Assembly (NCBI GenBank): GCA_964016885.1
Contig: OZ024743.1
Location: 261,640,001-261,704,000 of the forward strand
From: Eledone cirrhosa
Taxonomy: Eukaryota
Direction of reading: 5' to 3'
Length of the DNA stretch: 64,000 bases
Shown here: piece by piece, positions 1 through 64,000 of the stretch
Numbering within the stretch: the stretch's first letter is position 1
Layout of the letters: the number at the start of each line of letters is the position of its first letter
Translations under genes and position numbers: made by a program
Notes under the pieces: generated by a model
Databases searched by the model: none
Told to the model about the DNA's origin: nothing
The model's input: the letters and a program-made list of their open reading frames with translations, nothing else

Positions 1-169
1 TATGGAAGTAAAGGAGGAATGATATTACTTTGTGTTATATTTAATCTTGGGATGAATAAGACTTGTCATTTCTTACTGTTTGTTAATATTTGTCCATACC
101 CCCTCCCTACCCTCAATGTACTTCCACCCATCCCCATGACTGTCTTTTCCCAGCCCGGCTGATGATACA

Positions 170-580
170 ACTTGTGCCCAAGTATTGTAGTAAGGTGGTA
201 GCACTTGTGTCTCAGTAAAAAAACACCCACAAGGTGACAGTGCTGGAGCCAAGTTAAAAAGCACCCACTCCACACTATAAGGTGACAGTGCTGGTGCCAA
301 GTTAAAAAATACCCACTCCCCCCTATAAGGTGGTAGTGTTAGTGCCAAGATAGAAAGCACCCAATTTGTCCTGTAAGCTGGTAGTGCTGGTGCCATGATA
401 AAAAGCACCCCATCTATCCTGCAAGGTGGTTGTGCTGGTGCCATGATAAAAACACTGTCAAGTGGTTGACATTAGAATGGACGTCCAGCCGTAGAAAGCA
501 TGCCAAAATGGAATCTCAGAATGTGACATTCTGTTTGACCCATACCAGCATGGAAAATAGACATAAAATAGTGATTTTCA
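170..580 (+). repeat. Degenerate RTE-3'-tail-derived repeat with ~5-6 tandem copies of a ~55-60 bp module
   Basis: Repeated CTGTAAGGTGGTAGTGCTGGTGCCA...AAAAAGCACCCA units, ending in CATCCAGCCGTAGAAA-like and CCAGCATGGAAAATAGACAT motifs shared with the RTE 3' UTRs in this window. Confidence 0.6.
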
Positions 581-1724
581 TATACACCCTATGATTAAAT
601 TGTGATATACATACATACACACACAGGTATATCTGTAAGTTTGTGCTGCTGTGTGTTTATGTATATATAATAATTTAATGGAAATTGTTCTGATAAGCTT
701 TTCTCTTTGTTGCCTTCTTTTCATTAGTTTAAACAGATCACAAGATTTGCAACAAGGTTTCATTTATAGTTGAAGTTCCTTAATGCAACTGAAAATTGTA
801 TTGATACTTTCTTTCTTCACCTATAGAATTCTCTTCTGGTTTCTTGCTTTCTTGACTTCTACAATTTACAAAAACATCAATTGTGATAATTTCTCTCTTT
901 GAATTATGTTCTCTTTGTTTTGTTCTTTTCCCTTCTCAGGTTTTATCACCTTACTATATACATATGAGTTATGCATATTGAAGCTAACAGCAATCAAATC
1001 GCCCTCAAATTACATTGTTATGTCTTGAAAAAAGAAAGACAATTATATCAAGCATTTAAAGACTACTTTCCTTGCTAAAGCAGGTGTCAGCCTTGTGGAT
1101 CCCATCACAAGTTTCATATTCATCTAGGAGTCCTTTTTGAGGCAATGTTTTTTTGGCTGGATGTCTCTCCTGGTGCCAATGATTTTAATCACCTCTTATG
1201 ACATACAACTATTCCTTTTGTAAACAGGATACACACAAAAGGAAAGACTCATTAGGTAATGTAGTTTTAAATATGCTTACATTATGTTTGAAGGGAAAAT
1301 AGGATAGTCATTGTTGGAATGTGTTTGATCATAGGTCTACTTGATTAGATTTAGATTTTAGTTATGGCTAAACAATAACAGCTTACCATAATCATTATCA
1401 TCAACAAGTATGGGTGTAGCCTGACATATCTTCATTCATTCTGATCTGTGATAATGATGTGACTTATAAAACCCAACATATCTCACTGCCACCATATGGT
1501 TCACCACAAACCAAGATCTCATTGGAATGACTGGCAAAAATTAACCTGGGACGTCTTTATTTTTTTTATTTTTTGTTTGTTTTGTCATTGAGGAAAGAGC
1601 TGGGCCTCCAAAACTAACTTAATTTGGAAACTTGACCTGAAATGCTTGTAACTGGATGGCTCATACTAAAGGCACCAAATGGTGGTGTTAAACCAGGTGA
1701 TGCTTTACCATCCAGGTAATGGAC

Positions 1725-1880
1725 TGAATGGTTAAGAAGTTTGCTTTTCAATTGTTAGGTCCTGGGATCACCCCCACAGCATAGCATCTTGCCTGCATAG
1801 TGTTTTGGGCAAATGTCATTTACAGTATAGCCTTGTGAGTGAAATTGGGTGAATAGAAATTGTTTGGAGTCCTGTCAGAT
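1725..1880 (+). mobile_element. Degenerate SINE (third family; related copy ~48700-48850)
   Basis: TGGTTAAGAAGTTTG head and TTGGGCAAATGTC CORE-like motif; similar sequence recurs at ~48705. Confidence 0.45.
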
Positions 1881-2269
1881 GGACTGTACCTGTAATTCAA
1901 AATAGACATAGTAAGTAAAGACAATTTTAATTAATTAAAATTACACCTTGAATGATGAGAACAATCATTATTTCATGGCTGTTAATTTAAGTAGAACATT
2001 TTCTATGGAGGTATTCAGGGTAATTATTTACTGGTTTAACTTCTGAACAGTGGTTGATTTGACAGCACAGTTGTTAAGGTAAACAGCTTTCCTTTCTCCC
2101 TGTTTTCTCTGTCCAAGGTGGACTGGGCCATTGAGGGATAGATGTCACAGCCCTGTACAAATGTCATAATGTATATGTCATTAATTAACCTTTTAGCTGG
2201 TATGCAAATACCTTAATGACTTGAATTATTGCAGGCGCTCACCCACTCTTGCTTTTATTTTATTATCAC

Positions 2270-2590
2270 ACTCATCATCATCACCATTTAATGTCCATTT
2301 TCCATACTAACATGGGTTAGACGGGTTGTCCTGTTGTGTGACAAGTGAGATCAGGTAACCGTGTCTTACTCATACAGAACTGTTTCTGGTTTGGTTTCTA
2401 TGGCTGGATGCTCTTCCTAAAGTCAACCACATTTACAGTGTGGACTGAATGCCTTTTATCGTGGCACTAAAATGACCACTTTACAGTGTGAACTGGGTGC
2501 CTTTTATCGTGGCACTAAAACGACCACTTTACAGTGTGAACTGGCCTTTTACAGTGGCACCAAAATGACCAGTTTACAGTGTGGACTGAT
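2270..2590 (-). mobile_element. RTE-tail SINE/3'UTR fragment with internal tandem module
   Basis: (CAT)n tail then reverse complement of the RTE 3' UTR; 3-4 copies of GCCTTTTATCGTGGCACTAAAA.GACCACTTTACAGTGTG. Confidence 0.65.
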
Positions 2591-3289
2591 GTTGCTGAAA
2601 ACTGGGTCTTTTGATTTCGTTTGTGCTGCATTTCTGCCCCTAACAATTACAAGCTTGAGTCCTTCTTTGAACTACAGTTAGGGACCTTGTAAGTATAAAA
2701 AAATATAGTTGCTGGCTGGAATATGTGAGAAACGTATATTTGCTGACACAGATCATTGCTAGTTTTTTCTGAGATATCCTACTATTAACTGTCATATCTT
2801 AGTTAAGACACAGATTGTCATCAGTTTCTCACAAATCCTACTGTTTATGTTCATGTCTTAGCTGAAATAACTGCAATATCTTCATCATCATATGTCTGTC
2901 TTTCTATGCTTGCATAGGTTGGATGGTTCAATTTACTATATATATCCTTTTCCTACAGTTCATCAACATAATTTTATGTCCATCTGTTGGACAGGTTGTC
3001 ACAATCCATGTGAATTCTTATTCAGAGCTACTACTCTCTTAGATAGGTTGGAAGACCATGTCTCGTAGGCGCCAGTTTTGGTGTGGTTTCTATTGTTTGA
3101 TGTCATTCCTAATGCTAACCACTTTACAGAGTGCATTGGTTGCATTTTATCATGGTGCCTACACCAGTGAGGTTGCAAGACAAAATAATCCATATTACTC
3201 TACAGTGTCTTTGTTCAGTATTGGTAAAAAAAAGTATATACAGGTTTGTATCATAGAATCAGGGGCAGTTTCAGGAGGTTTAGTATCAG

Positions 3290-3800
3290 ATTGGTTAATG
3301 TAACCAGATAGATGGAGCCATTATTCATCCATAAGGAAGTTGACATACAACGCATTAGCAGTTTCCTCTTTGATAAAACAGTTAAACTATTGTCAGTAAT
3401 GTAGTTTCTTTTCAGAAATAGTCGCTTTCAGTTCTTATATTGCCAATACTTTATATGGAGAGATCTTTAATTCTATTCTCACTGCTTCATGAACAGTTGC
3501 AAGACTAATGCTTTGTTGTTGCACTAACTTTCATAATGATTTTAAAACACTAAGCTGCATGTAGTCAGAAATATTCAATTAGTTTTGATAGTCTTTGACA
3601 ACGTTCATCATGTTTAAGCAAAATTGGTTCCATGGAATTTACAAGGTTATGAATGGTATTGTAGTGTGGAAAGGTTGTAGCTGGAAATTTATCATCAAAT
3701 TGCTGTTGCATTAAATCTGTGGAGTGATCCATTTTTTTGAAACATGTATTCAATAAGGAGGACATGTTCTTCAACTGTGAAAACTGTCTTCACAACAGTG
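3290..3800 (-). pseudogene. Ancient Tc1/mariner-superfamily transposase remnant (DUF4817-type HTH)
   Basis: Manual minus-strand translation: QQQFDDKFP..NTIHNLVN, SISLATVHEAVRIELKISPYKV, FLMDE*WLHLSGYINQ (resembles FSDEAWFHLSGYVN); several stops. Confidence 0.55.
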
Positions 3801-4016
3801 AAGTCTGAAATACAAATAAACTTTGTTATACTTGGGGAGGGTCATATTGTTGTAATAATATTGCCAGAAATAACAGAACACACTCACTGTTTGGTTGGTT
3901 TTCGCTTCTGTATCTTTTATATCTCCATAGTTAATTCATTTGGTCCTCAATGTTTATCATTGACTGACCAACGGTTAAAAATGTAGATATAATATAGATA
4001 TAAACACATATATATA

Positions 4017-5290
4017 GTCTAACAAAGTTCTTTCGTTGCACATCTGCAACATCATCAGTGGTACTATTATGTTCCGCCTGTTGTATTGTATATTTACGCC
4101 ATTTTTATTTCATCTGTTTATTTATTTATTTTTGTCTTCTTCTCTGTGTATAGTGTTTGGTGTGTGTTCGCGTTTGGGTGACTGTGTTTTGGTTATTGTA
4201 TTCTATCTTAGTTTACTAGTGTGTGTTTATATGTGTTTGTTGTTATTGTGCTTGTGTATATATTTATTTATTTATTTATATTTCTCTGAAGTCAGTATTG
4301 TTTGTTTGGGTATTGTTGTTATTCCATTCATATCTTTGGCCTTCTAAGCTCTATTTCGCTTGCCTCTCTGATTTGCCTATCTGCTGGGTCATTTCTCTGT
4401 TTAGATATTATTTTAATTTCTATGTTGTCTATGTTACCGTCATGTTTGGTGTGTTCGTATAGTACTGAACTATTTTTTCGTCCTTTTAATTCCCCCCCCA
4501 GTGTTGGTCTATCCGTTCTCCTATGCTTCGAGCTGTCTCGCCTATGTATGTCGTTGTCATGTTTCTGCAAGTACCCTCTGTACATCTTATGCTATAGACT
4601 ACATTTCTAGTTTTACAGTTTATCATAACACATTTCCTATTAGTACGGTGGGTTTTCTTAAAAGGGTATGTTTTGCTGATCAGGGATTTTATGGTAGTTC
4701 CTGGCTTTTCTACCACTTTAATCTTTAAGTGGGTCTTTCTCAGGGCCTTTCTACACTAGTTAGCTAATTTCCTTTCAGGGGTAGTGTCCACAAACATGAC
4801 ACTCTGGTTGTCGTACCATGAGGTGGCTTTCCCTATCTTATGTCTAGCCCTATCTAAGCTATTCCATGATTTGTTCCTGTATAATGGGCAAATTCCTTTC
4901 ATGTCCAGTTCTATGAGGGTCTTATACTTTTCCATGGCTCCTTCGTATACTCTGATTCTGTCTCTTTGGTTGTAGCCAGAGAACTGCATGCGGTTGATGA
5001 AGTGTTGGATGTGTCTTTCCATTTCTGTTGGGTCGCACATGCGGGACACGTTCTTCATCACTTGTACCAAGTCTGCGATCAGAATATTAAACTTAGCACT
5101 ACTGGATATTGCTGGGTTTTTGAGTATCAGGTATTTGGCGGCCATGGGTGTAGTGTGAGTGGAGAATTTGGGCCCTCTCGTCTATAGTGTTAATACAGAG
5201 TTCCGTGTCTAATACAGGTAGTTTACTGTTAGGGTGTTTGGAAGGGTAGTCGATAGTTAGTTATACTCTGGTTGATTATTAAAATTGCAT
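4017..5290 (-). mobile_element. Penelope-like element fragment (RT C-terminus + GIY-YIG endonuclease, frameshifted), tentatively Naiad-like
   Basis: ORFs 4756-5145 (RMQFSGY, MFVDTTP) and 4486-4716 (CKTRNVVYSIRC..YIGETARSIGERIDQH, GIY-YIG motif); 3' end abuts TA run. Confidence 0.8.
4031..4058 (-). ncRNA. Hammerhead ribozyme core (partial) at PLE 3' end
   Basis: Minus strand CTGATGA-t-GTTGCA-gatg-TGCAAC-GAAA: both catalytic boxes flanking a perfect 6-bp stem II; stems I/III not completed before the TA repeat. Confidence 0.6.
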
Positions 5291-5318
5291 AGTGACTTTC
5301 CAAACACCCATTGTGTGA

Positions 5319-5362
<44 letters not shown>

Positions 5363-5364
<2 letters not shown>

Positions 5365-7010
5365 CAGGAGAAGTACCTAGCTAAAAGTAAACCCTTCTAC
5401 TTAGCTTTTGTAGACCTAGAGAAAGCCTTTGACAGTCCCCTGCTCCATTATCTGGTGGGCTCTTAGAAAACTAGGTGTAGATGAATGGCTTGTGAGAGCT
5501 ATACAAGCCATGTATAAAGAAACAGTCAGCAAGATTAGAATTAACAACGAATATAGTGAAGAGTTTAGCGTAAAAGTTGGTGTTCATCAGGGCTCTGTCC
5601 TTAGCCCCCTCCTATTTATTATCGCCCTCCAAGCTATAACGGAGGAGTTCAAGACCGGCTGCCCATGGGAACTTCTATACGCAGATGATCTAACGCTCAT
5701 AGCCGAATCAATGGCTGAACTAGAGAAGAAATTCCAAACATGGAAGCATGGCCTAGAATCAAAAGGCCTTAAAGTTAACTTGTCTAAGACTAAAGTCCTA
5801 ATATGTAGGAAGGAGAATAGGGCACTGGTCCCATCTGGGAAATGGCCATACTCAGTGTGTAGGAAAGGAGTAGGCAGAAACTCCATTTTATGTCCCAAAT
5901 GCAAAGTATGGGTGCATAAAAGATGTAGTGGGATCAGAGGTAAGCTAACTAAGAATATAGATTTTATATGTGGCCGGTGCTCTGGTGCAATAAGTAGCAG
6001 CAAATGCCCACAGAATACTAGCTCATTCCATTGCCCAGTTGATTCTATAGAAATAGTGGACACCTTCCATTACCTGGGTGACAATCAGCAGTGGTGGAGG
6101 GTGCTCCGAAAGTACTGTAGCTAGAGTCCGAACGGGAGGGAAAAAGTTCAGAGAGCTAATACCACTATTGGCCGCTAAAGGTTTCTCTCTAAAAATAAAA
6201 GGCAGGCTGTATGGTGCCTGCATACGAACAGTGATGTTACATGGCAGTGAGACATGGGCCTTGTGTGCAGAGGATCTACGCAGACTGGAGAGGAACGAAG
6301 CTTGCATGCTCCGTTGGATGTGTAATAGTAACATATGCGAACGGCAAAGCATAAATGAACTAAGTGAGAAATTAAGAATAAGAGGGATCAGATGCTGTTT
6401 ACTTGAGAGAAGACTACGTTGGTATGGTCACGTGATGCGCATGAAAGACAACAGCTGTATTAAAAAGTGCAGGGCGATCAAAATAGACGGTAGCTACGGA
6501 GTAGGCAGACCCAGAAAAACCTGGGACGACTTGATAAAATCCGACCTCACACACTTACACCTCTCCAAGACAATGTCACTGGACCGAGATCTTTGGTGCT
6601 ACGCAGTAATACAGAAGACCCGCCTTGCCTAAGTACAAAGCGAAACCTACAGTCAGTAGGCACCTCTTAACCAAAATACACCCCCGTCCCTCTACCCCTA
6701 CCCCCACCGCCATCTACACCGCCCCTTTCGATGTAAAGCTATGTTGGTACCACAACATCCAGTCCTAAATAAATGAGGGCATGTAGGTGTCACGACAAAA
6801 AAACACAGTCCACGCTGTAATGTGGCCGTGTAGGTAACACGGTAAAAACCTCCCAGTCCACACTGTAAACGTGGTTGGTGTTAGGAAGGGCATCCAGCCG
6901 TAGAAAACCCGCCAGACAGTCCTGAGCAAGACAACCAATCTTGCCTCAAGTGGGACAATTCCTGTCCAAACCCATGCTAGCGTGGAAGATGGACGTTAAA
7001 TGATGATGAT
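5363..7010 (+). mobile_element. 5'-truncated RTE-clade LINE, subfamily A (frameshifted)
   Basis: RT motifs [16 protein letters not shown], then Cys/His finger and [16 protein letters not shown]; 3' UTR ends in (GAT)n; flanked by (TA)n. Confidence 0.92.
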
Positions 7011-7029
7011 ATATATATATATATATATA

Positions 7030-7160
7030 ATTGTTTCTACTTTTGGCACAAGGCCAGCAATTACCCAGTACATTACTGGTGCTTTATTTTATCGACCCTG
7101 TAAGGATGAAAGGCAAAGTTAACCTTGGCGGGATTTGAACGGCAAGGGTCGTAACTCTCT
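7030..7160 (-). mobile_element. tRNA-derived SINE with Meta-domain-like core
   Basis: Reverse complement GTTCAAATCC (B box)...GCCTTTCATCCT...GGTCGATAAAATAAAG.ACCAG; family recurs ~10 times in window. Confidence 0.7.
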
Positions 7161-8230
7161 CTCTCTATATATATAATGCATATACATACGAGTGTGTGAT
7201 TATATGTGAGAGAAAGAGAGAGTGTGTTGAGTGTTGTTAGACTGAATATGAATGTCCCATAATATCTCCACCTCACCCACCATCACCCACTTTATGTAAA
7301 TCTGACCCCTTGTGTTATACCCCATGTACTGAAATCCTACATATCTTTGATATATATAATAAATCCTTTCAGGTAATCCCACCTCCTCTGCCTCCTTTCA
7401 CTCCTCCTCAGGCACTGCATAGTTATTGTGGTGGTAAATGAATGATGGTGAAAGAGAGAGAGAAGTTGAGGGAGAAGGGTGAGAGGGAAGGAGAGGTTGA
7501 GGGGCAAGAGGTAGGTAGGGTGAGGTCTGAGGGAGAGAGAAGTTGAAGGGTGAGAGAGAGAGAGACAGTCCTCTCTTCTTTATCACCTTCACCTCCCACT
7601 TGTCTATCCTAACCACCCACCTTCTTACCTTCACTACACTTCCTTATTTAATAACCTTCTCCTCACCCCACCACCTTCTTCCTTGCTTTTTGCTCAATCT
7701 CTCCTCCATCTTTCTCACACCCACCCACACATTCCTGCCCCACCCTCTGCTTCCTTGCTCCACCCCACCTTTCTTGTTCTAACCCCACCACCAACATCAC
7801 TGCACCATACAACCTGGTGGTCATGTTGGTGGCAGTGGTAGTGATGGTTATGGTGGTGGAGGTAGTGGTTGTGGTGATTGAAGTAGTGATGATGGTGGTG
7901 GTAGTGGACTGTTCCATTACACCTTCCTCCCCCCTCACCTTGCACAGCTCCCCCTTCCCATCAGCTGTTTCTATTTTTGCCTGTTGCTTGTCTTAAGTCC
8001 ATACACACTATACTGTTGTTGTTGTTGTTCAAACTGCAACTTGTCTTTCCCTCCAACCTCTCACCCTTCCTATTTCAACTTCTCTCCCTCACTCTTACCC
8101 CTCTCTCATTGCTCAACCTCACCCTCTCTCTCTCATCTATATTTAGAAACTATCCTATATTTTCGGTAGTGGGATAGAGATGTTATCTCTCCTTTCTCAC
8201 CCGACCTCCACATATCTATGTGGTGTGTGT

Positions 8231-8232
<2 letters not shown>

Positions 8233-8296
<64 letters not shown>

Positions 8297-8337
8297 CATG
8301 TGTGTGTGTGTACACACACATTTATGTGGTGTGTGTG

Positions 8338-8369
<32 letters not shown>

Positions 8370-8370
8370 T
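8233..8370. repeat. (CT)n followed by palindromic (TG)n/(CA)n microsatellites
   Basis: Direct reading. Confidence 0.9.
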
Positions 8371-9535
8371 TTGTTTTTATATTGCTTTTTTTAATAATCT
8401 CACCTCTATATTTTGACTTAAATGGAGTATTTGGGCACATAGAAATGTCTGTGTGTATGCGCATGTATGTATCTGTTTGTATTTATGTATGCATGCGTGT
8501 GTTTGTATATATCGGTGTCATCATCACAGCTACTTTTCCGTGCTGGCATGGATTTAACAGAACATTTTAATGCTGGATGTCCTTCCTGACACCAAACCTT
8601 TAAATCAGCTCTTACAACCAACAAGGGCGTGGTGTATGGTGTACAGTGTTGTAAACAGTGTATCTAGTTCAATGATCTCTGGATATGTAAATATGTGTAT
8701 ATTTGATAAGGAAATGAGTAGTGGGGGATGGGATGCTGGTTGGTGAAAGAGGGGCAACACCTATAACCTCTACAAGCACTCCTGCTAGATTGGTGAGAAT
8801 TTTGTACTTGATGTTTAGTTTGAATCCATGTAGAAAACTTGCCAAACAAAAGGCTTGAGATGACTTGAGTCAGAGAAGGCTTGAGTTGTGAAAACAAAGG
8901 GCATGATGACCTCTCTAGTGTTGGTGACACAATAAAATGCACTCATTACACTCTGTAAAGTGGTTGGGGATTGGAAGGCATCCAGCTATAGGAAACTTGC
9001 CTAAGAGGATTTTTCTGTTAATGGCACACCATCCTCTCTAGTGTTGGTGAAATGAAAAAAAATGTACTTAGTACACTCTGTTGAGTGTGGAATTGTATGT
9101 TAGCGCGATGTTGCCCCTAACCCATCTGATTAAATACTGATATGGTCTGTGGTGATGACCAATCCAACCTTTCTAGCAAGGAAAACAAATGTTAAATGAT
9201 AAGGATAATGATGAAGTAGGTTGGTGTTTGCTGAAAAATTGTGTGCAGGCAAGCAGAGGAATTCCAATATGGGAAGAAGGATTGGATAAAAAAAAGTGTA
9301 TCGTGTTGAACTTGGAAAGTGAGACATTGTGAAGGTAAACAGTATCTGAGAGATATGCTGGCAAGCTGGACTTGAGTGTAGGGGTTATGTGGAATTAGGT
9401 AAGTTTAGTAGACTAGTGGCTGTTGTAGTAATGTGGGAAGAAGCAGAGCAAGGAGACAGTATATCTGATTGTCAAAGATTACAGTGTATAGGTGAGTAAA
9501 TTTTTGCCAATTAATCAAATGGCCTTCTTTTAGAG

Positions 9536-9850
9536 CAGAGGTTCTCAATGTGGGCACTATTGCCCATCGAGGTGCGTTGAGAAGCTTGAGGGAGTGGTAG
9601 AAATGATATAATAGTATATTAAATATCAAATGATACATATTATATATAAATATAGTAAAATAAAAAATATATATTTATTTATACATGGTATATATTATAT
9701 TATTATATATGAATTAACGATTTAAAAAATTATATATGGTTTTCAATTTGCGTGTAGGTAGGTCTCTCTGGAAATAGGGTTGGGGTGCGCTGAGGTTATT
9801 ACGTGGCCGTGAGGGGGTGGGGGGTGGCCCAACAAGTTTGAGAACCTCTG
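9536..9850. mobile_element. Non-autonomous hAT (Charlie-like) MITE
   Basis: 13-bp TIRs CAGAGGTTCTCAA / TTGAGAACCTCTG; 8-bp TSD TTTTAGAG (9528-9535) vs ATTTAGAG (9851-9858), 7/8 match. Confidence 0.85.
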
Positions 9851-10003
9851 ATTTAGAGGATGATGATGGTTGTAAGTGTGTGATATTGGCTCCATCATAG
9901 ATATATAAGCTGTACGCCATTGTGGCCCTTAAAAGATATTTTTAGAGAGTTAGTATATATATATATATATATATAGTTATGTAATAAACAACATAAGATA
10001 ATT

Positions 10004-10062
10004 ATTTCATTTACCAGTGGTTTCTTGAAGACAGATATTTATGTCTTCATTCATCAGAAAAA
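10004..10062 (-). ncRNA. Minimal type I hammerhead ribozyme (inverted copy)
   Basis: Reverse complement TTTCTGATGA-aTGAAGACA-taaatatc-TGTCTTCAa-GAAACCACTGGTA-AATGAAAT. Confidence 0.7.
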
Positions 10063-10064
10063 TC

Positions 10065-10127
10065 TTTTTTTCTGATGAATGAAGACAGACATAATATCTG
10101 TCTTCAAGAAACCACTGGTAAATGAAA
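10065..10127 (+). ncRNA. Minimal type I hammerhead ribozyme
   Basis: CTGATGA 10072-10078; stem II TGAAGACAGA/TCTGTCTTCA; GAAA 10108-10111; palindromic stem III ACCA-C-TGGT; GUA site ending 10120; stem I weak (T-run vs AATGAAA). Confidence 0.75.
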
Positions 10128-10220
10128 TAATTATCTTATGTTGTTTATTACATAACTAAAAAGCTCTGTGGCCTACATAGAGCACTCTCTTTTCCTTTAC
10201 TTTTCCTACGGAAATACTTC

Positions 10221-10271
<51 letters not shown>

Positions 10272-10927
10272 TATGTATGTATGCTTGTGTATATGCATGT
10301 GTCATCATCATCATATGTTTTGCATTCATTTTTCCATTCTGGCATGGATTGGCTGAGATTCTTTGAGGTAGGATACTACAACAGGATGTCCTTCCTGATA
10401 TCAACACGCACTTGTTTTTAAGTAAAACTTCTGGTTTTCACATGTATAATTATTAAGCAGTGGATCCTGTTATATGGATACATGCACACATGCACTGACA
10501 CATACATACACACACATATACTCATACCTTTTAGGCATTATCTGCATGTGTATGTGGGTATAAAATATTAGGCTGGAACGGACTGCTTTTTCTAGTAATC
10601 CTGTTATTCACAATTGTCCATCTCTTGCTACTCTTCTTGTTGATCACTTACAAAGTGCAATTTTTTTTCCGCTTTAAAATTATCACCCATAACAGTCACT
10701 GAAGAGCTGTGATGCCTCAGCAAAGGGTATCTTAAATCATTGGAATATTCAAGCTGGGTCTTCACAATGAAACTGTAGTTGGGACCTCCAAGTAAATTAG
10801 GTAACTTCTTATTTTTGCTTTTCACACTTATAAATTTATATATATATATATATATATATTATATATGTGTATATATGTGTGTATATATATATATATATGT
10901 GTGTATATATATGTGTGTATATATATG

Positions 10928-10983
<56 letters not shown>

Positions 10984-10986
<3 letters not shown>

Positions 10987-12476
10987 GTATAAAGAAACAG
11001 TCAGCAAGGTTAGAATTAACAACGAATATAGTGAAGAGTTTAGCGTAAAAGTTGGCGTCCATCAGGGCTCTGTTCTCAGCCCCCTACTATTTATTATTGC
11101 CCTTCAGGCTATAACAGAGGAGTTCAAGACAGGCTGCCCATGGGAACTCCTATACGCAGACGACCTGACACTCATAGCGGAATCAATGGCCGAGCTAGAG
11201 AAGAAATTCCAAACATGGAAGCACGGCCTAGAGTCAAAAGGACTTAAAATTAACCTGGCTAAGACCAAAGTTCTAGTTTGTAGGAAAGAAAACAAGGCGG
11301 CGGTCCTTTCTGGGAAATGGTCGTGCTCGGTATGTAGGAAAGGCGTAGGTAGAAACTCCATCTTATGTCCTAAATGCAAAGTATGGGTGCATAAAAGATG
11401 TAGTGGGATCACAGGTAAGCTAACTAAGAACATAGACTTTACATGTGGCCGGTGTTCTGGTGCAATAAGTAGCAGCAAGTGCCCACAAAATACTAGCTCT
11501 TTCAATTGCGCAGAGGGTTCTATAGAAATAGTGGACAGCTTCCGTTACCTGGGCGATAAAATCAGCAGTGGGGGAGGGTGCTCTGAAAGTACTGTAGCTA
11601 GAGTCAGAACTGGTTGGAAAAAGTTCAGAGAGCTTATACCACTATTAGCTGCTAAAGGGTTCTCCCTAAAAAAATGAAAGGCAGGTTGTACGATGCCTGC
11701 ATACGAACAGCAATGTTGCATGGTAGTGAGACCTGGGCATTGTGTGCAGAGGATATACGCAGACTAGAGAGGAACGAAGCTTGCATGCTCCGCTGGATGT
11801 GTAACAGTAATATACGTGAACGGCAAAGCATAAACGAACTAAGGAAAAAATTAGAGATAAGAGGGATCAGATGTTGTTTACTCGAGAGAAGGCTGCGTTG
11901 GTATGGACACGTGATGCGCATGAAAGTCGATAGCTGTATTACAAAGTGCAGGGCAATAAAGATAGACGGTAGCCACGGAATAGGCAGACCTAGAAAAACA
12001 TGGGATGAGCTGATAAACTCCGACCTCACACACTTACACCTCTCCAAGACAATGTCACTGGACCGTGACCTTTGGCGGTACTCAGTAACAGAGAAGACCC
12101 GCCTTGCCAGTAGGCATCTCTAACAAACTACACCCCGTCCCGCCACTACCCCCACCCCATCCACACCACCCCGTTCTATGTAAAGTTATGTTGGTGCCGC
12201 GCCATCCAGGCCGAAACAAATGAGATCGTGTAGGTGTCACGACAAAAAAACACACAGTCCACGCTGTAATGTGGCCGTGTAGGCAACACGGTAAAAACCT
12301 CCCAGACCCACACTGTAAATGTGGTTGGTGTTAGGAAGGGCATCCAACTGTAGAAAACCTGCCAGACAGTCCTATGCGAGCAAGACAATCACTCTTGCCT
12401 CAAGTGGGACTACCCCCGTCCAAACCCATGCAAGCGTGGAACACGGACGTTAAACGTTGATGATGATGATGATGAT
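10984..12476 (+). mobile_element. 5'-truncated RTE LINE, subfamily A (young; single frameshift in A-run ~11670)
   Basis: ORFs 10865-11677 and 11674-12123 with RT motifs; (GAT)n tail; 5' junction shares ATGTATA with the flanking microsatellite. Confidence 0.93.
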
Positions 12477-12553
12477 ATGTGTGTATATATATGTGTGTAT
12501 ATATATATATATGTGTGTGTATATATATGTATATGTATATATGTGTGTGTATC

Positions 12554-12840
12554 ATACACCTACGGTAGTAGGTGTATAATATTCTTAAGATCCCATTTCG
12601 GTCACTCGCGACACCTTCAAAGCTTTGTCACTAATTCAATTTTTGATAGAATTGGATGCGGTTTCTTGCACTTTATAGGACCACAGATAAGCTACTTTTT
12701 GACATAAAAATATTGAAATTTGGTTCAGTAGAAAAAAAGTTACATAAAAATAAGTGAGGACCAAAAGAGTGTAAGGAACTACATACATAAGTAACGCTTA
12801 GTTTGTTTCTAATTTCTAATACATTAAAATAGTGATAGAT
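12554..12840. mobile_element. Possible Helentron/DINE-like non-autonomous element end
   Basis: Perfect terminal hairpin ATACACCTAC-ggta-GTAGGTGTAT at the microsatellite boundary, followed by AATATTGAAATTTGG-type sequence; family assignment is resemblance only. Confidence 0.35.
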
Positions 12841-12858
12841 TGTGCAATAGTGAATTGT

Positions 12859-12931
12859 GGTCAGGTAGCTCAGTCGGTAGAGCAGCGGACCGGCAATCCG
12901 AAGGTCGTGGGTTCGATTCCCACCCTGATTA
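12859..12931 (+). tRNA. tRNA-like gene/pseudogene, anticodon GGC on a tRNA-Lys-like scaffold
   Basis: Full 73-nt cloverleaf: GGTCAGG/CCTGATT acceptor (2 G-U), GCTC/GAGC D arm, CGGA/TCCG anticodon stem, loop CCGGCAA, GTGGG/CCCAC T arm with TTCGATT; TTTT just downstream; C33 and G27-A43 are atypical. Confidence 0.65.
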
Positions 12932-13040
12932 CTTTTCCTATCTGCACTTCTTCCTATTCATTATTATTTATTTAACTTATTTGTTGATAAATATTTTTAA
13001 TATTAATATAATATCCTTGCATTGCCTGGAAAAAAAGTGG

Positions 13041-14227
13041 ATTACAGGGAAAAATGCGGGCGCATGTAAAGAAATATTCTTAAATTAATAAACCTAGAAA
13101 AGTAAAGGACAAGTTATTACACCTGGAAAAGTAAAGGACAAGAAAACTTCTTAAAATATTGCAGGTAAAGTCTAAATTTAAAAAAAAATATTTAGATTAT
13201 AAAACTAAAAATAAATAATTATAAGTTAATTGTTAAAAAAATATCACTTTAAAGGACTGGAAAAATGACTGTCTTATAGGGAGAGTTGACTACTGTATAC
13301 TTAATTTTTTTCTTGGTGTATACAAATTAATCTTTTTAAAATAAAATTTGTACAATAATTTGTACAATAATTAATTAATAATAATAATAATAATTAATAT
13401 GTACAATTTATTAATTTATGTTATAAGATATTTAAAAATTTTCACTCTTAATCAAATTATATTTTAAAAAATTTAGTTATAAAATAATGCAGTAAAATAA
13501 ATCAAAAACAGTGCATCATATAATTGCACTTTTTATGAGTATTACAGATTTTTTTTTATAATATAGTAAAATTCAACATCTCAAGGGGCAAAATTAGGTA
13601 AAAGTCAATTCATCAATTATTCATTTATAGTGAATCAATCAATTATAGTGAATTCATCAATTCATTAGATGAACTGTTGAATTAGACAATGTTTAATTTT
13701 TAATTGTAGTCTAATTTTACTCTACCTAAAAATGTAGATTGGTTATTTTGATCTCTGACAGGTCTTAAATTTCATTATTAAACAATTATAATTTGTTATT
13801 ATTTATCATTACAGTTGGCTCCCTAATTAATTATTAATTAATTGTTCGTGTCATTTACACGCCAAAATTTTGTTTTATTTGATGTTTATAATTGTCACTC
13901 ATTTTTTCAGTCCCATTTAGTAAAGTAAAATAAAGTATATTTATTTAATGACCCAACGACTATGGTGTAAATTAGGATCACAAAATTAAATAAATGATCA
14001 TAAATTAGTATTATTATCAATTAGTCAACAGTATTATTAGAATTTATCACTTTCTATGTATATTTAAATCAAATATTTTTTATTATTCAAATTAATACTA
14101 TAGCTGCAATATTTTAAGAAGTTTTCTTGTCCTTTACTTTTCCAGGTGTAATAACTTGTCCTTTACTTTTCTAGGTTTATTAATTTAAGAATATTTCTTT
14201 ACATGCGCCCGCATTTTCCCCTGTAAT
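13041..14227. mobile_element. Non-autonomous long-TIR (foldback/MITE-like) element with very AT-rich interior
   Basis: ~124-bp near-perfect inverted repeats 13041-13164 / 14104-14227, each with two direct copies of GAAAAGTAAAGGACAAG; ends TA-CAGGG...CCCTG-TA. Confidence 0.8.
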
Positions 14228-15800
14228 ATATATATGTATATATGTGTGTGTGTGTGTGTATATATATATGTGTGTGTGTATATATATATATGTATATGTG
14301 TGTGTGTGTGTGTATATATGTATGTGTGTGTATATGTGTGTGTGTATATGTGTGTGTATATATATATATGTATGTGTGTGTGTATATATGTATATGTGTG
14401 TGTATATATATATATATGTATATGTGTGTGTGTATATATGTATATGTGTGTGTGTATATATGTATATGTGTGTGTGTATATATGTATATGTGTGTGTGTA
14501 TATATGTATATGTGTGTGTGTATATATGTATATGTGTGTGTGTATATATGTATATGTGTGTGTATATATATGTATGTGTGTGTGTATATATATGTATGTG
14601 TGTGTGTATATATATGTATGTGTGTGTGTATATATATGTATGTGTGTGTGTATATATATATGTATGTGTGTGTATATATATATATGTATGTGTGTGTATA
14701 TATATATATGTATGTGTGTGTATATATATATATGTATGTGTGTGTATATATATATATGTATGTGTGTGTGTATATATATATATGTACGTGTGTGTGTATA
14801 TATATATGTATGTGTGTGTGTATATATATATGTATGTGTGTGTGTATATATATATATGTATGTGTGTGTGTATATATATATATGTATGTGTGTGTATATA
14901 TATATATGTATGTGTGTGTATATATATATATGTATGTGTGTGTGTATATATATATGTGTGTGTGTGTGTATATAGATATGTGTGTGTGTGTATATAGATA
15001 TGTGCGTGTGTGTATATAGATATGTGTGTGTGTGTGTATATAGATATGTGTATGTGTGTGTATATAGATATATGTATGTGTGTGTATATAGATATATGTA
15101 TGTGTGTGTATATAGATATATGTATGTGTGTGCATATAGATATATGTATGTGTGTGCATATAGATATATGTATGTGTGTGCATATATATATATATGTATG
15201 TGTGTGCATATATATATATATGTATATGTGTGTGCATATATATATATATCTGTGTGTGCATATATATATATATGTGTGTGTGCATATATATATATATCTG
15301 TGTGTGCATATATATATATATGTGTGTGTGCATATATATATATATGTATATGTGTGTGTGCATATATATATATATGTATATGTGTGTGTGCATATATATA
15401 TATATGTATATGTGTGTGTGCATATATATATATGTGTATATGTGTGTGTATATATATATATATGTGTATATGTGTGTGTATATATATATATATATGTATA
15501 TGTGTGTGTATATATATATATATATATGTATATGTGTGTGTATATATATATATATATATGTATATGTGTGTGTATATATATATATATATATGTATATGTG
15601 TGTGTATATATATATATATATATGTATATGTGTGTGTATATATATATATATATATGTATATGTGTGTGTATATATATATATATATATATGTATATGTGTG
15701 TGTATATATATATATATATATATGTATATGTGTGTGTATATATATATATATATATATGTATATGTGTGTGTATATATATATATATAGGTATATGTGTGTA
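14228..15800. repeat. ~1.6-kb compound (TA)/(TG) microsatellite
   Basis: Direct reading; unit variants change progressively along the array. Confidence 0.95.
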
Positions 15801-16843
15801 TCTGGTGCAATAAGTAGCAGCAAGTGCCCACAGAATACTAGCTCATTCCATTGCACAGATGGTTCTATAGAAATAGTGGACAGCTTCCGTTACCTGGGTG
15901 ACAAAATCAGCAGTGGGGGAGGGTGCTCTGAAAGTACAGTAGCTCGAGTCAGAACTGGATGGTAAAAGTTCAGAGAGCTTATACCACTATTAGCCGCTAA
16001 AGGGTTCTCCCTAAAAATGAAAGGCAGGCTGTATGATGCCTGCATACGAACAGCAATGTTGCATGGCAGTGAGACCTGGGCATTGTGTGCAGAGGATATA
16101 TGCAGACTGGAGAGGAACGAAGCTTGCATGCTCCGCTTGATGTGTAATAGTAATATACGTGAACGGCAAAGCATAAACGAACTAAGGGAAAAATTAGAAA
16201 TAAGAGAGATCAGATGGTGTTTATTTGAGAGAAGACTACGTTGGTATGGTCACGTGATGCGCATGAAAGACGACACCCGTATAAAAAAGTGCAGGGCAAT
16301 AAAAATAGACGGTAGCCACGGAGTAGGCAGACCCAGAGAAACCTGGGACGACTTGATAAATTCCGACCTCACACACTTACACCTCTCCAAGACAATGTCA
16401 CTGGACCGAGATCTTTGGCGCTACACAGTAATAGAGAAGACCCGCCTTACCTAAGTACAAAGTGAAACCTACTACAGTCAGTAGGCACCTCTAACAAAAT
16501 ACACCCCATCCACACTACCCCTAACTCATCCACACCACCCCTTTCAATGTAAAGTTATGTTGGTACCACAACATCCAGCTCGAAACAAATGAGGTCGTGT
16601 AGGTGTCACGACAAAAAAACACACAGTCCACGCTGTAATGTGGCCGTGTAGGTAACATGGTAAAAACCTCCCAGTTCCACACTGTAAATGTGGTTGGTGT
16701 TAGGAAGGGCATCCAGCCGTAGAAAACCCGCCAGACAGTCCTATACGAGCAAGACAACCACTCTTGCCTCAAGTGGGAAAACTCCCGTCCAAACCCATGC
16801 AAGCGTGGAATATGGACGTTAAACGGTGATGATGATGATGATG
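15801..16843 (+). mobile_element. 5'-truncated RTE LINE, subfamily A (premature stop ~15963)
   Basis: [10 protein letters not shown]...LRWYGHVMR...; same 3' UTR and (GAT)n tail. Confidence 0.92.
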
Positions 16844-16934
16844 TGTGTATATATATATGTATATATGTGTGTATATATATATATATATGTATATATATAG
16901 ATAGATAAATATACATGGGTGTGTATGATTGTGT

Positions 16935-19431
16935 ATAGAAGATTATATTAATAAGAGGAATTCCAACTTTGTCTGATTTACTCGTTTTATTTACAATCCT
17001 TTAAAATTTATAATGGTATTATAATGAAATAGTATGATAGAATATTAAATGTTAAGTGTTAATTGAACAAGTACTCTCATGCTTTCACAATCTTCAGGTT
17101 CATAATGTGTGGTGACAGTCATGTTTGCAATTTTCAACTTTAATGAGATGGGTAAATTTTGTACCTTATATACAGTGAAAAGTGGCTCCAGAATGCTAAA
17201 TCTTGCAAACTGTATTTCGACCAATCGGTGTGTAGTTTCACTGAATTACTAAAGCTGATTGGTTTAAGCGTCACGGTTGGTTGAGCATGTTTAACGACCA
17301 ATAATTGATCCTATCCAAAGCATCAATTGTTTTGCTATTTTTAGAAATGATGAAAATAGCATTTTCTAGTAATCATCACCATCAACATCACTTTTATTAT
17401 TATTGTTGTTGTTGTTGTTGTTGTTGTTGTTAGTGGTCGTAGTCGACATGGTCGTAGTCGACATGGTCGTAGTCATAGTAGAAGTAATACCCCTAAGCGT
17501 TATTATTGTTCATTTAGTTTGGGTTTGAATTTATCAATAAAATTCTTTTCTTTGATTTTTCTCTTGATTTCACTTGGGCTGTGTAATTTGTAGAATGGGA
17601 ATATTATAAATATTCCCTGACCACATGTTGCTAGATGGTTACTTAGGGCTATCTGATGGACATTTGGGTCTCTGATTTGCTGACGGTGTACTCGTGCACG
17701 TTCCGATAGTGCATTTCCAGTTTGACCGACATATAGTTCTTCACAATTCGGGCATTTAATGCAGTAAATTAGATTTCTGCTTTTGCAGTTCATATTTGCA
17801 TTTGGGAATATTTTTCCAGTTTTTGTTTTCATATATAGACCGGCATGTATGGATTGACATGTGCCGCATCGACTATCATTGCATTTAGATACGGTGAATG
17901 ATTGGTCTTTGTTGTTAAGGTCAAACTTTGCTTTTGTTAGTAATTGCTTCAAATTTTTTGGCTGTTTTTTACTAAGAGTCAAAGATCGATCTGTGATTAA
18001 GCCTTTTAATTCCATTACTTTGAGCAATGATCGGTAGGTTTGCTTTGGCAGTGTTGAAGATATTCTGGTGACATGGGATGTGTGTCATTATAAATGGTAT
18101 GACCAGTTCTTGGTTTCTTCTTCCTTGGGTTGTCCTAAGTTGTTGTATAGGTATTTTTATAGCCCGCTGTATGCCATTTTCTATTAGTAGAGATGGGTAT
18201 TTTTGTTTGAGCAACAATTCTCTTAGTTCTGTTAGGCGTTTGTAACTGGTATTCGTATCTTCTACAATGGTACAAATTCTTCTGGCTAGGCAGTATGGGA
18301 TGTTGCGTTTTGTATGAGATGGATGGCACGACTTAAAATTCAGATATTGATGGGTGTCTGTGTGTTTATAATATATATCCGTGGTAATGGTGGTGTCGTT
18401 TTTGATTACCATTATATCTAGGAATGGTAATTTGGTACTACTCATCTCTTTTGTGAATTGGAGAGATGGGTGTAGGTTATTTAGGAGGATATTGAACTCA
18501 TCCAGAGTATCTAGAGATTCTGTCCAGATGATGAAACAGTCGTCAAGGTGTATCTCTTCCAAGATTTTTCAATGTACTTTCTAAAGTCAGTACTATATTT
18601 TTCCTCTATTTCTTGGTAGAGTTGTTGTTCTAAGTATCCCATTACAGAGTTCACGTAAACGGGAGCAAACTTCGTTCCCATCGCTGTGCCTCTAATTTGG
18701 ATGTAATTCTTTACATTGAAGAAGAAAGTGTTGTTTTCCAGAATAACTTTAACTGCGTCTAATATAAATGGCGCTGTGAATCTGATGGGAATCACTTCTC
18801 TATGATTTTTTACCCAGTATTTAACCGCCTTTATTCCTAAATCATGTGTAATGTTGGTGTAAAGGCTTACCACATCAAAACTAAGTAGAAGTGAATTCGT
18901 TTCCGTGGTTTTGGGAAGATGGGACAGGAAGTCGATATCATCCCGGATGAAACTGGGTATGTGATTACATAGTGGTTTCAAAATAATGTCAACAAAATTG
19001 CTTAGACGGTGGGTGGGGCATGTTGGACCAGCTATAATAGGTCTAAGTTTTAAGTCTTTTGGGTGTAGTAATTTAATGTACTCACTGTTTTGTTCTCTTA
19101 CTGCCAGTTGTATTTCTTTTGACTTATGAACTTTTGGTAGGCCATAGAGGTTGCTGGGTTTTGGCTCAAAATTGGTGATGTAGTCTCTTTCCTTATCAGT
19201 AAGTGAGTTGTGGTATTTTGAAGCCAGGTTGTTGATCTTCATGATGTTGTGGTCTATATTTGACGGTATTTCATGATAGAATGTTGTTTCTTTCAGTTGT
19301 TCCTCAACCAAATCCTTGTAGTATTCAGTATCCATTATAACAACTGCACCCCCTTTATCTGCTTGTTTAATTATTATTGTTTTATCATTTTGTATACGTT
19401 TAAGTGCAGACATTTCTGATTTGTTAATGTT
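16935..19431 (-). mobile_element. Penelope-like element, 5'-truncated, RT + GIY-YIG in three frameshifted ORFs (Neptune-like, tentative)
   Basis: ORFs 18511-19455 (ADKGGAVV, YGLPKVHK, LRPII, SFDVVSLYTNI, GTAMG), 17972-18562 (LDDCF, LPFLD, SCHP), 17503-18027 (CNDSRCGTC, NLIYCIKC..LYVGQT); 3' boundary approximate. Confidence 0.9.
17064..17102 (-). ncRNA. Degenerate minimal hammerhead motif in PLE 3' region
   Basis: Minus strand TGAAC-CTGAAGA-ttgt-GAAAGCAtgagagTACT-T-GTTCA: 5-bp stem I, both boxes, stem II reduced, one stem III mismatch. Confidence 0.55.
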
Positions 19432-19445
19432 ATATATATGTATAT

Positions 19446-19782
19446 GGAGGCACATGGCTTAGTGGTTAGAGCATTGGGCTTGCAATCGAAAGGTTGTGAG
19501 TTCAATTCTCAGACCAGGTGATGTGTTGTTTCCTTGAGCAAGACACTTTATTTCACGTTGCTCCAGTTTACTCAGCTGTCGAAATGAGATGATAGGGACT
19601 GGAGTCCCTATCATTCCACTGCAAAGTGGACGTCTAGGCGCCACGGCAAAAAAGCACCCAGCACTCACTGTAAATGAGGTTGGTGTTAGGAAGGGCATCC
19701 AGCTGTAGAAATCAAGCCAGAATCAGTTCCCGTCCCACCCTTGCAAGCAGGGAAAAGTGGACGTAAAATGATGATGATGATG

Positions 19783-19784
<2 letters not shown>
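19446..19784 (+). mobile_element. Full-length tRNA-derived CORE-type SINE with RTE-derived 3' tail
   Basis: A box TGGCTTAGTGG, B box GAGTTCAATTC, CORE-like CCTTGAGCAAGACACTT...CAGTTTACTCAGCTG, tail matching RTE subfamily B 3' UTR (~39490-39707), (GAT)n. Confidence 0.85.
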
Positions 19785-19824
<40 letters not shown>

Positions 19825-19907
19825 ATATGTATATATGTGTGTATATGTATATGTATATATGTGTGTATATGTATATATGTGTGTGTATATATGTGTGTAT
19901 ATATGTG

Positions 19908-19968
<61 letters not shown>

Positions 19969-21279
19969 ATGTGTATATATATGTGTATATATATATATAT
20001 ATATATGTGTATATATATATGTGTATATATATATACATATATATGTGTATATATATATACATATATATGTGTATATATATATATATATATGTGTGTATAT
20101 ATATATATATATGTGTATATATATATATATGTGTATATATATATATGTATATATATGTGTATATGTATATATATGTGTATATATGTATATATATGTGTAT
20201 ATATGTATATATATGTGTATATATGTATATATATGTGTATATATGTATATATATGTGTATATATGTATATATATGTGTATATATATATATATATATGTGT
20301 GTATATATATATATATGTGTATATATATATATGTATGTGTATATATATATATATATATGTGTGTATATATATATATATGTGTATATATATATATGTATGT
20401 GTATATATATATATGTATATATATGTGTATATATATATATGTGTATATATATATATGTGTATATATATATATGTATATATATGTGTATATGTATATATAT
20501 GTGTGTATATGTATATATATGTGTGTATATGTATATATATGTGTATATATGTATATATATGTGTATATATATATATATATATGTGTATATATATGTGTAT
20601 ATATATATATATATATGTGTATATATATATATATGTATATATATGTGTATATATATATATATGTGTATATATGTATATATATGTGTATGTATATATATGT
20701 GTATATGTGTATATATATATATATGTATATATATATGTGTATATATGTATATATATATGTGTATATATGTATATATATATGTGTATATATGTATATATTT
20801 GTATATATATATATATATATGTGTATGTATATATATATGTATATATATTTGTATATATATATATATATATGTGTATGTATATATATATGTATATATATTT
20901 GTATATATGTATATGTATATATATTTGTATGTATATATATATGTATATATATTTGTATATATGTATATGTATATATATTTGTATATATATATATGTATAT
21001 ATATGTGTATGTATATATATGTGTATATATATATATGTATATATGTGTATGTATATATATGTATATATATGTGTATGTATATATAAATATATATATATAT
21101 ATGTGATATATGTGTATGTGTGTATATATATGTGTATGTATATATATATATATATATGTGATATATGTGTATGTGTGTATATATATGTGTATGTATATAT
21201 ATATATATATATATGTGATATATGTGTATGTGTATATATATATATATATATGTGTATATATGTGTATATATGTGTATAT

Positions 21280-21345
<66 letters not shown>

Positions 21346-22245
21346 ATGTGTATATATATATATGTGTATATATATATATGTGTATATGTATATATATGTA
21401 TATATATGTGTATATATATATATGTATATATATATATATGTATATATATGTGTATATATATATATGTGTATATATATATATGTGTATATATATATATGTG
21501 TATATATGTGTATATATATATATGTGTATATATATATATATGTATATATATGTGTATATATATATATGTGTATATATATATATGTGTATATATATATATA
21601 TGTATATATATGTGTATATATATATATGTGTATATATATATGTGTATATATATATGTGTATATATATATGTGTATATATATATGTATATGTATATATATA
21701 TGTATATATATGTGTATATATGTATATATATGTGTATATATATATATATATGTGTATATATATGTGTGTATATATATATATGTGTATATATATATATGTA
21801 TATATATATATGTGTATATATATATATGTGTATATATATATATGTATATATATATATATGTATATATATATATGTATATATATATATGTATATATATATA
21901 TGTGTATATGTATATATATGTGTATAAGTATATATATGTGTATATGTATATATATGTGTATATGTGTATATGTATATATATGTGTATATGTATATATATG
22001 TGTATATGTATATATATGTGTATATGTATATATATGTGTATATGTGTATATGTATATATATGTGTATATGTATATATATGTGTATATGTATATATATGTG
22101 TATATATATGTGTATATGTATATATATGTGTATATATATGTGTATATGTATATATATGTGTATATATGTGTATATGTATATATATGTGTATATGTATATA
22201 TATGTGTATATGTATATATATGTATATATATGTGTATATGTATAT
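19785..22245. repeat. ~2.5-kb compound (TA)/(TG) microsatellite
   Basis: Direct reading. Confidence 0.95.
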
Positions 22246-24880
22246 ATCATCATCATCATCATCATCAACGTTTAACGTCCGTGTTCCACGCTTGCATGGG
22301 TTTGGACGGGGGTAGTCCCACTTGAGGCAAGAGTGATTGTCTTGCTCGCATAGGACTGTCTGGCAGGTTTTCTACAGTTGGATGCCCTTCGTAACACCAA
22401 CCACATTTACAGTGTGGGTCTGGGAGGTTTTTACCGTGTTGCCTACACGGCCACATTACAGCGTGGACTGTGTGTTTTTTTTGTCGTGACACCTACACGA
22501 TCTCATTTGTTTCGGCCTCGATGGCGCGGCACCAACATAACTTTACATAGAACGGGGTGGTGTGGATGGGGTGGGGGTGGTGGTGGTGGGACGGGGTGTA
22601 TTTTGTTAGAGATGCCTACTGGCTGGAGTAGGTTTTACTATATATTTAGGTAAGGCGGGTCTTCTCTGTTACTGAGTACCGCCAAAGGTCTCGGTCCAGT
22701 GACATTGTCTTGGAGAGGTGTAAGTGTGTGATGTCGGAGTTTATCAGCTCGTCCCAGGTTTTTCTAGGTCTGCCTATTCCGTGACTACCGTCTATCTTTA
22801 TTGCCCTGCACTTTGTTATACAGCTATCGACTTTCATGCGCATCACGTGTCCATACCAACGTAGCCTTCTCTCGAGTAAACAACATCTGATCCCTCTTAT
22901 CTCTAATTTTTTCCTTAGTTCGTTTATGCTTTGCCGTTCACGTATATTACTGTTACACATCCAGCGGAGCATGCAAGCTTCGTTCCTCTCTAGTCTGCGT
23001 ATATCCTCTGCACACAATGCCCAGGTCTCACTGCCATGCAGCATTGCTGTTCGTATGCAGGCATCGTACAACCTGCCTTTCATTTTTAGTGAGAACCCTT
23101 TAGCAGCTAATAGTGGTATAAGCTCTCTGAACTTTTTCCAACCAGTTCTGACTCTAGCTACAGTACTTTCAGAACACCCTCCCCCACTGCTGATTTTATC
23201 GCCCAGGTAACGGAAGCTGTCCACTATTTCTATAGAACCTTCTGCGCAATTGAAAGAGCTAGTAGTTTGTGGGCACTTGCTGCTACTTATTGCACCAGAG
23301 CACCGGCCACATGTAAAATCTATGTTCTTAGTTAGCTTACCTGTGATCCCACTACATCTTTTATGCACCCATACTTTGCATTTAGGACATAAAATGGAGT
23401 TTCTACCTACGCCTTTCCTACACACCGAGCACGACCATTTCCCAGAAGGGACCGCCGCCTTGTTTTCTTTCCTACAAACTAGTACTTTGGTCTTAGCCAG
23501 GTTAATTTTAAGTCCTTTTGACTCTAGGCCGTGCTTCCATGTTTGGAATTTCTTCTCTAGCTCGGCCATTGATTCCGCTATGAGTGTCAGGTCGTCTGCG
23601 TATAGGAGTTCCCATGGGCAGCCTGTCTTGAACTCCTCTGTTATAGCCTGAAGGGCAATAATAAATAGTAGTGGGCTGAGAACAGAGCCCTGATGGACGC
23701 CAACTTTTACGCTAAACTCTTCACTATATTCGTTGTTAATTCTAACCTTGCTGACTGTTTCTTTATACATGGCTTGTATAGCCCTCACAAGCCATTCGTC
23801 AACGCCTAGTTTTCTAAGAGCCCACCAGATAATGGTGCGGGGGACTCTGTCGAAGGCTTTCTCCAAGTCGACAAAAGCTAAGTAGAGGGGTTTACCTTTA
23901 GCTAGGTACTTCTCCTGTAGTTGTCGTACTATGAAAAGAGCGTCTGTGGTACTTTTGCCTGACACAAACCCGAACTGCATTTCATCTAGGTCAATTCTCT
24001 CTCTGATTAGTTGCGCTATTACTTTTTCCGTGACCTTCATGACCTGGTCGATTAATTTAATGCCTCTATAATTACTCCTATCTAGGGCGTCTCCTTTACC
24101 CTTATAACAGTTAACGATGATGCTGCTATGCCAGTCCTTCGGAACAACCCCATTCTGTACGACTTGGTTAACTATGCGGGTGACCATGGTGTGTCCCACC
24201 GTGCCAGATGCCTTCAGCATCTCAGCAACTATTTCCGAAGGCCCAGCCGCCTTACCCGTCTTCATATCCTTGATTGCCTTACTTATTATACTCCCCTCGA
24301 CTAACACTGCTGGTCCCTCTATTGGGTCGATATGGGGGAGACTGCCTTTCTCCCAATTATTCTCCTCATTTAGTAGCCTTTCATAGTGACACTTCCAAGC
24401 TACCTTCTTATCAGCGTCGGTGATGGCAAGTGTGCCATCGTCGTTTAGTACACACTTCTCCCCGACAATATCACGGTTTTCCTTGACGCATTGCCTAGCA
24501 ATCCTGAACACCTCACGTTTTTGGTCATCGCGTTGTAGAACATGCTTGAACTTTCTTTCCTCAGCTTCCCTTCTTGCTAAGTACACTTGTCTCCTAGCTT
24601 CCCTCCTGGCCACTTGATAGTCCTCTCTACTTCCCCCATCCCGCCATACTTTCCAAGCCTGCTTTTTGGCCTTAATTGACCCCTCCACCTTACTGTTCCA
24701 CCACCATGTTACTCTCCTCCTGCCTCCAGGCCTGCTCCAGCCACAGACTTCGTCTGTCGCCAACAGCAGGTTTGCTTTCAGAAATTCCCACTCTCCCTCT
24801 ATATTGTCCGACTCTAAATGTTCTTCCTTACTGTCGAAAGCATCAAGTAATATGTTTTGAAATTTATTTTTGGCTGTGGG
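22246..24880 (-). mobile_element. Longest RTE LINE copy, subfamily A, 5'-truncated (no endonuclease domain)
   Basis: Uninterrupted frame through RT and C-terminus; (CAT)n tail at 22246. Confidence 0.95.
22646..24763 (-). CDS. RTE-clade reverse transcriptase with inserted PHD-like C4HC3 finger (truncated TE ORF)
   Basis: 705 aa: [37 protein letters not shown]; CSVC..CPKC..H..C..CGRC. Confidence 0.85.
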
Positions 24881-25920
24881 TATGTATATGTATATGTATG
24901 TATGTATATGTATGTATATATATGTATGTATATGTATGTATATATATATATGTATGTATGTATATATATATATGTATGTATGTATATATATATATGTATG
25001 TATATGTATGTATATATATATATGTATGTATATGTATGTATATATATATATGTATGTATATGTATGTATATATATATATGTATGTATATGTATGTATATA
25101 TATATATGTATGTATATGTATGTATATATATATATGTATGTATATGTATGTATATGTATGTATATGTATGTATATGTATGTATATGTATGTATATATATA
25201 TATGTATGTGTATGTATATGTATATATATGTATGTGTATGTATATGTATATATATGTATATATATATGTATATGTATGTATATGTATATGTATGTATATG
25301 TATGTATATATATATATGTATATGTATGTATATGTATGTATATATATATATGTATATGTATGTATATGTATGTATATATATATATATGTATATGTATGTA
25401 TATGTATGTATATATATATGTATGTATGTATGTATATATGTGTATGTATGTATGTATATATGTGTATGTATGTATGTATATATGTATGTATATGTATGTA
25501 TATATGTATATGTATATGTATGTATATGTATATATATATATGTATATGTATGTATATATATATATGTATATGTATGTATATATATATATGTATATGTATG
25601 TATGTATATATATGTATATGTATGTATATGTATGTATATATATATATGTATATGTATGTATATGTATGTATATATATATATGTATATGTATGTATATGTA
25701 TGTATATATATATATATATGTGTATGTATGTATATGTATGTATATATATATATATGTATATGTATGTATATGTATGTATATATATATATATGTATATGTA
25801 TGTATATGTATGTATATATATATATATGTATATGTATGTATATGTATGTATATATATGTATATGTATATATATGTATATGTATATATATGTATATGTATG
25901 TATATATATATATATGTATA

Positions 25921-25953
<33 letters not shown>

Positions 25954-27536
25954 GTATATGTATGTATATTATATGTATGTATATGTATATTATATGTATA
26001 TATATGTATATTATATGTATATATATGTATATATATGTATATTATATCTATATATATGTATATGTATATATATGTATATGTATATATATGTATATATATG
26101 TATATGTATATATATGTATATGTATATATATGTATATGTATATATATGTATATATATGTATATGTATATATATGTATATGTATAGATATGTATATGTATA
26201 GATATGTATATGTATATATATGTATATGTATGTATATGTATATGTATGTATATGTATATATATGTATATGTATATATATGTATATATATATATGTATATG
26301 TATATATATGTATATATATGTATATGTATATATATGTATATATATATATGTATATGTATATATATGTATATATATATATGTATATATATATATGTATATG
26401 TATATATATGTATATATATATATGTATATGTATGTATATGTATGTATATGTATATATATGTATATATATATATGTATATATATGTATATATATATATGTA
26501 TATGTATGCATATATATGTATTTGTATATGTTTATGTATGTGTATGTATATGTTTATATATGTATATATGTATATATGTATATGTATATATATATATGTA
26601 TATAGATGTATATGCATATATATGTATATATGTATATATATATGTATATATATGTATATGCATATATATGTATATGTATATGCATGTATATGTATATGCA
26701 TATATATGTATATGTATATGCATATATATGTATATGCATATATATGTATATGTATATATATGTATATGTATATATATGTATATGCATATATATGTATATG
26801 TATATATATGTATATGCATATATATGTATATGTATATATATGTATATGCATATATATGTATATGCATATATATGTATATGCATATATATGTATATGTATA
26901 TATATGTATATGCATATATATGTATATGCATATATATGTATATGTATATATATGTATATGTATATGTGTATATATATGTATATGTATATGTGTATATATA
27001 TGCATATGTATATGTGTATATATATGTATATATAGATATATATACATATATATACATATATTTTTTTGATATGTATATATACATATATATACATATATTT
27101 AAAAATATATATATATATGTATATATATGTATATATATGTATATATATGAATGTATATGTATATAAATAGCATGTATATGTATATATATGTATATGTATA
27201 TGTCTGCATATATATGTATATGCATATGCATATATATGCATATGCATATATATGCATATGTGTATATATGTATATGCATATGTGTATATATGTATATGCA
27301 TATATATGTATATGTATATGCATATATATGTATATATATGTATGTATATGCATATAGATGTATATGCATATAGATGTATATGCATATATATGTATATGTA
27401 TGTATATGTCTTCATATGTATATATATGTATATGTATGTATATATATGTATGTATATGTATGTATATATATGTATGTATATGTATGTATATATATGTATG
27501 TATATGTATGTATATATATGTATGTATATGCACATG

Positions 27537-27569
<33 letters not shown>

Positions 27570-29022
27570 GCATATGTATATATATGTATGTATATGTATA
27601 TATATGTATGTATATGCATATATATGTATGTATGTATATGCATATATATGTATGTATATGCATATGCATATATATGTATGTATATGTATATGTATATATA
27701 TGTATATACATATATATATATATATGTATATACATATATATATATATATGTATATACATATATATATATATATGTATATACATATATATATGTATATGTA
27801 TATACATATATATGTATATATCTGTATATGCATATATATGTATATATATGTATATACATATATATGTATATATATGTATATATATATATATGTATATATA
27901 TGTATATACATATATATGTATATATGTGTATATACATATATGTGTATATACATATATATGTGTATGTGTATATACATATGTATATATATCCATATGCATA
28001 TATATGCATATGTGTATGTATATGCATATATGTATATGCATATATGTGTATGTATATATATGTATATATATATATATGTATATGCATATTTATGTATATG
28101 CATATTTATGTATATATATATATATGTATATTTATGTATATGCATATATATGTATATTTATGTATATGCATATATATGTGTATTCATGTATATGTGTATT
28201 TATGTATATGTGTATATATGCATATTTATGTATATGTATATATATATATATATGTGTATTTATGTATATGTATATATATGTGTATTTAAGTATATGTATA
28301 TATGTGTATTTATGTATATGTATATATGTGTATTTATGTATATGTATACATATGTGTATTTAAGTATATGTATATATGTGTATTTAAGTATATGTATATA
28401 TGTGTATTTATGTATATGTATATATGTGTATTTATGTATATGTATATATATGTGTATTTATGTATATGTATATATATGTGTATTTATGTATATGTATATA
28501 GATGTGTATTTATGTATATGTATGTCTATTTATGTATATGTGTATTTATGTATATGTATATATGTGTATTTATGTATATCTATATATATGTGTATTTATG
28601 TATATCTATATATATGTGTATTTATGTATATCTATATATATGTGTATTTATGTATATGTATATATGTGTATTTATGTATATGTATATTTATATATATGTA
28701 TATATGTATATTTATATATATGTATATATATGTATATGTATATATTTATGTATATATGTATATTTATGTATATATGTATATTTATGTGTATATGTATATT
28801 TATGTATATTTATGTGTATATGTATATTTATGTATATTTATGTGTATATGTATATTTATGTATGTATATTTATGTATGTATATTTATGTATATGTATATT
28901 TATGTATATGTATATTTATGTATATTTATATATATGTATATTTATGTATATGTATATTTATGTATATGTATATTTATGTATATGTATATGTTTATATATG
29001 TATGTATATATATATATGTATA
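24881..29022. repeat. ~4.1-kb compound microsatellite (TATG/TA/TGCA/TATT blocks)
   Basis: Direct reading; successive blocks dominated by different variants. Confidence 0.95.
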
Positions 29023-29560
29023 ATCATCACTGTTTTACGTCCGTTCTTCTACGCTAGCATGGGTTAGACGGGCTGTCCTGTTGTGGGCTGTAGCCGGTTG
29101 GTTGATCATGCCTTGCTCGTACGGCAACCGATTCTGGCTTGATTTCTACAGCTGGATGCCCTTCTTAAAACCAACCTCATTTACAGTGGGCTGGGTGCGT
29201 TTTTGCCGTGGCACCTCCACGACCACTTTGCTGTGGTAGGGTGTGGGGGCATATTGTCTATATACCTGTACCCGTGGGGGGGGGGGGGGGGGTCGTTTTT
29301 TTTTGTGTTATTGCGTAATACCAGAGGTCACCGCTGTGTGTCATCACCTTGGAGAGGTGTAATTTGGTAAGGTCGGCTTTTATCACCTCATCCCAGGTCT
29401 TCTTGGGTCCCTCCTCTCCGCGGTTTCCATCGACTTGTAGCGCTCTGCATCTTTTTATGCAGCTGTGATCCTTCATATGCATCACATGTCCATACCAACG
29501 CAACCGCCTCTCCTGCACACAGCATTTGATTCCTCTTATGCTCAGTCTCTCTCTTAATTC
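29023..29560 (-). mobile_element. RTE LINE 3' fragment, subfamily B
   Basis: ORF 29258-29518 [19 protein letters not shown]; subfamily B 3' UTR; 5' end abuts the maT TIR. Confidence 0.85.
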
Positions 29561-30812
29561 GTGTGCGGGCGAAATTTGTTCGCAAGATTACTGTCTAGGA
29601 AAAAACAACACAGTAGTTTTATTTTTTAAGATATATTTATCAAACTTGGGTCAGTTTGTCTTCATGACTTGTTCTTTCGAGCTCACTCGATAAACCCGCC
29701 ATTGGCTTTGATGACGGCCTCAAGGAAGCCTCGGAACCGGCTACAGTCCTTTGTCACTGTCCCCTGACTTAGGCCCCTAAAGGCACTTGTGATCCTGGCC
29801 TTCAGATCGTCTTTCGTATTGCAGCTAGATCTGTTGATGTCTCGTTCCACTGCGCCCCACACAAAGAAGTTGAAGGGGTTGCAGTCAGGAGAGCTGGGAG
29901 GCCAGATGTCAGGTGAAGTGTGGTCGACGAAGTTCTCTGACAGCCAGGCTTGGGTCTTTCGGCTGGTATGGCAGGGTGCTGAATCTTGCTGCCACACGTA
30001 CGGCCTACCTGCAGCTACCTGGTCGATCCAGGGCTTTACTACCTCGCTCAGAACGCGGATGTAGCCATCGGTGTTCAGCTTGAGGCCCAATGTTGTCGCT
30101 GGAAACTTTGTCTGCATGACTCTGGGCACGTCTTTGGATGAGACAGCGAGCCACCTGTTGTTCTGGGAGTTGATCTTCTGGTCTTGGCAGAAGTTTTTCT
30201 CGTCGGAGAAAAACCACAGCATGCCTGGCTCCAGTGGGTGTTTCAACTTGTTGATCAGCTTCTTTGTGTGCTTCAGTCGCTTTTCTTGCATCGCCTTTGA
30301 CAGAAATTCTTTCCTCATCTTGTATGAAACATAGCGAATGTCTTCATGTACCACCAACCTAATGAGCTTTTCATCCACGTCTTTCTCCCTTGCAATGGCA
30401 CTTTCTCCATTGCATCGACTTGCTAGGTTCATTGTTGATGATATCCTGAACTTCAGCGAAGAACACGGGCGTTCTGAAGGCGTCAGATCGTCGATCATGT
30501 GTTTTCCTCTCTGGTGTTGCTTTGTAGTCGAATCCTGAATCTTCCAATTCCTTTCTGACCTTTTCCACCATTCTCCTGCTGACCCTGAGAAAGTCTGAAA
30601 TTTCCTTATTTGTCCTCTCGGTGCGGATTCCAAGAAGAACTCTGTGTCTCTTCCACAAATTTGGAGGTTCAAAATTATTCATAATCAATTATTCTTAAAA
30701 TAAATAATGGAAATATAGTCACTGCTCTTATGAAGACAAGAGTGACAATGGAAGTAAAAAAAATTTGCATAAAATTAGCAGTTGAAAATTGCGAACAAAT
30801 ATCGTGCACACC

Positions 30813-30815
<3 letters not shown>
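29561..30815 (-). mobile_element. Tc1/mariner DD37D (maT-type) DNA transposon, defective
   Basis: WFFSDEKNF, VWQQDSAPCH, WPPSSPDCNPF(N/D): 37 residues between 2nd and 3rd catalytic positions; TIR CAGGGTGTGCACGATATTTGTTCGCAA with TA at 30816; other TIR clipped. Confidence 0.9.
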
Positions 30816-30853
<38 letters not shown>

Positions 30854-30854
30854 T

Positions 30855-30968
30855 ATAGGAAAACCATCGAGCCCCTGACTCTTTTCCTATTACCCACTCT
30901 ACTACCCTAAGAATTGAGTACTCTGGTGCGTTATGGTCCATCTGGTATCTTACCACACCTTCTTTGTT
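30855..30968 (+). mobile_element. Miniature PLE tail insertion with short inverted arm
   Basis: ATAGGAAAA...TTTTCCTAT then TACCCACTCTACTACC...TCTTTGTT, homologous to 31339-31420 and 34238-34320; in (TA)n. Confidence 0.75.
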
Positions 30969-30974
30969 ATATAT

Positions 30975-31302
30975 ATCATCATTCATCATCATTTCATTTT
31001 ACGTCCGCTTTTTCCTTGCTTGCAAGGGTGGGACGGGAACTGATGCTGGCTTGATTTCTACAGCTGGATGCCCTTCCTAACACCAACCTCATTTTACAGT
31101 GAGTGCTGGGTGCTTTTTTGCTGTGGCACCTCCACGACCACTTTGCAGTGGAATGATAGGGACCCCAGTCCCTATCATCTCATTTCTACAGCTGAGTAAA
31201 CTGGAGCAATGTAAAATAAAGTGTCTTGCTCAAGGAAACAACACATCACCCGGTCTGAGAATTGAACTCACAACCTTTCGATTGCAAGGAAGCCATGTGC
31301 CC

Positions 31303-31304
<2 letters not shown>
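30975..31304 (-). mobile_element. CORE-type SINE with RTE tail (second copy)
   Basis: Reverse complement of 19446-19784 with a deletion in the head. Confidence 0.85.
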
Positions 31305-31338
<34 letters not shown>

Positions 31339-31340
<2 letters not shown>

Positions 31341-33554
31341 CGAAGGAAATGTGGTAAGGAACCAGGTGGACCATAACGCACCAAAGTACTCAATACTTGA
31401 GGTAGTAGAGTGGGTAATAGGAACCAGTAAGACCCCCGCCGATCAAACCATCCTAGGAACATCACAAACAACCTGGTCAAAAACATCTCCCTCCGCATAT
31501 CCCGTTTGTCAGCTAATGAGCGGATATTCGATGAACATGCGCCTTATTACAACCAGGCCCTCAAGCGGAGTGGTTTCCGGGAGGAAATATCCTACTGTCC
31601 AGCTCCCATTAGCGGAACCAGCAGGAGACACCGCCGCTCACGCAATGTAACATGGTTCAATCCTCCCCACAACGCAGAGGTGACAACTCCCATCGGGAAA
31701 CTATTCTTTAGGCTCATTGAAAAACACTTCCCATTACAACACCGCTACCACAACATAATTAACAAAAATACCATCAAACTCTCTTACAGCACTACACCAA
31801 ACTTCGCACAAAACATCGTCTCCTCTAACAACAAAAAACTCAACCCCGATGGCAGAATTAACCTAAATAGCAGTGGAGAACCGACCAGGAGGTGTAACTG
31901 CCCGGATAGATCTATTTGCCCACTCGACAATAGATGCAGAGACCGTAATGTGATCTACCAGTGCAACGTGAGGACGGATACCTCCAACAAAGCCTATATA
32001 GGACTTACCGCATGTGACTTCAAGACCCGGCTATACCAACATAGACATACCTTCCGAAACCCGGCCCGGCGTCACGCCACTACACTTTCGGGCCACATAT
32101 GGGACCTCAAGGACAACAACATCACCTATGATCTCACTTGGAGATTACTGTCCAGAGCCAATTCTTACACGGGAGGACGCCGTCCGTGCAATTTATGCTC
32201 GGAGGAAACTTTACAAATGCTGTTTTCGACGGACCAACTCCTAAACAAGAAAGATGAACTGGTCACTGCATGTAAACATAGATTGCGTAAGACTTACCTC
32301 GCCCTCAAACCCCATAATGACCCGGGGGGGTAGACTAGGGCTATAACACCCCACTTGCCGATTTTGCAATGGGTAACCCCTGCTTGCCAAGGAAGACGTA
32401 AGATCTTCTTTGTATTCTTTTATCGCTTCCTTTATTTCCTCCCCCCCCCTCTCCTTAGTCCTTCTACCCCAGCTCTTCTCCTTTGTCGGCGTCTTTTCTC
32501 GCCCACCCGAGGCTGCCCTTTGGCCCCATGTAGCCTTAGTACCCCCACCACCCCTTCCCCTAGTCTATGATAGATTTGGCGGACTCCGCCCTTTATAGCA
32601 GTTGGCTTAGACCCCGGATACTTGCCCCCCTTTTTCCGACCGCTCCCACTATCCTCTGTGCCCTCTATATTTCTTAGTGGCACTTATGCCTTATTTTTTC
32701 GTTTCAGTATTTCTTGCTTCGCTTTTCTTCTGGGCGGGGTGGATTCTGAATTTATTTCTCCGTATTCTACCTTTATTTCGTACGAACTTTCATGTAGCTT
32801 GTTTTAGATCTTTTAGAGTTAGCATTAGTATATATTTTTCTCGGGACTCAGAATTATTATCTCATACAAGTTCACTTTGCTGCACTGGGTCGTTGCTGGC
32901 CCGGGATGGAAACCTTTATTGTTTATTTCGTGGTAGTCTCTTTAGTATTTTGGCCCCTTTTGTTGACCCGTCACCGTATCATTTACGTACTTATACCTCT
33001 TAAAAGGGTCCTTGCCTAATCCGTCCCACCTAGTTCTTTTACTTATTTCGTTATTTCTTTATTTCTTTATTTCTTTCTTTACTTCTTTCTTTCTTTCTTT
33101 ATTTTATTCTAGCCTAACAATAGCCTGAGACCTAGGTCGTAGAATTTAATTTACTTTACTTTTTTCTTTACACTTATTTGCTTTTCTTCACTCTCAGTAT
33201 TTTTTCTTTCCTATATATATTTTTCTACCCCCCATTGTTCTACCTACCGTTCCGACTTCCTCCCCCTCCCCTGTATCTTCTTTGACCTCATGCCCAGCTG
33301 TAGCTGGCACTACCAACGCTTGATTGGGTCTACTCCACCCCCTCCCCTCTTTCCCCTACTGGCAGGTTTAGCCACCATCTCCCCTACTAATTTGCAACCA
33401 CAGAATCACTACTGATTTTTGACAATCACTTTGACCATATATGGAATTACCCCTTGAGAAGATCGGCTATTTAAATACCAGGATAAATTTTCATTTAGTC
33501 CAGAATTAGCCGTCGAAACGGCTTGAGCTCAGCTGTCGGGGTCTTACTGGTTCC

Positions 33555-33557
<3 letters not shown>
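31339..33557 (+). mobile_element. Penelope-like element (tentatively Nematis-like), 5'-truncated with inverted terminal segment
   Basis: ORF 31506-32333: WFNPP, CNC..CPL..C..NVIYQC..YIGLT..FKTRLYQH (GIY-YIG); long 3' UTR; 31339-31436 is an inverted copy of the 3' tail; both ends in (TA)n. Confidence 0.92.
33449..33542 (+). ncRNA. Type I hammerhead ribozyme, U3-A8 core variant
   Basis: Stem I ACCCC/GGGGT; TTGAGAA 33454-33460; stem II GAtCGGCTA/TAGCCGTC with long loop; GAAA 33515-33518; stem III ACGGCT/AGCTGT; GUC site ending 33537. Confidence 0.8.
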
Positions 33558-33586
<29 letters not shown>

Positions 33587-33819
33587 CAATGATGTTTCGT
33601 TTGCTTGTGTATCGAATCACATACACTATATATATATATATAATAATAGTAATAAACAAAAGATTTATACTTTATATCACCTCTATTTATTTCATGAAAT
33701 ATATTTGTTATTATAATAATACTCCTGATAGAGTGCTTGGCATCTATTATCTATAGGAATCAGTTGATCACAAATCATCTAACTCTTTTTTCAATGATTA
33801 ATATATATATTATATATAT

Positions 33820-34135
33820 ATATATTATAATTGAATATGAAAGAGATAAACACGGATATACACATATGTGTTCAAATCGTAAGGGACTAATTCTGGTTTG
33901 TATTTATTTTCTTGATTTATTCTTAAATTTAGTCTGGCAAACCCTATTGTCCATAGTTAGTATCTTTTCCACCTTAGCGAATCTGGTCCCTTACGATTTG
34001 AACACATATATGTGTATATCTGTGTTTATCTCTCTTTTATATTCAATTATAATATATGGCTCGGAAAAATCTCTTTCTTTGAGCTATCTAATTGTAAGAG
34101 ACTATTTTGAGTTTCTAACTCAATATATACCTTTT
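33820..34135. mobile_element. Non-coding snap-back hairpin element in (TA)n (different sequence family)
   Basis: Inverted arms ~33820-33893 / ~33979-34057, spacer ~85 bp, tail to ~34135. Confidence 0.7.
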
Positions 34136-34237
34136 ATATATATATTGGAATTGGTGCTCTGAAATAGCGATATATATATGAATGTATATATAGTGTATTT
34201 TGCAATACACTATATATACATTTATATATATATATAT

Positions 34238-36732
34238 AACAAAGGAATTGTGGTAAGGAACCAAATGGACCATAATGCACCAGAGTACTCAATACTTAGC
34301 ATAGTAGAGTGGGAAATAAGAAAAAAGTATGGCAGAGCTCAAGCCGTTTCGACGGCTATTTCTGGACAAAATTAGAATTTTTAGCCTGGTGAATAAATAG
34401 CCGAACTTTTCAAGGGGGGTACTTCCTTATATGGTCAGATTGTAGTTGTCAAGAGGATTGATTAAAATTTGTTGTAAACACAAATAAGTCTATCATTTGG
34501 TGGGGGGTAGGGGTGGCTGAACTTGCCTGTAGAACAATAGGGGAGTGAGTGGAGCGGTCAAGCGTTGAAAGTGATATGTATACATCAGATTCTAAGGATA
34601 GTGTATGAAGTGGGGGAGGGAGGTAATCGAAAGAGAGTAGGAGACAATAAAAGATACTAGAAATAAATTAAAAAAAAAAAAAAAAAAAAAAATTAGATAG
34701 TGAGAAAGGAATAAAGAAATCACAATGCTATCTTACAATTACAGGTTAATAAGTTGAGAATAGAAAAAACTTATAGAAATTACAAAACAGATACAAACTT
34801 AAAAGGGTTTTTAACACATCTGCTATAAGTAGTTAGAATTGGCCGAATACGTTTTACTATCTTAAAATAACAGGGGTGGGGGAACTGATGCTACAAGGCC
34901 CGATGGGCTGCATCGGGGTAGGCAAAAGGGGAAAGCAGACGAGGAAGAAAATAGGGGGTGGAAGGAAGTGATAGGATGAGACAGGGGGAAGAAGGAGACA
35001 AAGAGGAAAAGAAGAGGGATACATTTATCTATGTAAGCTGGAGTTTCCCCTAACTTATTCGGCAAGTGTGTGTGTGGGGTGTATCAGCCCTTGTCTACCC
35101 ACCCGGGTCGTTATAGGGTTTGAGGGCGAGGTAAGTCCTACGCAATCTGTGTTTGCATGCGGTTACCAGTTCATCTTTCTTGTTTATGAGTTGGTCCTTT
35201 GAAAACAGCATTTGTAATGTTTCTTCCGAGCATAAGTTACATGGACGGCGTGCTCCGGTGTAAGAGTTAGCCCTGGACAGTAAGCTCCAAGTGAGATTGT
35301 AGGTTATATTGTTATCTTGGAGGTCCCAGATGTGGCCAAACGTGTAGTGGCATGTCGCCGAACCGGGTTTCGGAAAGTGTGTCGGTGTTGGTAGAGCCGG
35401 GTCTTGAAGTCACATACGGTTAATCCTATATAAGCTTTGTTGGAAGTGTCCGTCCTCACGTTGCACTGGTAGATCACGTTACGTTCTCGGCATTTGTTGT
35501 TGAGGGGGGCACGTAGATCTATCAGGGCAGTTACACCTCCTGGTTGGCTCTCCACTGATGTCTAGGTTATTTCTTCCATAGGGGTTGAGTTTTTTGTTGT
35601 TTGAGGAGACAATGTTTTGTACGAAGTTAGGTGTGGTGCTGTAGGAGAGTTTGATGGTGTTTTTGTTGATTATGTTGTGGTAGCGGTGTTGTAGTGGGAA
35701 ATGTTTTTCGAGGAGTCTAAAGAAGATTTTCCCCAATAGGTGTTGCCACCTTGGCATTGTGGGGAGGATTGAACCACGTTACGTTGCGTGAGCGGCGGTG
35801 TCGCCTGCTGGTTCCGCTAAGGGAAGCTGGATACAAGGATATTTTCTACTATTTAAACTCACCGAAATGTTTCCTGCATTCGGCGGTGGATTATACCGGG
35901 ATGATGGGCTCCTCACCCTCAAAGGGTACAACCCCAGTAGTACAGACCGGGTCTGTAAACAACTAATCAACTTCTTCCGGGACTGGGGATTTAAAATCAC
36001 CCTAACCCGAGTTAATTTCCTGGACGTTACTCTTAACCTCGAAAATGATCTGTACTACTCATACAGGAAACCAAACGACAACATGCACTACATCCACCGC
36101 CGCTCTAACCATCCTAGAAACATCACCAATAACCTGGTTAAAAACATCTCCCTCCTTATATCTTGTTTGTCCGCTAATGAGCAGATATTCGACGAACACG
36201 CGCCTCATTACAACCAGGCCCTTAAGCGGAGTGGCTTCCGGGAGGAAATATCCTTTTATCCAGCTTCCCTTAGCGGAACCAACTTATTAACCTGTAATTG
36301 TAAGATAGCATTGTGATTTCTTTATTCATTTCTCACTATCTAATTTTTTTAATTTTTTTATTTCTTTCTAGTATCTTTTATTGTCTCCTACTCTCTTTCG
36401 ATTTACCTATTCTATAACCTCCCTCCATCACTTCATACACTATTCTTAGAATCTGATGTATACATATCACTTTCAACGCTTGACCGCTCCACTCACTCCC
36501 CTATTGTTCTACAGGCAAGTTCAGCCACCCCTACCTCCCACCAAATGCCATGATAAACTTATTTGTGTTTACAACAAATTTTAACCAATCCTCTTGACAA
36601 CTACAATCTTCCCATATAAGGAAGTACGCCCTTGAAAAGTTTGGCTATTTATTCACCAGGCTAAACATTCTAATTTAGTCCAGAAATAGCCGTTGAAATG
36701 GCTTGAGCTCTGCCGTCAGGGTCATACTTTTT

Positions 36733-36737
<5 letters not shown>
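34238..36737. mobile_element. Rearranged inverted Penelope-like element, same lineage as 31339-33557
   Basis: Minus: tail, HHR, 3' UTR and GIY-YIG ORF to ~35845; plus: RT segment (LYRDDGL, VNFLDVTL, SNHP) ~35846-36281 jumping to the 3' UTR and HHR; inverted arms ~34320-34755 / ~36281-36737. Confidence 0.88.
36627..36722 (+). ncRNA. Degenerate hammerhead ribozyme (U3-A8 variant)
   Basis: TTGAAAA 36632-36638, GGCTATTT/AAATAGCC stem II, GAAA 36695-36698, GTC 36715-36717; stem I imperfect. Confidence 0.65.
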
Positions 36738-36797
<60 letters not shown>

Positions 36798-36801
<4 letters not shown>

Positions 36802-37067
36802 GAAGTAATTCCGTCGGAAAGGTCCAGGAAAAAAGAGTGCTCTATGTAGGTTACAGAGCTTATTAGTTATGTAATAAACAACATAGGATAATTATTTCAT
36901 TTATCAGTGGTTTCTTGAAAGCAAACAAATTTGCTTTCAGTCATCAGAATGAAAAAATCCTGGTGTATTTATTGAAAGTGGATTTGAGATGACTGAAAGC
37001 AAATTTGTTTGCTTTCAAGAAACCACTGGTAAATGAAATAATTATCTTATGTTGTTTATTACATAAC

Positions 37068-37071
<4 letters not shown>
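36798..37071. mobile_element. Second copy of the HHR hairpin element (opposite orientation)
   Basis: Tail 36798-36861, arms 36862-36945 / 36988-37071, in (TA)n; homologous to 9974-10224. Confidence 0.85.
36895..36954 (-). ncRNA. Minimal type I hammerhead ribozyme
   Basis: Minus strand TTTCATT-CTGATGA-cTGAAAGCAAA-tttg-TTTGCTTTCAa-GAAACCACTGATA-AATGAAA: perfect 7-bp stem I, 10-bp stem II; one stem III mutation. Confidence 0.78.
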
Positions 37072-37108
<37 letters not shown>

Positions 37109-37839
37109 TTTATTATGCCTAAATAGTGAGTCTTATTAGTCTGGATTTTTTTCTGCTTCTCATAGGGTCAGTTGTAGGGTTGTATAAAGAAAAACTTTTA
37201 TAAACTGAAAATTTCTAAAACAATTAGATTACTTTCTTTTAATACTTTCTTCAAATGTTAGAGATTTTAAACTGATCACAGAGGTAGCTCTCTCTCGCTC
37301 TCTCTCTACACACACACATGCTTTAATGTGATGTATATATATATATATATATATATATGATATATATGTGCGTGTGTGTACATGTATATTCATGTAAGTG
37401 TGTATGTGTTTTAGTATACACATACACACAATTATGACCATGAACCAGTTCAGTTAAAAGGCAAGGTGTGGGTTAGTGCATCTATCCAAAATAGGTAACA
37501 TAGACGGACAGACGAATAGACAGATTAATCAGAGGTATCATCCCACGCACAATTCCTCCACCACCATTGCCATCATCTCATTATTAAACACCTCAGCCTA
37601 AATCCCCTTGTTTCAAACCATGCAACTCCCACCACAAAACTCTCCCCATAGAATTCTCATCACACAACCCCTTCTACATAGCTCCCACCATGCAACTTTC
37701 ACCACACTGCCTGCACCATGTGCCCACCACACAACCTTGAAATTTGCTCTAAATCTTGTTATTGATGGTGTTAGTGTATTTCAATGCGGTAGGCTGGTTT
37801 GATGTTTTTTTTTTTTTTGTAAATTCTGTTTGTTAGTTT

Positions 37840-38470
37840 TGTGGTGATGATAGGGTAGTAGTGGTAGTAATGATGGTGTTGTAATGACAATGGTGGTGGT
37901 GTTGTAATAATGGAGGTGTTGTTAGTGTAATGACAGTGGTGGTGGTCTTGTAATGATAGTGGTGATGGTGTTGGTGGTGTATTGTTAGTGGTGAGAGGGG
38001 TGTTAGTGACGGTGTTGTTGGTGGTGGTGATAATGGTGTTGGTGTTGTTGTTGGTGTTGTTGTTTGTGGTGGTGATGGTGTTGATGATGGTGGTAGTGGT
38101 GATGATGATGGTATGATGATGTTGGTAGTGGTGATGATATGATGTTATTGTTGCTGATGATGATAATGTTGGTGGTGGAGAGGAGGTTGTTGTTGGTATA
38201 ATAATTATGGTATGTGGGTGGTGATGTTTTAATTGTTCTTGTACAATCATCACCATACCACCATCACAACTATTAGCATATCACTAATATGGTTACTACA
38301 ATACCACCCCCACTGTCACTATCACCACCACTACTACCACTACAATTATCACCACCAACAATATCATCAGCACCATACCGACATATTGCTCACAACACAA
38401 CTATGAGCACAACAATCAGCACAGCCACTATCACAACCATTATAACTATATCCATACCACCACCATCACT
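37840..38470. repeat. Degenerate trinucleotide tracts, (GGT/GTT/GAT)n then (ACC/ATC)n
   Basis: Direct reading; strand composition switches near 38235. Confidence 0.85.
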
Positions 38471-38509
38471 ACAGGGTCGTCCAGTTCTTTGAAACTCTTC
38501 TTGGTGCAT

Positions 38510-40510
38510 CTATTCAATGAATCCACCATTAACATCAATGACAACTTCAATACAAACCCTGAAACATTGGCATGTCTGAATCAGATCATCTTTATCTATA
38601 TTGGACATTGTGTTGGTTATGGTAGATTTCAGAGATGTTATAGTGTTATGGAGGCATTGATGAAATTCCCTCACTACATAAGAGATGTAGCGGGATCTCA
38701 GGAAGCTTAATTAAGTATGTAGGCTTCACATGCAGCAGCTGTACTGGGACAGCAAGCAGCAAACAGCCACAGGAAACAAGTACCACCAATCTCTGGGAGG
38801 GCTCTGTAGAGACAGTAGACAGCTTCTGCTACCTAGGTGACCGAATTAGCAGCGGAGGTGGGTGTTCAGAAAGTACAATAACTAGGGTAAGAACGGGATG
38901 GAAGAAGTTAAGGGAACTACTGCCACTGCTAGATGCAAAAGGCTTCTCCCTCAAAGTGAAAGGCAGACTGTATGATGCGTGTATCCGAACAGCAATGTTA
39001 CATGGTAGTGAGACCTGGGCACTGAAGGTGGAAGACTTATGTAGATTAGAGCGAAACGAAGCCTGCATGCTCTGATGGATGTGTAATAGTAACATACACG
39101 AACGACAAAGCATAAATGAATTGAGAGAGAGACTGAGCATAAGAGGAATCAAATGCTGTGTGCAGGAGAGGTGGTTGCGTTGGTATGGACATGTGATGCG
39201 TATGAAGGATGACAGCTGCATAAAAAGGTGCAGAGCACTAGAAGTCGATGGAAACCGCGGAGTGGGGAGACCCAAGATGACCTGGAATGAGGTGATAAAA
39301 GCCGACCTTACCCAATTACACCTCTCAAAGGCAATGACACTTGACCGTGACCTCTGGCGTCACGCAGTAATACAGAGTACCCGACCTCCCATGGGTATAA
39401 GCTGAAGCATATAGACAATATGCCCCCACACCCTCCCACTGCAAGGTGGCCGTGGAGGTGCCACGGCAAAAAAGCACCCAGCCCACACTGTAAAGTGGAC
39501 GTGTAGGCGCCACGAAAAAGCACCCAGCACTCACTGTAAATGAGGTTGGTGTTAGGAAGGGCATCCAGCTGTAGAAATCAAGCCAAATCAGTTCCTGTAT
39601 GAGCAAGGCATGGTCAGCCGACCAGACACTGCCCACAACAGGACAACTCGTCTAACCCATGCTAGCGTGGAAGAACGGACGTAAAACGGTGATGATGATG
39701 ATGATGACATGTAGTAGTCCAACAGATTCAGGTCTAGAGAGCTAGGAGGTCATATGTTTGGGGTGATGTGATTGTGGAGATTGTATTTCACCCATTCTTG
39801 AGTTATCTTGACCTTATTAGACTCTGTAGCATCATGTTGGTAGGTGTATGGTCTTTCTTTGCTCATGGTAGCTATTCAAGGCCTCACAACCCTCTCCAAC
39901 ACCTCCTTGTAGTCAGCAGCATTGACCCTTAAGCCCCGAATAAAGAAATGACGAGGCACAGCATCTCCTGCATTGCTCATGACTTCCAGACCATTACTAC
40001 TGCTGGAAACTTTGTGTGCATGATTGTTGAAATGTCTTTAGAGTCTCTGCATAACCATCAAAGTTTTTCTCATCCAAAGCTTTCCAAGCTCTTGATGTTA
40101 CCAACTTTTTCAACAAGATCAGACAGTTATCTTTTGTTTTTGCAGACGTGAATTGGCCTCTCCGCATCACATGACCTGTATCAAAGGTCCTCATGCACAA
40201 TTCTTCTGATGCTGTGCCTTGAAACCTTGAGATCCTTAGCAATAGTGCTAATTGATATTCTGGGATTCTTGTTAATTTTCTGCACCTTTCGTACACATTT
40301 GGATGTTCTGATGGTATGAGTCGGCATTTTACATTTGGCTACTACTGTAGAGTCCCCATCAGTCGCTTCAAGCTCTTTGCAAACTTTGACAACAAACGAC
40401 TGTGTCACTTTCAGGAAGTGAGCAATCTCTAAATCACTATGCTCTGCCTTTAAGGTAACAATTACAGCATGCCTTTTCATTTGCTGAGTTAGTTTGATGT
40501 CTGTCATTTA
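38510..40510 (-). pseudogene. Old maT-like transposase remnant split by an RTE insertion
   Basis: C-terminus IEVVIDVNGGFIE* near 38513 (cf. ANGGFIE of the 29683 ORF); PPSSLDLNLLDYY near 39710-39750; HTH-like N-terminus ORF 40181-40507. Confidence 0.7.
38677..39707 (+). mobile_element. 5'-truncated RTE LINE, subfamily B
   Basis: HKRCSGISG..CSSC finger end, [21 protein letters not shown]; (GAT)n tail. Confidence 0.9.
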
Positions 40511-40677
40511 TCTGAAAAAGGTTAGAGCTGTTAAGAATTGAGCAACCTTATATTACTACCCTAAAACTAGAATTATTTTACTACCATAAAACTAGAATTA
40601 TTAAACAACTCCCCACTTACTAGTTCTTTTCTAAACTGCAGCTACTGAGTAATAAATATGGTTATAGCAAGTATATA

Positions 40678-40712
<35 letters not shown>

Positions 40713-40749
40713 TTGTTTAATGTCCATTCTCCATGCTAGCATGTATGAA

Positions 40750-41040
40750 TGGAAAAAAAAAAATGAGCTGAGAGAGAAACAGGACATAAGCGGGATCAGA
40801 TGCAGTGTGCAGGAGAGGAGATTGGGGTGGTATGGACAGCTATATAAAAAGGTGTAGGGCACTCAAAGTTGATAGAAGCTATGGAAGGGGAAGGCTTGGC
40901 ATGAATTGATAAAAGGTGTCCTTGCGCTGTTGCACCTCTCAAAGGCAGTGACACAAGATTGAGATCTCTGGCGTTATGCAGTACTACAGAAGACCCCCCC
41001 TTCCAATGTACACGGATTGAAGCAAATATCTAGTATGCAC
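40750..41040 (+). mobile_element. Degraded RTE C-terminal fragment
   Basis: GAGCTGAGAGAGAAACAGGACATAAGCGGGATCAGATGC... GATCTCTGGCGTTATGCAGTA aligns with the RTE ORF end. Confidence 0.6.
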
Positions 41041-41111
41041 CACACACGCCCCCCCTCCATACACCTCTTACTGTAGATAAACTGGGGGGAGCTCACTGTC
41101 TCATAGTTTCT

Positions 41112-41284
<173 letters not shown>

Positions 41285-41654
41285 ATATAAAAAACTAACT
41301 TTTCCACTAGTCTGTGCTTGTGTTGCCATGTATGTATGTAGGTAGGTAGTTAGACAGATATGTATGTATGCATGGAGATATATAGATATGTGTGTGTGTA
41401 GGTATGAATGTGTATGTATGCATGTGTGTATAAGTAAAGATATATATATGTATGTATATACGTTTGTAAAAAGATTTTACCTTAGATATCCCCCTCCACA
41501 CACACACTTTTGCTTTCGTTCCACACCCCTCTTTCTCCACCCCCTAGTTAATGTAATTCCCCTTTTTCTTCAGAACTTTGATATATCTTGTTTAAGGTGT
41601 TTGGGGCTTTTAGTTCTAATAACTGAAAAATAGTAAACAACACTACTACTACTA

Positions 41655-41820
41655 ATTATGGTTTCTTATTTAGGCACAAGGCTAATTTGGGGGAAGAGGA
41701 AAGTTGATTAAATCGACCTCAGTGCGTTACTGGTACTTTATTTTATCGACTCCTTAAGGATGTAAGGCAAAGCTAACCCCGGCGAGATTAGAACTCGTGG
41801 CATAAAGGTTGTAACTATAT
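41655..41820 (-). mobile_element. Meta-like tRNA SINE (other copies ~43420-43620, 48940-49070, 50585-50800, 62370-62525, 63460-63600)
   Basis: CTGGTACTTTATTTTATCGAC..GGATG.AAGGCAAAG motif shared with 7030-7160 and 51698-51910. Confidence 0.7.
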
Positions 41821-43378
41821 TCTCAAACATGGCGGGTACTTCCTTTTGCATCAGCTTTCTTTCTTCTTTCAATACTGTCTCAACAATGGTGCTACTCCAG
41901 AGCAGTGGAAAACTGCCAGTGTCATTCCCCTGTTCAAAAAGGGTGACCGCACATCACCTGTCAACTATCGTCCAGTCAGTCTTATTAGCTCTATTGCCAA
42001 ACTAATGGAATCCTGTGTCAGAGAAACACTTTGGAACTTCTGGAGCTCTCACAGCCTCATCCGGCCCTCGCAGTTTAGATTTATCCCTACCTCCAGCTGC
42101 TGTGATCAGCTTATCGAGTTCCTTGAAGACATTACCCAGATCACTGACAGCGGCTGATGGGTGGATGTTGTTTACCTTGACTTCGCTAAGGCTTTTAATT
42201 CTGTGCCACCCAAAAGACTTATGGTGAAACTCTCTGCAATGGGTGTGAGGGATGATCTTTTTAACTGGTTGAAATCCTTCAGCCGAAAAGAGGTAATCAT
42301 GGTTCTAGGACAGCATTCTTCACCATATGAGATGTCATCTGGTGTACCACAGGGATCTGTTCTTGGTCCCCTTTTGTTTGTGGCATATATTAATGACATA
42401 GATGTCAACTTAAAGAATGCCATGGTACTGAAATATGCAGATGACATCAAGCTGTACCTTGAAATCAAAAGGACTGATCCTGAAATCTACAACTCTTTCC
42501 TACAATCAGACCTGGACACAATGCAGCAATGGATCACAGACTGGCAACTGAAGCTGGCTGTGGACAAGTGTACCACCATGCATTTTGGGAGGAAAAATCC
42601 AGCGTCCACATACTCCCTCCACAACACTGATATCAAGAAGTCCTCTTGTGAACGTGCATTACTGTCAGCAGCGTTTTGCGTTGGACAAAGCAAGAAGGCC
42701 GAGGGTGTCTTGGCATCACTCAGCAAGACCTTTGTTAGCCGCTCTCCAGCCATCTATTTAAAGCTGTATACAGCTATGGTACGACCACACTTGGAATTCG
42801 CATCATCAGTCAGGAACCCCTATCTTGCTCAGAACATTGACCTCCTGGAAACTGTTCAGAGACGTGCAACCAAGCGCATACCCTCCATCAGACACCTACC
42901 ATACTCTGAACGCCTTGCTTCCCTGGGCATGGATTCATTGAAGCTCCGACGTCTGGCAATGGACTTGGTAAACACCCACAAAGTTATTAACCATCTCGCC
43001 AACAACAACCCTGAGCACCTTTTTGATCTCCATGTGTCTAACACACGTGGACATGCCTACAAAATCAGAAAACAGCACAGTTCCCATGACTTTCGGGAAC
43101 ATTTTTTCACGCTCAGAGTTGCTGAAGCATGGAACAAACTGCCTGCGTCAGTTGTTAGCTGCCGAGACACTGCATCCTTTAAAACCCTCATGCTTCCCGA
43201 AATTCGCCAAAACTACACCTGATGTACCCCTTCCATACACATGCACACGTGTATATCATGACTCGTGCACTGTTCATTTTCCTGACATTTGTACATTACC
43301 CTATGTACTATACATACACTTTTTGATGAGTTGTAATGCACCTGAGCACTGTACACAATATTTCATTATTATTATTAT
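41821..43378 (+). mobile_element. 5'-truncated CR1-like LINE (defective)
   Basis: PLFKKGDR..NYRPVSL, YLDFAKAF, SGVPQGSVLGPLLF, YADD, VRPHLEF, TRGH, FFTLRV..WNKLP; (ATT)n tail. Confidence 0.9.
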
Positions 43379-45227
43379 TTATATGACACAAAACATGTTT
43401 GACATTTTATTGAAACTGCCAATGATTTCTAATTTAGGCACACGGTCAAACATTTTGAGAGGGGGGAAAAAGTTGATTATATTGATCCCCAGTACCTCAC
43501 TGGTATTTTATTGACCTTGGAAGGATGAGAAGCGAAGTTGATCTTGGCAGGATTAGATCACAGAACATAGAAAGTTGTAACTAAGAGATTTGAACTCAGA
43601 ATGTAAAAATCCAGAATAAACAGCTTGTTCAGTGTTCTAATGATTCTGTCAATTATTTCTAACATTTTGAAGTGAATATATCTGATTATATTGATCAACA
43701 ATATAATTACTTAGTTTAGCATTCTGTCAATTTTGCTGCCTCAAACTTACAACAACTCCGCCACCATCACCACCAACAACAGCAACAACTTCATCACCAC
43801 CACTAACACCAACAACAGATTAAATAAACCTCAATACTGAACAAAGACATTGTAGAGTAATGAGCACTCTTTAGTTTTGCACTGAACAGGGCAACTTCAC
43901 TGGTGTAGGTGCCATGATAAAATGCAGCCAATACCAGTATACTCTATAAAATGGTTGGGGTTAAGAACAAGGTATCTGGCTATAGAAAAAAAATCAGTGT
44001 CTACATCAACACTAGATAAAATTAGAATGAAATATTGAAAATAGTATTAGTATATTTTGTATAAAACTTCTGACAAGATCATTTGTATTGTAACTCATAG
44101 GTCATATAGGACAGAGTGGAGTGGGAGTCTTTATTGTATTGAATTTAAATTTAATAAGAGACACCGAAAGTAAAATGGTGTCCATAATGTCGAATATCTT
44201 TTCTGTGATTGTGAAAGAATCCATGAGTAACCAACATTTAGGTTAGCTGAAGTTCATTATTAAATTTTTCTTGTTTGGAATGTGAAAGATTCCATAAAAA
44301 AAGTGGAAAGATGTAATAAGCAACTATAACAAGTGTTTTGAGGGCCATGGGCTCCCATGATATTTATTGTGGGGTCATTTTTGAAGAAATGTTTTACAGC
44401 TAGATGCCCTTCCTGGAACCAACACTTTTAATAATTTCTTATGACATTCAGGGATATGGTGTACCTATTTTACCCAGATGTACACATGTAGAAAGATTTA
44501 AAATACTCGAAATAATGATGATGATAAGGACAATGACGCTGATGACCACAACAGCCACAGTGCCTGGGGTTCAAAGCCACCTCTCCCCAATCATTAAAAA
44601 GCTGCCTAAAAGTCCGAGAGGTCTACATAGTGTGAATGTAGATGTTTTCAAGAAGTATCTTGACATTCTGATAATTCAGACCCCATATGAATCCACAGTA
44701 TGCAATGAAGTACAAATAAGGGCGGCAGCAACAACCTCCCTCTTACATCAATAGCCAACAAAGGAAGGCTGGATATAGAAATTATAGCTTCAATGGCGTA
44801 TCTTATGTATGTATGCGTATATGTGTGTTTGCATATATATATATGTATGGATATGTATGAATATGTAATGTATGTGTGTGTGTGTATATATGTGTATATA
44901 TATGTGTATGTATATTTGTATGTATGTATGTGTGTGTTTATATATATGTATACACACAACTGGTCTGCCCCTCCTCATAACTGTGCTATCCAGTCCCACT
45001 CTGTAAATGTGGTTGGTGTTAGGAAGGGCATCCAGCTGTAAAGTTCCTAGCCAATTTTGCAGTCCCATCAGAGCAAGGTATGTTGTGGCCAATTCTGGCC
45101 AGATTTGTCTCTTGATGTGGATGACTCGTCTAACCCATGCAAGCATGGAAAATGGATGCTAAACGGTGATGATGATGAGTATATTTATATATGTGTGTAT
45201 ATATATATGTGTATGTATGTATGTATG

Positions 45228-45311
<84 letters not shown>

Positions 45312-45475
45312 TACAGAAACGCATCAGGTGACATTGTCTTGCGTTTCTATGGCTGGATGCCCTTCCTAACAGCAACCATATTTAGTGACTGTTGGGTGCT
45401 TTTTTTGTTGTGACACCTACATGACCATTTTACAGTGTGGGCTGGGTGTAATGTGGTTGTGTATGTATGTATATC

Positions 45476-45507
<32 letters not shown>

Positions 45508-46619
45508 CATATGTATATATCCAACCCTTGCTAGCAGGGAAAGCAGACAGTTAAATGATGATGATATATGTATATTTATATATGTGTATGTATATATGTG
45601 TATGTATATATACTTATATATGTTGAATTACCAACAAATTAAATATCCCTTTGCTTATATATATATATATGCATGCAGACACACAAATATATATACTGTG
45701 TGTCTGTGTATCTCAAGTACATTTGTTCTGGTGAATATGTTAGAAAGTACAGAAAAGCATCAAATATACCGAAGTTGAGCTCTAGTGTCAGTCTTGATAG
45801 AAACAGCTTCATAGTAAAGCAAGTAAATAGAAGAAAGAAAAATAATGGTTGAGTGTATAAAGGGAAGCATCTAAAAATAACACTTGCATACACACTTGTG
45901 TGTATTTACATATTGTGCTTACATGTTTGTGAATATGTATGTGTGTTTATATATGTGTTCACATATGTATGCATAGGTTTATTTATATATATATATATAT
46001 AACAGCTCTTTTCACAATATGTTGTGCGTGCCTGTGTATTTGTTTGTATGTGCGTATTTATGTAATGTAATGTATGTGTGTGTGTGTTTGTGTATATATA
46101 TTTTTTTCTTCAAGTCTCCTACACTATATGCTGTGTGTGTATTTGTGTATACTGTTATATAATATTCCTGTGTATATATATATATAATATTCCTGTATGT
46201 GTGTGTGTGTAATATATTATGTAAGAAACCTGGAGCAAAGTCAACATTCACTGTTTTTTTATGGCCAGTATTCCTCCCTCACTTTCCTGTTATTGGGAGA
46301 TTCCTATCCTTCTCTATCTTCATCATTAATCTTAGTAGTAACAGTAGTGATGGTAGTAGTAGTTGTGATGATGCTAGTAGTTGTTGTAGTAATAGTAGTA
46401 CTGCTACTGTTGTTTACAACACAGTAGAGGAAACTATTGTTTAACTTTTTATTTAATCTCCGACTGTTGTTGTCCTGTGAACTGTTGTCCTGTTAACTCA
46501 CTGTTCATCTATCTATGTGTTTAAAGCCATTCTTGCCATGACCATCTCATTGTTTATTCCAGGTATAGCTTATCTCGGACATTAGGTAGTGTGGTCTTTA
46601 AGATAGAATTTTGGCTGCT

Positions 46620-46940
46620 ATCATCATCATCATCTTTTAATGTCCATCTTCCACGCTTGCATGGGTTTGGACGGGAATTTTCCCACTTGAGGCAAGATTG
46701 GTTGTCTTGCTCGTATTGGACTGTCTGGCGGGTTTTCTACGGCTGGATGCCCTTCCTAACACCAACCACGTTTACAGTGTGGACTGGGAGGTTTTTACCG
46801 TGTTACCTACATGGCCACATTACAGTGTGGACTGTGTTTTTTTTTGTTGTGACACCTACACGACCTCATTTATTTCGGATGTTGTGGTACCAACATAACT
46901 TTACATCAAAAGGGGTGGTGTGGATGGGGTGGGGGTAGTG
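46620..46940 (-). mobile_element. RTE subfamily A 3' UTR-only insertion
   Basis: (CAT)n tail then reverse complement of ~6700-7010. Confidence 0.85.
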
Positions 46941-47299
46941 ATGTAGCAGATTGACCAGTCAGATAAAGGCTTCCTCCTTGGACCTGTACATTGCATTACC
47001 CTTACCTCCTCTTCTCCATCCACCTCCTCCTCTTCCGCCTCCCTACTATCGCTTCCTCCTTTTGACCCCCCCCCTCTCTATTTCTTACTTTCTCTAACTT
47101 CAGTGGTGTTAGACATGTTAAATTCTCAATCATGCCTAAATATACTCTACTAGATTAGTGAATTGTTGAGTACTCTCTTTTCTTTTATTTTCTTTCTTTG
47201 TTTGTCTAAACCATACTCAGATACTATTACCTGGGTCTATGTTTATGTATACATACATGTATACACATACACATATGTGTGTGTATGTATGTATGTATG

Positions 47300-47342
<43 letters not shown>

Positions 47343-47809
47343 CATTCATTAAATGTATAGAAATTATAAACAGTAGTACCTGTGACTATATGTACATCCA
47401 CCCTCATGTGTACACACATACACACATGTAAATGTACTGCTTGGATTTATGTGTATCTTACTCCTGGCATGTATTTAAGCATTCAAATTTACTATATTCC
47501 CCTAGTACAGCACTCTGAAACTATTTTTTACTCCCTTTCTAAGACAGTTATTATATATAAAGTTGTTGGCATTAAGAAGGGTATCCAGTTGTAGAAACCA
47601 AGCCAAAACAAAGCATATGAACAGGACCTAGTTCCCCGACTGGGCTGGCCTCAATATGTGACAGATGTCTAAACCATTCAAGTATGGAAAATAGATGTTA
47701 AACAGTGGTGATGACGATATAAAGCCACCTTTATTCTTTTTGATCATTTTATATACTAGCGACTTGTGATTTTAACTAAATAACTGATTATTTCAACAGG
47801 GGCTGATGA

Positions 47810-48330
47810 GATGAAAATCACCATAACATTTAGATATCCCATTGCTTACCTGCGATCCCACTACATCTCTTGTGTGTCCATAATTTACATTGTGTGCACC
47901 CTATGGAATTTCTGTTTACCGCTTTCTGACACATCGAATAAGGCAACTTTCCTGGTGGTATCACCTTCCTGTCTTCTTTCCTACTTATTAAGACGTTTGT
48001 CTTTGCTAAGTTTACTTTTAGGCCCCTCAGCTCTAAGTTCTTCTACTATGCTTGAAATTTTACTTCTAACTCTCCTACAGACTCAGCTATGAGGACTCGG
48101 TCGTCAGCACATAGGAGCTCCCATGGAGTGCCAGTTTAAACTTCTCAGTGGTGATCTGAAGGACAATGATAGACAGGAGTTTACTTGATCATATTGATCC
48201 CTGTACTTATAATGAATATCTCTATTAAACCATTGAGCTATGTGACATAAAGGGATACAAACAGGGATAAAATCGTTTTTTATGGCAATAAACATAAGCT
48301 TGGAAAGATACACACACATATGCACGTATA
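47810..48330 (-). pseudogene. Old RTE RT remnant
   Basis: Minus strand CCATGGGAGCTCCTATGTGCTGACGAC = PWELLCADD; AAGAGATGTAGTGGGATC finger region. Confidence 0.6.
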
Positions 48331-49448
48331 TAATATTCGCTGTATCTTTATTATTTCTATATTTAAACTATATGTAATTTGCTTAGAGCCCGACAGCAAA
48401 TATACCGATTCTGGAAATCATAAGGAGTAAAGACAAGAAAGACACATGCATGTGGTAAAGCAGTATCTACTTCCTATTAAACTCCATGTGGCAAACACAT
48501 TTATTTAATCAGTATCTATAACATAGGGTAGTGAAGACTGTTTAGTTTTGTGGAGAACAAGACAGCCTCTCCACTGCTGGTGCCTTGATAGAATACACTC
48601 GGTATAGTCTGTGAAGGGGTTGGTGTTAGGAAGGGCACCCAGTTGTAGAAACCATACCAAAAATGGAATGTTAAGACTGAGATATGTAGGTGCAGACAAA
48701 GCCACGTGGTTAAGAAGTTTGTTTTGCAATGTTGTTCAATTTTTGATCTGGCTGCATAGCACCTTGGCCAGGTTTTTTTTTTTTTCATAGTCCTCGGTTG
48801 ACCAATGTTCTTAACTGGAATTTCTTAGAAACTGTGTTGATACCCACTAGATGAACTGTTTAGTTTACTCTTTTGTGATGGATTCCACTATGGAAGGTGA
48901 CAATGAACCACCTCTGTATTGTGTTAAAGTAAATCTGACTAATATTATATTGCTCCTGGGAGGGTGGAAAGCAAAGTTAAACTCAGTGTGATTTGAACTC
49001 AAGAATGTACAGAGCCTTAACTAAATACCACAAACATTTTCTCTGCTACTATACCAATTCTGCCAATTCATATATATAGTCGTGTGTGTGTGTGTGCCAA
49101 ATGTTGATTTTCTCTGCAAGCCATGTGTGAAAATGATGATGGCAAATGTGTGTTTGTATGTTTGTAATATGTTAGAGAATTAGGAGTTGGCTCATTTAAA
49201 GATTATAAATATCTTCTGTTCTCTGTGAAGACTAGATAGGTAGAAATAAGTGTTGGTACACAACATTTCTATGTCTTTCCAACTGTTTGCCTCTCAATCT
49301 CACTACATTATCTCTTCCCCCCCTGCTCTCTCTCTCTCTCTCTTTCTCTCCCTCTCTCTGCTACTGTTTCTCACTCAGTCTGTGTGATTGGTGCCTTGTT
49401 TCAAGGTGTCTGCTTGTATATGTGTATGTCTGCCTGTCTGTCTTTATA

Positions 49449-49487
<39 letters not shown>

Positions 49488-50280
49488 GACTAATTCTACC
49501 CCCCCCCCCCCCCCCCAACTATCAGATCTGAGCTGGTCCTAGTCACAGAGAGGAAGAGGAAAAAAAAAGAAAATAAGACTACTGCAGTGTTTAATGTCTG
49601 TCTAACTTAGTATAGATAAGAGTTGAAGAACTGAAGCTGAATCAAGGGCGGTGGAGGTGGGGACATCCCCAGTCCCATTAATTATGCCCTCTCTCCCTTC
49701 TGGCCTTTTTTCTTCCTCTTCTCCCACTAATCTTTCCCATTTCAATATATCAGGTAATTCCAGCATAACAAACACAAGAGAAAGGTGTTGAGGGGTGCAC
49801 TGGAGAGGGGGTAGCACCCTTTTACAAACAGGATACTACAGCTAAGTTGTAAAAATAGTTCGTAAAATAAAATAAAATATATAAAACAATACAAAAAATA
49901 ACTAAATAAAATAAAATAATAAAACTTTAAACTCTTTTGATACCACTCCACCCAAAACCAACCTTTGTTTTTATGACCCAAAACCACCTATTTTCCTACA
50001 CAATTTTATAAGAAACATATGTTGTCACCATCTTAATGAAATAATTAATAATTTTAGTAAATCCTTCCACATTTTTCTTTAATTGAAATAGTGTATTTGC
50101 CATGTACCCCAGTTTTTGTGCCTGTTTCAGTAGTGATGTCTGTTGGTGTTTTGTCCTAATAAATAAAGATCTTAAGAATTATGCCAGAGGATCTGTAGGA
50201 AGATGATAAACATCTGGTAAAGTAAAAGCCCTACAAATGTGGAAAGAATTTTTTCATGGAGGATAGGCACATATGGAGAT

Positions 50281-50507
50281 GATTTGGATCAGGTATTACA
50301 GTCTTGTGGTCACTTTTTTCTTGTCTGAACGACTTGGATCAAGAGTAACACTCTTGTAGTCACTTCTTCCTTGTCTAGAAGACTTGGATCAGGGGTAATA
50401 CTCTTGTGGTCACTTCTTTCTGAGGTACTTGGATCAGGTGTAACAGTCTTGTAATCACTTCTTCCTTGTCTGAAGGACTTGGATCAGGGGTAGTATTCTT
50501 GTGGTCA
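50281..50507 (+). repeat. ~47-bp minisatellite, about 5 copies
   Basis: GACTTGGATCAGG.GTAACA.TCTTGTGGTCACTTCTTCCTTGTCTGAA repeated, one shortened unit. Confidence 0.85.
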
Positions 50508-51485
50508 TGCTGCTACTAATTACTATTCTAAAGCCATATTTTTCCAGGCTGTCAAGGATTTTGTATTTATTATTAGAGTACCAAGCTGGCAAATTTACAT
50601 AGAATGCCTTACTGTATTTATTCTAGATACTTGTTTTGAGTTCAAATCCCACCAATGTCAACTTTACCTTTCATACTTCTGGGATTGATAAAATAAAGAA
50701 CCAGTTCAAGGTAGTGGAATGGCAGAATGTTAGAGTGCTGGCTGTGATACTTTGCCGTATTTGTTTCAACTATTTGTGTTTTGAGTTCAAATCCTACTGT
50801 AGTCCCACTGAGCAGTAGATTTAATCCATCACCCAGTTTAACACCTCCACCTGACTCCTGGGTGCCTTTAGGAGTCTGCTTTGTTGTAAGTATTCAGACC
50901 AGCTCTCTGGTTTGAGGATACTTTTCTCCCTCCCTCACTCTCGCTCAGAAGTCTTGGAGGCCCTGTCATTCCTTCTGACTAAGTGATAAATACAATATGT
51001 ATATGGAGTCATATCCATATATAGTCCCACTTTAAAATTAGGCCCTATGGTTAGACTAAAGGGCTTTTTTTTTGCAGCTTGGAATGAGGATAACTACCCA
51101 GGGATCACTTATTTCTCCTCATGGATTTTGTACTCAGAATTTAATAATGATAGTGTTGATGATGATTTCTTTGATTAAATTGATTAAACATCTGGCAAAA
51201 TGTTTAGGTTGCAGGTGTTAGTTATTTAAACTAAGTAATGGTGATTTCTTCTGAGGTACCTGACAAAATTTCTAGGTTGAAGGAGTTAGTTATGTAACTC
51301 TTTTGATACCAACCTGGCCTAAATCAGCTCTGGTTCTTTGAAACAAAACTGCCTATTTTAAAAGGATCATATTTAAATTAAAATCTTCCAGCATAATTTT
51401 ATATAAGAACCATATGTTGAGTTACTATCTTAATAATGAAATGATTAATAATTTTAGTAAATCTGTCAAAATTCATAATTAATTA

Positions 51486-52133
51486 CCGTATATGCCGGCG
51501 TACAAGTTGATCTGGCACATAGGTCGACCCCTAAAAGGCAGTACCATCTCCATAGCCGTAGATGTGCTTGCCATTCTTTATTTGCATGAAATATAAAACA
51601 TGAAATAAACTCTGAGTAAACCAGCCTAGCTTAACTTTAACCTATGGTAACTTGCCCTATGAGCTACGGTAAGTCTTTGATATTATTATAATCTCTAGGG
51701 CAGCGGATTGGCAGTATCGATAGTTGGACACCATGCTTTGCAGCAGAGAGTTACGGTCCTTTACGGTCTGAGTTCAAATCCCACCCGAGGTTAACTTTGC
51801 CTTTCATCCTAACGGGGGTCGATAAAATAAAGTACCAGTAATGTACTGAAGTTGATTTAATCCCCCCCCCCCCCCAAATTACTGGCTTTGTGCCTAAATA
51901 AGAAATCATCATAATTTCTACGTTAAATAGACTTAACAAATATGAGATTCAGTAGGAAAGTGGTGGGCTGCTAGAGTTATGGTAAGTGGTGTAGAACGAG
52001 TGTTAGGCAGGCATTCACTGTTTACCCCTCAGTGGTAAAGCTTCAGATTTTATACTCGGCGGACAAGTCGACTCCTGATTTTGGAGAGATATTTTTAGGC
52101 AGTAAATCTTGACTTGTATGCCGACATGTATGG
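51486..52133. mobile_element. Tc2/pogo-like MITE
   Basis: TA-CCGTATATGCCGGCGTACAAGT ... ACTTGTATGCCGACATGTATGG-TA imperfect TIRs with TA TSD. Confidence 0.7.
51698..51910 (+). mobile_element. Near full-length Meta-like tRNA SINE nested in the MITE
   Basis: TGGCAGTATCG A-box-like, GAGTTCAAATC B box, GCCTTTCATCCT..GGTCGATAAAATAAAGTACCAG core. Confidence 0.75.
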
Positions 52134-52309
52134 TAATTGAAATACTGTGACAAAAGGGTTAAACTAAGTACAGAGTTTCTGTTTTGGAGTTGGGGTTCTG
52201 TACAGTAAGTTGTAGAAACAGTGAAATTGATGAGTGTTTCATTTGCTACCACTGCTGTGTTCAATTTTTACATATGTAAACACACATATACATACAAGAT
52301 GCTTAAGAT

Positions 52310-52426
52310 ATGAATATTCACAAATATACATATACACACATATATCCACGAATATACATACACACACATTCACAAATATACATACACACTCATTCACAAA
52401 TATGCATACAGATATTCATAAATATA

Positions 52427-52461
<35 letters not shown>

Positions 52462-52755
52462 ACCCACCCCACCCACCCACCCACTCACTCACTCACTCAC
52501 TCACTCACTCACTCACTCACTCACTCACTCACTCACTCACTCACTCACTCACTCACTCACTCACTCACTCACTCACTCACTCACTCACTCATAAATATAC
52601 ATGCACACACATATTCACAAATATACATGCACACACATATTCACAAATATACATGCATACACATATTCACAAATATACATGCATACACATATTCACAAAT
52701 ATACATGCATACACATATTCACAAATATACATGCATACACATATTCACAAATATA
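52310..52755. repeat. ATTCACAAATATACAT minisatellite with embedded (CA)n and (CTCA)n
   Basis: Direct reading; same unit as 55355-56125. Confidence 0.9.
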
Positions 52756-53155
52756 TATATATGTATGATGGCTGCAACTCGATTTTGAGTAATGCCATCG
52801 CTTGATATTTGAACATGAGCATCATGGACGTGGTTTTTTAGTCCTGCTAGGGACATGCCTATGGCCAGCAATACCATGCATTACAAAAAATGTCACATAT
52901 CAATCGACGCCTGTGCTTGAAGCTTTGTTTAAGTGAGGAAAGGTTTGCCCAAGGCCAATCCCACTCTCTGAACATTGAATGCATTTGCCCAAAGAGAAGA
53001 ACTGGTCTACATCATTGGATGCAAACGAAGTCGCAGGTTTTATATCAGAGCGACCTTCTTGTCTTAAAGAAGACTAGGGTCTCTTGCTAAAAAAAAAAAC
53101 AAAAAAAAAAACAAACTTTGTTGAATGGCTGTTGACTCTCCTGAGTTCCTCCGCA

Positions 53156-55354
53156 CATCATCATCATCATCATCAGGTTTAGCGTCCGTGTTCCACGCTT
53201 GCATGGGTTTGGACGGGGGTTTTCCCACTTGAGGCAAGAGTGGTTGTCTTGCTCGCATAGGACTGTCTGGCGGGTTTTCTACAGCTGGATGCCCTTCCTA
53301 ACACCAACCACATTTACAGTGTGGGGCTGGGAGGTTTTTACCGTGTTGCCTACACGGCCACATTACAGCGTGGACTGTCTGGCGGGTTTTCTACAGCTGG
53401 ATGCCCTTCCTAACACCAACCACATTTACAGTGTGGGGCTGGGAGGTTTTTACCGTGTTGCCTACACGGCCACATTTACAGCGTGGACTGTGTGTTTTTT
53501 TTGTCGTGACACCTACACGATCTCATTTGTTTCAGCCTGGATGTTGTGGGACCAACATAACTGTACATTGAAAGGGGCGGTGTGGATGGGGTGGAGGTGG
53601 TGGGACGGGGGGGGGTGTTTTGATAGAGATGCCTACTGACTGTAGTAGGTTTTTACTTTGTATTTAGGTAAGGCGGGTCTTCTCTATTACTGAGTACCGC
53701 CAAAGGTCTCGGTCCAGTGACATTGTCTTGGAGAGGTGTAAGCGTGTGAGGTCGGAATTTATCAGCTCGTCCCATGTTTTTCTGGGTCTGCCTACTCCGT
53801 GGCTACCGTCTATCTTTATTGCCCTGCACTTTGTTATACAGCTGTCGTCTTTCATGCGCATCACGTGACCGTACCAACGTAGCCTTCTCTCGACTAAACA
53901 ACATCTGATCCCTCTTATTTCTAATTTTTTCCTTAGTTCGTTTATGCTTTGCCGTTCACGTATATTACTATTGCACATCCAGCGGAGCATGCAAGCTTCG
54001 TTCCTCTCTAGTCTGCGTATATCCTCTGCACACAATGCCCAGGTCTCACTGCCATGCAGCATTGCTGTTCGTATGCAGGCATCGTATAACCTGCCTTTCA
54101 TTTTTAGGGAGAACCCTCTAGCGGCTAATAGTGGTATAAGCTCTCTGAACTTTTTCCATCCAGTTCTGACTCTAGCTACTGTACTTTCAGAGCACCCTCC
54201 CCCACTGCTGATTTTGTCACCCAGGTAACGGAAGCTGTCCACTATTTCTATAGAACCCTCTGCGCAGTTGAAGGAGCTAGTATTTTGTGGGCACTTGCTG
54301 CTGCTTATTGCACCAGAGCACCGGCCACATGTAAAATCTATGTTCTTAGTTAGCTTACCTGTGATCCCACTACATCTTTTATGCACCCATACTTTGCATT
54401 TGGGACATAAAATGGAGTTTCTACCTACGCCTTTCCTACACACTGAGCATGGCCATTTCCCAGATGGGACTGCCGCCATATTTTCTTTCCTACAAACTAG
54501 AACTTTTGTCTTAGCCAGGTTAATTTTAAGGCCTTTTGATTCTAGGCCGTGCTTCTATGTTTGGAATTTCTTCTCTAGTTTGGTCATTGATTCAGCTATG
54601 AGCGTTAGATCATCTGCGTATAGGAGTTCCCATGGGCAGCCGGTCTTGAACTCCTCTGTTATAGCCTGAAGGGCAATAATAAATAGTAGGGGGCTAAGAA
54701 CAGAGCCCTGATGGACACCAACTTTTACGCTAAACTCTTCACTATATTCGTTGTTAATTCTAACCTTACTGACTGTTTCTTTATACATGGCTTGTATAGC
54801 TCTCACAAGCCATTCGTCAACACCTAGTTTTCTAAGAGACCACCAGATAATGGAACGGGGGACTCTGTCAAAGGCTTTCTCCAAGTCGACGAAAGCTAAG
54901 TATAAGGGTTTACTTTTAGCTAGGTACTTCTCCTGTAGTTGTCGTACAATGAAAAGAGCGTCTGTGGTACTTTTGCCTGACACAAACCCGAACTGCATTT
55001 CATCTAGATCAATTCTCTCTCTGATTAGTTGCGCTATTACTTTTTCCGTGACCTTCATGACCTGGTCGATTAATTTAATGCCTCTATAGTTACTCCTATC
55101 TAGGGCATCTCCTTTTCCCTTATAGCAGTTAACGATGATGCTGCTACGCCAGTCCTTTGGAACAACCCCATTCTGTACGACTTGGTTAACTATCCGGGTG
55201 ACCATGGTATGTCCCACCGAACCAGATGCCTTCAGCATCTCAGCAACTATTTCCGAAGGACCAGCCGCCTTACCCGTCTTCATATCTTTGATTGCCTTGC
55301 TTATTGTACTACCCTGGACTAACACTGCTGGTCCCTCTATTGGGTCGATGTGGG
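53156..55354 (-). mobile_element. 5'-truncated RTE LINE, subfamily A (one premature stop at 54555; 112-bp duplication in 3' UTR)
   Basis: ORFs 54555-55394 and 53664-54479 with RT motifs; (CAT)n tail. Confidence 0.93.
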
Positions 55355-56125
55355 ATATACACACACATTCACAAATATACATATACACACACATTCACAA
55401 ATATACATATACACACACATTCACAAATATACATATACACACACATTCACAAATATACATATACACACACATTCACAAATATACATATACACACACATTC
55501 ACAAATATACATACACACGCACATTCACAAATATACATATACGCACACATTCACAAATATACATACACACACACATTCACAAATGTACATACACACACAC
55601 ATTCACAAATGTACATACACATTCACAAATGTACATACACACGGACATTCACAAATATACATACACGCACACATTCACAAATATACATACACGCACACAT
55701 TCACAAATGTACATACACGCACACATTCACAAATGTACATACACACACATTCACAAATGTACATACACACATTCACAAATATACATATACACACACATTC
55801 ACAAATATACATACACACGCACATTCACAAATATACATACACACACATTCACAAATATACATATACACACACATTCACAAATATACATACACGCACACAT
55901 TCACAAATATACATACACGCACACATTCACAAATGTACATACACGCACACATTCACAAATGTACATGCACACACATTCACAAATGTACATACACACACAC
56001 ATTCACAAATGTACATACACACACACATTCACAAATGTACATACACACACACATTCACAAATGTACATACACACACACATTCACAAATGTACATACACAC
56101 ACACATTCACAAATGTACATATATA
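55355..56125. repeat. ~22-26-bp minisatellite (ACACACATTCACAAAT[A/G]TACAT..)n
   Basis: Direct reading. Confidence 0.93.
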
Positions 56126-57069
56126 TATGAGATACATACATAGTGATGTATACAAATTCAGACAAATGTGTGTATATGTATACACACACACACACTCTCT
56201 GACATATTTCCATATTCCAAAACACATAGAGAAATATATATGCATATACATACACACATACATTTACAAAGATATATATATATATACAAACACACACATA
56301 CAGACATATATACATATACAAACATGCACACATACATAACAACCCCTCCTGCTGTCTGTCTAGGTGTGTTAATCTTACCACAACCTATCTCTATATTTAC
56401 CTGTTTAATTAGTTTGTAATTAATCTTGTATTTACATGATTATATCAACTTTACATTGGCTCTGTGTGTGTATGTGTCTGTCTGTTTATGAGTACATATG
56501 TATGTTTTGTTCATCAGTTTCACATCTGTTTTTCCACCATATTGGCATGAGTTGAATGAAACTTTCTGAGGCAGACTTCTTATCAGATGCTCTTCCTGAC
56601 ATCTTTAAATCTTAACATCCTGCACCACATGAAACCACATTAGCAAGTCACACTTAAAAAGTAGAAAACAATGGTATGACTACATCACATTAAAGTATTT
56701 ACACAACTACAGCAAATTTCCATAATTGATCTCTCCACAAATAAGGATACTTTAAACATTTAAATGAATAAACTTTTTTAAACGTTTCTAAAAATATTTT
56801 CTGCTAAATTGTTATGAATTAAGTAGAGTGGAACGAAACTGTGTTGGTTTCAATGATGAGTGTTCCAATTAGATAGAGCCATAAAAACAAAAAAGACACA
56901 AGCCTGGCGAGACTAGAGGAAAGAGGGAGACAGAGAGAAATACCAAATATCTAGAAGAGAGATCAGGCGCCAGGTATACTTAGCATGGTATACCTGGCAA
57001 GGGCTGAGGCAGAAAAGCAGTTTGCTCATGTTCTGCATTACAGTGATTAGAGGCATGAAGTGTGTGTGT

Positions 57070-57210
57070 CTATGTATATCATGACTCGTACACTGTTCAC
57101 TTTCCTGACATTATTTGTACATTATTCTATGCACTATACATGCACCTTTGATGAGTTGTAGTGCACCTGAGCACTGTACTCAATAATTTTCATTATATTA
57201 TTCATTATAT
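57070..57210 (+). mobile_element. CR1-like 3' UTR fragment
   Basis: Matches 43250-43378 (TATATCATGACTCGT..GCACCTGAGCACTGTAC..TTTCATT). Confidence 0.75.
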
Positions 57211-57219
57211 ATCATGGAT

Positions 57220-57780
57220 ATAGTGGACAGGATTATTGCTTTCAGCTGTGGTCGCCCCACATTGTCAAACTAACCACAGAATGTGAAGCAATCCAACAAA
57301 ACTACACCAAGAGGCTTGCCTCAGTGAAGGAGATGAGCTGCTGGGAAAAGCTGAAAGAACTAAAGCTCTACTCCCTGGAGCGAAGATGGGAAAGAAACGC
57401 AGTGATATATGTATGGAAGGTCCTGGAAGAGCTAGCACCAAACTTTGGCATTGAGAGCTGAACCAATCCATGAACAGGACCCCACTATGTAGTGCCAAAG
57501 GGCCCATCCTTCACATCAAGAATAAAGACCAGATACTACAATAGCCTGGAGTTTAAAGGCATCCAACTCTTTAATAAGTAGGCAAAAGATCTAAGAGATC
57601 TACATTCTGCTAACCAAGATCCCAGATGATCCTACAGCAAGAGATGAAATATAAATAAGGACAGCAGCAACAAACTCTCTCAATGGTTAACCAAAGAAGT
57701 GTGGCTATAGAATGTGTTGCATCAATGGCAGTGCCCCAGCATGGCCTCAGCCAGTTGACTGGAACAGGTAAAAAAAAAGG
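57220..57780 (+). pseudogene. Old LINE (CR1/L2-group) C-terminal remnant
   Basis: WEKLKELKLYSLERRWER..IYVWKVLE translation; related fragment at ~44560-44780. Confidence 0.55.
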
Positions 57781-57911
57781 AGTATATATATATATATATA
57801 TTTGCACACACAAATACAGACACATATATATGTAATTGGTGGTATCATATATGTTTATATATGTCTTCATATACACTTCTGTGTGTGTATATGTATATAT
57901 ATTTATATATA

Positions 57912-58785
57912 CAGGGTGCGGACGATATTTGTTTGCAAGATTACTGTCTAGGAAAAAATAACACAGTAGTTTTTTATTTTTTAAGATATATTTATCAAAC
58001 TTGGGTCAGTTTGTCTTCATGACTTGTTCTTTCGATCTCACTCGATAAACCCGCCATTGGCTTTGATGATCGCCTCAAGGCGTCCTTGGCACCGGCTACA
58101 GGCCTTCGTCACTGTCCCCCGACTTAGGCACTCGTGATCCTGGCCTTCAGATCGTCTTTCGTATTGCAGCTAGATCTGTTGATGTCTCGTTCCACTGCGC
58201 GCCACACAAAGAAGTCGAAGGGGTTGCAGTCAGGCGAGCTGGGAGGCCAGATGTCAGGTAAAGTGTGGTCGATGAAGTTCTGACAGCCAGGCTTCGGTCT
58301 TTCGGCTGGTATGGCAGGGCGCTGAGTCTTGCTGTCACACGTACAGCCTACCTGCAGCTACCTGGTTGATCCAGGGCTTTACTACCTCGCTCAGAACGTG
58401 GATGTAACCATCGGTGTTCAGCTTGAGGCCCTCAGGGAAGAAGTGAGGTGGCATGACGTCACCCTGACTGCTGACGACACCTAAGACCAATGTTGTCGCT
58501 GGAAACTTTGTCTGCATGACCCTGGGCACGTCTTTGGATGAGACACCATTCTCCTGCTGACACTGAGAAAGTCTGAAATTTCCTTATTTGTCCTCCCGGT
58601 GTGGATTCCAAGAAGAACTCCGTGTGTGTCTCTTCCACAAATTTGGAGGTTCAAAATTATTCATATTCTGAAAATAAATAATGAAAATATAGTCGTTTTT
58701 ATGAAGATAAGAGTGACAACGGAAGTAAAAAAATTTGCATAAAGTTAGCAGTTGAAAATTGCGGACAAATATTGTCCTCACCCTG
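57912..58785 (-). mobile_element. Internally deleted DD37D (maT-type) transposon with both TIRs
   Basis: TA-CAGGGTGCGGACGATATTTG ... CAAATATTGTCCTCACCCTG-TA; close match to 29561-30815; deletion junction ~58545. Confidence 0.9.
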
Positions 58786-58789
58786 TATA

Positions 58790-59070
58790 TGATCGCACCG
58801 GATGGGATCAAACCGGTCTGGACTAGATTGGATCATATCAAACCGGATCAGATTGCGATTAGGCTGGATTGGATTGCTCTAAACCAGATCAGATCAGACT
58901 GGATCAGATTTGATGCATCGGATCAGCTTGGACTGGAACAAAATGGTTCGGATTGAATCAAAATGGGTCAGGTCAGATCAGACACCATATTGAGCTGGTC
59001 AGATTGGATTGGATAGATAAATATGTCCATTCTGATGCAATCCAATTTGATCTGATCCAGCCCAGTCTGA
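58790..59070. repeat. Degenerate pentamer repeat (GATCA/GATTG)n with an inverted distal part
   Basis: Direct reading. Confidence 0.7.
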
Positions 59071-59476
59071 TAGAGAGATGAAGAGAGTTAATGAAAGAGA
59101 GAGAATAAGGAAGAGAGTGAGAGGGAGAATGAAATTAAGTCAAAAATGTATTTCCTTTCTATGATGTGGTAGATTTCATTTGTGTCCTACACCATCTTGT
59201 TTTTGTGTGTTGTCAACAATACAAAAAGATGTAGGATAGAAAAAAAGAGACACAAAATAACAAATCAGTCACTGAGGAGGTCACAGAATGTGTGACGAAA
59301 GAGCTTTGACAATAAACAACCATCCGATTATTGAACCAAACAACAATAAATTTGTAATAAATTGAAGTAAAAGATGAGTATTAATGTACATGGGTGTTGA
59401 ACCCACATCTTTGGTTATTCAACTCATCTTTTTCCATGCAGCAAAAGCTTCTATTTTTAACTATATATATATATAT

Positions 59477-59680
59477 ATATTTATTAAAATAACAGATTAA
59501 AGTTTAAGCAAAGAATCGCTGCTTTCACCCTTAATCCCGTTAAGGGTGAAAGCAGCGATTCTTTGCTTAAACTTTAATCTGTTATTTTAATAAATATTTG
59601 CTCGACGGTTCTTATATATTTGATATATATTTATCCTTATCGAGCCCTCTTTGGATTTTAGTCTTCAAATTTATTATTAT

Positions 59681-59683
<3 letters not shown>
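59477..59683. mobile_element. Snap-back hairpin element in (TA)n: perfect 58-bp arms plus tail
   Basis: Arms 59477-59534 / 59540-59597, loop TCCCG, tail to ~59683. Confidence 0.85.
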
Positions 59684-59715
<32 letters not shown>

Positions 59716-60766
59716 AAAAGTGTTCCATGTGGCGAAAATCATACAAAATGAATGAAAAAAAAGTGGGTGAAGACAATGAAAAAATGGATGAAACACAGAT
59801 CAGTCCTTCCTCATTGAAGGTCCTTGTGCTTTTGGTGCTTTAAGGATGATACCACTAGCTCCAGTGCACATGGAATAGTAACAAAGGGACACAAGATAGG
59901 ACGATTGGTCTTTCGACTATTTACAAATAAATAAATTTACTACAAGCCAATGTACTATGAGTGGGAAGAAGAGATAGAAACAAAGCCCAACATAATAGCC
60001 TAGAAGAGATAGTATACACAGAAGGTGAAATAAGAGAGAGAAGAGAGAACCAAGAACACAGAAGATGCGACTTATACACAAGTATATGTGGGTGTTGAAA
60101 TTGCAATATGGTGAAGTTTACACCACATGATCATACTGTAGAGTGATTAGTTGTGGAGGATGGTGAAGATGATGATGGCGGTGGCGGCAGCAGTGGTGGT
60201 GATGATGATTCTTGTTAAATAATCACTTTGCTATGTTCACTCTGTGTGTGTGTGTTACACTAAACCTCTTTCCTCACAGATGTGCTATATTTACCAGCTC
60301 AGTCACATAGTAGTAATGCTTACTATATATAGAGCTCTCTTTCTTACTCTCTCTCCCTCTCTCTCTTTCACTCTCTACCTTTTTCTTATAGTCACCACTT
60401 CATCAAAGCAATATGTGTACACACACACAAACACATATATATATATGTATGTATATATATATATGAGATATAAAGCTTATTGTATATATGGATATATGTG
60501 CATTGAAAATGTATGTATATCTTCTATATGGATTGTGTGTGTTTGTATATGTGTGTGTAATGGATTATACTAATTCAGGAAGTCTGAAAAGAGGAGTGGT
60601 GTTTTTTCATTCATTCTAACACTTGTGGGAGCTCTTCTTTGGCTTAGCTTCATTACAGCATGTTGTTTATGTGTGTATATATACATGCACATACACACAC
60701 TTACACATGCAGGCATATATATATATATATATATATGGGAATGTATGTGTGTATATATTTGTATTT

Positions 60767-60802
<36 letters not shown>

Positions 60803-63684
60803 ATATAATGTGTGTATGTGTAATATCCATATAAGTCAATCTATCATCTATGCCAATATTCCCGCCTTGTTTCTAAAGGAGGGAAAACAAAAAAAACAAC
60901 AACAAAAAGATAGACAACAGGTTGTTTTTGCTGTAGTAGTTCTGTGTTCTGTGAAATCTGTTTGTAAATACACGTCTTGTTTGAAATATTAACATTCTAT
61001 AAATAATGTTGTTAGCATTGGTGTTTAGCATAGGCCAGTCCTGATCCAATGGTGTTCCAATCTCGAATATCTAGAACAATGTTATCCAAAGGAAGTTTTG
61101 AAAACACCAGGGTACTTCGAAATAATTCTGGTGTTTTGCCAAATAAGTTTCTTTTAATAAAATTTAAAAACAAATTATTTGAAAACATTGAAATCCAAAC
61201 ACTTTGTCCCTACAATGATAAGTGTTAGAAAATCAGGTAAAATACTCTTAGGGATACAAAATAAGTGGCCAGCAGCCACAACAGAAAAGATTATTATTTT
61301 TTATGTTTGAATAAAATCTGTTTCTAAAACAGTTTTTGTGTTATTTAATGTCATAAATTCAGGTGGTAGGGGATTGTTTATCAAATAAATGCATGGGTTC
61401 TGCAATTTTTGGAATATATAATGGTTTTGTGACAAAAATGTTTTGAAACTACTGATCAAAGAGTACATTATCTAATGTGTCCTGTATTTTAATAAGGTAG
61501 GTTATATTTTGAGGAATGTTTAACTACAGTATTAATCAAGTTCAATGACCAAGTAGACTCTTTCACATTAACTCAAACATCAGTGTTGTCAGCCATTTAT
61601 CCAATAAAAACATTCCCACTATGATCAACATTTATTTATTTATTTATTTTAAACGTTCGTATAGAGCTAGTAAACCATAACAGACTCAGGGAAGTATCAA
61701 GTACTCCTTACAGCTGGTAATTAAAAGAAGCTAGTGAGACAAGTAATAGAAAAAAAAAATTAAAAGAAGTGGGGGGAAACATGTATTTCAGACTGTTATT
61801 TAATGTGTTCTCTCTATCTCATATGGCTTCCTTGGTAACATTGTATCAACATTGTTATTTAGCCACAGGATAGCAATAACTGCACAGAATTATCAAATGC
61901 ATTCCAACCATGACCATTTCATCTTTCTAGCAATATTTTGTTTGTTTTATTGCTGCTGCTGCTAGATCTTTGTGGATCAGATTAAGATGAAGTAATGAAA
62001 ATATTTTTGTTTATTTCTAAAGGAGAGTGCTATAGGAGAGTGGCATCTTCTTGATTTAACCCCAGTTTGTATAACACTGGTGTTTATTTTAGTGACACTC
62101 CTGAGATTTGAATTCAGAACATATATATGTATATTCTGAATTTAAATTTCAGCAGGTTCTTTAGTTCATTGTTTTACTTATTGCAGCAGTCCTTCAGCTT
62201 TTCTAAGCCCTGTAAAAAGACCTCGGAGGGTTGGCCTCCAACCAGGCCTCTGTAGCAGCAATCAAACTAGGAACTTTTTAGCATCCCCTTGTATTGTGCT
62301 TTATGGTGATATTTACATTTTCTTACATGTTCTATTATTACATGCTTCACGGCATAATTATGTCCCTTTACATTCTGAGTTCAAATCCTGCTGAAGTTAG
62401 CTTTGCCTTTCATCCTTATGGTGTCAATAAAATAAAGTACCAGTAATGCACTTGGGTTGATTTGACTTTTCTTTCCCCAAAATTGCTGGCCTTGTGCCTA
62501 AATCAGAAACCATTATTATTATTACCAGTGAGGTAGTAGGATTGGTGTGGTGATTAACCTTTCTGATACCAAACAGCCTTGAATTGTATCCGATTCTACA
62601 GTACAAAACAATTTATTTTAAAGTGTTTATATTTATCTAAACACCTTCCCTCATAATTTTATAAGAACCTTTGTTACAAAGTCAACTTGATATGAAAGTT
62701 AGTTCTATTATTAAATTCTTCAAAATATTCAATTATTTTCAAAATGATTTGAAAACTATAGGCCAGTGTCTTTCATTAGAAATATGGTAATGAGAGGATT
62801 AAATGTGTAGTATTATTTCCAGTGGGCAGAGTCATTAGTGTTGGATGAATGCTTTGCAGTATTTGTTAAGACTCTACATTCCGAGTTCAAATCCCAATGA
62901 AATCAGGTGGTAACATATATGAGCCTGCAATAAATCAGTTACACCCTGAAAATGGAGAAAGTTTGATGTTTTTACATTATTATTTACAAGTTTTTAAATT
63001 TGGTTATTAAATTATATTTTCTTTTTGAATAAGTTACAATAACAGGAATCACTATTACTGGAAAATCTTTGAATGTCTTGAAATAAACATGCAATTGGAA
63101 TCTTTTAAATTTTTTTTCCTTTTTAAGATCAGTTCAACACATATCTTCTCAGATGGGTAGGATGGTCTCTCTTCTCTCTTGTCACCCTTTAACCTACTGG
63201 CAGTTATGTTCACAAGTAATTTCCAGTTGTAGAGATCAGTATGTTTGAGCACAAAGAACAGAATTATTTTATTACACTAGTGAACTTAGTGTGTGCCTTT
63301 GGCAATGGTTTTCTTGTTCCAGCACACATGCCTATCAATAATAATAAAAAAACAAAACAATGACCAATTATCAAAACCAATTGACAAAAGAAAAGCTGAT
63401 ATTGATTATCTGCTGATTAATCAGTGAAACCCCAATATGTAGTCAGGTTCCTTTGCAGTTTGGGTTCAAATCCTGCTGGGGTCAATTTTACTTTTCATCC
63501 TTCCAGGGACAATGATAAAATAAGTATCAGCCAAATACTGTGGTGATCGATTTAATCTATTTCTTCTTTAAAGAATTTAAAATCTTGTTCCTTTGTAGAA
63601 TTCTGTTATCCTCAGTAAGTGGCATATGTGAATGCTATTAGGAGAAAAAGAGAGCCTAAACAAGTTGGATTGATGTTGATTGTG

Positions 63685-64000
63685 ATTGCCAAACTGATGG
63701 AATCCTGTGTCAGAGAAACACTTTGAAACTTCTGGAGCTCTCACAGCCTCATCCGGCCCTCGCAATTTGGATTTATCCCTAACTCCAGCTGCTGCGATCA
63801 GCTTATCGAGTTCCTTGAAGACATTACCTGGATCCCTGACAGCGGCTCATGGGTGGATGTTGTTTACCTTGCCTTCGCTAAGGCTTTTAATTCTGTGCTA
63901 CACAAAAGACATATGGCGAAACTCTCTGCAATGGGTGTGAGGGATGATCTTTTCGACTGGTTGAAATCCTTCATTTTCAGCCGAAAGAGGTAGTCATGGT
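63685..64000 (+). mobile_element. CR1-like LINE fragment, runs off window end
   Basis: Closely matches 41993-42305. Confidence 0.85.

What the first reader, a model, noticed from the sequence alone, without database searches (positions are those of the whole stretch)
9974..10224. Small non-coding hairpin element carrying hammerhead ribozymes on both strands (second copy 36798-37071)
Seen: a ~250-bp insertion in (TA)n made of two inverted arms and a tail. Each arm here contains CUGAUGA-stemII-GAAA-ACCA/UGGU-A-AAUGAAA (in copy 2 one arm lacks the first CU). Stem II differs between the two loci (TGAAGACAGA/TCTGTCTTCA vs TGAAAGCAAA/TTTGCTTTCA) yet stays paired while the catalytic boxes are constant, which is covariation. 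Established: minimal type I HHRs with palindromic stem III occur in Penelope-like elements and in non-autonomous retrozymes, and can cleave as dimers. Inference: a PLE-mobilised, protein-free ribozyme element that integrates as a foldback, so transcription from either strand gives a self-cleaving and dsRNA-forming RNA. No coding parent for this family is present in the window.
Basis: partly seen in the sequence, partly recalled or inferred. Interest (0 to 1): 0.85.

Follow-up and report, generated by a model that had tools for sequence, protein, structure and literature searches.

The report
Folded-back ends of a Penelope retrotransposon
This hairpin is two clipped, head-to-head copies of the end of a common Penelope-type jumping gene whose protein-coding form lies elsewhere in the same genome, so it is likely ordinary transposon debris, and its self-cutting RNA motif is predicted to be locked inside the hairpin.

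Summary
The hairpins and hammerhead boxes are real, but they are not a stand-alone element. A 28-mer of the arm occurs 2710 times in the genome. Arm plus tail reads straight into a ~710-aa RT/GIY-YIG frame with the Hydra-clade Penelope motifs; 21 of 150 scored ORF matches have uninterrupted full-length frames. Foldbacks range from 24 bp to kilobases between arms, and most junctions differ. Among 50 foldbacks, 47 have one tailed and one tail-less end and none has two tails. This fits the two internal RT start sites shown in vitro for an anole Penelope. Stem II covariation is real and only N7 of CUGANGA varies, so the ribozyme is likely under selection in the parent. In the foldback transcript its stem II has pairing probability ~0, and neither arm of copy 2 is intact. 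Opposite-strand hammerhead pairs from truncated PLEs and an octopus Hydra family are published. The scan noted the same two-ended footprint on other families of this genome. Side lead: type-B arms pile up at one 5' end, often with an extra G, a possible capped transcription start.

The parts
9954..9975 (.). (TA)n target, left of copy 1
   Evidence: sequence
9974..10063 (-). Copy 1 inverted tail-less arm: 5'-truncated pLTR, subfamily A. CUGAUGA 10057-10051, stem II shortened by a 4-nt deletion, predicted cut between 10012 and 10011
10065..10158 (+). Copy 1 direct arm: 5'-truncated pLTR with hammerhead (CUGAUGA 10072-78, stem II 10080-89/10097-106, GAAA 10108-11, palindromic stem III 10111-19, predicted cut after 10120); ends at the proximal end site
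   Evidence: 96.8% to ORF-linked L102 and 93.7% (with tail) to L109
10159..10224 (+). Copy 1 tail (~65 nt): start of the parent's 5' leader; in tandem copies it continues 115 nt to the ATG
10224..10267 (.). (TA)n target, right of copy 1
36735..36798 (.). (TA)n target, left of copy 2
36798..36863 (-). Copy 2 tail
36864..36987 (-). Copy 2 tailed arm, subfamily B. Full 7-bp stem I, CUGAUGA 36947-36941, stem III broken by G-to-A at 36904; 5' end near the 75-79 nt end cluster
   Evidence: 96.8% to the pLTR in front of the L172 ORF
36988..37069 (+). Copy 2 tail-less arm, truncated inside the CUGAUGA box
37072..37105 (.). (TA)n target, right of copy 2

Best explanation
Each hairpin is two 5'-truncated copies of the hammerhead-bearing end (pLTR) of a Hydra-clade Penelope-like retrotransposon, joined head to head in a (TA)n tract, likely made afresh at each insertion and likely dead on arrival. 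Shown: the parent layout (pLTR with hammerhead, tail, 115-nt leader, ~710-aa RT/GIY-YIG ORF, long low-complexity 3' UTR, pLTR), two fixed end sites about 65 nt apart, one end of each kind per insertion, and mostly unique junctions. Inferred: the RT-endonuclease, probably a dimer, cuts both strands at (TA)n and primes a cDNA from each side of the break, one from the proximal and one from the distal internal start site on the RNA. Both cDNAs stop early and are joined through short self-complementary stretches (the parent's TTTTAAAA and AATATT runs, stem II, stem III). The hammerhead is predicted to work, if at all, as a dimer or with protein help in the parent's tandem transcript; in the foldback RNA it is predicted to be trapped in the long duplex.
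For: Parent: L061/L102 has GIY-YIG end, 1.6-kb UTR and a copy-1-type arm. L109 runs inverted tail-less copy ... tail, leader, ORF, UTR, arm plus tail. At least 12 of 30 loci read arm, tail, leader, ORF. L172 has 710 aa from Met with 2 internal stops; 21 of 150 scored matches have open frames of 713-718 aa; 12 fetched full frames are 96.6-100% identical in the 40 pairs printed. Ends: of 209 arms, 92 stop at the proximal site, 77 at the distal site, 16 read through, 24 elsewhere (partly tail-selected sample). One-tail rule: 47 of 50 foldbacks, 3 with none, 0 with two. In tail-blind searches (scored in 33, 47, 54, one locus by eye): 21 of 24, 3 none, 0 both, P=1e-4. Multi-kb insertions L206+L207 and L212 obey it too. 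Spacing between inverted arms is 83-4871 bp in 15 pairs among the first 100 matches. Junctions: 13 different among 15 copy-1-type foldbacks, the window's unique. The two arms of one foldback differ by a median of 3 of 89 nt against 17 between loci. Literature: two adjacent internal RT starts that delimit the tail, both strands cut and extended, predicted dimer (PMC11167929); inverted pLTR with a tail on one side (PMC3846280; PMC8557442).
Against: Some junctions recur at unlinked loci. Copy 2's junction is matched within 3 nt at C390 with other flanks and the tail on the same side. Seven of 32 loci share one perfect palindromic junction. Three copy-1-type loci share one junction, two of them with the same tail side. 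Copy 1 and L024 share a 4-nt deletion in the tail-less arm. These fit hot spots at palindromes present in the parent but do not exclude rare copying of a foldback as a unit. The partner arm is the nearest sequence in only 19 of 36 foldbacks, and 2 pairs mix subfamilies. Twin priming, snap-back and later central deletion are not told apart by these data. No tree was built for clade placement, and Pfam gave no significant hit for 4 ORF pieces.
Confidence: 0.88

Rival explanations
1. One reading: the ~250-bp foldback is an independent non-autonomous element that is transcribed, self-cleaves from either strand and is re-mobilised as a unit by PLE enzymes.
For: Recurrent junctions at a few unlinked loci; a shared 4-nt deletion in copy 1 and L024; short foldbacks are common (13 of the 15 inverted pairs are under 340 bp). 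An earlier scan note (e1-8671701, unchecked) reports RNA-edited foldbacks of another family.
Against: Continuous sizes and mostly unique junctions. Each subfamily's hammerhead also sits on ORF-linked pLTRs. Stem II cannot form at equilibrium. There is one sense hammerhead per strand, so no partner in cis for the dimer. No strand-polarised A-to-G excess in 49 foldbacks; the one outlier was misalignment.
Confidence: 0.06
2. Same parent, different route: one cDNA folds back on itself (snap-back or self-priming) and is extended on itself, with the endonuclease trimming one end to leave the tail; or long inverted insertions later shrink by central deletion.
For: 17 of 47 foldbacks have arms equal within 2 nt and junctions centre on palindromes. 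Self-priming was proposed from junction palindromes in PMC3846280, and endonuclease resolution of the tail in PMC8557442.
Against: Either arm can be the longer one (tailed 21, tail-less 9, equal 17; further cases). Multi-kb inverted copies obey the same end rule. In vitro RT starts at both tail boundaries (PMC11167929).
Confidence: 0.25
3. A MITE-like DNA transposon or a microRNA-type hairpin, with the hammerhead boxes as coincidence.
For: Long inverted arms in TA context; sub-threshold Rfam microRNA hits on the hairpin.
Against: The arms are 5'-truncated copies of a retroelement end linked to an RT ORF. In CUGANGA only N7 varies (U 119, C 31, G 2 of 152; other positions 145-150 of 152), and a third subfamily has G7. 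Stem II has 4 of 10 pairs changed on both sides.
Confidence: 0.01

Closest known systems
Hydra clade of Penelope-like elements, e.g. Hydra-1_Obim and Penelope-13_HM (Craig et al. 2021, PMC8557442; passages, section 11, supplement part 2 and Obim hits read)
   Same: RWK, DKT, CxCX5C linker, CxxC and CxH around the conserved E and N, no cysteines between the GIY and YIG halves, (TA)n target, canonical hammerhead at the 3' end. Hydra-1_Obim has stem III ACCA-A-UGGU against ACCA-C-UGGU here; Penelope-13_HM is listed with an inverted 5'-truncated copy and hammerheads on both strands.
   Different: A separate family: 24 of the first 44 residues identical to Hydra-1_Obim (compared by eye). Unit about 2.7-4.8 kb with a long low-complexity 3' UTR instead of under 3 kb. 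Tail about 65 nt instead of 30-40. At least three subfamilies, one with near-identical intact frames.
Minimal type I hammerheads of metazoan PLEs (Cervera and de la Pena 2014, PMC4209133; parts 1-2 of 4 read)
   Same: Long helix II, unpaired base before it, palindromic helix III, strong covariation between families. The paper reports dual motifs 100-700 bp apart on opposite strands and reads most dispersed motifs as truncated PLEs.
   Different: Helix II is 10 bp and helix I up to 7 bp; for the ORF-linked type-B arm the monomer hammerhead fold is the predicted MFE. Activity is untested here.
PAc/Poseidon of Anolis, in vitro (Frangieh et al. 2024, PMC11167929; parts 1-2 of 4 read)
   Same: Two fixed end sites delimit a tail; AT-rich target; hammerhead upstream of the RT start sites.
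   Different: Other clade. Here both start sites lie in the 5' leader (ATG 220 nt after the predicted cut), not inside the ORF.
Metazoan non-LTR retrozymes (PMC7229834, passages; bioRxiv 10.64898/2026.07.22.740005, part 1 of 5)
   Same: Non-coding, a few hundred bp, type I hammerhead related to PLE pLTRs.
   Different: Retrozymes are head-to-tail tandem repeats with two or more same-strand hammerheads that yield circles. These are head-to-head, variable in length, one sense motif per strand.

Membership tests
Penelope-like elements (EN+) | Single ORF with RT and C-terminal GIY-YIG endonuclease linked to the pLTR | tested here: met
   Arm and tail lead into the ORF at L109, L172-L179 and L205-L216; YRDDG and YVG motifs; 160 homologues of about 700 aa. 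Pfam scan gave no significant hit.
Penelope-like elements (EN+) | Partial tandems (pLTR), inverted 5'-truncated copy, tail at one end | tested here: met
Hydra clade | RWK and DKT motifs, CxCX5C linker, CxxC and CxH, CCHH absent | tested here: met
   RWK 37, DKT 114, CSCRKPDEC 555, CSLC 658, CPH 689 in L205; no Cys between the GIY and YIG halves in the printed sequence; criteria
Hydra clade | (TA)n insertion and canonical hammerhead | tested here: met
Hydra clade | Length generally under 3 kb | tested here: inconclusive
   Arm-to-arm 2.7 kb (L177) to about 4.3 kb (L205, L210) and 4.8 kb (L175); the paper gives this as a tendency
Hydra clade | Placement in an RT phylogeny with reference Hydra proteins | not tested
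   Reference proteins were seen only as text in the supplement; compared by eye over 44 residues
Type I hammerhead ribozyme | CUGANGA, GAAA, UH and three helices with covariation | tested here: met
   Met for the family and copy 1's + arm (stem I weakened); not for either arm of copy 2. Rfam models did not hit.
Type I hammerhead ribozyme | Self-cleavage after H17 | not testable with these tools
   The genomic proxy (truncations at the cut site) was inconclusive
Non-LTR retrozyme | Head-to-tail tandem units with at least two same-strand hammerheads | tested here: not met
   Head-to-head arms; same-strand pairs under 10 kb are 3.4-7.4 kb apart, and one of them (L166/L167) reads into the ORF leader
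Non-LTR retrozyme | Expressed as linear and circular RNA | not testable with these tools
   No RNA data were laid on the locus
Independent non-autonomous element (SINE/MITE-like) | Fixed structure copied as a unit, shared junction across copies | tested here: not met
   13 junctions in 15 loci; arms 24 bp to kilobases apart; a minority recur

The most novel reading that the evidence does not exclude
The family is a genomic record of the Penelope reaction itself. Every insertion is primed from both sides of one (TA)n break, one end always from the proximal and the other from the distal RT start site. The abundant short foldbacks are double run-off copies of the capped 5' end of the element's own mRNA: 22 of 121 type-B arms end 75-79 nt upstream of GAAA, 8 of them with a non-templated G (extra C/G also at many junctions). 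This would map the promoter, both start sites and an obligatory asymmetric dimer in a clade never studied in vitro, with near-identical intact copies available for testing.
Probability: 0.35. Interest if true: 0.5.

Novelty: new member of a known kind. Interest (0 to 1): 0.22.

Why it matters
As an element it is ordinary: inverted, truncated Penelope ends with hammerheads on opposite strands are described (PMC4209133, PMC3846280, PMC8557442). Its value is as a test case. It is a young Hydra-clade family with intact, near-identical ORFs, thousands of ends, a strict one-tail rule and a candidate transcription start. That lets the open questions of how PLEs form inverted insertions, and whether their hammerhead acts in vivo, be tested. 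A count of the one-tail rule for a Hydra family was not found in six literature searches; most subscription papers are outside that library.

Tried and rejected
Rfam: no hammerhead family among the matches listed. A Neptune-type ORF upstream of L021 first looked like the parent; it lies on the opposite strand and has its own, different hammerhead, so it was rejected. Pfam: no significant hit for 4 ORF pieces. Sequencing runs: no RNA holder listed; nothing was laid. In-vivo cleavage proxy: 76 matches that depart from the parent within 2 nt of the predicted cut against 30 at a control position 8 nt upstream. About a third of the 30 inspected were point or slippage variants, the breaks spread over three positions, and the site is also a self-complementary AT-rich spot: inconclusive. 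RNA editing of foldbacks: no polarised A-to-G excess in 49; L015 was misalignment. Bacterial promoter scan on L205: irrelevant to this genome. Inverted-repeat scan of the whole window was swamped by microsatellites. The covariation shuffle test (0 of 500) was run on 17 hand-picked sequences that are related by descent, so it reflects a few lineage events, not 17. One of the 50 foldbacks (L003, 1359 nt) is probably two separate insertions and was left in the count. A look-up of earlier findings by sequence gave one unrelated note.

Full report
Observation. Both hairpins are present as described. Copy 1 has arms 9974-10063 and 10065-10158, a tail 10159-10224 and (TA)n on both sides; copy 2 (36798-37069) is reversed. 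A motif scan for CUGANGA, GAAA and a 3-bp stem III found two sites in the 64 kb, both in copy 1. Copy 2 fails on both arms: one lacks the CU, the other has G-to-A in stem III at 36904. Copy 1's minus arm has a 4-nt deletion in stem II, and its stem I is weak. Rfam's hammerhead models were not among the listed matches.

Copy number and parent. The arm plus tail gave 2882 candidates in the genome, with the other 39 scored copies 95-98% identical; a 28-mer occurs 2710 times against 0 for the control. Many copies continue upstream into a shared low-complexity sequence. Following it led to L061/L102, where a GIY-YIG C-terminus is followed by about 1.6 kb of UTR and a copy-1-type arm. L109 shows the whole layout: an inverted tail-less copy at one (TA)n end, then tail, leader, ORF, UTR, and arm with tail at the other end. 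At least 12 of 30 loci from a leader query read arm, tail, leader, ORF without a break, for both window subtypes. Copy 1 is 93.7% identical to L109's 3' pLTR and copy 2 is 96.8% identical to the pLTR in front of the L172 ORF. L172 encodes 710 aa with two internal stops; its ATG lies 115 nt after the tail. A protein search gave 21 of 150 scored matches with open frames of 713-718 aa. Twelve fetched examples belong to a third, young subfamily (96.6-100% in the 40 pairs printed) that is about 84-93% identical to the window copies. The window itself holds no ORF piece of this family.

Clade. The protein carries RWK, DKT, CxCX5C, CxxC and CxH and has no cysteines between the GIY and YIG halves. These are the features given for the Hydra clade (PMC8557442 section 11). 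Its supplement lists Hydra-1_Obim with a (TA)n target and stem III ACCA-A-UGGU, and Penelope-13_HM with an inverted truncated copy and hammerheads on both strands. By eye 24 of the first 44 residues match Hydra-1_Obim, so this is a separate family. No tree was built, and Pfam gave no significant hit; 160 homologues of about 700 aa were found.

Ribozyme. Of 169 distinct arms, 152 had a parsable box (up to 3 mismatches allowed). Six positions were kept in 145-150 of 152; N7 was U 119, C 31, G 2, and the young subfamily has G7. Variation confined to the one free position, and stem II with 4 of 10 pairs changed on both sides in 17 chosen sequences (95.9% of cells paired), point to selection on the fold in the active parents. 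This is a few lineage events. The stem III palindrome dimerises at -10.2 kcal/mol, and for ORF-linked L172 the monomer hammerhead is the predicted MFE, whereas for copy 1 it is 3.9 kcal/mol above the MFE. In the whole foldback RNA, stem II pairs have probability 0.000 on both strands of copy 1 and the minus strand of copy 2, against 0.81-1.0 in the isolated arm. On either strand the antisense arm is transcribed first. Published PLE minimal hammerheads cleave poorly and not as monomers (PMC4209133), and the anole one needs protein and is not needed for insertion in vitro (PMC11167929).

How the foldbacks arise. Of 209 arms, 92 end at one site and 77 at a second about 65 nt further on; 16 read through and 24 end elsewhere (the sample is partly tail-selected). 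Among 50 foldbacks, 47 have one end of each kind, 3 have no tail and none has two. In tail-blind searches the figures are 21, 3 and 0 of 24 (P=1e-4). Eighteen further short foldbacks with both ends in view all had one tail (by eye), and so do multi-kb insertions. Distances between inverted arms run from 83 to 4871 bp. Junctions are mostly unique: 13 in 15 copy-1-type loci; at the type-B hot spot 7 of 32 loci share a palindrome already present in the parent, 2 share a variant and the other 23 differ (by eye). The arms of one foldback differ by a median of 3 of 89 nt against 17 between loci. This is what the two internal RT start sites, double-strand cutting and predicted dimer of PMC11167929 would leave if each side of the break primes its own cDNA. 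That step is inference; snap-back or later deletion remain open.

Against this reading. Copy 2's junction is nearly repeated at C390 with other flanks. Two copy-1-type loci share junction and tail side. Copy 1 and L024 share a 4-nt deletion at a tandem 4-mer. The partner arm is the nearest sequence in only 19 of 36. Rare copying of a foldback as a unit is therefore not excluded, but no RNA-editing footprint was seen in 49 foldbacks.

Side lead. Type-B arms peak at 75-79 nt upstream of GAAA (22 of 121), 8 with a G that the parent lacks at that place (eight loci, some not foldbacks, after leaving out L098 and L099). An extra 5' G marks copying of an mRNA cap in LINE-1 (PMC11702581, passages). 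This may be the pLTR transcription start, which would explain why short foldbacks of similar size look like a family. It is untested.

Prior knowledge and verdict. Dual minimal hammerheads 100-700 bp apart on opposite strands, read as truncated PLEs, are in PMC4209133. The inverted pLTR with an optional tail on one side is in PMC3846280 (passages), PMC8557442 and PMC8969392 (passages). Retrozymes differ in being same-strand tandems (PMC7229834 passages; bioRxiv 2026.07.22.740005 part 1 of 5; its supplements were not seen). Earlier scan notes describe the same two-ended footprint for other families of this genome; they are unchecked and came after my reading was fixed.

Noticed in passing
L079, L080, L082, L084, L085, L086, L149, L154; junctions: Type-B arms end sharply 75-79 nt upstream of GAAA, often with one non-templated G: candidate capped transcription start inside the pLTR.
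   Followed up: partly
L205-L216: Young subfamily with uninterrupted 714-715-codon frames, near-identical copies, CUGAGGA box and G-U wobble changes in stems I and II; probably recently active.
   Followed up: partly
window 12859-12932 (+): tRNA-Ala-like sequence with GGC anticodon (ARAGORN; Rfam 66.7 bits). That anticodon is unusual for a eukaryote (recalled); perhaps a tRNA-derived repeat head.
   Followed up: no
window about 59479-59595: A second, unrelated near-perfect hairpin beside (TA)n; the same arm sequence occurs in L041 near 3425-3470. Possibly a foldback end of another TA-targeting element.
   Followed up: no
window 31449-32279 (+), 35843-36283 (+), 35167-35736 (-): Divergent fragments (25-44% identity) related to the Hydra-type ORF, the last two head to head: remnants of other PLE families.
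   Followed up: no
window 4331-5260 (-): Fragment 83-88% identical to a Neptune-like RT/endonuclease frame in L106.
   Followed up: no
window 57909-58791 and 29563-30837: Pieces 89-97% identical to a Tc1/mariner-like insertion found inside the 3' UTR of L109.
   Followed up: no
L125, L126, L130, L131: Copies with the same tail-to-tail junction and similar flanks in which the ORF start runs into a long tandem array of a short unit; several unlinked loci, perhaps amplified inside a larger repeat.
   Followed up: no
L004, L041, L228: Other hammerhead-bearing PLE ends with different stems nested in the same (TA)n tracts; these tracts collect several PLE families.
   Followed up: no
window 14226-15786, 19790-22247, 24880-29022: Kilobase-long TA/TG microsatellite arrays with strong GC skew.
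   Followed up: no

Follow-up and report, generated by a model that had tools for sequence, protein, structure and literature searches.

Does a junction inside a transposable element record the cutting of its RNA by a ribozyme in living cells? The 64,000-nt window of the Eledone cirrhosa genome analyzed here (contig OZ024743.1, positions 261,640,001 to 261,704,000) carries a Penelope-like element (PLE), element A, whose short inverted arm ends at the predicted scissile bond of the element's own hammerhead. The original prediction took this junction for a fossil of cDNA synthesis running off a ribozyme-cleaved template. We conclude that a copy that stalled is the likelier reading of the arm end, rather than a demonstration of RNA self-cutting in cells.

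A truncated Hydra-type element in a TA repeat

Element A lies between a left (31305-31339) and a right (33555-33582) (TA)n target run. Its 5'-truncated ORF (31437-32333, plus strand) is open over 298 aa and encodes the end of the RT thumb, a CxCx5C linker (residue 153 of the fragment), a GIY-YIG-type endonuclease with a VIY..YIG motif at residues 172-189, and a late CxxC plus CxH, as judged from motifs and protein comparison. A long 3' UTR follows (32334-33442, plus strand), and 1,204 nt separate the stop codon from C17 of the hammerhead. The fragment is about 40% identical to 700-aa RT plus endonuclease proteins, and 9,230 relatives were found at E <= 0.001; a Pfam search with the fragment returned no match. 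The GIY-YIG endonuclease is C-terminal to the RT, and the RT motif YRDDG is seen in copy B (see below). The RT N-terminus is absent from the copies in the window, and among relatives of at least 690 aa, DK[TS] occurs in 25 of 26 and RW[KR] in 17 of 26.

The Hydra clade of PLEs has a CxCx5C linker instead of CX2-5CxxC, a late CxxC plus CxH flanking the conserved E and N without an internal CCHH, RWK and DKT motifs in the N-terminal part of the RT, a (TA)n insertion and a 3' hammerhead (PMC8557442). Element A matches the former linker and not the latter, carries the late CxxC...CxH with no canonical internal CCHH seen by eye, and shares both the (TA)n insertion and the 3' hammerhead with the clade. 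By these motifs, with most of the RT core absent from the window, we assign A as a putative 5'-truncated Hydra-type PLE in (TA)n. In its linker, late CxxC and CxH, (TA)n insertion and 3' hammerhead it resembles the C-terminal-endonuclease elements Hydra-1_Obim, Hydra-1_Amil and Penelope-13_HM (PMC8557442), and Penelope-13_HM likewise has a noted inverted 5'-truncated partner (File S1 of that paper). Hydra-1_Obim as described there has a different hammerhead, and A's 3' UTR is much longer (PMC8557442). From its sequence, the family of A is classed as a new member of the Hydra-type PLEs, distinct from the published Hydra-1_Obim. The copy is young, with arms identical at 20/20 positions, an open ORF, and read contigs that differ from it at 0-2 positions per 200 nt.

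A variant type I hammerhead

The hammerhead of A (33443-33554, plus strand) was identified from an unconstrained fold and a motif descriptor. Its core at 33454-33460 is a variant in which U3-A8 replaces C3-G8. Stem II is long (a region of 54 nt) and contains an inner hairpin at 33481-33501; GAAA lies at 33515-33518, stem III has 5 bp, C17 is at 33537 and stem I is bulged. The core pairs and letters are U3-A8, G10.1-C11.1, A15.1-U16.1 and GUC, and stem I is open (type I). The unconstrained minimum-energy fold equals the core-constrained one, with an unpaired core and stems I, II and III formed. Pair probabilities are 0.97-0.98 for inner stem I, 0.62 for G10.1-C11.1 and 0.63-0.75 for stem III.

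The folding energy is ordinary relative to shuffled sequences (z = -0.47), and an Rfam search found no hammerhead among its 5 matches up to E = 10. Those five and the hits of further Rfam searches, all below gathering scores, were rejected as repeat or hairpin noise. Because the energy is no better than that of shuffles and Rfam offers no match, the hammerhead call rests on motif and topology. The variant core and the 54-nt stem II region may be the reason for the missing Rfam match, and a hit in a database does not by itself define a type I hammerhead. U3-A8 is a natural covariation reported to be active in vitro (PMC3088659), and it also occurs in schistosome PLE hammerhead motifs (PMC4209133). 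On its modeled structure we consider A's hammerhead real, and its 5-bp stem III and compensated core give the predicted ribozyme the look of one that can cut in monomeric form.

The inverted arm ends at the predicted scissile bond

We number element A from the base after GUC, so that 33538 is +1. The inverted arm (31339-31436, minus strand) comprises the 3' arm of stem I and the "tail". It runs from 31436 to 31339/31340, covering 98 nt from +1 to +98, and then enters (TA)n; its distal end is common to copies B and C. The plus-strand counterpart, +1 to +20 (33538-33557), ends at a proximal start site and is duplicated in the arm. The original prediction held that the minus-strand segment begins with the sequence following the GUC, and this was borne out: 31417-31436 (minus) equals 33538-33557 (plus) at 20/20 nt, and this 20-mer occurs exactly twice in the window.

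A join to the RRSNHP coding sequence with about 1 nt of ambiguity had also been proposed, and the alignment agrees. The arm ends at +1 because 31437 is not the complement of GUC's C. Position 31436 doubles as the final letter of a His codon ahead of the RRSNHP frame, with a C at the aligned column in the intact ORF of copy B, and the ORF carries on leftwards from 31436 in contigs of three public runs. Since 31436 thus fits both arm and ORF, the junction (31433-31437) is placed at +1 or +2. Exact microhomology amounts to 1 nt, and an imperfect match extends over 3 of 4 nt when the arm's last four letters are compared with the ORF. A C-run microhomology is present at the junction.

If arm ends were spread evenly over 110-2,200 nt, an end on a 2-nt target would have a chance of p = 0.018-0.001 per arm and 0.17-0.009 per ten arms. 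A coincidence of this type is unusual within one window, yet expected occasionally across a large scan. Short arms with an end no more than ~10 bases from the site evidently occur often, and the background against which the coincidence is to be read is higher for it. The fossil-cDNA proposal keeps its structural part: the inverted arm is a further cDNA-type segment of element A in the opposite orientation, it is joined to the ORF, and its end lies at the predicted scissile bond. Its further step, that the junction is in vivo evidence of hammerhead activity, is not supported, as this is a single event and read-through is the rule.

Other copies share the tail layout and mostly read through the site

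PLEs often carry an inverted 5'-truncated copy plus a tail at one end (PMC8557442). In the anole element Poseidon PAc, the tail is bounded by two internal RT start sites on the RNA, and the PLE protein makes nicks on both strands of AT-rich DNA and extends them (PMC11167929). The ends of element A (+98 and +20) match this two-start-site layout with an inverted partner. A distal end near +98 is common to A, B and C and a proximal end at +20 to A and B; one distal and one proximal end occur together in A, B and C, in D and E, and in the metagenome locus L010.

Element B (34238-36737) belongs to A's family and is 82-88% alike to A. Its tail arm (minus strand) crosses the hammerhead and reaches an inversion at ~35847/35848, and its plus arm ends at +20. 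Relative to B's other arm, the tail arm (34316-34340, minus) lacks 9 nt over GUC and the scissile bond; this gap could reflect a template jump across cut RNA or a later deletion. B's plus arm also passes from the ORF (36281) to the 3' UTR with ~1.1 kb skipped, which we read as an internal template switch (36243-36300, 34727-34756). The mini copy C (30853-30968, tail arm on the plus strand) has a tail arm starting at ~+6, a short inverted stub and ~10 unassigned nt. We considered the left stub of C as an arm ending at GUC and rejected this, since subfamily letters in read contigs give those bases to the tail arm.

Two mini inverted copies, D (9976-10223) and E (36799-37071, beyond the right (TA)n run of B), represent a second hammerhead-bearing PLE family with a CUGAUGA core and a GUA site. 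Both arms of each read through the site, and they stop at the ribozyme's 5' edge or slightly short of it on the upstream side. Among 60 metagenome loci, 13 have a hammerhead by descriptor, and an informative truncated arm occurs in 3 only (L010, L012 and L056); the remaining loci were counted as uninformative rather than negative.

Taken over several families, tail-bearing arms (n = 8) end at the site in 1/8 and near +6 in 1/8, and 6/8 read through. The end points are +1/+2 in A and ~+6 in C, with read-through in B, in D and E of the second family, and in the metagenome loci L010, L056 and L012 (upstream repeat). The arm stops at ~-72 in L010 and ~-69 in L056, and the upstream direct repeat of L012 stops at -43. 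Junctions at the cut site, which would peak over many copies if they were ribozyme-defined as in R2, amount to 1/8 arms against dominant read-through; a small peak would be compatible with these few copies and best-supported rows.

The tail between the element ends contains a hairpin-like motif ending in GAG(C/T)ACT (31385-31410 on the minus strand in A, 34284-34309 and 10164-10186) that is conserved among Hydra-type relatives. It is present in distant families (L006, L009, L012, L013, L023, L026, L038, L040, L051-L053, L056 and L058) and recurs just ahead of the ORF start in L002, L006 and L012. We regard the motif as a candidate protein-binding site that may position the RT. Tail-pattern scans of metagenome and viral contigs gave 0 matches, and no relative turned up when viral contigs were scanned at the protein level.

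The window holds other repeats besides these copies. A 331-aa frame at 29683-30678 (minus strand) with WFFSDEKNF and QQDSAPCH motifs has related pieces at 57916-58785 and resembles a Tc1/mariner-type transposase. Another long repeat family, with copies 86-93% alike (5363-7008, 10992-12471, 15801-16840, 22268-24336 and 53492-55354), is probably a LINE. Inverted repeats at 59477-59597, 33830-34047 and 13042-14226 lie beside TA-rich runs, with no hammerhead core by descriptor scan. A repeat finder run on the window was swamped by microsatellite.

Public reads are dominated by read-through

Reads and contigs at 80% likeness were drawn from 4 of 20 listed public runs, of which X18 is a RAD run; loci are unevenly sampled in it, and depth ratios were not taken as copy numbers. 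Peaks of read begins and ends were rejected as biology, since those checked (31536/31539 and 33504) lie on CATG or AATT, as for RAD restriction sites. In X18, the joint between 31436 and 33537 is carried by 3,509 reads with 91 starts, and another 667 reads cross by neighboring joints; together, 4,176 run straight across the site. A further 1,943 loose ends at 31436 have a consensus that is antisense hammerhead, with an agreement of 0.86. In X1, 144 contigs likewise continue into antisense hammerhead at 31436 (agreement 0.77, subfamilies mixed). If all disagreement stood for real junctions, non-read-through would reach at most ~6% of X18 reads at 31436, a rough ceiling given the uneven sampling of loci. 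A modest peak at +1, up to roughly that level, is compatible with the X18 data.

The junctions considered come from the rows with the most support: 15 out of 151 joints, 12 out of 78 filler rows and 24 out of 1,046 loose-end rows. They are ranked by support rather than drawn at random, and joints are visible only if inside the reference. A small +1 spike could be hidden, because only these best-supported rows are represented. Among them, 17 rows (15 distinct) connect the tail to sense hammerhead, with ends from +76 to ~-9 and none cleanly at +1. The arms end at +76, +67, +60, +57, +54, +48, +39 (twice) and +19, and further ends lie at ~+7, +4, +3, -3 and ~-9, with one row unassignable. A's own inversion junction is absent from the listed best-supported read pieces.

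The partner arm starts at 33497-33501 (-41 to -37) in 10 of the 15 distinct listed rows. This position is the 3' base of the inner hairpin of stem II, paired at P = 0.95, and suggests an influence of structure (or of an RNA start) on where arms end in A's family. The cluster around -40 (33493-33510), formed by presumably +20-primed arms of short inverted copies, may reflect a point at which the RT stalls or transcription begins, or the edge of an alignment, and it may partly mark where other subfamilies cease to resemble the reference.

Twin priming, stalling and microhomology joining as the favored explanation

We favor, at a probability of roughly 55%, a twin-primed insertion in which arm A was stopped by a stall in the ribozyme fold and joined through a short C-run match. 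Priming would have taken place on both nicked target strands, at +98 on one and at +20 on its partner. The cDNA started at +20 would have been copied for ~2.1 kb through an uncut hammerhead, and the +98 cDNA would have halted in the 3' strand of the ribozyme. At this halt point there would be a G-C stem to unzip, with stem III met and the partner cDNA possibly displaced; the two cDNA 3' ends would then have annealed and been repaired. A stall in the 3' strand, a collision with the +20 cDNA and capture at the C-run together account for a broad cluster of ends on either side of +1. The pairing of a distal with a proximal end in A to E and in L010, read-through in 6/8 arms and in most X18 reads, the scatter of the listed best-supported ends, the partner-arm cluster at the hairpin base and the microhomology at the junction speak for this account. 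So does the anole PLE, whose hammerhead core mutants left insertion unchanged in vitro and for which RNA-seq showed no ends at the site (PMC11167929). Against it stand the position of A's end within 1 nt of the scissile bond (p ~0.001-0.018 per arm under an even spread) and the expectation that a stall at stem III would fall 1-2 nt further (-1/-2) and one at inner stem I near +5. B's gap lies exactly over GUC, as a jump across cut RNA might leave, and the predicted ribozyme looks monomer-competent, both of which also weigh against a stall.

A serious rival, to which we give somewhat less weight, is run-off from ribozyme-cut RNA as a minority route. Here a longer transcript would be cut at an upstream hammerhead to give a new 5' end at +1, the +98 cDNA would run off this cut end, and the +20 cDNA would begin in the downstream uncut repeat. 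The end of arm A at +1/+2, the intact predicted fold and the 9-nt gap of B fit this route, and so does the U3-A8 core, a covariation for which in vitro activity has been reported (PMC3088659) and which other PLE hammerheads share (PMC4209133). Copy C and some listed read joints end on the 3' side of the site by a few nt, where the trimming of a run-off product could place them. Precedent comes from R2, where the type of 5' junction varies with the position at which the ribozyme cuts (PMC3774820), and the anole PLE hammerhead cuts with protein present (PMC11167929). The route is weakened by its single event among arms and X18 reads that mostly read through, the latter leaving it at most the rough ceiling of ~6%, and by the partner arm of the same insertion, which crossed an uncut site. 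There is no clean +1 among the listed best-supported joints, where inversion ends fall on both sides of the site; those at -3 and ~-9 are beyond the reach of cut RNA. These ends and the C-run microhomology count against reading junction A as in vivo evidence of cleavage.

A broader version of the same idea strikes us as doubtful, namely that the hammerhead of this Hydra-type family cuts in germ-line cells and that a few percent of the family's insertions come from cut RNA. One 5'-cut transcript would then serve both primers, with the +98 start at its new 5' end and the +20 start in the uncut downstream repeat. Pure coincidence through later rearrangement is improbable in our estimation, whether a longer inverted arm was shortened after insertion by deletion in a hairpin-prone repeat or the assembly is in error. 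Long inverted repeats can be unstable, and A's junction is missing from the listed best-supported read pieces, as such an origin would allow. The youth of the copy speaks against it, however, as do a layout that follows the family pattern and short arms that are common in reads.

Comparison with known systems and implications for PLE hammerheads

Compared with described PLEs, A stands out by its U3-A8 core and by a stem II that is both long and branched, and its tail is ~78 nt rather than 30-40 nt (PMC8557442). Like A, the anole Poseidon PAc has two defined ends downstream of the hammerhead and an AT-rich target of which both strands are nicked and extended (PMC11167929). The main text of that work does not deal with inversion breakpoints, and it reports that hammerhead cleavage is without a role in insertion in vitro (PMC11167929). 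[quoted passage not shown] In A, by contrast, the hammerhead is 3' and predicted from sequence, and read-through dominates. In LINE-1, twin priming on both target strands yields 5' inversions with microhomology at the junction. A differs from LINE-1 in that the second priming takes place at a set position (+98 or +20), not at a chance internal match, and in that its arms overlap in sequence.

The role of PLE hammerheads has been called unclear (PMC8557442); they are described as without in vivo evidence (PMC4209133) and as dispensable in vitro (PMC11167929). In the open-access literature, taken without subscription papers and the supplementary figures of PMC11167929, we found no paper linking PLE inversion breakpoints to the hammerhead site. 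If germ-line cutting were true, it would leave +1 inversion junctions and small deletions across GUC, and the in vivo activity of PLE ribozymes could be read off genomic breakpoints. The junction of A is a testable lead on PLE ribozyme function and not yet evidence for it. Whether breakpoints spike at the cut site is an inexpensive genomic test of the hammerhead's role, and the family of A suits this test: it is high-copy, its hammerhead folds well in monomeric form, and it has many short inverted copies.
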